Shown here in pieces: positions 1 to 45,883 of a stretch of DNA of 45,883 nucleotides. This stretch comes from an uncultured Chloroflexota bacterium (GTDB lineage: Bacteria > Chloroflexota > Dehalococcoidia > UBA2979): NCBI GenBank assembly GCA_903917615.1, contig CAIXBH010000040.1, forward strand, positions 1 through 45,883. The letters are read 5' to 3'. The number at the start of each line of letters is the position of its first letter. The stretch's first letter is position 1. The translations under genes and the position numbers were made by a program. The notes under the pieces were generated by a model. That model searched no databases. It was not told the origin of the DNA and saw nothing but the letters and a program-made list of their open reading frames with translations.

Positions 1-2348
1 CCACGCAGGCACGGACACCGACGCCGACCGCAACGCCGACGGTCACGACGCCACCGAACGCGCCGACATCGAACCCCGGGGCGACGGCCGCAGGGGCGGG
101 CCTCGTCGCGGCGGGCGGGGCTGCCGCCGGCTACGCGACGAGCCGGCGCCGCAACGGTGGGACGACCTCGGCGCCGGATGACGGCACCGGCACACCGCCG
201 ACGGAGCCGCCTCCGCTCACGCAGCCGAAGGTCACAGTCGAGATCGGCGGTCAGAGCACCACGTCGCTGACGCAGGAGGGAGCGTTCAAGGTCGTGGTCG
301 AGACGCCTCGACCGGCGAGCGGCGATCCGCCCGAGACCATCGACGTGACGCTCCGCTCTACGGAGACCGGCAAGACGGAGACCGTGAGGCTGCGGTGGAA
401 TGGCAGCGTGCGCGGCAACGTCCGCTACGAGAGCAACCCGCTGACGCTCGACCGTGGCGGCGTCGGCGGCGGCAAGGCGAACGTCCTCGGACTGGAGTTC
501 TCCACCGGGGACATGCACCGCGGGCTCAGCGGCACCCCGAACGGAACCGACATCGTCATGTCGACGCCGGGCGGCACGGACGCCCACGTCACCGCGTTCA
601 CCACGTGGGTCCAGCAGGGCGTGGGACTGACGCAGGCGGCGATTCGCCAGTACCACCAGTTCTGGATCAACGTCGCGCAGCAGATCCGTGGCCTCCCCGA
701 CTCCGAGGGCAAACGCGACCTCCTCCGCCGCGCGGAGATGGCGATCCGGCTGGCGGGCGAGGCGACGCGCGTGGCGAACTCGGACTGGCTCGACACGCGC
801 AAGCTGACGCATCTGCAGGCGGTGCTGTCCCTGATGCAGGGCGGGCTCACACACGACCCGCGCGACGAGTACCAGTACTGGCGCAACGCCGAAGAGGCCG
901 CGCACACGATGACGCAGGACATCTTCTGGCACGGGATCGCACAGGCCACGATCGGGCTCTACAAGACGGTCGCAGACGTCAGCGGCGCTGGCGCCGCCTG
1001 GACGCTCTTCGCCGGCCGCACGATCATGAACGAGCACGCGGGCTGGGACGAGCGGCTCTTCGCCGCCCTCGACCTGGCGGGACGGCTCACGATCTTCGGG
1101 CAGGTCGAGGGCGCCATCGGCGGCACGCTGGACCGCATGGCGATGAGCGAGGTGCGCGTCGCGGCGACCGAGGCGAAGGCGCTGACGGCCGCCGAGCAGG
1201 AAGCGCTGAACGCGCGACGCGCCGAGGAGGCCGTCGCCTCGGCCGCGTACGCAGATCGCCAGGCGGCGAACCGCGCTGCGCAGGGCCTCGTGCCGCCACC
1301 GGCGGCCGCTGCGGGCACGGCCGAGCATGTGGGCACCGAGGCGCGTGACGCGTTCAACGCGATCAAGAACGACCCGAATGCGATGCAGGCTGCGAAGGAC
1401 GCCGCCGCCTCGGCCGCGTACAACGAGCGCCAGACCGCGAATCGCAACATCCGCAATCTCATCCCGGACAACCCGAACACGACGGGGCCGAGCGGGAAGG
1501 CGCTGCTGGGGGCGGACGGCGGCACGCCGGTCAACTTCACGGAAGACTTCGGCCTCCTGCGCAACCGTGCGCGCAACTTCCAGGCAGTCTCGGAGCAGTA
1601 CGGCGTGCGCATCCGCGTGCGCCCGGCGAACGTCGAATCGCTGGAGACGATGTCCCGCGGCTACCCGCCGAAGCACGTGAAGATCAAGTCGAAGACGATC
1701 AACGCCATCGACGAGGTCATCGGTGCGCCCAAGGATTCGCAGGGTCTCGTCGGCTATTTCGAGCCGAAGCTCCCTCCGCGCCCGGCCGGGATGACAGATG
1801 CCACATGGGACAAGGTGCTGCGCCGATTCGACCAGCGCATGGAGGAGTTCCGCGATCAGGCGAAGGCGATGAAGGAACTCGAGGAAAAGGGACTGGTGAC
1901 CGTCAAGGACGGCCGCGTCATCGATACTGGCCTTTCCAACACTCGCCTGAAGGACGGACACCTCGAGGCCATCCCTGGGACGGCCGAGGGCGGCACGGGC
2001 AATCCCTTCACGGGTGACCACGACATGTGGGATATCACTAGGGCGGACGGCTCACCCCTCGATGCCGCGACGAAGGCGAAGGTCGAAGCGAGCCTGATGG
2101 ATGGATCGGCGCGCACGCAGCACGGCCCGCACAAGGACTGGCGACCGCAAACGGACGTCGATCGTGGCATCGACCAGCGCATCCGCGACAGTCACCGCGG
2201 CGTCGAAGGCGCAGACGGAGTCGTACGACCGGCAGACACCCCGATCGTGGGCGAATGGGGGGACCCGGAGACAATCCGAGGCGAGGCCCTCGTCGAGTTC
2301 TCGCCCGGCCAGCAGCCCGTCGTCTCCTACGAGACGGGGGCACGATGA
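1..2348 (+). CDS. Large multidomain protein, 5'-truncated by the window edge. Contains a Pro/Thr linker, a Gly/Ala hydrophobic segment followed by RRR, a pre-toxin TG-like region and a C-terminal EF/CyaA/ExoY-like nucleotidyl cyclase domain
   Basis: The frame of ORF 294..2348 is open back to position 3 (TQARTPTPTATPT...). The C-terminal motifs RVRPAN...GYPPKHVKIKSKT (1659-1697), PFTGDHDMW (2004-2030) and QHG (2118-2126) match, in order, the edema factor motifs LFRPVN...GVATKGLNVHGKS, PLTADYDLF and NHG. Confidence 0.75.
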   Translation, partial: TQARTPTPTATPTVTTPPNAPTSNPGATAAGAGLVAAGGAAAGYATSRRRNGGTTSAPDDGTGTPPTEPPPLTQPKVTVEIGGQSTTSLTQEGAFKVVVETPRPASGDPPETIDVTLRSTETGKTETVRLRWNGSVRGNVRYESNPLTLDRGGVGGGKANVLGLEFSTGDMHRGLSGTPNGTDIVMSTPGGTDAHVTAFTTWVQQGVGLTQAAIRQYHQFWINVAQQIRGLPDSEGKRDLLRRAEMAIRLAGEATRVANSDWLDTRKLTHLQAVLSLMQGGLTHDPRDEYQYWRNAEEAAHTMTQDIFWHGIAQATIGLYKTVADVSGAGAAWTLFAGRTIMNEHAGWDERLFAALDLAGRLTIFGQVEGAIGGTLDRMAMSEVRVAATEAKALTAAEQEALNARRAEEAVASAAYADRQAANRAAQGLVPPPAAAAGTAEHVGTEARDAFNAIKNDPNAMQAAKDAAASAAYNERQTANRNIRNLIPDNPNTTGPSGKALLGADGGTPVNFTEDFGLLRNRARNFQAVSEQYGVRIRVRPANVESLETMSRGYPPKHVKIKSKTINAIDEVIGAPKDSQGLVGYFEPKLPPRPAGMTDATWDKVLRRFDQRMEEFRDQAKAMKELEEKGLVTVKDGRVIDTGLSNTRLKDGHLEAIPGTAEGGTGNPFTGDHDMWDITRADGSPLDAATKAKVEASLMDGSARTQHGPHKDWRPQTDVDRGIDQRIRDSHRGVEGADGVVRPADTPIVGEWGDPETIRGEALVEFSPGQQPVVSYETGAR
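1230..1445 (+). repeat. Two-copy internal coding repeat of about 45 nt (AVASAAYADRQAANR / AAASAAYNERQTANR)
   Basis: gccgtcgcctcggccgcgtac...cgccag at about 1230-1275 and gccgccgcctcggccgcgtac...cgccag at about 1401-1445. Confidence 0.7.
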
Positions 2349-3226
2349 CCTCCGATCGCGACCTGCTTGCCTCCATCGATCACATGCTCGCGCATCCTGA
2401 CGCGATCACGCTGCCCTCGACCACCTCGAACGACGCACGTGCGGCCGCGTCACCGCTGCGGGCACCGGAGGAGCACGTCGACACGCCGCGCGAGGCGCGC
2501 GACCGCGCCGTGCGAGTACGGGGCGGCCTGCGACAGATGCTCGACGAACTCATCGAGTCGAACGACGACGACGAGCGGCAGATGGAGCTCCTGAACGCGA
2601 TCGAGGACGCGACGGAGGCCTACCTCGCCGCGCTGCCGCGGGTCGAGATCGCGCGGTCACCGTTCACGGGTGACATCGTGGCGCTGGCAATCGACACGTA
2701 CGGCCTCGACGGGCCGTGGTGGAAATACGAGGGCGTCGTCCGTGCGTTGGACGCGCGACCCGCGACGATGCTCGCGTTCACGGGGGCGATGCGGCTGACC
2801 GCTCCGATCGAGCGCTTTACTCACCTCGCGAAGGTGGGCCCCGGCGTCCCCTATGTCCTGCCTCGACTCATGGCGATCGATGGTGTGCGCGCGGTGGTGC
2901 GTGCGGTGACGGTCGGCGCGCACCTGGGGTGGGCGATCTCATACTTCGCACCCGCGCCCGTATCGGGGGTCCGTCTCGTCAACGACTGGGGTGCCGACCA
3001 CTACGCGATCGACGGGGGCTGGGACACCGTCGCCGAGTCGACGGAGGAGCGTGACTTCGACCTGGCGCCGTGGATCCGATCGGGCCGTCTCGCGTGGATC
3101 GCGCCCGGCGATGGTGCGCTGGCGCTGCGGAGCGAGGTCGAGGGCTGCCCGTTCCTCGGCCCGGACGGTGGGCCTCTCGAGGGCACGCGTGAGGTCCAGC
3201 GTGTCGAGGAGGGCGAAGTCTTCTAG
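2345..3226 (+). CDS. Hypothetical protein (293 aa); candidate immunity protein or partner of the upstream cyclase-domain protein
   Basis: ATG at 2345 overlaps the upstream TGA (ATGA). Globular-looking sequence with motifs such as YLAALPRVEIARSPFTG, IDTYGLDGPWW and DFDLAPWI; no signal peptide. Confidence 0.75.
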   Translation: MTSDRDLLASIDHMLAHPDAITLPSTTSNDARAAASPLRAPEEHVDTPREARDRAVRVRGGLRQMLDELIESNDDDERQMELLNAIEDATEAYLAALPRVEIARSPFTGDIVALAIDTYGLDGPWWKYEGVVRALDARPATMLAFTGAMRLTAPIERFTHLAKVGPGVPYVLPRLMAIDGVRAVVRAVTVGAHLGWAISYFAPAPVSGVRLVNDWGADHYAIDGGWDTVAESTEERDFDLAPWIRSGRLAWIAPGDGALALRSEVEGCPFLGPDGGPLEGTREVQRVEEGEVF

Positions 3227-3255
3227 CGCGCTGGGGCGCGCCAGATGACGGGACG

Positions 3256-3696
3256 CTACGCGCCCGCGGCGACCCGCAGTTCATTGTTGATGAGCCGCTG
3301 CGCGACGTACTGCAGCATCTTCACCGCGACCGCGGGCTCCTTCTGTAGATGCGCGAGGAACTGCCAGCGATCCAGTCCAAGGCAGGTGGTCCGCTCCGCC
3401 GCTCGCACCGTCGCGGTGCGCTTCCACTCGCCGAGGAGCGCGAGCTCGCCGAACGGCTGCCCGACGCCGAGCGTGGCCAGCACCTTCGCGTGGTCGGTGC
3501 CTTCGGCCTCAATCACCTCGGCGCGTCCGTTGAGCACGACGTAGAGGCCGCTGCCGATCTCGCCCGCCTCGGCGATCGCCTCGCCGGGCTGGAACGTCTT
3601 CTGGAAAGTGAACGCCGCAAGCGCGTCCAGCGCCGCACCGTCCAGGCCGGTGAAGACCGGGACGTGTCCGAGCACGTGACTGCTGTCGTTGGTCAT
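3256..3696 (-). CDS. Stand-alone cyclic nucleotide-binding domain protein
   Basis: VPVFTGL start, GEAIAEAGEIGSGLYVVLNG, phosphate-binding cassette FGELALLGEWKRTATVRA; 146 aa with no HTH. Confidence 0.92.
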   Translation of the reverse strand: MTNDSSHVLGHVPVFTGLDGAALDALAAFTFQKTFQPGEAIAEAGEIGSGLYVVLNGRAEVIEAEGTDHAKVLATLGVGQPFGELALLGEWKRTATVRAAERTTCLGLDRWQFLAHLQKEPAVAVKMLQYVAQRLINNELRVAAGA

Positions 3697-3888
3697 CTCG
3701 GGGGGCTCCTTGGTCCGCGCTCCGGCGCGTCAGCATGCGGCGATCCGGGGGGCAGCGGCAGAGGGCCGCGCGCGGTACCTCCTCTACGGTAGCCGGTGGG
3801 GCCAGCGGGCGTGTCGCACACCCACCGCGACCGGTCGCGCGATAGGATGCGGCAGCACCGCGGGTTCGCCGAGCGAGCGAGGGTTCCG

Positions 3889-4284
3889 ATGACTGCCGAG
3901 CACCACGACATGAGCAAACCGTTCGTCGTGAAGGCACAGCCGCCCTCAACGACCATCCAGACGCGTGGCATGGAGCGAGTGCCCGGAGTCACATCGGACA
4001 CCGTGGGCGCCTCGCGCCTCTGGCTGGGAACGGTCACGGCTGCGCCGAACGAGAAGGGCCCGCCCCATCACCACGGCGAAGCCGAGACGGGCGTGTACGT
4101 CCTGCGCGGCCGGCTCCGCGTCTACTTCGGCGAGGACTTCAAGGAGTTCATCGAGGCGGGGCCGGGCGACTTCATCTTCGTGCCGCCCCACGTGCATCAC
4201 ATCGAGGAGAATCCATACGACGAGCTCTACGAGGCCGTCCTCGCGCGCTCGCCCGACAACATCGTGGTGAACCTCGGCGACTAG
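3889..4284 (+). CDS. Cupin domain protein (RmlC-like)
   Basis: PHHHGEAET and GDFIFVPPHVHHIEEN cupin motifs; ATG at 3889 after gagggt. Confidence 0.88.
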   Translation: MTAEHHDMSKPFVVKAQPPSTTIQTRGMERVPGVTSDTVGASRLWLGTVTAAPNEKGPPHHHGEAETGVYVLRGRLRVYFGEDFKEFIEAGPGDFIFVPPHVHHIEENPYDELYEAVLARSPDNIVVNLGD

Positions 4285-4321
4285 CCGCACAACGAAGCGC
4301 GACCACTGCACCGGAGGCGAT

Positions 4322-4798
4322 ATGCCCTTCGCACTTTCCAGCATGCAACTGACGAGCCCGGCATTCGCATCGGGGGGCAACATCCCGACGAAGCACACCG
4401 GGGAGGGCGAAGACGTCTCGCCTGCCCTGCGCTGGACAGATCTGCCGGAAGGCACGCGCTCACTCGCGATCATTTGCCATGACCCGGATGCGCCGCTCGT
4501 CGCGGGAGGCGCGTACGGCTTCGTGCACTGGGTCGCCTACAACATCCCCGCCACTGCGACGGGCCTCGACGAGGGAAGCGACGCCTTCACCAGCGGCGGC
4601 TCCGGATTCGGCCGGCCGGGGTATGGCGGGCCGATGCCCCCTCCGGATCACGGGCCGCACCACTACTTCTTCTGGCTGTTCGCCCTGAACGGCGAGCCCG
4701 ATCTCCCCGCGGGCCTCGCCATGACCGAGTTGCTCGAGCGCATCGAGCCACAGACGCTCGGCATGAACCGCCTCGTCGGCGTCTACGAGCGCCACTAG
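4322..4798 (+). CDS. YbhB/YbcL family Raf kinase inhibitor-like (PEBP) protein
   Basis: LTSPAF, SPALRW, DPDAP, FVHWV, YGGPMPP, HHYFF motifs. Confidence 0.93.
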   Translation: MPFALSSMQLTSPAFASGGNIPTKHTGEGEDVSPALRWTDLPEGTRSLAIICHDPDAPLVAGGAYGFVHWVAYNIPATATGLDEGSDAFTSGGSGFGRPGYGGPMPPPDHGPHHYFFWLFALNGEPDLPAGLAMTELLERIEPQTLGMNRLVGVYERH

Positions 4799-4828
4799 CA
4801 GACCGCGGCACCGCGACCGAGGAGCCCG

Positions 4829-6484
4829 ATGAGCACGATGCCCCCCGACGTCCTCGCACCTGCGCGCCTGCTCGTCGGGCGTGCGGATGCGGTCATGGCC
4901 GCCGCGCTGCACGCGGCCGCGGTCGTGATGCACCGAGGCGAGACGATCGACGAGCACCAGGTGCACGCAGAGCGCGTCGCGTACCTCGCAACGCAGATTG
5001 GGGCGGCCGGCGATCTGGTCGCGTACGCGGAGCGCCTCGCGGCCGCGGGTCACGCAGACGCGCTGCAGGAGCGCATGGCGCTGGCCTACGCAGCGGAGGT
5101 CGTGCACACCCTGCGCTCATTGATCGAGGCCGCATGGAGCGACTTCGGACTCAGCGACAGCGATGTCGCACCGCTCCTCGCACAGGACGTGCGCGACGCG
5201 GTACGCACCGGCCTCGACGAGGCGTTCCTCCGGGCGATCGGACGCGACGTCATCGCGATCGGCGGCCTGAACAACATCGACCTCGAGGACGATGTCGCCT
5301 CGCTCACGCGCGACGTCGCACGGCGCTTCGCGCGCGAGGAGGTCGCGCCGTACGCGCAGGAGATCCACCGGCAGGACCTGATCATCCCGGACCGCATGCT
5401 CGAACGATTCTGCGAGCAGGGATTCTTCGGCTCCTCGACCCCGGAGGAGTACGGCGGCAGCGGCATGGGCGACCTCTCGATGGTGATCATCACCGAGGAG
5501 CTATCGGTCGCCTCGCTCGCCGCGGCGGGTTCGCTCGCGACGCGCCCGGAGATCCTCGCCAAGGCGCTCGTCGCCGGCGGCACCGAGGGGCAACGGCACG
5601 AGTGGCTTCCGAAGATCGCCAGCGGCGAGGCGCTGGTCGCGGTCGCGGTGACGGAGCCCGACTTCGGTTCGGACGTCGCCTCGATCATCACGCGCGCGGT
5701 GCCGGCGGAGCACGCGGGCGTGCGCGGCTGGCGCATCTCCGGCGCGAAGGCGTGGAGCACGTTCGCCGGCCGCGCGAACCTTCTCGCCCTGCTCGCGCGC
5801 ACGAATCCGGACGCCAGCCTCGGCGGCCGCGGGCTGTCGCTGTTCATGATCGAGAAGCCCGCGTACCCGGGGCATCACTGGCGCTTCGAGCAGCCCGAGG
5901 GCGGCATCATGGAGGGCACCGCGAACCCGACGCCGGGCTACCGCGGCATGCACTCCTTCACGATCGCCCTGGACAACGTGTTCGTGCCGCACACCCATCT
6001 CGTGGGGGGCGACGCCGGCATCGACCGCGGCTTCTACCTGCAGATGGAGGGCTTCGCTGCCGGCCGATTGCAGACCGGCGGCCGCGCGTGCGGCCTCGCG
6101 CAGGCGTCGCTGGAGAACGCCTGCGCCTACGTGGCGCAACGGCAGCAGTTCGGGCAGCCGCTCGCGGACTTCCAGCTGACGCAGCACAAGGTCGGGGTCA
6201 TGGCGACACACATCGCGGCCGCTCGACAGCTCACGTACGCAGCCGCGCGCGCCTTCACGACGCGGGCCGTCGCGCCTTCGATGGCCAAGCTCCTCGCGTG
6301 CGACATCGCCGGCGAGGTGTCGCGCGAGGCGCAGTTGCTGCACGGCGGGTGGGGCTACTCCGAAGAGGAGCCCGTGTCCCGCTACGTGCTCGATGCGCTC
6401 GTGCTGCCGATCTTCGAGGGCGCGAAGCCCATCCTCGAGTTGCGCGTCATCGCGCGCGGACTGCTGGCGTCCGTCGAGGTCTAG
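4829..6484 (+). CDS. Acyl-CoA dehydrogenase with N-terminal extension, (2S)-methylsuccinyl-CoA dehydrogenase-like
   Basis: VTEPDFGSD, GYRGMHSF, RQQFGQPLADFQL, HGGWGYSEE, IFEGA; 551 aa with an N-terminal EHQ...AYLAT extension as in Mcd-type enzymes. Confidence 0.88.
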   Translation: MSTMPPDVLAPARLLVGRADAVMAAALHAAAVVMHRGETIDEHQVHAERVAYLATQIGAAGDLVAYAERLAAAGHADALQERMALAYAAEVVHTLRSLIEAAWSDFGLSDSDVAPLLAQDVRDAVRTGLDEAFLRAIGRDVIAIGGLNNIDLEDDVASLTRDVARRFAREEVAPYAQEIHRQDLIIPDRMLERFCEQGFFGSSTPEEYGGSGMGDLSMVIITEELSVASLAAAGSLATRPEILAKALVAGGTEGQRHEWLPKIASGEALVAVAVTEPDFGSDVASIITRAVPAEHAGVRGWRISGAKAWSTFAGRANLLALLARTNPDASLGGRGLSLFMIEKPAYPGHHWRFEQPEGGIMEGTANPTPGYRGMHSFTIALDNVFVPHTHLVGGDAGIDRGFYLQMEGFAAGRLQTGGRACGLAQASLENACAYVAQRQQFGQPLADFQLTQHKVGVMATHIAAARQLTYAAARAFTTRAVAPSMAKLLACDIAGEVSREAQLLHGGWGYSEEEPVSRYVLDALVLPIFEGAKPILELRVIARGLLASVEV

Positions 6485-6490
6485 GGCGCG

Positions 6491-6817
6491 CTACCGCAGC
6501 GGCGAGAACTCCGTCGGCGTCAAGAAGCGGTTCTCCGTGTGGTGCACCAGCGGCCCATCGACCTCGGTCGCCGCGCGCGCGGCGTGCCAGTCGGTGTCGG
6601 CCTGGAACGCGCCCCAGGCACGCTCGCGGTGGCCCATGTCGTCGTACGCGAGGATGTAGATGAACTCGTCGTTCCGTCCGCCGATGGCGTTCGTCCAGTA
6701 GGCGACGCTCTTGATGCCGTGCTTCTCGAAGAACTTCATCGTCGTGTCACGGAACCGCGCCTGCAGCGCGGCCATCTTGCCGGGGTTCACGGTGTAGTTC
6801 CGCATCTCGTAGATCAT
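6491..6817 (-). CDS. NIPSNAP family protein
   Basis: MIYEMRNYTVNPGKM...RERAWGAFQADTDW...FLTPTEFSP; ATG at 6817 after RBS gaggagg. Confidence 0.92.
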   Translation of the reverse strand: MIYEMRNYTVNPGKMAALQARFRDTTMKFFEKHGIKSVAYWTNAIGGRNDEFIYILAYDDMGHRERAWGAFQADTDWHAARAATEVDGPLVHHTENRFLTPTEFSPLR

Positions 6818-6837
6818 CGCGTTCCTCCTCGAGCCTG

Positions 6838-7719
6838 CTATGCCTGCGCTGCCTCCGCGAAGCCGTAGAGCCGCGCGGGGTTGTCCACCATGATGCGTCG
6901 ACGCGCCGCCTCGTCCGGGGCCCACGTGCCGAGCAGATTGAAGAGCTCGACGGAGTCGACCTCGTCGAACGAGAGGTGCGGGAAGTCGCTGCCCCAGATC
7001 ACGCGATCGGGCGCGGCCTCGATGACCGCGCGCGCGTGCGCAGCGGCGTCGGCATAGCCCGGTGCGGTCGACATGCGGTAGACGCCGGTCAACTTCACCC
7101 AGCAGCGCCCGTCGCCCTGGCGCAGCAGGTCCAGCAGCTCATGGAACCCCGGCTGGTCCACGCCGTCCTTCGCCAGGAACATGCCCATGTGCGCGACCGA
7201 GAAGTCGACGGGCAGCGCACGCATCCTCGGCAGCACCGCCCGGGTGAACCAGCCCGGCCCGAGGAAGTCGAGGTGCCACCCGCGCGCGGCGCACCGCTCG
7301 GCGATGCGCTCGACACGTGGCCAGAGCGCGTCGACGAGGCCCGCCTCGAACGCCTGGACCGGCGACACGTTGATCCGTACGCCCCGGACACCCACCGCGT
7401 GCATGCGGTCGAGGTCCGCCTCGGCGATCTCCTCGTCGATGTCGACGATGCCTCGCGCCCGCTCGGTTCCGACGCGCTCGAGGGCGTCGAGCAGGCAGGA
7501 GTTATCGCGCCCGTACCCGCTCGGCTGCACGAACACGTGGCGCTCGATGCCGAGCAACGTCGCGAACTCGAGGTACTCCTCGAGCCGTGCGAAGGGGTGC
7601 GCATAGCGGGGGCTCGCAGTGCCCGGCGGGAAGCGGTCAGCCGGGCCGAAGATGTGGAAGTGGGCGTCGCACGCGCCACGCGCAGGCGTCCAGGCGGGCT
7701 CGGCAGTGTGGTGCGGCAC
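6838..7719 (-). CDS. Amidohydrolase 2 family protein (LigI/2-pyrone-4,6-dicarboxylate lactonase-like)
   Basis: CDAHFHIFG, VQPSGYGRDN, GVRGVRIN, WVKLTG, WGSDFPH; probable GTG start at 7719 after gagggag. Confidence 0.88.
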   Translation of the reverse strand: MPHHTAEPAWTPARGACDAHFHIFGPADRFPPGTASPRYAHPFARLEEYLEFATLLGIERHVFVQPSGYGRDNSCLLDALERVGTERARGIVDIDEEIAEADLDRMHAVGVRGVRINVSPVQAFEAGLVDALWPRVERIAERCAARGWHLDFLGPGWFTRAVLPRMRALPVDFSVAHMGMFLAKDGVDQPGFHELLDLLRQGDGRCWVKLTGVYRMSTAPGYADAAAHARAVIEAAPDRVIWGSDFPHLSFDEVDSVELFNLLGTWAPDEAARRRIMVDNPARLYGFAEAAQA

Positions 7720-7892
7720 GCGGGCTCCCTCGCTCCGCGCAATCACGCGGCGTCCGCGAGTTTAGCAGCGAGATGGGCGCGCACCGCGGCGCAGCGACGT
7801 CTCGCTACGCCGCGATCTGCTTATGTCTCTGATCCGAGCCGCTCGCGATGGGTTCCGGCTGCGCTCGATCCTCGGTAACATCGGGAGGACGT

Positions 7893-7967
7893 GGCAGGGT
7901 AGCTCAGTGGTAGAGCAGCGGACTCATAAGCCGTTGGTCGAGAGTTCAAATCTCTCCCCTGCTACCA
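7893..7967 (+). tRNA. tRNA with CAT anticodon, most likely elongator tRNA-Met (tRNA-Ile2 not excluded)
   Basis: Acceptor stem GGCAGGG/CCCTGCT plus ACCA, D-arm AGCTCAGTGGTAGAGC, anticodon loop CTCATAA, T-loop GTTCAAATC. Lacks the initiator GGG/CCC anticodon stem; A4:T69 argues against Ile2. Confidence 0.95.
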
Positions 7968-7980
7968 CGACGACAACGGG

Positions 7981-8007
7981 ACGGGCGCCCTGGGGGCGCC
8001 CGTTTTG
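7981..8007 (+). terminator. Rho-independent terminator after the tRNA
   Basis: acgggcgccc-tgg-gggcgcccgt followed by a short T run. Confidence 0.75.
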
Positions 8008-8092
8008 GCTTTCGGGACCTCGGCCCGACGACGCCGAACCGCCGCCGCCCCTCCCGTTCATGCCCATAATTGGTCGTGATCAAAGGACGCTT

Positions 8093-8162
8093 GAACCTTG
8101 ACCAACGGCCCCCCGAAGCTCGTCAGAACCTTGACCAACGGCTCATCGGAGCGTTGATCAAC
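8093..8162. repeat. Perfect 17-bp direct repeat plus a related palindrome
   Basis: gaaccttgaccaacggc at 8093-8109 and 8126-8142 (33-bp period); palindrome gttgatcaac at 8153-8162. Confidence 0.85.
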
Positions 8163-8218
8163 AGCGTCACCTCTGCTCTCGTCACGCGAGAACCGAGCCT
8201 TCAGCCCGCCCCCAAGGG

Positions 8219-9022
8219 CTAGTAGTACATGACCCCCGGGGTGCCGCCGCCGACCGCGATCGTGTCGCCGTTGATGGCGACGGACCGAGGCGAAGCGAGG
8301 AACGTCACGACCGCCGCTACCTCGCTCGCATCGACAAGGTGGCGGATGGTGTTGGCATTCGCCATCTGCTGCTCGATCTCGGCCTCGGTCACTCCCGCGG
8401 CAGCCGCTCGACGCGCGACATTCGCTGCGGTCGCCTCCGTCCGGACGCCGCCCGGGTGCACCACCGTGACGTTCACGCCCTGCGGCCCGAGTTCATCGGC
8501 GATGTTCTTCGTGAGCGCGCTCACGGCGGCGTTCCGCATGGTCGTAACCATGTTCCCGCCAGAGCTCCGCACCGCGAGACCGCCGATGTTGATGATGCGT
8601 CCCCAGCCCTGGGCGACCATGTGCGGCGCGACCTCGCGAGCGGTCCGGATGTAGCCCAGCACCTTCACGTCCATGTCCGGGAAGAACAGATCTTTGCTCA
8701 TGTCCTTCAGGCGCGGAATGCCGCCCGTCCCGCCGGGCGTCGCCGCGCAGTTCACCAGGATGTCGACCCCACCGAGCTGACGCACAGCCTCGGCGACGAG
8801 CTCTTGCACAGAGCCGTCGCTGGTCGTGTCCGCCACGACTGCCCGCACTCGGCGTCCGGTCTCCTCGGACAATTCTGTCGCGGTAGCCCTGAGCGCCTCC
8901 TCACCGCGTGCCGCAATGACGACATCGGCGCCCTCGAGCGCCAGCTCACGCGCAACGGCTTTGCCGATGCCGCGGCTGCCCCCGGCGATGATCGCGCGCT
9001 TCCCGGCCAGTTGCAGGTCCAT
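8219..9022 (-). CDS. SDR family oxidoreductase
   Basis: MDLQLAGKRAIIAGGSRGIG, VDILVNCA, GRIINIGG, VHPGGVRT; ATG at 9022 after ggaagggg; canonical YxxxK not evident. Confidence 0.92.
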   Translation of the reverse strand: MDLQLAGKRAIIAGGSRGIGKAVARELALEGADVVIAARGEEALRATATELSEETGRRVRAVVADTTSDGSVQELVAEAVRQLGGVDILVNCAATPGGTGGIPRLKDMSKDLFFPDMDVKVLGYIRTAREVAPHMVAQGWGRIINIGGLAVRSSGGNMVTTMRNAAVSALTKNIADELGPQGVNVTVVHPGGVRTEATAANVARRAAAAGVTEAEIEQQMANANTIRHLVDASEVAAVVTFLASPRSVAINGDTIAVGGGTPGVMYY

Positions 9023-9143
9023 GATGTGCCCCTTCCGTACGCGGGGAGCGTACCCGACCCAGCAGGCCTCGGGCGCCCGCGCAAGGCCCATCGCGGGGAA
9101 TACTGCGACGCTGGGCATCGGGAGCGCAGGCAGGGAGCCAGGC

Positions 9144-10072
9144 ATGTTCGGCGTCGTCATTCGGGGCAGAAATGCGTTAGAGGCCGTTGAGCAGATCGAG
9201 GCCGCGGAGGCGGCCGGCATCGAGGCGGTCTGGGCGACGATGTTCGGCGCCGGCGGGGTGGACATGATCCCCGTGTTCGCTGCTGCTGCCGCCCGAACCG
9301 CTCGCATCAAAGTCGGCACGGCGATCGTCCACACGTGGTCGCGGCATCCGGTCGTCCTGGCGCAGGAAGCGATGGCCATAGATCAGATCGCGCCCGGGCG
9401 GTTCCGGCTGGGGACCGGTTCCTCCACCCGCTTCTACGTCGAGCGCCTCTACGGGATGGAATACCGGAAGCCACTCTCGAACCTAGGCGAGATCTGCAGA
9501 CGGTGCGGCAACTCCTTGCAACCGGGAGCGCCGAGTTCGAGGGCGAGCACGTTCACACCCGCGCCCGGCTCGGCGTGTCCGCCCCAGGCGTGCCGGTGAT
9601 GGCCGCCGCCCTCCGCGAGGCATCGTTCGAGGTCTGCGGTGCACTGAGCGACGGTGCGATCTCGTGGATGTGCCCGCTGCGATACATCGAGAAGCGCGCG
9701 CTTCCGGCGCTCGAACACGGCGCGCGCGACGCCGGCGTCCAAACGCCGCCGCTGGTGGCGCACGTGCCGATCGCACTGGACGTCTCGCGCGGGGAGGCAC
9801 ATGACCGCGCGCGGTCCCTGCTGGCGATGTACGCACGCGTCCCGAACTACCAGCGCATGTTCAGGGACGCCGGCTACGACGTTTCTGACGGTTACGGCGA
9901 TGACCTGCTGGACGACCTCGTCCTCTGCGGCAGCGTGGAGGAGGTCTCCGCAGGCCTCCGGCGCTGGCACGACGCCGGGGTCGAGGTCATGGCGCAGCCG
10001 CTGATCGAGCCGGGGGATGCTGCCGGCCTGGCCGCTACCTTCGGCGCGCTGCGGCGCGCAGCGCAGCCGTAG
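9144..10072 (+). pseudogene. LLM class (luciferase-like) flavin-dependent oxidoreductase with a 1-nt frameshift; pseudogene or sequencing error
   Basis: The N-half (TARIKVGTAI...RHPVVLAQEA...GRFRLGTG) is in the frame of 8826..9599 and the C-half (LQTVRQLL...VPVMAAAL...DGAISW) is in the frame of 9335..10072. The switch is at gag-at-ctg, 9489-9496. Confidence 0.85.
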
Positions 10073-10086
10073 CCAACTCCGCCAGC

Positions 10087-10950
10087 TCAGGCCTTCGCGG
10101 AGACCAGGAACGCACGCGTCTCGCTGATAACGAGGTCCGGCCGATCGTGATGGACCCAGTGCGCCGCCTCCGGTACGAGAATCGCGCGTGCGTTCTTGAA
10201 GTGCTCCGCGTCAGCAACGCTCTGCCGGTGCGCCATGTGGGAGAGTTCCCCGTAGAACAAGAGCACCGGACACGGGATCGCACCCCAGAATGCCTCTCGC
10301 TCATCCGTCCGGATGTCCATCGACGTTCGACCGTGCACCCAGTTGTCGAACTTCCAAACGTAGCCGCCCTCGACGGGCTTCACTGCATAGCGAGCGATGT
10401 CCGGCACGAAATCCGCAGGTAGGCGCGGATTGGCCTCGGCAATGCGCGCTGCAGCTTCCTCCACGGTTTTGTATACCCGGGCGGATGGCACTTCGAACTC
10501 TCGGACGCGTCCCACCCATGTGCGCACCCATTCGGGGCTCATCCGAGGGAACGCCGGCGGCTGGTTCGAGGCCGTGCCCTCGATGCTGATGAGCGCGGAG
10601 ACCATGTCGGGATACGTAGCGGCGGTCATGGTCGCAACCTGGCCCCCGTACGAGTGCGCCATGACGACCACGGGGGTGCCTACGATCTCGAGCAGGCGGA
10701 GCAGGTCAGGGACGAGATCGGTGACGCCGTACTGACTCCCAACGGCCCAGTCCGAATCGCCGTGCCCACGCAGGTCGGGCGTCACCACGTGGTAACTGTC
10801 GCAGAACGCGGCAGCGATCCGATCCCAAGCGCGCGAGTGATCGCGCCCGCCGTGGATCAGCACCATGGGTGGAGCGGTCGGATTGCCCCAGTCCCAGTAG
10901 GACAGGCGCAACCGCTGCGACTCGAAGAAGTGCTGTTCAGGCGTTGCCAT
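10087..10950 (-). CDS. Alpha/beta fold hydrolase
   Basis: LIHGG, PDLRGHGDSD, nucleophile elbow AHSYGG, catalytic His in AHWVHHD. Confidence 0.93.
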   Translation of the reverse strand: MATPEQHFFESQRLRLSYWDWGNPTAPPMVLIHGGRDHSRAWDRIAAAFCDSYHVVTPDLRGHGDSDWAVGSQYGVTDLVPDLLRLLEIVGTPVVVMAHSYGGQVATMTAATYPDMVSALISIEGTASNQPPAFPRMSPEWVRTWVGRVREFEVPSARVYKTVEEAAARIAEANPRLPADFVPDIARYAVKPVEGGYVWKFDNWVHGRTSMDIRTDEREAFWGAIPCPVLLFYGELSHMAHRQSVADAEHFKNARAILVPEAAHWVHHDRPDLVISETRAFLVSAKA

Positions 10951-10999
10951 GGGTTCCCCAGTCTTCCATTGTTCGCAGCGCCCGATTGGCGCGTGCCGA

Positions 11000-11869
11000 T
11001 CAGGCCGATGTGGCCACCGCGCCGAGACTCGCGTACACGGCGCGACTTAGCAACAACGCACGCACATCCTCGCCGGAACCCACCTGGTTCATCACGTAGC
11101 CGAAACCAAGGCCGTGATCGAGATCCGCATAGCCCAGCGAACCGCCGAGCCCGCCGTGTCCGAACGCGCCCGGGCCACGCCCGTCGTCAACGCCGGGGAT
11201 CGGCAGCGCGTAGCCCAGACTGCGTCTCGACGTTCCCCCGGTGATGACGTCCGGGCCGAAGACTTGCTCCACGCTCGCGGCACGGACGGTCTCCGGGCGC
11301 ATCAGGGTGACCCCGTCCAGCGAGCCGCCATTGCCGAGCGTTGCGTACATCCGTCCAAGCCCGCGCGCGCTGGCGTGCCCGTTCGATGCGGGGATGACGG
11401 CTCGGCGCCATTCGGGTGTGCTCGTCGCGCGGAAGCGCCGGGGCGGGTTGTTGAATGCCTTCTTCTGCATCTCGTTCTGGCTGCTCGGCCGCCCGGCCGC
11501 CGCCATCGACACTGGTTCGATGAGCGTGGCCGTGCGAGCGTCATCGGCGGACGTCGTGCCCCAGAACAGATCGTTGCCGAGCGGTCCGCGGATTTCATCG
11601 CGCAAAAGCTCACCCGGTGTCTTGCCGGTCACGTGGTACAGGACGCCGCCGTTGAGCCAGCCGAACGTCGCCGCGTGGTACCCCATCTGCGTGCCAGGCT
11701 CCCAGAACAGTTCGGAGTCGGCGACGTACCCGAGCATGCGCTCCCAGTCGTAGATCGCCTCGTCCGGCACGCGCATGCTCGGTGCGGGGAGGCCAGCCGT
11801 GTGCGTCAGCGCGTGACGCACGAGCACCATGTCCTTGCCGTGCGCGGCGAACGCAGGCCAGTACCGGCT
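11000..11869 (-). pseudogene. 5'-truncated beta-lactamase-family serine hydrolase (EstB/class C-like)
   Basis: Homology starts abruptly at SRYWPAFAAHGK...LTHTAGLP. Retains WEPGTQMGYH, PASNG and FGHGGLGGS, but the N-terminal SxxK catalytic region is absent. Confidence 0.8.
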
Positions 11870-11962
11870 GGACCGCGCCAGGCGAAGGGCGACTACGTCA
11901 TCCTCTCCTCGGCGTTCCCGTACCCGTCGGGCGGGGGCTGCGGCATCATCGGCCGCGGCTAG
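11867..11962 (+). pseudogene. C-terminal remnant of a thiolase-like gene
   Basis: Reads AGPRQAKGDYVILSSAFPYPSGGGCGIIGRG-stop, resembling the AGERQV... tail of the thiolase-like gene at 16736; lies immediately upstream of a DUF35 gene. Confidence 0.6.
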
Positions 11963-12002
11963 ACCACCACCCCACCACAGCGAACAAGTCGAAGGAACGA
12001 CC

Positions 12003-12515
12003 ATGACAACACAGCAGGCCGCCCCCCTCCCCAACCCTGAGACGCGAGCGGGACAGGAAGAGATGAAGCGGATGGGGCTCGTCCCCTTCCCTGTACCGGA
12101 CGATCTCACACGACCGTTCTGGGACGCAGCAAACCGGCACGAGCTAGTCATCCAGAAATGCAGCGCGTGCAGCGAGTACCAGCACCCGCCGCGCGCGGCC
12201 TGCATGCACTGCGGCGGCAGTCAGCTCGACTGGACCAGGGTCAGCGGCAAGGGCACGGTGTACACGTTCATTGTCGACCACCGGAATGAAGTCCCCGGCT
12301 TCGATGGGAACTACGTGTTCGCGTTCGTGAACCCGGCTGAATCGAGCAAGCCCACGACGCGGATCACCTGCAACATCCTCGAATGCGACCCGGCCGACGT
12401 ATACATCGGCATGCCTGTCGAGGTCATGTACAAGGAGATCAAGCCGGGGATCACACTCCCGGAGTTCCGACCGGCGCCCGAGGCGAAACTGCGTTCCAAG
12501 GGCCAGAACCCGTAG
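12003..12515 (+). CDS. Zn-ribbon/OB-fold protein (DUF35/ChsH2-like)
   Basis: PFWDAA...LVIQKCSAC...HPPRAACMHCG, SGKGTVYTF, IGMPVEV; RBS gaagga. Confidence 0.92.
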   Translation: MTTQQAAPLPNPETRAGQEEMKRMGLVPFPVPDDLTRPFWDAANRHELVIQKCSACSEYQHPPRAACMHCGGSQLDWTRVSGKGTVYTFIVDHRNEVPGFDGNYVFAFVNPAESSKPTTRITCNILECDPADVYIGMPVEVMYKEIKPGITLPEFRPAPEAKLRSKGQNP

Positions 12516-12625
12516 ACAAGCAATGACGTCGGACTGCCACTGCACGTGATTCGTGCTTCGGATCGCATGCATGGACACCGCCGACGCCTCTCCGGAATTC
12601 AGCGAGTTACCTGCGGGGGACCTGA

Positions 12626-13819
12626 ATGTCAGACATGCTGGGCGGAGTGCGGATCGTCACGATCGAGGCCGTCGGAGTAGTCCCCGGCGCCACCGGCCTG
12701 ATGCGAGACATGGGAGCCGAAGTCATCAAGATCGAGCCCCCCGGAGGCGAGTCCGGCCGCGGCAACTGGAAGAAGTCAGCCGACCTAGGCGACACGTTCC
12801 CAGGCGGAAGCTTCTTCGACATCCGCAACCGCGGAAAGCAGTCGGTCACACTGAACGTCGCGGCTCCTGAAGGTCGCGACATCCTCGTGAAGTTGCTCGC
12901 CGAGGCAGACGTCTTCTGCCACAACCTCCGCGCGACGGCGGTCAAGCGCTATGGCCTCGATTACGAGACCCTGAGCGCGCTCTACCCGAAGCTCATTTAC
13001 GCGTCCTTCTCGGGCTATGGCGAAAAAGGGCTCGACAAGGACAAGGACGGCTGGGGTCCCGTCGCGTTGTGGTCACGCGCCGGTCTGGGTGCCCACTACG
13101 GTGACAACGACTCGATGCCCGAACCGACGCGCGGCGCGATGGACGACACCATTGCGACGATCGGCTTCCTCACGCTCGTCCTCGGCGCGCTGATGGAGCG
13201 GACTTCCAGTGGCCTCGGACAGCACGTCAGCACGAGCCACTATCAGCTCGGCACGTGGATCAACACCCCGATCGGCCAGGCGCTGCAAGGCGAGAAGGTC
13301 CCGTACCGCGTCGGGCACTGGGACAGCCCCACGCGTGCCATCTACGAGTGCCAGGACGGCCGATGGCTGTTCGTGCACGCGGGACGCCCTTCCCACTGGA
13401 AGGCGCTATGCGAGGCGATGGACCGGCCGGACCTGGTCAATGACGAGCGGTTTGCGAACCAAACCGCTGTCCGGCAGAACGCGAGGGCGCTCATCGAGAT
13501 CCTTCAGGTCGAAATGAAGAAGAAGCCGGCGCTCGAATGGGAGCGGATCATTACAGACAAGGGCGGCGCAAGTGGCATGGTCTACACGGTCGAGGATGTA
13601 GTGAACGACCCGCAGGCCGAGGCCAACGGCTTCTTCACCCACTACGACACGCCCGCCGGACCGAAGCGGCTGCTCAACCCGCCGTTCCAGTACAGCAGGA
13701 CGCCGCTGACGCCTAGAGGCCCGGCGCCTGAGGTTGGTCAGCATACGGACGCGATCCTCGCGGCAGCCGGATACGGACCAGAGGAGATCGCGAAGTTCCG
13801 ATCGTCCGGTGTCGTCTGA
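12626..13819 (+). CDS. Family III CoA-transferase (CaiB/BaiF)
   Basis: MGAEVIKIEPPGGE, NRGKQSVTLN, ADVFCHN, GQHVSTS, APEVGQHT. Confidence 0.93.
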   Translation: MSDMLGGVRIVTIEAVGVVPGATGLMRDMGAEVIKIEPPGGESGRGNWKKSADLGDTFPGGSFFDIRNRGKQSVTLNVAAPEGRDILVKLLAEADVFCHNLRATAVKRYGLDYETLSALYPKLIYASFSGYGEKGLDKDKDGWGPVALWSRAGLGAHYGDNDSMPEPTRGAMDDTIATIGFLTLVLGALMERTSSGLGQHVSTSHYQLGTWINTPIGQALQGEKVPYRVGHWDSPTRAIYECQDGRWLFVHAGRPSHWKALCEAMDRPDLVNDERFANQTAVRQNARALIEILQVEMKKKPALEWERIITDKGGASGMVYTVEDVVNDPQAEANGFFTHYDTPAGPKRLLNPPFQYSRTPLTPRGPAPEVGQHTDAILAAAGYGPEEIAKFRSSGVV

Positions 13820-14090
13820 GAGCCGAGGACTCGTGAGATCGCAAACTCCACGAAGGCGGGCGGGGAATTGGCAATGCCGATCAAACTGCTAAGCGTGGGG
13901 GTTCCGAGGCGTCGCATGGTATTGAGCCTACCGCGACGCGGGCGCCATCTCGGTATCCGAGGTCCATCGGACCGAGACGAGAACAACGGCTGAACCGGGC
14001 GTCCAGTCAGAATTGACACGAGGTTCTGGCACGCCGCGCGTCGTAGCAGCGCCCCCGGTCACCGGCTCGGCGACCAGCCCCGGAAACGAA

Positions 14091-14118
14091 GCGGGGGGAG
14101 CCGTTCGGCTCCCCCCGC
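14091..14118 (-). terminator. Hairpin terminator downstream of the SBP gene
   Basis: Perfect 12-bp stem gcggggggagcc/ggctccccccgc; T-rich tail on the minus strand. Confidence 0.8.
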
Positions 14119-14139
14119 GCGATCTCGCTACGTCGACGG

Positions 14140-15939
14140 CTATGCCTGGTCGTCGATGTAGTAGTACGGGAACAGGTCCTGCGTGACCTTCGCGCTGACC
14201 CACGGACGGAGCAGCTGCGGCCCGCGCACGTTCTTCCAGACCAGGTCGGTGACCTCGACGAAGGGACCGACCGGCCACACCACCATGTTGTCCATGGTCC
14301 ACTTGTTCATCTCGTGGATGCCCGCAACGCGCTCGTCGAAGTTCGTCACCGCCTGCTGCTTGCGCATCATGGCGTCGAGCTCCGGGTACTGCTTCCCGAC
14401 CATGGACGAGGAGCCGTTACTGCTCAGGAACTGGAGGTAGAAGCCCAGCGCGTCGCTTCCAGCGCCACCGGGCATGAAGTGGACCGCGGGCTGCGCCACC
14501 TTGCCCTGGAACTGCGCCTTCGCGCGCATGTACTTCGGCGTGTACTCAGTCACGTAGTCCACGGAGACCGCGTTCATCTTCATGCCGGCTTCCTGCACCA
14601 TGGCCTGCAGAATCTCGACGCGCTGCGGCCAGTTGGTGTCCCACTGGATGCCCGGGTAGACGTTGTCGAACTCGAACGTCTTGCCGGAGCCGTAGCCGGC
14701 TGCGGCCAGGAGCTTCTTCGCTTCCGCGATGTCGTTCTTCAGGTAGGCACCGGCAGGGCCAAACTTCGGGTCCTTCGGGTCCAGCCAGTACGGGCCGTAC
14801 CCACCGGAGATCGGCGCGTTCCAGCGCGTCGTCAACTTCGCGCCCAGCGGTTCGTACTGCTTCGGGTCGAACAGCAGGTCCGCGATCTTGTCGCGGTCGA
14901 TGGCCATCGACACCGCGCGGCGCAGCCGCACGTCGTGCCACGGCTGCCCGGGCGAGTACGAGAACACGAGGATCGGGCTGCGCCCGTCGTGCGCACCGAC
15001 GGAAACCTCGGTGCCCTTCAACTCCTTGGCGAACTGCACGATGTTCGTCTGCGACACCGCACCGAACTGCAGGGACTTGCTGCGGAACTGGACATCCAGC
15101 TGCGCCTGCTCCGGGATGATCGGAACGCTGAGCTTCTCGACGTACGGACGCTCGCCACCACCGCGGAACCACTTGGGGTTGCGCTTGAATTCGAACCCGA
15201 CGGAGGGCTTGTAGCTCTCCAGGATGAACGGACCCGTCCCGCGCGGCTCCTTCGCAAGGTCGAACTTCTCCAGCACGCCCTCGGCTGGCTGAATCCAGAA
15301 GCCGCCGGCGAGGTTCGAGAGCGCCGTCGCGTCCACGAACTTCATCTTCACGCGGACGGTGGACGCGTCCACCGCTTCCATCGACTCGATGGGGGCGTCA
15401 GGATTCGCCGAGTTGGCGAGGCGGGTGCGGTAGGTGTCGCTCTTGGCCCAGCGCTTCCAGCTCTCGACCACGTCCTGCGAGTTCACGGAGCGGCCATTGA
15501 GCGGCGCCTGGTCGTCGAACTTCGCGGCCTGGTTCAGGCGCAGGATCATCGTGAGCGGGTCGGGCTGCTCCCACTTCTCGACGAGGTCTCCGCGGATCTT
15601 GCCCGACGCGGGCTTTCCCTCGCCGTACTCGAACTCGAACAACCGGCTGTAGATGAGCTGGGACTGAGTGGGGAGCCCCCCGCCCGAGCGGACCGGGTCG
15701 AGGATGTCGGGGTTCTTCGTCTCGGCATATCGGAGGGCGCCCCCCGACTTCGGCTTGCCGGACGCGGCAGCCGGGGTGGCCAGCGCGGCGCCACCTGCCC
15801 CGGCCGGAGCCTTCGGCGTACCGGATGCGCTACAGCCGATCAGGGCCGCACTCGCGAGCCCGGCACCGGCGACGATTCCTCCACGAAGCACGGATCGGCG
15901 GTCGACGGACCGCGTGAACCAACGTGTCTCATTCGGCAT
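14140..15939 (-). CDS. ABC transporter substrate-binding protein, family 5 (peptide/nickel type), Tat lipoprotein
   Basis: DRRSVLRG twin-Arg, lipobox LIGC, LVEKWEQPD, GTGPFIL, DVRLRRAVSMAIDR. Confidence 0.93.
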   Translation of the reverse strand: MPNETRWFTRSVDRRSVLRGGIVAGAGLASAALIGCSASGTPKAPAGAGGAALATPAAASGKPKSGGALRYAETKNPDILDPVRSGGGLPTQSQLIYSRLFEFEYGEGKPASGKIRGDLVEKWEQPDPLTMILRLNQAAKFDDQAPLNGRSVNSQDVVESWKRWAKSDTYRTRLANSANPDAPIESMEAVDASTVRVKMKFVDATALSNLAGGFWIQPAEGVLEKFDLAKEPRGTGPFILESYKPSVGFEFKRNPKWFRGGGERPYVEKLSVPIIPEQAQLDVQFRSKSLQFGAVSQTNIVQFAKELKGTEVSVGAHDGRSPILVFSYSPGQPWHDVRLRRAVSMAIDRDKIADLLFDPKQYEPLGAKLTTRWNAPISGGYGPYWLDPKDPKFGPAGAYLKNDIAEAKKLLAAAGYGSGKTFEFDNVYPGIQWDTNWPQRVEILQAMVQEAGMKMNAVSVDYVTEYTPKYMRAKAQFQGKVAQPAVHFMPGGAGSDALGFYLQFLSSNGSSSMVGKQYPELDAMMRKQQAVTNFDERVAGIHEMNKWTMDNMVVWPVGPFVEVTDLVWKNVRGPQLLRPWVSAKVTQDLFPYYYIDDQA

Positions 15940-16279
15940 TGGACTGTTCCCTCCAGGACGGCTCGATGCGGCCTCCGCACCGGCACCCCCGCACGATAAG
16001 TCGACGACTGGCGGGCATCAACACGCGTAATGAGAGAAGGACACCTGGTCGGATGTTCGACGGAGGCCGGGCCCCTCCTGAGCGGGGACGGCATCGACAT
16101 CACGTGTGGTATCGTCGGCGCCGACCGAGGCGCTCCACGAGCGACCGCTGCGAGTCACCTCGCCGATGGTCGCCGGGAGCGCGGACGATGCGCCCATCAA
16201 ACGGCAGCACATTCGCGAGCAAGCGGCGTTCACCTCGTGCGACACGGGGGGGCGACCGGCAGCAGAAAGTAGGTACGAG

Positions 16280-16708
16280 ATGACCATGAGTGATTGGAGC
16301 AAGGTCGAGCGGCCGATTCCGATGCCGACCCCGCTCACCCAGCACTTCTGGGACGGTGCGAAGGCAGGGAAGATCATCTTCCAGCACTGCCAGGCCTGCG
16401 ATAACTGGCAGCACCCGCCCAGCCCGGTATGCACGAACTGCATCGGCGTGGACCTCAAGTTCGAAGAGGCCGCGCAGACGGGCACCATCTACTCCTTCAC
16501 CGTCGGCTTCCACGGCGGCGACCGCCGCTTCGCTGCGGCGATCCCGTACGCGAGCATCGTGGTGGAGATGGACGGCTCGAAGGTGCTGATGGCCGGGAAC
16601 CTCCTCGACGTGCCCTACACGGAGGCCCACGTCGGTCGCCGCGTGAAGGTCGTGTTCGAGCCGCTCACCGACGACATCACCCTCCCGCAGTTCAAGCTCG
16701 CCGACTAG
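16280..16708 (+). CDS. Zn-ribbon/OB-fold protein (DUF35)
   Basis: HFWDGAK...FQHCQAC...HPPSPVCTNC, GTIYSFT, VGRRVKVVF; start at 16280 or 16286. Confidence 0.92.
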   Translation: MTMSDWSKVERPIPMPTPLTQHFWDGAKAGKIIFQHCQACDNWQHPPSPVCTNCIGVDLKFEEAAQTGTIYSFTVGFHGGDRRFAAAIPYASIVVEMDGSKVLMAGNLLDVPYTEAHVGRRVKVVFEPLTDDITLPQFKLAD

Positions 16709-16735
16709 CCGTCCACGAGAAGGAAGGACCCATAC

Positions 16736-17923
16736 ATGGTCTGGGATCACCGGTTCGAGGTCGCGGTCAGCGGCGTCGGCATTTCGAAGATCACCCGCTC
16801 CTCTGAGACACCGCTCGCAGCACTCGCCGTGGACGCCGTGCAGAAGGCAGTCGCTGACTCCGGCCTGAAGATGTCGGACATCGACGGCCTGGTGACCTAC
16901 GCGGAGCTGCCCGCCTCCGGACACGCCGCCGTCGACGGTCTGACGATGGTCAGCACCAACGCGATGATGACCGCGCTCAAGCTGCCGAACCTCCGCTGGC
17001 ACATGCAGAACGAGACCGTGAACATCGGCGGCTCGACCCAGCTCGCCGTGAACGCGCTGATCGCGGGCGCCTGCGACTACGCGATCGTGTTCCGCGCGCT
17101 GCACAACCCGCCCGGTCAGTACCAGAACCTCCCGGGCAAGTTCGCCCAGGGCAACTCGCAGTTCACCGCGCCATACGGCTTCGGCGGCCCTGCGCAGGGG
17201 CTCGCGGTGGAGTACGCGCGCTACCTCGACCGCTTCGGTCAGGACCGCGAGAAGACCGCGGCGCTCCCGCTCGCGCAGCGCAAGCACGCGAACCTCACGC
17301 CGGAGGCCTACTTCTACGACACGCCGCTCACGCCCGAGGACTACCACAACTCGCGGATGGTGGCGTGGCCGTACCGCCTGTACGACTGCGACATCCCCGT
17401 GCAGGGGGCAACCGCGTACGTCCTCACGCGCACCGAGCGAGCGCGCGACCTGAAGCCGAAGCCGGCCCTGCTCGCGGGGTTCGGCCAGCGCATCCAGGTG
17501 GAGCTCAACGGACGGATCAGCAGCCGCGCCGACTACATGGGCGCAGGCGGCAGCTCGTCCAACCTCACGTGGGAGCGCGCGGGCCTCGGCCCGAAGGACG
17601 TCGACGTGGCGCAGATCTACGACGGATTCGTGGGATCCGCGATCTACGGCTTCGAGGCCTACGGCTTCTGCGGGGAGGGCGAGGCACTGGACTACATCCA
17701 GGGCGGTCGCATCGAGCTCGGCGGTGAGATGCCGGTGAACACCTTCGGCGGCAGCCTCAGTGCAGGCCGCCTGCACGGTGGCTGGCACATCATCGAGGGC
17801 GCCCTGCAGGCCTCGGGCCGGGCGGGCGAGCGTCAGGTGCCAAACGCCGAGGTGTCCTTCGTGGGCGCCAGCGGCGCGAACATCAATGCGACGACGTTCA
17901 TCTTCGTGCCCGAGCCGTACTAG
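16736..17923 (+). CDS. Thiolase-family (SCP-x/Ltp2-like) protein lacking the canonical active-site Cys
   Basis: VAVSGVG, DIDGL, RLYDCDIPVQGA, AQIYDGF, VNTFGGSLSAGRLHG, AGERQVPNA; RBS aaggaagg. Confidence 0.92.
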   Translation: MVWDHRFEVAVSGVGISKITRSSETPLAALAVDAVQKAVADSGLKMSDIDGLVTYAELPASGHAAVDGLTMVSTNAMMTALKLPNLRWHMQNETVNIGGSTQLAVNALIAGACDYAIVFRALHNPPGQYQNLPGKFAQGNSQFTAPYGFGGPAQGLAVEYARYLDRFGQDREKTAALPLAQRKHANLTPEAYFYDTPLTPEDYHNSRMVAWPYRLYDCDIPVQGATAYVLTRTERARDLKPKPALLAGFGQRIQVELNGRISSRADYMGAGGSSSNLTWERAGLGPKDVDVAQIYDGFVGSAIYGFEAYGFCGEGEALDYIQGGRIELGGEMPVNTFGGSLSAGRLHGGWHIIEGALQASGRAGERQVPNAEVSFVGASGANINATTFIFVPEPY

Positions 17924-17966
17924 GCAGCACGACGCCCGCATCGCGGGCCTCGACGGACTTGAAGCA

Positions 17967-17994
17967 GGAAGCCCTCGCGCGAGCGGGGGCTTCC
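17967..17994 (+). terminator. Hairpin with GCGA tetraloop after the thiolase-like gene
   Basis: ggaagccctcgc-gcga-gcgggggcttcc; no clear U-tract. Confidence 0.6.
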
Positions 17995-18118
17995 GCCGTC
18001 CGGCGTGAGGACCATCACCATTGAGGCCGCCCGTCCTACACTCGCCCTGCGTCCGTGAGCACGCTCGCGACGCCGGCGGACCGGCGGACGGTCACCGAAC
18101 ACGAAGGGCTTCGCTTCC

Positions 18119-19276
18119 ATGACCACGGAGACGGCGGATCAACTCGCGACCATTCGCGCCGCGGTGCGCGACGTGTGCAAGGACTTCCCGTCGTCGTACT
18201 GGCGCGCCCTGGACGAGCACCGAGAGTACCCGACCGAGTTCGTCAACAAGCTGACCGAGTTGGGCTGGCTGTCCGTGCTCATCCCGGAGATGTACGGCGG
18301 CTCGGGGCTCGGCATCACGGAGGCCGGCGCGATCCTCGAGGAGATCAACCGCACGGGCGGCAACTCAGCGGCCTGCCACGCGCAGATGTACACGATGGGC
18401 ATCGTGCTGCGGCATGGCAGCGATGAGCTGAAGCAGCGTTACCTGCCGGATGTGGCGAGCGGCAAGCTGCGGCTGCAGGCCTTCGGCGTGACCGAGCCGG
18501 ACGCGGGCTCCGAGACCACGAAGATCCGCACGATGGCCGTCCGCAAGGGCGACAAGTACGTCGTCAACGGCCAGAAGATGTTCATCTCGCGCGTCGAGCA
18601 CTCGGACCTCATGGTGCTGCTCGCGCGGACGACGCCGTACGACGAGCTTGAGGACAAGACGCAGGGGCTCTCGGCGTTCGTCGTCGACCTGCGCACCGTG
18701 AAGGGCCTCACCGTTCGCCCCCTGAAGCTGATGCTGAACCACCACTCCACGGCGCTGTTCTTCGACGACATGGAGATCCCCGCGGAGAACCTCATCGGCG
18801 AGGAGGGCAAAGGGTTCCGCTACGTCATCGACTCGTGGAACGCCGAGCGCATCCTGATCGCCGGCGAGGCGCTCGGCGACGGCGCGTGGTTCATCGAGAA
18901 GGCGTCGAAGTACGCGAGCGAGCGCGTGGTGTTCGGCAAGCCGATCGGCTCGAACCAGGGCGTGCAGTTCCCGATCGCGCTCGCACACGCGCACCTCGAG
19001 GCGGCGCGCATGATGCGCGACCAGGCGGCCGCGAAGTTCGACCGTGAGGAGAACTGCGGGGCCGAGGCGAACATGTCGAAGCTGCTCGCCGCCGACGCGT
19101 CGTGGGAGGCCGCAAACGCCTGCCTGAACACCTACGGCGGGGCGGGGTTCGATGTCGAGGCGGACGTCGAACGCAAGTTCCGCGAGACCCGACTGTGGTC
19201 GATCGCGCCGATCAACAACAACCTCGTGCTGGCCTACGTGGGGCAGCGCGTGCTCGGCATGCCGCGCTCGTACTAA
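18119..19276 (+). CDS. Acyl-CoA dehydrogenase
   Basis: IPEMYGGSGLG, CHAQMY, VTEPDAGSET, NGQKMFISR, RVVFGKPIGSNQGVQF, ERKFRETRL. Confidence 0.95.
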   Translation: MTTETADQLATIRAAVRDVCKDFPSSYWRALDEHREYPTEFVNKLTELGWLSVLIPEMYGGSGLGITEAGAILEEINRTGGNSAACHAQMYTMGIVLRHGSDELKQRYLPDVASGKLRLQAFGVTEPDAGSETTKIRTMAVRKGDKYVVNGQKMFISRVEHSDLMVLLARTTPYDELEDKTQGLSAFVVDLRTVKGLTVRPLKLMLNHHSTALFFDDMEIPAENLIGEEGKGFRYVIDSWNAERILIAGEALGDGAWFIEKASKYASERVVFGKPIGSNQGVQFPIALAHAHLEAARMMRDQAAAKFDREENCGAEANMSKLLAADASWEAANACLNTYGGAGFDVEADVERKFRETRLWSIAPINNNLVLAYVGQRVLGMPRSY

Positions 19277-19343
19277 CCGCGCGTCTGGCCGCAGGGCGCC
19301 GCGACCGGCTCTCCGGAGCCACGGCGCCAGAGAGGTGGACCCC

Positions 19344-19853
19344 ATGGCAATCAAGGACGGCTGGGAAGGTCGGTACTTCGAGGACTTCACCGTGGGTGAT
19401 GTCTATCGCTGCCGCTACGGCCGCACCCTCACTGAGACGGACAACACCTGGTTCACGCTGCTGACGCACAACTCGAACCAGATCCACTTCAACAACGACT
19501 ACGGCGAGCGCACTGACTTCGGTCGCTGCCTCATCAACAGCACGCTCACGCTCGCACTGGTCGTTGGCATGACCGTCACCGACGTGAGCGAGAACGGCTT
19601 CGCCCTCGGATACGACGAGGTGCGCATGCCGAGCCCGCTGTTCGCGGGGGACACGCTCTACGCGGACACGGAGGTGCTCGAGCTGCGCGAATCGAACTCG
19701 CGCCCCGGGCAGGGCATCGTGCGCGTGAAGCACCGGGGCTTCAATCAGGACGGCACGCTGGTGATGGAGCTCGCGCGCAACATCATGGTGTGGAAGCGTG
19801 CGGCCGCGCCGCAACTCCATCAGTTCCCCGGGGCCGAGCCCACAAAGGCATAG
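19344..19853 (+). CDS. MaoC family dehydratase (itaconyl/mesaconyl-CoA hydratase-like)
   Basis: GRYFEDFTVGD, GRTLTETDN, hydratase motif D-N-x-W...N-x-x-Q-I-H, PLFAGDTL; RBS gaggtgg. Confidence 0.9.
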   Translation: MAIKDGWEGRYFEDFTVGDVYRCRYGRTLTETDNTWFTLLTHNSNQIHFNNDYGERTDFGRCLINSTLTLALVVGMTVTDVSENGFALGYDEVRMPSPLFAGDTLYADTEVLELRESNSRPGQGIVRVKHRGFNQDGTLVMELARNIMVWKRAAAPQLHQFPGAEPTKA

Positions 19854-19896
19854 ACACCGCGACGACAGCCGACCATCGCGGCGCAGGTCGCGTTGC

Positions 19897-19928
19897 TTGA
19901 CACGCCCAAAGTACGGGCGTTATCACCC
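19897..19928 (+). promoter_or_regulatory. Putative sigma70-type promoter of the thiolase-like gene
   Basis: TTGACA-17 nt-TTATCACCC; same architecture as 23124-23155. Confidence 0.6.
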
Positions 19929-19986
19929 TGCAGGGACATTCAGGCCGACACCCGCCGAGCGATCCCGCGAGTCGAAGGAGATGACG

Positions 19987-21132
19987 ATGACGGTTGAAAG
20001 TCTGCTGGACAAGGTCAACGTTGTCGGCATCGGCGCGACGCCGCAGGGCAAGTTGCCGGAGTACGACGGCGACGACATCGCCATCTGGGCACTCCGCGAA
20101 GCGATCAAGGACAGCGGCCTCAAGAAGGAAGACATCGACGGCCTGCTCGTGCAGCGTTCGTTCGGTGGCGGCGGCGAGATCCGCGAGATCGGGCACCGGC
20201 TCGGCATGGAGCCGCGCTACGCGCACAACGTGGACAGCCACGGCAACGCCGTCCATCACGCCACCATGCTGCTGGCGACCGGGCTCTGCAACACCGTCGC
20301 GATCATGTACGGCACGAACCAGCGGACGAACCGCAACAAGTTCACCACGTCGAGCTACCACGGCGGCGGGAACTTCGACGAGGTCTACGGGCTCTCCAAC
20401 CCCGGTGCGGTGGCCGCCCTCAACTACCGCAGGCGCATGAAGGACTATGGGGCCACCGAATACCAGCTCGGCGCGATCGCGGTCGCCCAGGCGAAGGGCG
20501 CGTCCCTGAACCCGCTCGCGGTGTATCGGGACACGTTCACGCAGGACGAGTACATGGACTTCCGCTACGTCATCGCGCCGCTGCGCCTCGTCGACTTCTC
20601 GATGGTCAGCGACGGCGGGTTCGCGATGATCCTCACGACCAGGGAGCGCGCGCGCGACCTGCCGAAGCCCGGCCCCACGATCATGGCGATGGGCGCGCAG
20701 GCGAGCTTCCTCGAAATGTCGCACCCGGACGCGATGTACCACCCCTCGCAGCCCTCGAACGCGAAGATGCTGTGGGGCCACACGGACATCAAGCACGATG
20801 ACATCAACGCGCTGTACATCCAGGATGCATACACGCCGAACGTCTTCGCCGCCCTCGAGAACTACGGGTTCTGCGAGCGCGGCACGGCGCACGAGTGGGC
20901 GCAGGGCGGCCGCCTCGAGCTGGGGAGCTCGATGCCGGTGAACTGCCACGGCGGGCAGAACCGGCTGAGCTACATGGTGGGCTGGCACAACACCTACGAC
21001 GCGGTCACCCAGCTGCGCAACGAAGCCCAGACCCGTGAGCGCCAGATCCCGAACGCCAACACGGTGATGGTGACCGTGAGCGGCGGCCACTGGGAGCACA
21101 CCTACTCGATGATCTACCAGAACGCGATGTAG
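19987..21132 (+). CDS. Thiolase-family (SCP-x/Ltp2-like) protein, paralog A
   Basis: VVGIGATPQGK, DIDGLL, PLRLVDFSMVSDGG, QDAYTP, NCHGGQ, RERQIPNA. ATG 19987 lies 6 nt after aaggag and gives 381 aa, the same length as paralog B. Confidence 0.92.
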   Translation: MTVESLLDKVNVVGIGATPQGKLPEYDGDDIAIWALREAIKDSGLKKEDIDGLLVQRSFGGGGEIREIGHRLGMEPRYAHNVDSHGNAVHHATMLLATGLCNTVAIMYGTNQRTNRNKFTTSSYHGGGNFDEVYGLSNPGAVAALNYRRRMKDYGATEYQLGAIAVAQAKGASLNPLAVYRDTFTQDEYMDFRYVIAPLRLVDFSMVSDGGFAMILTTRERARDLPKPGPTIMAMGAQASFLEMSHPDAMYHPSQPSNAKMLWGHTDIKHDDINALYIQDAYTPNVFAALENYGFCERGTAHEWAQGGRLELGSSMPVNCHGGQNRLSYMVGWHNTYDAVTQLRNEAQTRERQIPNANTVMVTVSGGHWEHTYSMIYQNAM

Positions 21133-21214
21133 GCAGATGCGGGACGGCGATGGGACGAGGGCTCGTCCGCATCCTCCGGCCCCAGCTGCGCACAGGACAC
21201 AGCGCGCGAGATCA

Positions 21215-21242
21215 GAAGAGGGGGGCGAATGCCCCCCTCTTC
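21215..21242. terminator. Hairpin between convergent genes, probably bidirectional
   Basis: Perfect 12-bp stem gaagaggggggc-gaat-gcccccctcttc. Confidence 0.8.
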
Positions 21243-21271
21243 GTGTGTCTGGATCGACTCCGTCGAGTCGA

Positions 21272-22963
21272 CTACTTGGTCTTCCAGGAAGTCAGAGACC
21301 ACTCGATGCCCGGCGGGTAGACGCCGGAGTAGAAGTTCTGCAGCTTCGCGTTCTCCGCGTTGTAGCCGCGGACGATGGGCATGTGGGCCATCGAGAGCAC
21401 GTTGTCGAGCAGGTACTTCGCCGTGTTCCGGACCTTTTGTTGCGCCTGCGTGTCGTCGAGCGTCGCGCGGACGTCGTCGAGCATCGCGTTGACCTTCGGG
21501 TCATTCAGGCCCGGCCCGTTCCGTGTGCCGCCCGGGTAGTACTGCTGGAGCTCGTAGTCCAGCGGGTCGAAGAGCGACATGCCGAAGAGGCCAATGTCCT
21601 CGAACTTGTTGTTGTAGACATTCGCGACGAACGTTGCGTACTCGTCCGTGGAGATCTCGGACTTCACACCGAGGTTCTTCTCGAGCTGCTGGGCAATCAG
21701 TTCGGCCATCGTGACGTACGCAGGCGCGATCGCCTTGGGGGCCGTGTACGTCTTGTTCAGCGTGCTCGGCTTGCCGGCCGCCTGCCAGAGCTTGGTCGCC
21801 TCGGCAGGGTCGTACTTCATCGCGTTCATCGCGCGGAGTTCGTCCTCGGTCAGCGACCACTTCCCGAAGCCCGTCGGCACCGGGCCGGTCAGGGCGCCGT
21901 CGCTCTGGAACACCTGGTCGATGATCGCCTGTCGGTCGATCGACTTCGAGATGGCCATGCGCGCGCGGATGTCCGCCCACTTCGGGTTGCGCATGTTGAA
22001 CCAGTACCCGGAGTTCCCGGTCGACGGGAACGCGTACGTCCGCACGTTCGGGGACGTGACCGCTGCGATGTCGGTCTTGCTGAACGACGAGATGGTCTGG
22101 AAGTCGGACTGGCCGGTCTTCATCGCCGCGTCGCGGGTCTGGCCGTCCGTGATGACCTTAATCAGGAAGTTGTTGTAGTAGATCTTCGACGCGTCAATGA
22201 AGTCCGGGTTCTTCTTGAACGTCGCGCCTTCACCCTGGTTCACGTTCTGGAGAATGAACGGACCGGAGCCGATCGCCTTGTTCTTGAAGTTCCCGTCCTG
22301 CTTCTCGATCTCCTGCGGCGTGATCAGCGACGGCTCCGCCGCCAACGCGTACAGCAGATAGCGCGAGGGCTTCTTCAGGTTGAACACCACGGTGTAGTTG
22401 TCCGGGGTGTCGATGGACGCGATGTCCGAGTAGCGCGCCTTGAACGTGCTGTTCTTGTCCGTCATGTAGAGGTTGATGGAGTACTTCACATCAGCCGACG
22501 TCTGCTCGCGGCCGCTCACGGGCGCGATGTTCTGGAACTTCACGCCCTGACGCAGCTTGAAGGTCAACTTCGTGCCGTCGGCGCCGAATTCGTAGCCCTG
22601 GACGGCGTACGTGGGGATCCACTTGGTGTCGGCCAGATCGCCCTTCGGATCTCGGGTCGCCGTGAGCAGCTTGGGGTACACCAGTCCGGCGCGCTCGAAG
22701 ACCGTGTAGACCTGCGAGTCGAGCGGGTCGAGGCTGGCAGCGTCGCGGGTCTGGACGAACACCATCGCTTCACTGACGGTCGGCTGTGGCGCTCCGCTGG
22801 CGCCGGCGGCTGCACCGGCAGCTGGGCTGGCTGCGGCCGGAGCCTTGGCTCCGCTGCTGCACCCGACGAGCGCCGCGCCGGCGAGACCGAGTCCGCCAAC
22901 CGCCATGCTCCCGAGTACGCGCCGCCTCCCGACCCGCTGGGTCCAGTAATCTCCGCTTCGCAC
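21272..22963 (-). CDS. ABC transporter substrate-binding protein, family 5, Tat lipoprotein
   Basis: GTG at 22963 after ggggagg; GRRRVLG twin-Arg, lipobox LVGC, FKLRQGVKF, IGSGPF, DIRARMAISKSIDR. Confidence 0.93.
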   Translation of the reverse strand: MRSGDYWTQRVGRRRVLGSMAVGGLGLAGAALVGCSSGAKAPAAASPAAGAAAGASGAPQPTVSEAMVFVQTRDAASLDPLDSQVYTVFERAGLVYPKLLTATRDPKGDLADTKWIPTYAVQGYEFGADGTKLTFKLRQGVKFQNIAPVSGREQTSADVKYSINLYMTDKNSTFKARYSDIASIDTPDNYTVVFNLKKPSRYLLYALAAEPSLITPQEIEKQDGNFKNKAIGSGPFILQNVNQGEGATFKKNPDFIDASKIYYNNFLIKVITDGQTRDAAMKTGQSDFQTISSFSKTDIAAVTSPNVRTYAFPSTGNSGYWFNMRNPKWADIRARMAISKSIDRQAIIDQVFQSDGALTGPVPTGFGKWSLTEDELRAMNAMKYDPAEATKLWQAAGKPSTLNKTYTAPKAIAPAYVTMAELIAQQLEKNLGVKSEISTDEYATFVANVYNNKFEDIGLFGMSLFDPLDYELQQYYPGGTRNGPGLNDPKVNAMLDDVRATLDDTQAQQKVRNTAKYLLDNVLSMAHMPIVRGYNAENAKLQNFYSGVYPPGIEWSLTSWKTK

Positions 22964-23123
22964 GAGTCCTCCCCATCTGCGGATGTGTTGATCCGCATCC
23001 CCTCTGGTCGCGCGCATATTACGCTCATTGTCACCCGGGTGGCAGCGACCCTCGTCGACGCACGCGCGTCCGGTGGCGCCTTCGGGGCGCCGGTGAGCAG
23101 GCGCCGCGGGGGTGCTCAGAAGT

Positions 23124-23155
23124 TTGACACCCTCCCATCATTCCCGTTATTACCC
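23124..23155 (+). promoter_or_regulatory. Putative sigma70-type promoter of the CoA-transferase/thiolase operon
   Basis: TTGACA-17 nt-TTATTACCC, about 40 nt upstream of ATG 23197. Confidence 0.6.
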
Positions 23156-23196
23156 GGACAGCCGAGACACGCCTCGGACTATCGACGGAGCCACAT

Positions 23197-25494
23197 ATGC
23201 CCGGTCCACTGAGTGGGATCCGTGTGCTCGATCTCTGCCAGCTCGCCGTCGGCCCCTACGGGGCCTCCCTCCTGGGTCAGTTGGGCGCACAGGTCATCAA
23301 GATCGAGGAGCCCAACGGCGATCCGATCCGGAATCTGCTGCCGGAGCAACAGGGCGTCGGGACGTACTACACGTCCGTCAACCAGAACAAGTTGAACATC
23401 GCGCTCAACCTGAAGAACCCGGACGACCTCGCGATCGCCATCGCGCTCGCGGAGCGTGCGGACGTGATCATCGAGAACTTCCGCCCGGGCGCGATGGACC
23501 GCGCCGGCATGGGATACGACGCCATCAAGGCGATCAACCCCGACATCGTCTACTGCTCCTCGTCTGGCTACGGCAACGGTGGGCCACGACGGCTCGAGGG
23601 CAGCGCGGACGGCTACGCACGGAGCTTCACGGCGTTCGACGCCAGCAACGGGCCCGTGGGCAACCCGCACCAGCGCTTCCGCAGCAAGGGGCACATCGAC
23701 CACACCTGTTCGACCTTCGTCACGCAGACGGCCCTCGCGGGCCTCGCGGCCCGTGCGCGTTACGGCATCGGGCAGAAGGTCGAAACCTCGATGATGCAGG
23801 CCACGATGGTCTACCAGACCAGCCGCATCGCGGAGTACTTCGCCAACGGCGAGCAGCCGCCTTCGCTGGGCAGCGCGACGAGTAACCTCGTGCCGCACCA
23901 GGCGTTCGCCAGCCGCGATGGGCACGTCGCCATCGGCGTGAACACGCAGGCCCAGTGGCGCAACCTCTGCGCGGGGCTCCAACTCGACGAGATCGTCGAT
24001 GACCCGCGGTTCCACGACAACGCCGCGCGCGTGGCCCATCGTGACGAGCTCGTTGAGCGTCTGTCGCGAGTCATCGCCACGAAGTCCACGCAGGAGTGGG
24101 TCGACGCGTTCGCCCCGCTCGGCGTCCCCTGCGGGCCGTTCCTCACCTTCGCGGACCTGTGGCAGTCGGAGCAGGTGCAGGCGAACCACATGATCGTGGA
24201 TGTCGCGCACCCGTGGGGCGACACCAAGGTCGGCGGCACGCCGTGGAAGTTCACCCGCACCGAAGTGCAGATCTCGCGCGCGCCAGGCAAGGATGAGAAC
24301 CGCGAGGAGATCCTGCGGATCATCGCGGAGGAGCCGCCCCGCCGCGAGCGGCGCCTCACGCCGGCGCCTGCGCTGCCGACTGCCGGACCGCTCGAGGGTG
24401 TGAAGGTCCTCGACATCTCGCAGGGGATCGCGGGGCCGTTCACCGCGATGCAACTCGGCGACCTCGGAGCCGACGTCACGAAGGTCGAGCCGCCTGACGG
24501 TGACTGGTCGCGCACGCTCGCGCCTCCCGCCCAGGGGTCGGAAGGACCGGTCTTCGTCGCGCTCAACCGGAACAAGTCCGGCGCGGTGCTCGACATCCGC
24601 GACGAGACGCGCCGGGAGGAGCTGCTTGGCCGCATCGCGCAAGCCGATGTGCTGGTGACCGACCTGCTGCCCGCCGAGGCAGAGCGCCTCGGCCTGACGT
24701 ACGACGTGCTCTCGCGCGACCACCCCGGGCTGATCATGTGCTCCGTGTCGCCGTTCGGGGAGCGGGGGCCGTGGCGCGATCGCGCCGGCGGCGAGATCGT
24801 GCTGCAGGCGATGGGCGACATCTGGCGCTACCTCGGCGCCCTCGATCAGCCGCCGCTTCGCCTCGCAGCAGACGCGGCCGCGATGGCCGGGGGCATCTTC
24901 GGGACGCAGGGCGTGGTGGCCGCAGTGATTGAGCGCGAGCGCAGCGGCCTCGGACAGAAGGTCGAGGTCTCGCACCTCGGCGCGCTCATGGCGATCGAGA
25001 CGCAGCTGCACGCGGCGCAGAGCAACCCGGACCTGAAGGGCGGCTGGCACCTCTCGGCACCGACCGATCCGCCCGAGTACGACCTGCGGACGCAGGACCT
25101 CGGCATCGAGTTTGGCTTCATGGCGCGTCGGGTCGGCGGCTGGGAAGAGTTCTGCAAACGCATCGGCGTGCCGGACGAGATCACCAACGACGAGCGGTTC
25201 AACAGCGCGCTCGGTCGCACGTTGAACTGGCCCGCGTTCCGCGCGGCGTTCGAGCCCTATTCGACCAGGTACAGCGCGAGCGACCTGAAAGCGATCATCG
25301 AGGAGTGCGGCGGCGTCGGCGTCATCTGCAACTCGTACGAGACGCTCTTCGCCGATCCACAGGTCGCCGCGTTCGACATGCTGCGCGAGATCGATCACCC
25401 GACGCTGGGCCGCGTGAAGACCCTCGGGCTCCCGTGGAACCTCGAGAAGACGCCGGGCTCGATCCGGAGTGCATCACCGGTCCTGAAGAAGTAG
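23197..25494 (+). CDS. Fused double family III CoA-transferase (two CaiB/BaiF domains)
   Basis: GPLSGIRVLDL...LGAQVIKIE at the N-terminus, and a second GPLEGVKVLDI...LGADVTKVEPPDGD from about 24385; 765 aa. Confidence 0.93.
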   Translation: MPGPLSGIRVLDLCQLAVGPYGASLLGQLGAQVIKIEEPNGDPIRNLLPEQQGVGTYYTSVNQNKLNIALNLKNPDDLAIAIALAERADVIIENFRPGAMDRAGMGYDAIKAINPDIVYCSSSGYGNGGPRRLEGSADGYARSFTAFDASNGPVGNPHQRFRSKGHIDHTCSTFVTQTALAGLAARARYGIGQKVETSMMQATMVYQTSRIAEYFANGEQPPSLGSATSNLVPHQAFASRDGHVAIGVNTQAQWRNLCAGLQLDEIVDDPRFHDNAARVAHRDELVERLSRVIATKSTQEWVDAFAPLGVPCGPFLTFADLWQSEQVQANHMIVDVAHPWGDTKVGGTPWKFTRTEVQISRAPGKDENREEILRIIAEEPPRRERRLTPAPALPTAGPLEGVKVLDISQGIAGPFTAMQLGDLGADVTKVEPPDGDWSRTLAPPAQGSEGPVFVALNRNKSGAVLDIRDETRREELLGRIAQADVLVTDLLPAEAERLGLTYDVLSRDHPGLIMCSVSPFGERGPWRDRAGGEIVLQAMGDIWRYLGALDQPPLRLAADAAAMAGGIFGTQGVVAAVIERERSGLGQKVEVSHLGALMAIETQLHAAQSNPDLKGGWHLSAPTDPPEYDLRTQDLGIEFGFMARRVGGWEEFCKRIGVPDEITNDERFNSALGRTLNWPAFRAAFEPYSTRYSASDLKAIIEECGGVGVICNSYETLFADPQVAAFDMLREIDHPTLGRVKTLGLPWNLEKTPGSIRSASPVLKK

Positions 25495-25549
25495 GGTCTG
25501 CGAACCGGAGACGGGCGCACTCAGACGCGCCAGAGAAGGAAGTCAGACC

Positions 25550-26695
25550 ATGCCGCTGGCGAACGTGCTGGGCAAGGTGAACATCATCGGCATCGGCGCG
25601 ACGCCGCAGGGGAAGCTCCCCGAGCACAGCGGTGACGACATCGCGGTGTGGGCGTTCCGTGAGGCGCTGAAGGACAGCGGCCTGCAGAAGTCGGACATCG
25701 ACGGCCTTCTCGTGCAGAACTCGTACGGCGGCGCCGGCCAGGTGAAGGAGATCGGCCATCGCCTGGGCCTGCAGCCGGTGGTCGGCGACCAGGTCGGCGC
25801 GCACGGTGAGGCCGTCCAGCGCGCGGTGATGCTCATCGCGAGCGGCATGTGCCAGAACGTGGCGATCGTCTACGCGACCAACCAGCGCACCAACCGCAAC
25901 ACCTTCGGCGCGAGCGTGTACCACGGCGGCGGCAACTTCGACGACGTGTACGGCCTGTCGAACCCCGGCGCCACGGCTGCCTTCAACTATCGCCGGCGGA
26001 TGAAGGACTTCGGCGCGACCGAGTACCAGCTGGGCGCCATCGCCTCGGCACAGTCGAAGGGCGCCGCGCTCAACCCGCTCGCGGTTTACCGGGAGGCCTT
26101 CTCGCAAGAGGAGTACATGGACTTTCGCTACGTCATCGCGCCGCTGCGCCTCGTCGACTTCTCGATGGTGAGCGACGGCGGCTTCGCGATGATCCTCACG
26201 TCCAAGGAGCGCGCGAAGGATGCGAAGCACCCGGGGCCGACCATCGTCGGGATGGGCTCACAGGCCTCGTTCCTCGAGCTGGACCACCCGGACGCGATGT
26301 ATCACCCCTCGCAGCTTCCGAACGCGAAGATGCTCTGGGAGAATACGGACGTCACGCGGAAGGACATCCAGGCGCTGTACGTGCAGGACGCGTACACGCC
26401 GAACGTCTTCTCGGCCCTCGAGAACTACGGGTTCTGCGAGTACGGGACCGCGCACGAGTGGGCGCAGGGCGGACGCATCGAGCTCGGGGGCGAGCTGCCC
26501 GTGAACATCCACGGCGGACAGAACCGCATGAGCTACATGGTGGGCTGGCACAACACGTACGACGCCGTCACCCAACTGCGCGACGAGGCGCAGACGCGTG
26601 AGCGCCAGATCCCGAACGCGAACACCATCATGGTGACCGTGAGCAGCGGCCACTGGCAGTCCACCTGGTCGTACATCTACCGGAACGAGCTGTAG
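25550..26695 (+). CDS. Thiolase-family (SCP-x/Ltp2-like) protein, paralog B
   Basis: Colinear with 19987..21132 with long identical blocks (EYMDFRYVIAPLRLVDFSMVSDGGFAMILT; SYMVGWHNTYDAVTQLR). Confidence 0.93.
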   Translation: MPLANVLGKVNIIGIGATPQGKLPEHSGDDIAVWAFREALKDSGLQKSDIDGLLVQNSYGGAGQVKEIGHRLGLQPVVGDQVGAHGEAVQRAVMLIASGMCQNVAIVYATNQRTNRNTFGASVYHGGGNFDDVYGLSNPGATAAFNYRRRMKDFGATEYQLGAIASAQSKGAALNPLAVYREAFSQEEYMDFRYVIAPLRLVDFSMVSDGGFAMILTSKERAKDAKHPGPTIVGMGSQASFLELDHPDAMYHPSQLPNAKMLWENTDVTRKDIQALYVQDAYTPNVFSALENYGFCEYGTAHEWAQGGRIELGGELPVNIHGGQNRMSYMVGWHNTYDAVTQLRDEAQTRERQIPNANTIMVTVSSGHWQSTWSYIYRNEL

Positions 26696-26719
26696 GCGAC
26701 GTCGCCGAAGGAGGCCACG

Positions 26720-27136
26720 ATGACGAGCGAATACGAGAAGCCGATGCCACGCGTGACCGATCTCGACCGCCCGCACTGGGAGGCGGCGGCGAAGCACCAG
26801 CTCCTGATCCAGAGCTGCAACGACTGCGGGCACATGTGGTTCCCGCCGGCGGAGAACTGCCCGAACTGCCTGGGCACGAACCTCGGATGGAAGGAGCCGA
26901 AGGGCACCGGCAAGGTGCACTCCTTCATCATCTACCACCAGGGCTGGCTGCCCGGATACCTCAAGTCGACCCCGTACAACGTGGCGATCATCCAGCTGGA
27001 CGAGGGCCCGCGGTTCATCAGTAACGTCGTCGGGATCGACAACGACGACATCGAGGTGGACATGCCGGTCCAGGTGACGTTCGAAGACGTCGCGCCGGAC
27101 GTCTCGATCCCCCGGTTCAAGCCGGTCGGCAAGTAA
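26720..27136 (+). CDS. Zn-ribbon/OB-fold protein (DUF35)
   Basis: LLIQSCNDCG...FPPAENCPNC, GTGKVHSF, LDEGPRFISN; RBS aaggagg. Confidence 0.93.
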   Translation: MTSEYEKPMPRVTDLDRPHWEAAAKHQLLIQSCNDCGHMWFPPAENCPNCLGTNLGWKEPKGTGKVHSFIIYHQGWLPGYLKSTPYNVAIIQLDEGPRFISNVVGIDNDDIEVDMPVQVTFEDVAPDVSIPRFKPVGK

Positions 27137-27158
27137 CGCCCGCCGAGGAGACGCCCAG

Positions 27159-28109
27159 ATGACCAATCCTGAGATCATCGACATTCACCTGCACCTCTGC
27201 CGCGACACGCAGCAGGAGAAGACGGTCTTCCCGAAGGCCGGATGGCCGGACGAGTGGTACTGGGCGAGCCCGGACAAGGTGATCCCGTACATGGACGCAC
27301 GCGGCATCAGCCACGTCGCCACCATGAACATCATCGACACCGGTGCCATGGTCGCGGGCCGCATTCGTCGCGCCCGCGAGCAGGGCGCGAGCGAAGCGGA
27401 GATCGCGGACGCCCGCGTGACGCTGCGTGAGGACATGCAGGAGCGCGTCCGCGCGTTCAACACGCTGATGTGCGAGGCCCACGCGAAAGAGCCGCGCATC
27501 ATCCCCTACATGATGATCGACCCGATCCTGTTTGGCGAAGCCGCGATCGAGGAGCTCGAGCGCTGCATCGCGCTCGGTGCGAAGGGGATCAAGGTCCACC
27601 CGAGCATCTGCGGGCACTTCCCGGACCACCCCAACATGATGGCCGTGTACAAGCGCTGCGAAGAGGCGGGTCTCGGCGTGCTGACGGACAGCACCTCGCG
27701 CGCTCGCGGCGGCGCCGAGGCGTTCGGCACACCGCTGGGATGGCGCCCGGTCCTGCAGGCGTTCCCGCACCTCAAGTTCATCATGGCGCACCTCTGCGAC
27801 GACATCTGGGACGACCGCCTGGAGCTCTCCCGCGAGTTCAAGGACAACCTCTGGTTCGACATGTCCGGCGGCATCGTGGACGCACACCACCCGGCCGGCG
27901 GCCACTCGATGCTGACCGGCGACCAGGCCCCGCGCGTGTTCCGGAAGATCGGCGTCGAGCGCATCCTGTTCGGCTCGGACGGCCCGGGGACGGGTCGCGG
28001 GGAGGACGTCCTGGAGGCGGCCGGCGAGGTGATGCGCCTTGCGCTCACTGACGCCGAGAAGGAGCAGATCCTCGCCGGGAACGCCAAGCGCTTCCTCGGC
28101 CTGAAGTAG
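27159..28109 (+). CDS. Amidohydrolase 2 family metal-dependent hydrolase, paralog 1
   Basis: IIDIHLH, GIKVHP, IMAHL, LWFDMS, ILFGSDGP, GNAKRFLGL. Confidence 0.92.
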   Translation: MTNPEIIDIHLHLCRDTQQEKTVFPKAGWPDEWYWASPDKVIPYMDARGISHVATMNIIDTGAMVAGRIRRAREQGASEAEIADARVTLREDMQERVRAFNTLMCEAHAKEPRIIPYMMIDPILFGEAAIEELERCIALGAKGIKVHPSICGHFPDHPNMMAVYKRCEEAGLGVLTDSTSRARGGAEAFGTPLGWRPVLQAFPHLKFIMAHLCDDIWDDRLELSREFKDNLWFDMSGGIVDAHHPAGGHSMLTGDQAPRVFRKIGVERILFGSDGPGTGRGEDVLEAAGEVMRLALTDAEKEQILAGNAKRFLGLK

Positions 28110-28182
28110 CAACAGCCGCTCGCGCGGCGAAGAACACGCGGCAGGCGACCTGCGCCTGTGCGCCTCCCCTGAAGGAGTCACC

Positions 28183-29121
28183 ATGCCCGGGACCGAGATC
28201 ATCGACATGCACTTCCACCTCTGCCGCGACACGCAGCAGGAGAAGGTGGTGTTCCCTAAGAAGGGGTGGCCGGACGACTGGTTCTACGGCAGCCCGGACA
28301 CCGTCATCCCCTTCATGGACGCGCACGGCATCTCGTACATCGCGACGATGAACGTGATGGTCACGAACGCGATGATCGAGGCACGCGTCCGCCGCGCACG
28401 CGAGCAGGGCGCGACCGAGGAGGCCATCGCGCAGGCGCGCATCGACCTCAAGGAGGACATGAAGCAGCGCGTCCGTCAGATGAACGACTGGACGCTCGAG
28501 GCGCAGAAGAAAGAGCCGCGGATCATCGTCTACGCAGCGATCGATCCCGTGCTGTTCGGCGACGAGACGATGGACGAGCTCGAGCGCTGCATCGCGATGG
28601 GCGCGCAGGGCATCAAGATCCACCCGAGCAATTACCGCCATTACCCGGACTACCCCACGATGATGCAGGTCTACGAGCGCCTGCAGAGCGCCGGACTGGG
28701 CGCGCTCACGGACACATCGTCCCGCCAGAGCCCCGACGGCAACGCGTACGGGGTACCGCTCGGATGGCGCCCGGTCCTGCAGGCGTTCCCGCACCTGAAG
28801 CTGATCCAGGCGCACCTGGCCGGCGACATGTGGGACGACCAGATCGACCTCGCACGCGAGTTCCCTGACAACCTCTGGTTCGACATCGCGGGCGGCTGGG
28901 TGGACGACCACCACCCGCCGAGCGGCCACGCCGGGATGCTCGCGTCCCAGGCCGTCCGCGTCCTGCGCAAGATCGGCATCGAGCGCGTGATGCACGGATC
29001 CGACGGGCCGCCGCTGGACCCGATGAGCGCCGCTGAGCAGATCATGCGCATGGACTTCACGGATGCAGAGAAGGAGCAGCTCCTCTCCGGCAACGCGAAG
29101 CAGTTCTTCGGCCTGAAGTAG
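28183..29121 (+). CDS. Amidohydrolase 2 family metal-dependent hydrolase, paralog 2 (tandem duplicate)
   Basis: IIDMHFH, GIKIHP, IQAHL, LWFDIA, HGSDGP; colinear with 27159..28109. Confidence 0.92.
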   Translation: MPGTEIIDMHFHLCRDTQQEKVVFPKKGWPDDWFYGSPDTVIPFMDAHGISYIATMNVMVTNAMIEARVRRAREQGATEEAIAQARIDLKEDMKQRVRQMNDWTLEAQKKEPRIIVYAAIDPVLFGDETMDELERCIAMGAQGIKIHPSNYRHYPDYPTMMQVYERLQSAGLGALTDTSSRQSPDGNAYGVPLGWRPVLQAFPHLKLIQAHLAGDMWDDQIDLAREFPDNLWFDIAGGWVDDHHPPSGHAGMLASQAVRVLRKIGIERVMHGSDGPPLDPMSAAEQIMRMDFTDAEKEQLLSGNAKQFFGLK

Positions 29122-29133
29122 CCGAGGGCGACC

Positions 29134-29808
29134 GTGCCGCTGGTGATCGCGGTGACGGGGTCGATCGCGACGGGGAAGAGCTACCTCGCGCACTACCTCG
29201 TCGAGCGGTACGGCGCGGCGCACGCGGACGTCGACCGCATCACGCATCGCATGTACGACCCGGGGACGCCCGGGTTCGACCGCGTGGTGGAGGCCTTCGG
29301 CCCGGAGGTCGTCGGCGAGGATGGATACATCAACCGTCGCGCCGTCGGGCGGCTCATCTTCGGCTCGCGTGAGCGAACGATCGCGCTGCGCAACGCGGTC
29401 GAGGGATACGAGCTCGAGGTAAAAGCCGTCATCGACGGCTGGCGGCGCGATCTGCCCGAGTCGCAGTTCGCGGTGTTCGAGGCGTTCAACCTCGTCGAGG
29501 GCGGATTCGGCGCCTGGTGCGACGTCAGCTGGATCGTGCGCGCCGACGACGAGATCGCGCTGCCGCGGATCCTTGCGCGCAACGTGCTGACTGAAGACGA
29601 GGCGCGGGCACGACTGGCCGCCGCACGTTCGTGGGAGTTGCGGATCCACGCCTGCGACCGGGTGTTCGACAACAACGGCACCGCCGCGGAGTTCGAGGCG
29701 GCCATCGACGAGGCGCTCGCCGAGACGCTGGAGGCGTACCGCGCGGGGACGCTGCCGCCATCGAAGGCGCACCAGTTCCCTCCGCAGGCCGCTGCCGCGC
29801 AGAGCTGA
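29134..29808 (+). CDS. coaE: Dephospho-CoA kinase
   Basis: IAVTGSIATGKS P-loop, DVDRITH, VVEAFG, INRRAVGRLIF, CDRVFDNNG. Confidence 0.8.
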   Translation: MPLVIAVTGSIATGKSYLAHYLVERYGAAHADVDRITHRMYDPGTPGFDRVVEAFGPEVVGEDGYINRRAVGRLIFGSRERTIALRNAVEGYELEVKAVIDGWRRDLPESQFAVFEAFNLVEGGFGAWCDVSWIVRADDEIALPRILARNVLTEDEARARLAAARSWELRIHACDRVFDNNGTAAEFEAAIDEALAETLEAYRAGTLPPSKAHQFPPQAAAAQS

Positions 29809-29839
29809 CCAGCGAGCACGGCGTCGCCCGCGAACGTGC

Positions 29840-30214
29840 CTATTCGTCGTCGGGCGGCGTCGTGACGACGAAGAAGGTCAGATCCGTCATCCCGGTGTTG
29901 TACATCGCGTGCTCGACTCCGGGCGGGATGAAGACCACATCGCCGGGCCCCATCACCGAACGTTCCCCGTCGAGCTCGATGAGCCTCTGCCCCTCGATCA
30001 CGTGGTAGATCTGCTCCTGCACCCGGTGATGATGCGGGGCGACGAACGCCATCGGCTGGTACGTGGAGATCCGGAAGTCGACGAGCCGCGACCCGGCCGT
30101 CTCCGGGCGCACGAGCATCTTCGAGATGGCGCCAGGCGAGTGGCCAGGTGGGTTTTCCCAGAGAACCTCGGCAATGTTCTGCAGCACGGCCTCGCGACCG
30201 TCGGTTGATGGCAT
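29840..30214 (-). CDS. Cupin domain protein
   Basis: PHHHRVQEQIYHVIEG and GDVVFIPPGVEHAMYNTG; RBS gagaggt. Confidence 0.9.
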   Translation of the reverse strand: MPSTDGREAVLQNIAEVLWENPPGHSPGAISKMLVRPETAGSRLVDFRISTYQPMAFVAPHHHRVQEQIYHVIEGQRLIELDGERSVMGPGDVVFIPPGVEHAMYNTGMTDLTFFVVTTPPDDE

Positions 30215-30418
30215 GACGCCCTACCTCTCCTCAGCCGGGACGAGCATTCCCTCGCCCCTCCAACGCACGGTCTCAGGTCGTCCGCGGGCGGGGCTGACTC
30301 TGAGGCGAATCGAGCGGTATGCCATAGTATCGGCGCCCGGAGGCGCAGAGCCTGCAGCCGACGGTCGGCCGCCGCGCGCGGTCACTGGACCGAACAACCA
30401 GCCGAAAGCGAATCGCTG

Positions 30419-31504
30419 ATGACCGACGTGGAGCACCTGCTCGAGGAACTCTCAAACGCGCCTGGGCCTTCCGGGTTCGAGGGGCCCGTCCGCACCATCG
30501 TCCGGCGCGAACTTGAACCGCTCGCCGACGGCATCGAAACCGACGGGCTCGGATCGCTCATGGCACGGCTCGGGCCCGCGGAGGCGCGTCCGCGGATCAT
30601 GCTCACGGCGCACATGGACGAGCTCGGGCTGATCGTCCGGCGCATCACCAGCGAAGGCTACGTGCGGTTCCAGACGCTCGGCGGGTGGCTGGACCAGGCG
30701 CTCATCAACCAGCGCTGGGTGATCATGACGCGCAACGGGCCCGTGCCCGGCATCACAGGCATCAAGACGGTGCACGTCATGGAGGCCGACGCGCGGAAGA
30801 AGCTGTTCGAGCGCGGGGACATGTTCATCGACGTCGGTGCCCGGGACCGCGAGGACGCCGAGGAACGACTCGGCATCCGGCCGGGCGATCCGGTCGCTCC
30901 CGACAGCGCGTTCACGAAACTCGCCGGCGGAGACCTGTACCTCGGCAAGGCGTGGGACGACCGGGTCGGTGTCGCGGTGATGATCGAGGTGATGCGTGCG
31001 CTCCACGCCGGCGGATCGCGCCCCGCGACCACCATCGCGGTCGCGACGGTGCAGGAGGAAGTCGGACTGCGCGGCGCTGAGACCAGCGCGTTCGCGGTGG
31101 AGCCCGACATCGGCATCAACCTGGAGTCCGGTGTCGCCGGTGACTACCCGGGGATCTCGGCGGACGAGGCGCAGGAGCAGCTCGGTGGCGGGCCGACGCT
31201 CTTCCTGCACGACAGTTCGATGCTGCCGAACCTGCGGTTGCGGGACTTCATCCTCGACACTGCCCACGACCTCGACATGCCCGTGCAGTTCAACGTACTC
31301 ACGGGATACGGCCAGGACGCCTCAGCGATGCAGCGGACGCACCGTGGCACGCCCGCGATCAACATCGCCGTCCCGACGCGGTACCTGCACAGCCACAACG
31401 GCCTCATCGCCCGCGCAGACGTCGACGCGACCATCCGCCTCGTGACCGAGGTGGTGCGACGGCTCGATGCCAGCGCGGTGACGGCGCTCCGAGACTTCAG
31501 CTGA
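30419..31504 (+). CDS. M42 family metallopeptidase (TET/glutamyl aminopeptidase-like)
   Basis: GPSGFE, AHMDELG, GKAWDDRVG, VQEEVGLRGA, PTRYLHS. Confidence 0.94.
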   Translation: MTDVEHLLEELSNAPGPSGFEGPVRTIVRRELEPLADGIETDGLGSLMARLGPAEARPRIMLTAHMDELGLIVRRITSEGYVRFQTLGGWLDQALINQRWVIMTRNGPVPGITGIKTVHVMEADARKKLFERGDMFIDVGARDREDAEERLGIRPGDPVAPDSAFTKLAGGDLYLGKAWDDRVGVAVMIEVMRALHAGGSRPATTIAVATVQEEVGLRGAETSAFAVEPDIGINLESGVAGDYPGISADEAQEQLGGGPTLFLHDSSMLPNLRLRDFILDTAHDLDMPVQFNVLTGYGQDASAMQRTHRGTPAINIAVPTRYLHSHNGLIARADVDATIRLVTEVVRRLDASAVTALRDFS

Positions 31505-31567
31505 GCGCGGGGCACCCCCGATGCTGTGAATCTTGACCCACAAAGTCGAGAATGCTCCACTGGCCAG

Positions 31568-32347
31568 ATGCTCCACCCCGATCTCAGCATCTCGCTCGCC
31601 GGACTGCTCGTGGGCTTCATCGTCGGGCTGACGGGCATGGGCGGCGGTGCCCTCATGACACCCATCCTCGTGCTGCTGTTTCACGTTCAGCCGCTGGCAG
31701 CCGTGAGCAGCGACCTTGTGACCTCCCTCGTGATGAAGCCGTTCGGCGGGGCGATTCATTTGAACCGGGGAACCGTCCGACGCGACATCGCGCTCTGCCT
31801 CACCGTTGCATCAGTGCCCTCGGCGTTCGCGGGCGTGCTGCTGCTAAAGCTGGTCGGTTCGGAGCACGTCGACGGGTTCCTGAAGGAGGCCATCGGGATC
31901 GCCCTGCTCGCGTCAGCCGGCTCGATGGTCGTTCGCTCGCGCATCCAGCGCCTGCGCGCGAAGGCCTCCGACTCGGGCCCTGCCAGGCTCAATGTCCCTG
32001 CGACGCTCGCCATCGGCGCGCTCGGCGGGTTGCTGGTCGGCATGACCTCGGTCGGCTCCGGCTCTGTCATCATCGTGCTGTTGCTGCTGCTCTATCCGGC
32101 CCTCTCCTCTGCGGAACTCGTGGGTACGGACCTCATCCAGGCCATCCCGCTCGTCGCCTCCGCGGCCTTCGGCCACGTGCTCTTTGGCGATGTCCGCCTC
32201 GAACTGACGGGGTGGCTCCTGATCGGCGCCCTCCCGGGCGTCCTCCTCGGTGCGCACTTCTCGTCGCGCGGCGGTGAGCGTTATGTCCGTCCAGCCCTGT
32301 TCGTAGTGCTCCTCGCGAGCGGCCTGAAGCTGGTCCAGCTCATTTAG
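31568..32347 (+). CDS. Sulfite exporter TauE/SafE family membrane protein
   Basis: GFIVGLTGMGGGALMTP and GLLVGMTSVGSG repeats, LVGTDL, multiple hydrophobic helices; probable ATG at 31568. Confidence 0.92.
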   Translation: MLHPDLSISLAGLLVGFIVGLTGMGGGALMTPILVLLFHVQPLAAVSSDLVTSLVMKPFGGAIHLNRGTVRRDIALCLTVASVPSAFAGVLLLKLVGSEHVDGFLKEAIGIALLASAGSMVVRSRIQRLRAKASDSGPARLNVPATLAIGALGGLLVGMTSVGSGSVIIVLLLLLYPALSSAELVGTDLIQAIPLVASAAFGHVLFGDVRLELTGWLLIGALPGVLLGAHFSSRGGERYVRPALFVVLLASGLKLVQLI

Positions 32348-32529
32348 CCCGTCGCGAACGCGCCGCGCGCGCATCGCCTGACCACCGCGCGCCTCACTGC
32401 CCGCCCCGTACCGCTCCGCCGCAGCGCCCTCACCATCACAAAACAGATACCACATGTGTCATCATGATCACGTCATGACGCGCGCGGGGAACGCGCGCCG
32501 GACGTGCACCGAAACACAGGGAGGGAACG

Positions 32530-34311
32530 ATGGCTGAACAGGGGTACTGGAATCGCTTCAATCCGCGGCTCACGCGCCGGCGCATGCTGGGCGCGAGCTC
32601 CGCGATGGGGCTCGGACTCGCCGCCGCGTCGCTGATCGGCTGCAGCAGCAGCAAGTCGTCCACGGCAGCACCCAAGGCGGCAAGTAATGCCCCGCTCCCG
32701 GCCGGCGCGACCGAGGGTGCCTCCGCGAAGATCACCCACCCGAACGTCCCCGTGGTTTCCGGCGCACCGAAGAACGGAGGCACGCTCACCCTCGCCACGA
32801 CCGAGACCTACACCGAGCACGACGCGCACACCGCGGTCTCCAACTCCGAATGGACGACCATCGGAGAGCGCGGGCTCGAGATGGACGAGTGGACGGGCAA
32901 GATCCGCGGCAACATCATCGAGTCGTGGGAGGTGTCCGACCCGACCCACCTCGTCTTGAAGGTGCGCAAGGGAATCAAGATCCAGAACAAGCCACCGTGG
33001 AATGGACGCGAGTTCAACGCGGAGGACGCAGTCTTCAATCTGGAGCGCACCGCCGGGTTCACCGCGGCAGCCGAGAAGTTGCCGCTTGCAAACTTCCAGC
33101 GCGCCTCGGCGCTAGTGGGGATGACCAAGGCGGAGGCGACGGACAACTACACCGTACGTGTCACGATGGCGGCGCCGACCAGCACGTTCTTCAACGGAAT
33201 GACCGAGATCCGGAGTATCTGGATGCCGAAGGGCATCGTGGAAGTCGGCTTCAAGGACAACCAGAAATTCGGAGGCATCTCCGCCTGGCAGGTCAGCCCG
33301 GAGGACAAGCCCGGCGTCCAGAACGTCTTCCAGAAGAACCCGGACTACTGGCGCAAGGATCAGCCGCACTTCGACAAGTTCGTGATGATCCAGATGCCGG
33401 ACCACGCGACTCAGCTGGCTGCGTTCATCAGCAAGCAGGTCGCGATCATGGCCTCGCCGACCGCGCAGGATCAGAAGACCATCGCGGCGTCGCGCCCTGA
33501 CGCCCTCTACTACCAGTTCCTCAACGTGAACTACATGTACTTCCGCCCCAGCATGAAGGTTGCCTTCTTCCAGGACTTCCGCGTTCGCAAGGCCCTGTCG
33601 CTCGCGATCGACTACAAGGAGCTCGGCAACGGCTACTACGGCGATGGCGGCGGCTGGGGCTACCTCGCCTCGCTCCACCCCGGATTCCCGGAGGCGTGGT
33701 CTGAGGACAAGGTGAAGACGCTCCCCGGCTTCAACCCCACGACGAAGGACAAAGACGTCGCCGAGGCGAACAAGCTCATGGCCGCCGCAGGGTTCGACAA
33801 GGGCGCAGGCATCTCCATCGACCTCCTGAACAAGGTCAAAGCGGACGACCGCGAAAATTCAGTCCGCTTCCAGGGTCAGATGCAGAAGGTCTTCCCCGCA
33901 ATGAAGATGGCCCTCAAGCAAGATCCGGATTCAGCGACGTTCGACAAGCATCAGAACGGCAACGATTTCCAGATGATCTCGAACGACAGCACGATGTTTC
34001 CGGACGCGGCACTCGAGGCATACGCACACTTCCACAGCAAGGGCAGTCGCAACTACGGCGGGTTCAGCGACAAGGATCTCGACTCGACGGTTGAGAAGGC
34101 AATCGCCGAACTCGACTTCGAGAAGCGCAAGGCCATCCTCGACACGTTCCAGCAGAAGTACCTGGACGCCTGGATGCCGAACCTGATCCTCTACGCGGTG
34201 CCATCGAAGTACTTCATCCAGCCGAATATCGGCGGGTTCGACGCGATCGTTGGGCCGTGGTCGGCTGGTCGCGCGACGCAGTACAAGATGGCGCAGACCT
34301 ACCTGGTCTAG
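32530..34311 (+). CDS. ABC transporter substrate-binding protein, family 5, Tat lipoprotein
   Basis: LTRRRML twin-Arg, lipobox LIGC, IIESWEVSD, KNPDYW, DFRVRKALSLAID; RBS ggaggg. Confidence 0.93.
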   Translation: MAEQGYWNRFNPRLTRRRMLGASSAMGLGLAAASLIGCSSSKSSTAAPKAASNAPLPAGATEGASAKITHPNVPVVSGAPKNGGTLTLATTETYTEHDAHTAVSNSEWTTIGERGLEMDEWTGKIRGNIIESWEVSDPTHLVLKVRKGIKIQNKPPWNGREFNAEDAVFNLERTAGFTAAAEKLPLANFQRASALVGMTKAEATDNYTVRVTMAAPTSTFFNGMTEIRSIWMPKGIVEVGFKDNQKFGGISAWQVSPEDKPGVQNVFQKNPDYWRKDQPHFDKFVMIQMPDHATQLAAFISKQVAIMASPTAQDQKTIAASRPDALYYQFLNVNYMYFRPSMKVAFFQDFRVRKALSLAIDYKELGNGYYGDGGGWGYLASLHPGFPEAWSEDKVKTLPGFNPTTKDKDVAEANKLMAAAGFDKGAGISIDLLNKVKADDRENSVRFQGQMQKVFPAMKMALKQDPDSATFDKHQNGNDFQMISNDSTMFPDAALEAYAHFHSKGSRNYGGFSDKDLDSTVEKAIAELDFEKRKAILDTFQQKYLDAWMPNLILYAVPSKYFIQPNIGGFDAIVGPWSAGRATQYKMAQTYLV

Positions 34312-34422
34312 CCGGTCGGCCGGGCGCAGCCCTCGGGTGACCGAGGGCTGCGCCGCTCGCGTCAAACTCGACGGAGATTTCGAGCCGTGGAACGCGACGA
34401 TGCGCGTTGATACGCTCCCGAC

Positions 34423-35043
34423 ATGCCGCGAACCGAACAAGGCCCGGGTGCCACGACCGCTAGCCGCATCCTCGATGTCGCCGAGCGGCTAGCCCAGACG
34501 CGTGGATTCAACGGGTTCAGTTGCGCCGACGTCGCGCCGGAAATTGGCATCACCACAGCCAGCCTGCACTACCACTTCCCCAGCAAGGCCGACCTCGGGC
34601 GGGCACTCGTCGAGCGGTACACCGAGTCGTTCCAGGCGTCGCTGCGCGACATCGCAGCAGCGCCGACGGATGCTCCCGCGAAGCTCCGGGCGTACGTGCA
34701 GATCTACCAGCAGGTCCTGGGGGCCGACCGGATGTGCCTCTGCGGCATGTTCGCTGCCGAGTACGCCACCCTGCCCGAGCCCGTGCAGGCCGAACTCCTC
34801 CGTTTCTTTGACGAGAACGAGCGCTGGCTCGCGGCAGTCTTTGACGCCGGGCTCCGCGACGGGAGCCTGCGCTTCAACGGCTCCCCGCAGGATGCTGCCC
34901 ACCTGCTGACGAGCGCCCTCGAAGGCGCCATGCTGCTGGCGCGCACCTACGGAGACAACGCGCGGTTCCGTGCCACCCTCGACCGGGTGCTGGCAACCCT
35001 GACCGGGGCATGGCAGCCCGAGCAGCCCTCGGGAACCGCCTAG
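34423..35043 (+). CDS. TetR/AcrR family transcriptional regulator (NemR/LmrA-YxaF type)
   Basis: RILDVAERL...GFNGFS...SLHYHFPSKADL HTH; MCLCGMFAAE; LEGAMLLAR. Confidence 0.92.
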   Translation: MPRTEQGPGATTASRILDVAERLAQTRGFNGFSCADVAPEIGITTASLHYHFPSKADLGRALVERYTESFQASLRDIAAAPTDAPAKLRAYVQIYQQVLGADRMCLCGMFAAEYATLPEPVQAELLRFFDENERWLAAVFDAGLRDGSLRFNGSPQDAAHLLTSALEGAMLLARTYGDNARFRATLDRVLATLTGAWQPEQPSGTA

Positions 35044-35107
35044 CCCGCCACACAGCGCCGGAAGGCTGTACATTCCCCCCGCACGTTCGAGTGAAAGAGG
35101 GGAACCG

Positions 35108-36550
35108 ATGGCCGATTCACTGAGCCGGCAGTTCGCGCGCTGGGCTGCCAACCTGAAGTACGAAGACCTGCCCCCGGCAGTCGTCGACAAGAGCAAGGCG
35201 TTCCTGCTGCACGCGCTCACCAGCGCCGTGCTGGGCGGCGCCGACCCGCGCTCCGAGCACGCGGTCCACTTCACCCTGGCCGAAGAGGCCAAGGCTGACG
35301 GCGCCACGATCATGGTCAAGGGCGGCAAGGCCACCCGGCTCGGCGCGACGTTCGCGAACGCCGAGATCATGCACAACTCGGGGCTGATCGACTCGTACCG
35401 CATGCTGACGCACCCGGGCCCGGTGGTGGTGCCGGCCGCGATCGCGAACGCCGAGCTGGAGAAGCGCAGCGGCAAGGATCTGCTCACCGCGCTGGTGGTG
35501 GGCTACGAGTTCACGTTCCGCCTCGCCGACGAGTACATCCCGGCGACTGCCGCCTCCGGGTACCGCCCGAGCCCGGTCTACACGGCGATGGGCACGGCGG
35601 TCGCAACGGCGAAGCTGCTGGGCCTCGACGAGGACGGCATCGCGACGACGATCGCGTATGTCGCGAACATGGCGAACGCGCTGAACCAGTCCTCGACCGA
35701 GGGCGGTTCGGACGGCGCCGTGCACGAGCCGGTGTCCGCACGCACGGGCGTATTCGCGGCACAGATGGCGCGCGAGAACGCCGGCCGCAAGGGTTCCGAG
35801 CACAGCCTCGAGGGCTCGGCTGGCTTCTACAACCACATGATCGGGAACGACAAGGGCGACCTGAAGGCGTCGTTCGTGAACGGCAAGACCAACGCGCCGT
35901 TCGACGAGATCATGCAGGGCCTCGGATCGCAGTACAAGCTGCTCACCGCGATGTTCCGGATGTACCCGTTCGCGGCCTACAACCAGCCGGTGATCGACCT
36001 CATGGCGGAGATGAAGGTCGAGCACAACATCAACCACGAGGACATCGACCAGGTCTACGTCCACATGAACTGGATCGAGACGCTGTACCCGAGCCCCGCG
36101 TTCCCGCGGTACCCGGACTTCGACAACCCCCGCCTGCTGACGCCGGCAGGCCCGCCGACGACGCACTGGTACGCGGCGCACTCCGCCGTGAACGGCGGGT
36201 ACCCGGAGATCAGCGGCAAGACCTACGGCCCGACCGGCTGGGACCTGGGCAAGGACGAGGCCGTCAACAAGTTCACGATGGAGCACGTGCACCTGGTGCA
36301 GGAGAAGGACCGCGCGATGTTCTCGCCGGCGATTCGCGTCGTGATGAAGGACGGCACCGAGTACAAGGGCGAGTACCCGTACCACCCCCGCCTGGAGTGG
36401 GACTTCGAGACGCTCGCGAAGCGCCTCGAGCACACGGTGCCGGGCATGCCCGGTGGTGCGGCCGCGCTGGCCGCAGTCGTCGAGGTGTCGCGCAAGGCGG
36501 ACACGCTGACCTCGATGGACCCGATCTTCGAGGCCGTGAAGCCCCGCTAA
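35108..36550 (+). CDS. MmgE/PrpD family protein
   Basis: YEDLPPAVVDKSK, THPGPVVVPAA, LVVGYE, LEGSAGFY, RMYPFAAYNQPVID. Confidence 0.9.
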   Translation: MADSLSRQFARWAANLKYEDLPPAVVDKSKAFLLHALTSAVLGGADPRSEHAVHFTLAEEAKADGATIMVKGGKATRLGATFANAEIMHNSGLIDSYRMLTHPGPVVVPAAIANAELEKRSGKDLLTALVVGYEFTFRLADEYIPATAASGYRPSPVYTAMGTAVATAKLLGLDEDGIATTIAYVANMANALNQSSTEGGSDGAVHEPVSARTGVFAAQMARENAGRKGSEHSLEGSAGFYNHMIGNDKGDLKASFVNGKTNAPFDEIMQGLGSQYKLLTAMFRMYPFAAYNQPVIDLMAEMKVEHNINHEDIDQVYVHMNWIETLYPSPAFPRYPDFDNPRLLTPAGPPTTHWYAAHSAVNGGYPEISGKTYGPTGWDLGKDEAVNKFTMEHVHLVQEKDRAMFSPAIRVVMKDGTEYKGEYPYHPRLEWDFETLAKRLEHTVPGMPGGAAALAAVVEVSRKADTLTSMDPIFEAVKPR

Positions 36551-36573
36551 CCCCTCGGGCTGCGCACGAATGC

Positions 36574-36601
36574 AAGAGCCGGCGGGTGACCGCCGGCTCT
36601 T
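36574..36601. terminator. Hairpin between convergent genes, probably bidirectional
   Basis: Perfect stem aagagccggcgg-gtga-ccgccggctctt. Confidence 0.8.
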
Positions 36602-36627
36602 CGCGTTCTCGACGGCGGGACCAGCAG

Positions 36628-36990
36628 CTAGCCGCCCGCCAGCTTCACCTTGTGGCCGAGTGCCTCGAGCTTCGCCTGCACGCGCGGACGGTGGTCGCCC
36701 TGGATCTCGAGGATGCGCCCCTCACGCGTGCCCCCGGCGCCGCAGAGCTGCTTCAGCACCTTCAGCATGTCGTCGAGGGCGACGTCGGCGCCGGGCAGGC
36801 CGGAGATCGTCGTCACCGTCTTGCCGCCTCGACCGGACTTCTCGCGCTTGATGCGCACGAAGCCATCGTCAGGGGGCGGAGCGCCGCGCTGCGCCGCCGG
36901 CTTCGCGGGCGCCTTCGTCACGCGCGCCGACGTGTCGCGGACGCGACCGCCGTCTGTCGAGTACACGAGGCGGGAGTTGTCGCCGGGCAC
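36628..36990 (-). CDS. yciH: SUI1-family translation initiation factor/inhibitor YciH
   Basis: LVYSTD, REKSGRGGKTVTTISG, LKQLCGAGGT, EIQGDHR, VKLAGG; GTG after ggagg. Confidence 0.93.
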   Translation of the reverse strand: MPGDNSRLVYSTDGGRVRDTSARVTKAPAKPAAQRGAPPPDDGFVRIKREKSGRGGKTVTTISGLPGADVALDDMLKVLKQLCGAGGTREGRILEIQGDHRPRVQAKLEALGHKVKLAGG

Positions 36991-37046
36991 GTCGCCTCCG
37001 TTGCGCGGTGCGATCGTACGAGCCCGTTGGTGCGTGCGCGAACCGG

Positions 37047-38165
37047 TCAGGGCGTGCCGAGTGCGGAGGCGATGCCCTGCTCAGCTTCGGCGACGACCGC
37101 GCCATCCTCAACGGGCTCGGCGTTGTGCACCACGCCCTGTGAGACGGGGCCAGGGCCGACACCGTAGGCCACCAGCCGGTAGTACATGGTCTGGGTCGGC
37201 GCGATGGTGAACGCCCCCGCCCCGCTGGGGTCGGTGGTGCCGGACGCGATGGTGGTCCAGCGCACCCGGTCGGACGAAGACTGCAGGATGATCGGGGTCC
37301 CGGGTACCGGCGTGCATGTGGACTGCAGCAGGACCGGCCGACCGGGCGCGGTGGTGAACGCCACCTGCACGGGAACATCGGCGGCGGCGGCAGCCGGGCG
37401 GGCGATCGCGGCTCGATAGAAGTCGACCATGCGCGTATCGGCGCGCACGCCTACCTCGATGCGATCGCCTCCGATGTTGGCCCCCGCGGTCACGATGCCC
37501 AGCGCGCGATAGCCCTCGGCGGCGGGCTCGAAGATCGGCGCCCCGCTCATGCCGGGGACGGTGCCCCAGTTGTACACGAGCAGCGCGTTGTCGAACCCGC
37601 GCAGCGCACGAGGGTTCCGCATGTGCCACTGCGTGCCCCACGTCACGTTGGAGGGATAGCCCGCTGTCTCGAATCGGCCGGAGGCCAACCGCATGTCGGA
37701 CTCAGCACCGATCCCGAACTGCCCGACGGCGCTGCCCAGCACATCTGACGGCATCGTGATTGCGCCGTAGTCGAACGAGGGATTCCCGGTCGCGAGGAAC
37801 TGAGATGAAACGGCAAATACGGTGGCAGTCTGGCGCGCGAACGGAGCGATCACGCCATCAACCCCCGGCGTCACGCTGACGGAGGTGGCCCAACCACCGT
37901 CCTGCGGGCTGTACAGACAGTGCCCCGCCGTCGCGACGGTGTGAGGCCCCACCACAAAGCCAGTGCAGTTACCGCGGGTGTCCGGGAACTTCACCTCCAG
38001 CAGGACGACCATCCGGTAGGGGGCCACGACCTCCTCGTCCGCCCCGGTTGCGAGATGCACATGGTCGACAGAGATGAAGATCGCGAACAGGAGCATCGCG
38101 AATACGACGCGACGCGTCAGCGCGCTCAGATTGCCGTCCATGGCCGCGATGCGCGAAGTGCGCAC
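37047..38165 (-). CDS. Secreted trypsin-like serine protease (V8/glutamyl endopeptidase-like) with a C-terminal beta-rich domain
   Basis: N-terminal hydrophobic stretch; CTGFVVG..TAGHC (His), FDYG (Asp), PGMSGAP (Ser). Confidence 0.88.
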   Translation of the reverse strand: MRTSRIAAMDGNLSALTRRVVFAMLLFAIFISVDHVHLATGADEEVVAPYRMVVLLEVKFPDTRGNCTGFVVGPHTVATAGHCLYSPQDGGWATSVSVTPGVDGVIAPFARQTATVFAVSSQFLATGNPSFDYGAITMPSDVLGSAVGQFGIGAESDMRLASGRFETAGYPSNVTWGTQWHMRNPRALRGFDNALLVYNWGTVPGMSGAPIFEPAAEGYRALGIVTAGANIGGDRIEVGVRADTRMVDFYRAAIARPAAAAADVPVQVAFTTAPGRPVLLQSTCTPVPGTPIILQSSSDRVRWTTIASGTTDPSGAGAFTIAPTQTMYYRLVAYGVGPGPVSQGVVHNAEPVEDGAVVAEAEQGIASALGTP

Positions 38166-38337
38166 GACGGTGTTCCTTCCATGCGGGCGTCCTACCCGCG
38201 GGAATCATCGGCACCCCTCCAGCGGCTCCGTATCGGTCAGCAGGGCCAGAACCCGTATCAGGGGGAACCCGAAATGAAGTCGACAGACTCCCCGGTCTCC
38301 CTGCGCCGTCGCCTCGAAGGAACGACGCCCTTCTAAT

Positions 38338-38359
38338 AGAACGTCCGTTCTGGTACTAT
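38338..38359 (+). promoter_or_regulatory. LexA (SOS) box abutting an extended -10 promoter element
   Basis: AGAAC-GTCC-GTTCT at 38338-38351 (GAAC-N4-GTTC type known for Gram-positive bacteria and Dehalococcoides), then TG-G-TACTAT at 38351-38359, 26 nt before ATG 38386. Confidence 0.88.
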
Positions 38360-38385
38360 CCGCGCACCCCTGGCGGGGGAACCAG

Positions 38386-39618
38386 ATGCCGACACTTCGA
38401 ATCAACGCACCCAGCCGATCCATCGCCTGCCTGGCGATCCCGTCGCTCGCCTTCCAGTGCGAGCTCGTGGAGCACCCGGGCCTCCTCGGCACGCCCGTCG
38501 CGCTGAGCGACGAGGCGCACAGCCGCGTGGCCGACCTCACGCCCGAGGCGCGGCGACACGGGGTGCGCGCCGGCATGACCCTCCGCGACGCCGTGGAGCT
38601 CTGCCCCACCCTGTCGATCCTCGAACCGCGGCCAGCACTGGTGGCGCGGTTCGCACGCGATCTGGTGGAGGCGATGGCGGCGGTCAGCCCGCTCATCGAG
38701 GAGGCGCCGGCGGCGGAAGGGGGAGCGGGCGTCGTCTTCGCTGACCTACGGGGCACGGAGGGGATGTACCCGCGCCTCGGCGACCTCAAGCGCGCCGTGT
38801 TCGCCGGCGTGCCGCCGCAGTTGCGAGCACAGCTCGGCGTCGCAGACGCGCGCTTCACCGCGCTGCGCGCCGCCTACCGCGCCGAGCCGGGCGCGGCCCT
38901 CCACGTGCCGCTGGCGGAGGCGCCGGCGTTCCTTGCCGCGGAGTCCGTCACGCACCTCCCGCTCGACATCGACACGGTCGAGCGGCTGCAGTTGCTGGGC
39001 ATCGAGACCTGCGGGCCGTTCGCCGCGCTCCCGCGTCACGCCGTCGAGGCCCAGTTCGGGCTCGAGGGCGGCGTGGCCTGGCTGGCTGCGAGCGGCGAGG
39101 ACCCGCGGCCGGTGCGACCGCGACCGTGGGAGCGCGAACGTGTCGTGGAGCACGTGCAGGCGGAGCCGCCACTGGTGAGCCGCGAGACGGTGCTGCACGC
39201 GCTGGAGCAGATGCTCGGCCGCGCACTGCGGCAGCCACGCGCGCGGCATCGCTTCGTGCGGCTCGTGCGGCTGCGGGCGGAGACGGAGCGCGGGGCGCTC
39301 TGGGAGCGCGAGCAGGTGCTGCGCGAGCCGCTGGGTGACCGCACGCGCCTGTGGACCCTGCTGCGCTCCATCGTGGAGTACGCGGTGTTCCCCGGGCCGT
39401 TCTCGCTCGTCACCCTCGAACTCGCGGGGCTGACGGACGAGAGCGGGCGTCAGCACAGCCTCTTCGTGGAGCAGACACGCCGCCGCGAGCAACTGGACGA
39501 GATGGTGCGCCACCTGAAGGTCCGCTTCGGCGAGTCGCCCCTCGCGCGGGTCGTCGATGTCGAGCCGTGGCATCGCCTGCCGGAGCATCGCCGCGCACTG
39601 CTGGAGTACGACCCGTGA
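38386..39618 (+). CDS. imuB: Catalytically inactive Y-family polymerase homolog (ImuB/ImuY-like)
   Basis: Y-family motifs (ARRHGVRAGMTLRDAVELCP, LQLLGIETCG) without the DMDAF/SIDE acidic residues; clamp-binding motif QHSLF at 39451-39465; RecA-N-terminal-like LDEMVRHLKVRFG. Confidence 0.85.
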   Translation: MPTLRINAPSRSIACLAIPSLAFQCELVEHPGLLGTPVALSDEAHSRVADLTPEARRHGVRAGMTLRDAVELCPTLSILEPRPALVARFARDLVEAMAAVSPLIEEAPAAEGGAGVVFADLRGTEGMYPRLGDLKRAVFAGVPPQLRAQLGVADARFTALRAAYRAEPGAALHVPLAEAPAFLAAESVTHLPLDIDTVERLQLLGIETCGPFAALPRHAVEAQFGLEGGVAWLAASGEDPRPVRPRPWERERVVEHVQAEPPLVSRETVLHALEQMLGRALRQPRARHRFVRLVRLRAETERGALWEREQVLREPLGDRTRLWTLLRSIVEYAVFPGPFSLVTLELAGLTDESGRQHSLFVEQTRRREQLDEMVRHLKVRFGESPLARVVDVEPWHRLPEHRRALLEYDP

Positions 39619-39974
39619 GCCCGGAACGCGCCCGCACCCAGCGCATCACGCAGCGCGCGGGCGTGCGCACAACATCGCTGCGTTCGATCGGCATGCCGCG
39701 CGGGCTCCTCGTGCGGGTGGACGCCTCGGCGCACCCGATCGCGGTGGCCCGCGCGGACGCGCGCGGCCAGCGCCATGCGGAGTCGCGCGTGGAGCAGGTC
39801 GAGGAGGTGTGGCGCGTCGCGGAGGCGTGGTGGCGCGAGTCCACGCAGGCACGCACGTACTACCGCGTCATCCTCGAGGGCGGGCGTCCGCTCACGCTCT
39901 TCCGCGACGACGCGACGGGCGCGTGGTTCGAGCAGGCGTACTCCACGCCGGGACACACCACGGCACATGAGTGA
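39615..39974 (+). CDS. Small ImuB-C/DUF6504-like accessory protein
   Basis: GTG overlaps the imuB stop (GTGA); VEQVEEVWRVAEAWW...RTYYRV...LFRD...W pattern; located between imuB and dnaE2. Confidence 0.75.
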   Translation: MSPERARTQRITQRAGVRTTSLRSIGMPRGLLVRVDASAHPIAVARADARGQRHAESRVEQVEEVWRVAEAWWRESTQARTYYRVILEGGRPLTLFRDDATGAWFEQAYSTPGHTTAHE

Positions 39975-40010
39975 CATGGGCATGAGACGCACACCCGTGA
40001 GCAGGCGGAC

Positions 40011-43000
40011 ATGAGCAAGGGAAAGACGGACTACTCCTGGCAGGCGTTCGAGGAGCGCCGTCGCGTCATCGACGCGACGCTGGTGGACGACACGCCGCGC
40101 TCCATGGCGCGCCGCGATCCGACAGCGCCCGTGCCGCTGTCCGTGCTCGACGACGTCCCGTACGTCGAGTTGCACCTGCACTCGAACTACTCGCTCCTCG
40201 ATGGCGCATCGAGCATCGACGAGTTGCTCATCGCAGCGGAGCGGCAGGGGCACCGCGCGCTCGCGCTGACGGACCACCACGCGATGTACGGATCGATGGA
40301 GTTCGCGCGCTCCGCGAAGGAGGCGGGCATCCGCCCGATCACCGGGCTCGAGGTGGAGCTTGAAGAGGCCGATGGCACGCGATCGCACCTCACGCTGCTC
40401 GCGGAGAGCCGGCAGGGCTACTCCAACCTGTGCCGGCTCTCCAGCCGCGCCTTCGGGCTGTTCGAGGAGACACAGGAGCGGCGCGAGGTGCGCCGCCTCG
40501 ACCCGGTACTGCCCGTGGCCGCCCTCGAGGCCCACGCGGGGGGGCTCATCGCACTCACCGGCTGCCGGGATGGCCTCGTGCCGCGACTGGTGCAGGAGCA
40601 CCGCATCGAGGAGGCGGAGACCGCGCTGCGCCGCTGGGTCGCGTGGTTCGGGCGAGACGCGGTCTTCGTCGAGTTGCAGGACAACCTCGTCTTCGGCGAC
40701 CGGCCGCGAAATCGTGCGCTCGTGGGCCTCGCCGCGCGCGTGGGCGTCGACGTCGTAGGTACAAGGGACGTGCACTACCACGAGCCCGACCGGCACCGGC
40801 TGCAGGACGTGCTCGTCGCGATCCGGCACCGCAAGACCCTCGACGAATCGCACCGCGAACGGCGGCCGAACGCGGAGTTCTACCTGCGCTCGCCGGAGGA
40901 GCAGGCGCAGCGCTTCGCGGCGTACCACCCGGATGCGGCCGCGAACTCCGTGCGCATCGCACGACGCTGCGCCTTCGACCTGACGGAGGACCTCGGCTAT
41001 CAGCTCCCGGCGCCGGTGATGGCGAGCGGCCGCACGCCCATCGAGGAACTGCGCGCGCTCTGCACGGAGCGCCTCGAACTGAAGTACGTCCTCGAGGAGC
41101 GCATTGCGGCGCGGGAGCGGCTGGAGCGCGAGCTGGAGCTGGTGGAGTTGAATCACCTCGCGGGGTTCTTCCTCGTCTACCACGAGGTGATGAAGCTCGC
41201 GACGGAGGTCGCCGCCGAGGTACGCGGGCCGAGCCGGGCGCGCAGCGTCACGGAGTTGCCCCCGGGACGCGGGCGCGGCTCCTCGGTCTCCTCGATCATC
41301 TGCTACCTGATCGGCCTGTCGCACATCGACCCGATCCGCAACCGGCTGAAGATCGACCGTTTCCTCAACGACGGCATGAAATCGCTGCCGGACATCGACC
41401 TCGACTTCCCGCGCGATATCCGCGAGAAGCTGATCGAGCGCGTGTACGTGAAATGGGGCAAGGACCACGCCGCCCTCGTCGCGATCTTCCCGACGTACCG
41501 CATGCGCAGCGCCGTGCGCGACATCGGCAAGGTCCTCGGCCTGCCGGAGACCGAGGTCGACCGCCTCGCGAAGCGCGCGAAGCCATACGACCGCGCGACA
41601 CAGGCGGCCGAGGAGGTGGAGCGCCAGCGCGGCATCGCCGAGGCGACGGCGGCCTATCCCGAGGATCGCGGCTGGCTCTACCTCGCCGAGATGTCGGAGC
41701 AGCTCGCGGGGTTCCCTCGCCACCTCTCGCAGCACGTCGGCGGCATGGTCATCTCCTCGGAGCCGCTCATCGACTGCGTACCGTGTCAGCCGGCGCGCTG
41801 GCCGAACCGCTACCTCGCGCACTGGGACAAGGACAGCATCGACGACGCACGCATGGTGAAGATCGACTTCCTCGGACTGGGCATGCTCTCCGTTGTCGAG
41901 GAGTGCGTGGACCTCGTCGAGCGGCACCGGCACCGCGTCGTCGACCTGTCGCGGCATCCGAACTTCACCGACCCGGCGGTCTTCGACGAGATCTGTCGAG
42001 GCGACACGGTCGGTGTGTTCCAGATCGAGTCGCGCGCGCAGATCGCGATGCTGCCGCGCACGCAGCCACGCAACCTCGACGACCTCACGGTGCAGGTCTC
42101 CATCGTGCGACCGGGACCGATCGTCGGCGGCGCGGTGAATCCCTACGTGCGGCGGCGCGAGGCACGGCGGCACGACCCGCACTACCCGATCCCGGTCGCG
42201 GCGTGTGTGCGCGATGCCCTGGAGGAGACGCTCGGCGTCGTGCTGTTCCAGGACCAGGTGATCGAGGTCGCGAAGCGGATGGGCGGCTTCAGCGCCGGCG
42301 AGGCGGAGGCGTTCCGCCGGGCGATGAGCCGCAAGCGCTCCCTCGCCACGATGGAGCAGTACCGCCAGCAGTTCATGGAGCATGCCGTCACTTACCCCGA
42401 CGTGTCCGAGGCGGACGCCACGCGGATGTTCGAGAACCTCCTGGGCTTCGCGGAGTTCGGCTTCCCGAAGTCGCACGGCGCGGCCTTCGGGCTGCTCGCG
42501 TTCCAGTCGACCTGGCTGAAGCACTACTACCCGCCGGAGTACCTGTGCGCGCTGCTCAACGAGCAGCCCATGGGCTTCTACCCGCCCCACGTGCTGACGA
42601 AGGACGCGCAGCGCCACGGCGTGGCGATCCGGCGGCCGGACATCAACCTCAGCGACGCGCGCTGCACGGTGGAGGAGGCACTCGACGACGTCCTCGACGG
42701 CGCGCAGACGGATCTGCGCGGGGCCATCCGCGTCGGCCTCGGCTACGTGCGCGGCGTGGGCGAGGCGAGCGCGACGCGCGTGGAGGAGGAGCGCATGCGC
42801 GGCGGGCCATACCGCTCGCTCTTCGACTTCGTGCAGCGCTCCGGGCTCTCGCGCGAGGCCTCGACGAACCTCATCCGCATCGGCGCCTTCGATGGCCTCG
42901 GGCTCAACCGCCGTGAGTTGATCTGGCAGCTGGGGCTCTTCGTGAGCGGCCCTGCTTTCATGGGAAGCGCCTACCGGCGCGGGGAACAGGGCGACCTGCG

Positions 43001-43490
43001 CCGACCACGCGACCGCCAGATGCGCCTCGCGCTGCCGACCGAACAGGACGAGGTACGACTGGAGGACTTCAGCGCCTACCAGCGCATGGCCGGCGACTAC
43101 GCCGTACTGCGCCTCTCCCCGGACAGCCATCCGATGCAGTTCCTGCGCACGGCTCTCGGCGAGGGCGTCCTGTCGAGCCGGCACCTGCGCACGATGGCCG
43201 GCGGCACGCGCGTCGACCTCGCGGGGCTCGTCGTCTGCCGGCAGCAGCCGCTCACCGCGCGCGGCATCATCTTCCTGCTGCTGGAGGACGAGTTCGGCAT
43301 GGTGAACGTGCTCGTCAATCGCGAGCTGGTCGAGTCGGAGCGCGACGTCGTGCGCACCTCGGCCTTCATGCGCGTCACCGGTGTTCTCGAGGAGCGCGCA
43401 GGCGAGCAGCGCACGCTGATCGCGGAGTCGGTGGCGGAGCTGCTGCCGGCGGAGATGCTCGCGATGCCCTCGGGCAAGAGCTGGGGCTAG
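40011..43490 (+). CDS. dnaE2: Error-prone DNA polymerase III alpha subunit DnaE2 (ImuC)
   Basis: PHP domain YVELHLHSNYSLLDGAS and ALTDH, GRGRGSS, PDIDLD, RHLSQHVGG, KIDFLGLGML, GFPKSH, NEQPMGFY, C-terminal OB fold (LLEDEFG); SOS-box context. Confidence 0.93.
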   Translation: MSKGKTDYSWQAFEERRRVIDATLVDDTPRSMARRDPTAPVPLSVLDDVPYVELHLHSNYSLLDGASSIDELLIAAERQGHRALALTDHHAMYGSMEFARSAKEAGIRPITGLEVELEEADGTRSHLTLLAESRQGYSNLCRLSSRAFGLFEETQERREVRRLDPVLPVAALEAHAGGLIALTGCRDGLVPRLVQEHRIEEAETALRRWVAWFGRDAVFVELQDNLVFGDRPRNRALVGLAARVGVDVVGTRDVHYHEPDRHRLQDVLVAIRHRKTLDESHRERRPNAEFYLRSPEEQAQRFAAYHPDAAANSVRIARRCAFDLTEDLGYQLPAPVMASGRTPIEELRALCTERLELKYVLEERIAARERLERELELVELNHLAGFFLVYHEVMKLATEVAAEVRGPSRARSVTELPPGRGRGSSVSSIICYLIGLSHIDPIRNRLKIDRFLNDGMKSLPDIDLDFPRDIREKLIERVYVKWGKDHAALVAIFPTYRMRSAVRDIGKVLGLPETEVDRLAKRAKPYDRATQAAEEVERQRGIAEATAAYPEDRGWLYLAEMSEQLAGFPRHLSQHVGGMVISSEPLIDCVPCQPARWPNRYLAHWDKDSIDDARMVKIDFLGLGMLSVVEECVDLVERHRHRVVDLSRHPNFTDPAVFDEICRGDTVGVFQIESRAQIAMLPRTQPRNLDDLTVQVSIVRPGPIVGGAVNPYVRRREARRHDPHYPIPVAACVRDALEETLGVVLFQDQVIEVAKRMGGFSAGEAEAFRRAMSRKRSLATMEQYRQQFMEHAVTYPDVSEADATRMFENLLGFAEFGFPKSHGAAFGLLAFQSTWLKHYYPPEYLCALLNEQPMGFYPPHVLTKDAQRHGVAIRRPDINLSDARCTVEEALDDVLDGAQTDLRGAIRVGLGYVRGVGEASATRVEEERMRGGPYRSLFDFVQRSGLSREASTNLIRIGAFDGLGLNRRELIWQLGLFVSGPAFMGSAYRRGEQGDLRRPRDRQMRLALPTEQDEVRLEDFSAYQRMAGDYAVLRLSPDSHPMQFLRTALGEGVLSSRHLRTMAGGTRVDLAGLVVCRQQPLTARGIIFLLLEDEFGMVNVLVNRELVESERDVVRTSAFMRVTGVLEERAGEQRTLIAESVAELLPAEMLAMPSGKSWG

Positions 43491-44071
43491 CGACTCCCGC
43501 TGTCCGGCACGTCTGCCACGAGGGAGACGACCGCATCCTTCGACTGGACCGCTCCCGACCGCGGTTCGAGGCCGAGCACGCGCAGCCTCGTCGTGCCCAC
43601 CTGCCCCTCGCCCACTGCGGGTGACAGGACGATCGAGAGGTCCGCGCTGTCGTTCGCCCGAAACTGCACCGTGGCCTGCCCTGCCCAGATGCACGTCACA
43701 CCGGGCGGGCAGCGCGAATCGTCGAGGACGGCCACGAACTGGAGCAGCTCACCGCCCGGCAGTCGCACCCGCCCCCCCGGGCGCATCTGGAACGGCTGCC
43801 CCGCGACGACGGCGGGTATCGCAGGCGTGACCACGGGCGCGGCCGCCGCCGTTGCCACGGACGTGACCACGGCGGGGGTGGGTGTCGCAGTCCGTGGAAG
43901 GGGCGGTGCTGCCGTCGGACTCGCGACGGCACTGGCAGCCGGCGACGCCGTGGTCGAGACGACCGCCGACGGGGTCGCCGAAGGCGTTGCCGAAGGCGTG
44001 ATCGAGCGCGCCGGGACGTCGCAGGCCGCGAGCAGCAGAACCGAGGCAGCAAGGAGCGCACGGCGTCTCAT
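43487..44071 (-). CDS. Putative lipoprotein with a DSRCP-type domain and a Pro/Thr/Ala linker
   Basis: MRRRALLAASVLLLAAC lipobox, TPSATPSA linker, DDSRCPPGVTCIWAG; stop overlaps the dnaE2 stop (CTAG); alternative ATG at 44107. Confidence 0.8.
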   Translation of the reverse strand: MRRRALLAASVLLLAACDVPARSITPSATPSATPSAVVSTTASPAASAVASPTAAPPLPRTATPTPAVVTSVATAAAAPVVTPAIPAVVAGQPFQMRPGGRVRLPGGELLQFVAVLDDSRCPPGVTCIWAGQATVQFRANDSADLSIVLSPAVGEGQVGTTRLRVLGLEPRSGAVQSKDAVVSLVADVPDSGSR

Positions 44072-44231
44072 GCCCGTGAGACGCCTCGACGACACCGGCG
44101 GTTCCATGCGCGCTCCAACCTGCTGGACAGTGCACGACCGTGGCACGGACACTCCGTACGGAACGACTCACACCATTGTTGCCGGTTCGCACTACCGCGC
44201 CGTTACGGAGCGGTGCCAGAGAGGCAGTGTC

Positions 44232-45200
44232 ATGAAGGCCATCCAGATCACCGAGTTCGGCGGCCCCGAGCAGATGCAGTACGTCGACGTGCCGGACCCG
44301 AAGCCCGCGGAGGGACAGGTCCTCGTGCAGATCGAGGCGGCCGGCATCAACTTCGCGGACATCTACAGCCGCCGCGGCGAATACCCGGGTCCGGCACTGC
44401 CGCGCATCCTCGGCCAGGAGGCGGCGGGCACCGTGCGCGAGGTCGGACCGGGCGTCACCGGCTTCGCGCCGGGCGACCCGGTGGCCTACAGCAACGTGCC
44501 GAGCGCCTACGCCGAGCTCGCGGTGGTGCCGGCGGCACGCCTCGTGAAGCGCCCGGCGGGCCTCGACGCGAAGCAGGGCGCGGCGGCCATGCTCCAGGGC
44601 ATGACGGCGCACTACCTCTGCCACGCGACGTACCCGGTGCAGCAGGGCGACCGCGTGCTTATCCACGCTGGCGCGGGCGGCGTCGGGCTGCTGCTGATCC
44701 AGATGGTGAAGCGCCTCGGCGGCTATGTGTACACCACCGTCTCCACGGAGGAGAAGGCCGCGCTTGTCCGCGAGGCGGGAGCCGACGAGGTGATCCTGTA
44801 CTCGCATGTGGACTTCGCCGACGCGATCGCGAAGGCGACGAACGGCGAGGGCGTGCACGTCGCATACGACGCCGTCGGCAAGACGACGTTCGACGGCAGC
44901 ATCGCCTCGCTCAAGCGTCGCGGCTACATGGTGCTCTACGGCGCGGCGAGCGGCCCGGTGCCGCCGGTGAACCCCGCCGTCCTCAACGCGAAGTCGCTCT
45001 ACCTCACGCGCCCGAGCCTCGGCGACTACACCGTCACGCGTGAGGAGCTGACGCAGCGCGCCGGTGACGTCCTCGGCTGGATCGCCGAGGGCGAGCTCAA
45101 CCTGCGCATCGAGCACGTATTCCCGCTCGCGGAGGCCGCGGACGCGCACCGCGCACTCGAAGGTCGAGGCACCACGGGCAAGGTGCTCCTGATCCCGTAG
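44232..45200 (+). CDS. qor: NADPH:quinone oxidoreductase (zeta-crystallin-type MDR)
   Basis: MKAIQITEFGGPE, GINFAD, LQGMTAHYL, HAGAGGVG, YDAVGKTTF, YLTRPSL, TTGKVLL. Confidence 0.93.
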   Translation: MKAIQITEFGGPEQMQYVDVPDPKPAEGQVLVQIEAAGINFADIYSRRGEYPGPALPRILGQEAAGTVREVGPGVTGFAPGDPVAYSNVPSAYAELAVVPAARLVKRPAGLDAKQGAAAMLQGMTAHYLCHATYPVQQGDRVLIHAGAGGVGLLLIQMVKRLGGYVYTTVSTEEKAALVREAGADEVILYSHVDFADAIAKATNGEGVHVAYDAVGKTTFDGSIASLKRRGYMVLYGAASGPVPPVNPAVLNAKSLYLTRPSLGDYTVTREELTQRAGDVLGWIAEGELNLRIEHVFPLAEAADAHRALEGRGTTGKVLLIP

Positions 45201-45223
45201 CCCCGAATCGACCAACCGCATTC

Positions 45224-45251
45224 GAAGAGGCGCCCAGCCGGGCGCCTCTTC
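45224..45251. terminator. Hairpin between convergent genes, probably bidirectional
   Basis: Perfect stem gaagaggcgccc-agcc-gggcgcctcttc. Confidence 0.8.
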
Positions 45252-45273
45252 CGTTCCCAGGGAACGTGGTGAT

Positions 45274-45883
45274 CTAAATGAAGCGTCCGCCGCCGTCGAC
45301 GTGGATGACCTCGCCGGTGAGATACGCGTTCTGCATGAGCATGAGGATGACCTGCGCGATGTCCTCGGGCTGGCCGATGCGCTTGCCAGGGAGCGCGGCC
45401 GCGCGGGCGTCGAGGCGTGCGCGCGCGTCAGGGCCGGTGTTCGAGAGCGGGGTGTCGACGAGGCCCGGCGTGACGCAGTTCACCCGCACGGGCGCCAGTT
45501 CGAGAGCCAGTGCGGGCGCGAGCGCCTCGACGCCGGAGAGGATGCTCGTGAACATCGCGGCCCCCACACGCGGCCGCGACGAAATGCCGCCGGACATGAG
45601 CGTGAGCGAACCACCGTCCGTCATCTTCGGCGCGGCGTGACGCACCGCGTGCACGACGCCCCACAGCCGCACATCGACGATGCTGCGCAGGGTCTCGAGG
45701 TCGTTCTTCACGATGGCGCCGTTGCCGAGCGTGCCCGCCGAGATCAGCACGTGGTCGACGCGCGGGATCGCATCGAACAGCGCGGCGATCGAGGCCTCGT
45801 TGGCGACGTCGACGACGGCCGTGCGCGGCGGATCGCCCTCGTCCTGGGCGAGCGTGCGCTGCGCGTCGGCGAGCCGCTCGGCG
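45274..45883 (-). CDS. SDR family oxidoreductase, 5'-truncated by the window edge
   Basis: Frame open to the window end; VDVANEASI, VDHVLISAG, LALELAPVRVNCVTPGLVDTP, TGEVIHVDGG. Confidence 0.9.
   Translation of the reverse strand, partial: AERLADAQRTLAQDEGDPPRTAVVDVANEASIAALFDAIPRVDHVLISAGTLGNGAIVKNDLETLRSIVDVRLWGVVHAVRHAAPKMTDGGSLTLMSGGISSRPRVGAAMFTSILSGVEALAPALALELAPVRVNCVTPGLVDTPLSNTGPDARARLDARAAALPGKRIGQPEDIAQVILMLMQNAYLTGEVIHVDGGGRFI

What the first reader, a model, noticed from the sequence alone, without database searches (positions are those of the whole stretch)
1..3696. Candidate three-part system: class II cyclase protein, coupled partner gene and stand-alone cNMP-binding protein
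Seen in sequence: the cyclase-domain gene is coupled through ATGA to a 293-aa unknown gene, and a 146-aa cNMP-binding-domain-only gene converges on them 29 nt later. Two models follow by inference. (a) A polymorphic toxin-immunity pair whose warhead produces cNMP, with the cNMP-binding protein acting as sink or sensor. (b) A membrane-anchored signalling or defence module that repurposes a class II cyclase, analogous in logic to Pycsar (which uses class III cyclases with cNMP effectors). The binding cassette reads R-T-A, a pattern associated with cGMP tolerance in PKG-type domains, and ExoY-type enzymes make cGMP; this is weak support only. Caveat: stand-alone cNMP proteins are common, so the adjacency could be chance.
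Basis: inference. Interest (0 to 1): 0.82.

Follow-up and report, generated by a model that had tools for sequence, protein, structure and literature searches.

The report
Cyclase-like toxin domain with dedicated partner
A large membrane protein ending in a shrunken relative of the anthrax/pertussis-type cyclase toxins is fused in an operon to a partner protein of unknown fold, a pairing repeated across many bacterial phyla and some archaea, while the neighbouring cyclic-nucleotide-binding gene appears to be a chance neighbour.

Summary
ORF A (3..2348, 5'-open), ATGA overlap at 2345-2348, ORF B (2345..3226, 293 aa) and a convergent cNMP-binding gene C (3256..3696, 146 aa) 29 nt later are all there. 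A continues on contig C112 and is about 1,206 aa in all.

A's last ~290 aa are a compact, divergent class II (EF/CyaA/ExoY-type) cyclase fold. It falls below Pfam's cut-off, but a family profile and an AlphaFold model hit only class II cyclases, and the Lys and Asp-x-Asp motifs are invariant.

B (family PF28040, no known fold) is the domain's dedicated partner. In 79 B loci from many phyla and two archaea, 51 have the cyclase-like domain at the C-end of the gene directly upstream, and 8 more have it nearby. Relatives carry the domain in WXG100- and ART-bearing giant toxins, and B also occurs as an orphan, once beside a SUKH-3 immunity gene. The best reading is a two-gene toxin/immunity (antitoxin) cassette (about 0.55).

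The third part is not supported. No cNMP-binding gene occurs in any of the 79 loci, nor on the A-B contigs of two same-genus genomes. C's orthologues instead sit next to class III cyclases. R-T-A is a common cassette variant.

The parts
1..33 (+). Contig junction: identical to the last 33 bases of contig C112, whose open frame continues in phase into ORF A
   Evidence: Collinearity with single ORFs of L005/L006: N-half aligns to aa 63-460 and the window part to aa 554-1222.
3..2348 (+). Gene A, C-terminal 781 aa of a ~1,206-aa membrane protein. The first 435 aa lie on C112 (L004:8695-9999).
   Evidence: Full-length relatives of 1119-1145 aa.
81..152 (+). Conserved Gly/Ala-rich weakly hydrophobic segment (…LVAAGGAAAGYATS) followed by RRR. 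Possibly a second membrane span. An acidic run follows it in the orthologues.
   Evidence: Sequence. The same motif is in L005, L006 and L007. It is below the Kyte-Doolittle threshold used there, so TM status is inferred.
189..1187 (+). Conserved middle region (aa 63-395), shared with L005-L008, L012 and L044. No family assigned.
   Evidence: No Pfam match.
1239..1445 (+). Two copies of a 12-aa motif SAAY..RQ.ANR (1239-1274 and 1410-1445) in the linker before the cyclase-like domain
1470..2345 (+). Compact class II (EF/CyaA/ExoY-type) nucleotidyl-cyclase-like domain
   Evidence: Family of 618 representatives. Profile against PDB: top 12-14 hits are all class II cyclases, E down to 7e-7. AF2 pLDDT 94.6. 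Foldseek: every listed hit down to E 2e-3 is a class II cyclase, TM 0.26-0.39.
1671..1697 (+). K-H-V-K-I-K-S-K-T: Lys motif aligned with CyaA K58/H63/K65 and with the K..K.KS of Vibrio ExoY-like domains
   Evidence: K75 is invariant; K68 and K73 are at least 90% conserved in 72 sequences.
2013..2024 (+). G-D-H-D: Asp-x-Asp motif aligned with CyaA D188/D190
   Evidence: D183 and D185 are invariant.
2121..2123 (+). Invariant His of the Q-H-G motif. Its equivalence to the third catalytic-site His of EF/CyaA is recalled, not aligned here.
2345..2348 (+). ATGA: start of B overlapping the stop of A
   Evidence: The same 4-nt overlap is in L005 and L006.
2345..3226 (+). Gene B, 293 aa, family PF28040. 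Helical hairpin plus beta-rich domain, no known fold. Putative immunity/antitoxin.
   Evidence: Linkage tally.
3256..3696 (-). Gene C, stand-alone cNMP-binding domain protein. Neighbour, not part of the conserved cassette.

Best explanation
Genes A and B form a mobile two-gene cassette.

A is a ~1,206-aa membrane protein. It has a cytoplasmic coiled-coil N-terminus and one strong transmembrane helix. Then comes a ~280-aa outside region with four conserved Cys and a Thr/Pro linker. A conserved Gly/Ala segment followed by Arg comes next, then a conserved middle region. At the very C-terminus sits a compact (~260-290 aa) divergent class II (EF/CyaA/ExoY-type) nucleotidyl cyclase domain with intact Lys and Asp-x-Asp motifs.

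B is made from the same message through the ATGA overlap. It is a cytoplasmic protein of new fold.

Most likely the cyclase-like domain is a toxic module. It would be active without a eukaryotic cofactor and would burn NTPs and/or flood a cell with cyclic nucleotide. B would be its cognate immunity protein or antitoxin, holding it inactive in the producer.

Shown: homology, motif conservation, conserved linkage and co-divergence.
Inferred: toxicity, neutralisation by B, which cell is hit, and the nucleotide made.

Gene C is an unrelated stand-alone cNMP receptor that happens to lie next door.
For: (1) Class II cyclase homology. Profiles of the family hit only class II cyclases at the top of the PDB list: 14 of the first 14, and 12 of the first 12 at E 7e-7 to 1.2e-3. 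The alignment runs K-x4-K-x-K-T onto CyaA K58/H63/K65 and GDhD onto D188/D190. The AF2 model (pLDDT 94.6) hits CyaA, EF and ExoY with probability 0.91-1.00. K75, D81, D183, D185, H218 and W224 are invariant in 72 sequences.

(2) Dedicated partner. All 75 B homologues carry PF28040. Of 79 B loci, 51 have the domain at the C-end of the ORF directly upstream on the same strand, and 8 have it elsewhere in the locus. The ATGA overlap is conserved in L005 and L006. Distance matrices of the domain and B correlate at r = 0.79 over 42 pairs, and 0 of 999 permutations exceed 0.20.

(3) Cassette behaviour. In L005 and L006 only A and B are shared with the window, and the flanks are unrelated housekeeping genes. 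A-B is patchy: B is in 3 of 41 related genomes.

(4) Toxin context. The domain sits at varied positions in proteins of up to 7,742 aa. Of 21 long relatives scanned, 2 begin with WXG100_2, 1 carries Gln_amidase plus RelA_SpoT, and 1 carries Annexin plus an ADP-ribosyltransferase exotoxin domain.

(5) Immunity-like behaviour of B. 17 of 79 loci have B without the domain although at least 1.5 kb of upstream sequence is present. One of them sits directly after a SUKH-3 immunity protein (E 1.6e-55). One homologue is fused to an Imm35-like N-terminus (26.8 bits against a cut-off of 27.5).

(6) From established knowledge (recalled): EF, CyaA and ExoY need host calmodulin or actin and have no immunity genes. 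A version tied to a neutraliser is what one expects if it is active inside bacteria.
Against: No secretion or trafficking domain is recognised in A. No WXG100 gene was found in the 88%-complete genome.

If the conserved Gly/Ala segment plus RRR is a second span, the cyclase domain faces the producer's own cytoplasm, like a receptor. Several relatives have 4-10 hydrophobic peaks upstream of the domain, and others are ~300-aa stand-alone forms. These architectures look more like membrane enzymes or TA modules than exported toxins.

The N-terminal scaffold was not seen with any other C-terminal domain: 3 of 3 longer homologues carry the same domain. The hallmark 'same delivery part, different warheads' is therefore not met for this clade.

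B has 27 invariant columns across phyla, which is unusually conserved for an immunity protein and compatible with an enzyme or regulator.

Pfam PF03497 is below its cut-off for this protein, and TM-scores to solved cyclases are only 0.26-0.39.

2 of the 5 related genomes that hold the domain lack B (G013, G021).
Confidence: 0.55

Rival explanations
1. Endogenous membrane-anchored signalling or defence module. A would be a receptor-like protein with an outside Cys-containing sensor loop between two spans and a cytoplasmic class II-type cyclase output. B would be its regulator, or the effector or inhibitor that sets its activity. The product would act inside the producer, as a second messenger or as an abortive-infection trigger.
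For: One strong TM, a conserved Gly/Ala segment followed by Arg (positive-inside), and four conserved Cys in the region between them, all conserved in L005-L007. Polytopic hydrophobic N-terminal parts occur in L009, L023, L028, L031, L038 and L054. No secretion domain or WXG100 was found. The N-terminal scaffold is always combined with this one domain. B is highly conserved.
Against: The same domain-B pair occurs with WXG100_2-, ART-, Gln-amidase- and RelA/SpoT-bearing giant proteins. B occurs alone in 17 of 79 loci, once beside SUKH-3, and an orphan effector or regulator makes little sense. No PADLOC model matches A or B. The second span is weak (mean hydropathy about 1.0, below the threshold used).
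Confidence: 0.22
2. B is a cognate activator or cofactor rather than an inhibitor. Class II cyclases need a protein cofactor (calmodulin, actin), and here the bacterium would encode its own.
For: Strict co-occurrence and translational coupling. Co-divergence at r = 0.79. Strong conservation of B. From recalled knowledge, every studied class II cyclase is cofactor-activated.
Against: The domain lacks roughly 100-240 aa relative to the solved enzymes (292 aa against chains of 351-498). The model is confident on its own. Orphan B genes and the SUKH-3 and Imm35 associations point to immunity. Two related genomes have the domain without B.
Confidence: 0.08
3. Three-part system as proposed by the reader. 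The cNMP-binding protein C would sense or soak up the cyclase product. This could be a lineage-specific rewiring in which the class II-type cyclase replaced the class III cyclase that accompanies C's orthologues.
For: C has the canonical FGELAL…RTA cassette. C's only two close orthologues lie 1.4-3.6 kb from class III cyclases, so this CNB protein does tend to sit near a cyclase. No class III cyclase was found in the own genome, although it has 3 CNB genes.
Against: 0 of 79 B loci (1.09 Mb) hold a CNB gene at E <= 0.01. In G007 and G008 the PF00027 matches are on other contigs than A-B. C is convergent to B and divergent from the cupin gene, so it is its own transcription unit. 19 of 30 CNB-bearing related genomes also lack a detectable class III cyclase, so that absence is ordinary here, and the genome is only 88% complete. 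A stoichiometric binder is a poor defence against an enzyme (inference).
Confidence: 0.07

Closest known systems
Class II adenylate/nucleotidyl cyclase toxins: anthrax EF, Bordetella CyaA, Pseudomonas ExoY, Vibrio MARTX ExoY-like modules (Pfam PF03497)
   Same: Same fold family by profile and structure search. The Lys-rich motif (K-x4-K-x-K-[ST], ExoY-like with Lys at the CyaA H63 position) and the [TG]-D-x-D motif are conserved. The domain is used as a module inside very large multidomain proteins.
   Different: The domain is much smaller (~260-290 aa) and falls below Pfam's cut-off. It is found in free-living Chloroflexota, Actinomycetes, many other phyla and two methanogen MAGs rather than animal pathogens. 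It is tied to a downstream partner gene, which the known toxins lack (recalled). Cofactor dependence and product are unknown.
Polymorphic toxin / immunity pairs whose toxin attacks the nucleotide pool (for example the (p)ppApp synthetase Tas1 with its immunity protein; recalled, cited in PMC13460014's reference list)
   Same: C-terminal enzymatic domain, adjacent small neutraliser gene, orphan neutraliser genes, and co-occurrence with WXG100, ART and RelA/SpoT modules in relatives.
   Different: A different enzyme fold. For the window's own protein no delivery domain is recognised, and its N-terminal scaffold is not shared with other warheads.
Pycsar / CBASS (cyclase plus nucleotide-sensing effector defence systems)
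   Same: C's CNB domain matches the CNB part of Pycsar effector models.
   Different: Those systems use class III-like or CD-NTase cyclases and effectors with a killing domain fused to the sensor. Here the cyclase is class II-type. C is a bare CNB domain, is not conserved with A-B, and no PADLOC model matches A or B.

Membership tests
Class II cyclase toxins (PF03497, EF/CyaA/ExoY) | Scores above Pfam's gathering threshold for PF03497 | tested here: not met
   15.0 bits (whole ORF) and 17.8-18.0 bits (domain alone) against a cut-off of 25. 4 of 28 family members reach E <= 0.01, best 2.8e-6.
Class II cyclase toxins (PF03497, EF/CyaA/ExoY) | Profile-level sequence homology to solved class II cyclases | tested here: met
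   72-sequence profile: the top 12 PDB hits are all class II cyclases, E 7.2e-7 to 1.2e-3. 28-sequence profile: top 14.
Class II cyclase toxins (PF03497, EF/CyaA/ExoY) | Same three-dimensional fold | tested here: inconclusive
   By Foldseek, all listed hits to E 2e-3 are CyaA, EF or ExoY with probability 0.91-1.00, and the next hit is at E 0.1. But TM-scores are only 0.26-0.39 and rmsd 13-20 A. This fits a shared core with large deletions or domain shifts.
Class II cyclase toxins (PF03497, EF/CyaA/ExoY) | Catalytic Lys pair and Asp-x-Asp metal site | tested here: met
   KHVKIKSKT (1671-1697) and GDHD (2013-2024). They align to CyaA K58/K65 and D188/D190 and are invariant or at least 90% conserved.
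Class II cyclase toxins (PF03497, EF/CyaA/ExoY) | Activation by a eukaryotic host cofactor; cyclase activity | not testable with these tools
   Needs biochemistry.
Polymorphic toxin-immunity systems | Toxin domain at the extreme C-terminus, immunity gene immediately downstream on the same strand | tested here: met
   The window itself, plus 51 of 79 loci.
Polymorphic toxin-immunity systems | Recognised N-terminal secretion or trafficking domain | tested here: not met
   None in A or its N-half. No WXG100 in the genome. Among 21 long relatives, only 2 carry WXG100_2.
Polymorphic toxin-immunity systems | Same delivery scaffold carrying alternative C-terminal toxin domains | tested here: not met
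   3 of 3 longer homologues of the N-half and 7 of 7 full-length homologues carry the same domain. This is a small sample, and the tool warns that finding none is weak evidence.
Polymorphic toxin-immunity systems | Orphan immunity genes and association with other immunity genes | tested here: met
   17 of 79 loci have B without the domain. L078's B follows a SUKH-3 protein, E 1.6e-55. P0038 has an Imm35-like N-terminus just under the cut-off.
Polymorphic toxin-immunity systems | Toxicity of the domain and neutralisation by direct binding of the partner | not testable with these tools
   Needs expression/rescue and binding assays.
PF28040 (family of B) | Match to the Pfam model | tested here: inconclusive
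   The precomputed annotation lists PF28040.1 on all 75 homologues, including the identical P0002. The model is absent from the local Pfam copy, so its name and curated description could not be read.
Pycsar-type cyclase-effector defence | Class III-like cyclase with an adjacent cNMP-sensing effector, conserved together | tested here: not met
   The cyclase is class II-type. No PADLOC hit for A or B, and C matches only the CNB part of effector models. 0 of 79 loci have a CNB gene.
cNMP_binding (PF00027) for C | Pfam match above threshold with an intact phosphate-binding cassette | tested here: met
   64.1 bits against 27.5. FGELALLGEWKRTATVRA.

The most novel reading that the evidence does not exclude
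The cyclase-like domain is not a weapon here but the output of a membrane receptor, making this the first class II-type cyclase used for a bacterium's own signalling or abortive defence. B would be its brake. In this genome the stand-alone CNB protein C would have been rewired to read the class II-type product; its orthologues sit beside ferredoxin-fused class III cyclases. That would be a non-orthologous replacement of the cyclase in a cNMP circuit.
Probability: 0.07. Interest if true: 0.85.

Novelty: new variant of a known kind. Interest (0 to 1): 0.55.

Why it matters
Class II cyclases are textbook anti-host toxins that stay silent in the bacterium until a eukaryotic cofactor switches them on. 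This would be a widespread, compact branch of that fold: 618 cluster representatives, many phyla and some archaea. It comes with its own neutralising partner, which implies class II cyclases that are active in prokaryotic cytoplasm. They could be used in microbe-microbe conflict or self-directed killing through the nucleotide pool.

It would also give function to PF28040, a family with no recognisable fold. And it offers a minimal catalytic core for understanding how the large toxins are regulated.

I found no paper in the searchable library that links class II cyclases with polymorphic toxins or immunity proteins (searches; passages read). Subscription journals and supplementary files were not visible, and Pfam's own entry for PF28040 may already say more.

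Tried and rejected
1. Complex prediction on the cyclase-like domain (A4) with B (A1) gave no verdict (score 0.00 against a mark of 0.32, controls not run). It counts neither for nor against binding.
2. The PDB sequence search with the whole A ORF gave only chance hits.
3. NCBIfam and PADLOC gave nothing for A or B.
4. Fold searches of B against PDB and BFVD gave no match at E <= 1e-3. The best hits are helical-hairpin look-alikes.
5. The protein-atlas search on B, and on the polytopic N-part of L038, gave no usable hit.
6. PF28040 could not be looked up.
7. The search for related loci with the 27-row alignment had no conserved stretch. A 12-row alignment worked.
8. An attempt to find an 'empty site' failed. 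PEBP orthologues in four same-genus genomes share none of the other window genes, so gene order is too fluid to show an insertion.
9. C synteny with cupin/YbhB was not seen in G007 or G028.
10. A sigma-70 promoter and terminator scan of 2200-4400 found nothing.
11. P0187 was too long for the Pfam scan and was dropped.
12. The N-terminal 'Nfu-like' gene on C112 was named by eye only and had no PDB hit.
13. The search of earlier findings held nothing for this place.
14. I rejected the idea that the missing class III cyclase in G000 makes A the source for the CNB proteins, because 19 of 30 CNB-bearing relatives also lack one.

Full report
**What is there.** The window is a whole contig (C40) of an 88%-complete, 315-contig genome.
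- ORF A runs 3..2348 (+) and is open at the 5' end.
- ORF B runs 2345..3226 (+).
- ORF C runs 3256..3696 (-).

The ATG of B (2345-2347) overlaps the TGA of A (2346-2348), and 29 nt separate the stops of B and C. C is a single cNMP_binding domain (PF00027, E 1.2e-17). It is convergent to B and divergent from the cupin gene at 3796, so it is its own transcription unit. Downstream lie a cupin, a PEBP/YbhB protein and an acyl-CoA-dehydrogenase-like ORF.

**Gene A is longer than the window.** The last 33 bases of contig C112 are identical to window 1-33. The 3'-open frame L004:8695-9999 (435 aa) runs in phase into ORF A. Single ORFs of 1,223 and 1,222 aa in the two closest loci (L005, L006) align first with the C112 half (47-48% identity, aa 63-460) and then with the window half (aa 554-1222). 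The join is therefore real, and A is about 1,206 aa. I analysed the halves apart.

The N-half has these parts:
- a coiled-coil region;
- one strong hydrophobic helix (aa 214-232, mean hydropathy 2.57);
- a region with four conserved Cys;
- a Thr/Pro/Ser linker.

The window part opens with a conserved Gly/Ala segment (…AAGGAAAGYATS) followed by RRR. In the orthologues an acidic run follows it. This is possibly a second span, which would put the rest of A back in the cytoplasm.

Upstream on C112 are a RecQ helicase (E 5e-98), an Aer-like PAS protein (E 1.7e-24) and an ORF I took by eye for an Nfu-type protein (no PDB hit). There are no secretion genes there. No WXG100 gene was found in the genome.

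**The cyclase-like domain.** Pfam alone does not call it: PF03497 scores 15-18 bits against a cut-off of 25. An exhaustive HMMER search with window 1470-2345 found 618 cluster representatives at E <= 1e-3 (437 at <= 1e-10). The domain lies at varied positions in proteins of 159 to 7,742 aa.

A 28-sequence profile hit 14 class II cyclases as its first 14 PDB matches. A 72-sequence profile hit 12 of 12 at E 7.2e-7 to 1.2e-3. The alignments place the family's K-x4-K-x-K-T on CyaA K58/H63/K65, with Lys at the His position as in the Vibrio ExoY-like chains. They place G-D-h-D on CyaA D188/D190. In the window these motifs are KHVKIKSKT (1671-1697), GDHD (2013-2024) and an invariant His in TQHGPH. 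K75, D81, D183, D185, H218 and W224 are invariant in 72 sequences.

AlphaFold gives a confident model (pLDDT 94.6, pTM 0.90). In Foldseek every listed PDB hit down to E 2e-3 is CyaA, EF or an ExoY, and the next hit is at E 0.1. TM-scores are only 0.26-0.39. I read this as a true but strongly reduced member of the class II fold: 292 aa against chains of 351-498 aa.

**The partner B.** All 75 homologues found carry the precomputed label PF28040.1. The model is not in the local Pfam copy, so I could not read its name. B has 27 invariant columns across phyla, including WIAPGD and a C-P pair. The window's copy has Ser where most homologues have Cys in ARCPFTG. Its AF2 model is confident (pLDDT 91.6): a helical hairpin plus a beta-rich body. 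It matches nothing in PDB or BFVD at E <= 1e-3.

**Linkage.** A scan of one genome per species found 79 loci encoding a B relative. By their record titles they come from Chloroflexota, many Actinomycetes, Dormibacterota, Gemmatimonadota, Acidobacteriota, Verrucomicrobiia, Campylobacterales, Lutibacter, Proteobacteria, Polyangia, Patescibacteria and others, and from two Methanoregulaceae MAGs. With HMMs of the two families on stop-to-stop ORFs, the 79 loci fall out as follows:

| Arrangement | Loci |
|---|---|
| Cyclase-like domain at the C-end of the ORF directly upstream of B, same strand | 51 |
| Domain elsewhere in the locus (one apparent fusion or frameshift, two with B upstream, three on the opposite strand, two further up) | 8 |
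| No domain although at least 1.5 kb upstream is present (one of these, L063, has a weak remnant, E 1.2e-4) | 17 |
| Too little upstream sequence | 3 |

The ATGA overlap recurs in L005 and L006. Pairwise distances of the domain and of B correlate at r = 0.79 over 42 pairs (the window plus 41 of the 51 adjacent loci). The 10 loci with only partial domain matches were left out. 0 of 999 label permutations exceeded 0.20. This shows inheritance as a unit, not binding.

**Cassette behaviour.** Among 41 related genomes, B is in 3 (G000, G007, G008) and the domain is in 5 (also G013 and G021, which lack B). In L005 and L006 only A and B are shared with the window and C112. Their flanks are unrelated housekeeping genes: an oxidoreductase, DAHP synthase, an MFS transporter, a lactonase and an Ig-repeat protein.

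**Toxin or signalling?**

For a toxin/immunity reading:
- Of 21 long domain-bearing relatives scanned, two start with WXG100_2 (P0091, P0177).
- P0107 combines a glutamine-deamidase toxin domain, the cyclase-like domain and a RelA/SpoT domain.
- L041 combines annexin repeats, the domain and an ADP-ribosyltransferase exotoxin domain, with B convergent 57 nt away.
- Orphan B genes sit beside RuvA, dihydroorotate dehydrogenase and an aldo-keto reductase. In L078, B sits directly after a tandem SUKH-3 immunity protein.
- One B homologue has an Imm35-like N-terminus just under the cut-off.

Against it:
- No delivery domain is recognisable in the window's protein.
- Its N-terminal scaffold is never seen with another warhead.
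- The possible two-span topology would keep the domain inside the cell.
- Several relatives have polytopic hydrophobic N-parts, and others are bare ~300-aa domains.
- B is unusually conserved.

I therefore put the toxin/immunity (or antitoxin) logic at about 0.55 and an endogenous membrane signalling or defence module at about 0.22. Whether the target is a neighbour or the producer itself is open.

**The cNMP gene.** A profile of 14 CNB domains found none in the 79 loci (1.09 Mb; best E 0.11), while it finds C in the window at E 3e-56. In G007 and G008 the PF00027 matches lie on contigs other than those with A-B.

C has only two close orthologues among 41 relatives: G007 at 64-67% and G028 at about 50%. 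Their surroundings share nothing with the window. In both, however, the orthologue lies 1.4-3.6 kb from a ~245-aa ferredoxin-fused class III cyclase. The two cyclases are 73% identical to each other, and the G007 copy matches Ma1120 in PDB at E 2.6e-25. Each is preceded by a 1,184- or 1,324-aa protein.

The own genome has three CNB genes and no detectable class III cyclase or cluster homologue. But 19 of 30 CNB-bearing relatives also lack a class III cyclase, and the genome is incomplete.

R-T-A is in 4 of 14 CNB domains of relatives, and R-S-A/R-S-S in 6. It says nothing about cGMP.

I rate a functional tie of C to A-B at about 0.07.

**Literature.** Full-text searches combined class II or ExoY-type cyclases with polymorphic toxins, immunity or interbacterial competition. 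Passages were read in four papers:
- PMC12994826 and PMC13460014, where only reference-list or unrelated mentions turned up;
- the AFDB clustering preprint 10.1101/2023.03.09.531927, which reports an unannotated EF-like cluster in algae, not this family;
- PMC13483458, with no mention.

None describes this family or its partner.

**Verdict.** The cNMP-binding gene is a neighbour by chance. The cassette is a new variant of known kinds (class II cyclase toxins; toxin-immunity pairs), and its mechanism is inferred, not shown.

Noticed in passing
L098:12-8373 (G007:C71) and L099:2636-9499 (G028:C3): A conserved cluster in two relatives. It consists of a 1,184/1,324-aa protein (55% identical, no PDB relative), a ~245-aa class III adenylyl cyclase with an N-terminal ferredoxin-like part (73% identical; Ma1120 E 2.6e-25), a 412/430-aa ORF, and the orthologue of the window's cNMP-binding protein. 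This may be a real cAMP circuit, and it was not found in the window's genome.
   Followed up: partly
window 1-33 and L004:9968-10000: Contigs C112 and C40 overlap by 33 identical bases and one long gene runs across in frame. The assembly broke inside a Thr/Pro-rich low-complexity linker.
   Followed up: yes
L008:4932-8762: In a Chloroflexia MAG the A and B reading frames run together as one open frame (protein P0082, 1,119 aa, labelled PF28040), and the end of the cyclase-like domain lies in another frame (7546-7806). This is a frameshift, a decaying copy or an assembly error.
   Followed up: no
L041:7497-15056 (-): [quoted passage not shown] The B homologue is convergent, 57 nt from its end.
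   Followed up: partly
P0107 (3,378 aa): One protein combines a papain-fold glutamine deamidase toxin domain, the cyclase-like domain and a RelA/SpoT-type domain.
   Followed up: no
window 2657-2659: The window's B has Ser at the position where most homologues have Cys (ARCPFTG), so the conserved Cys pair is not intact here.
   Followed up: no
window 1239-1274 and 1410-1445: Two copies of a 12-residue motif SAAY..RQ.ANR in the linker just before the cyclase-like domain. Meaning unknown.
   Followed up: no
L065, L081 (Patescibacteria/Saccharibacteria MAGs): B homologues without any cyclase-like domain, next to RuvA and dihydroorotate dehydrogenase. These are orphan copies in reduced genomes.
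   Followed up: partly
window 7893-7967: tRNA-Met (CAT).
   Followed up: no
L066-L077 (Verrucomicrobiia, Deltaproteobacteria, Eisenbacteria and others): A divergent subgroup. These are ~380-450-aa proteins that match only the first third of the cyclase-like profile well (E 1e-8 to 1e-14), each directly upstream of a B homologue.
   Followed up: no
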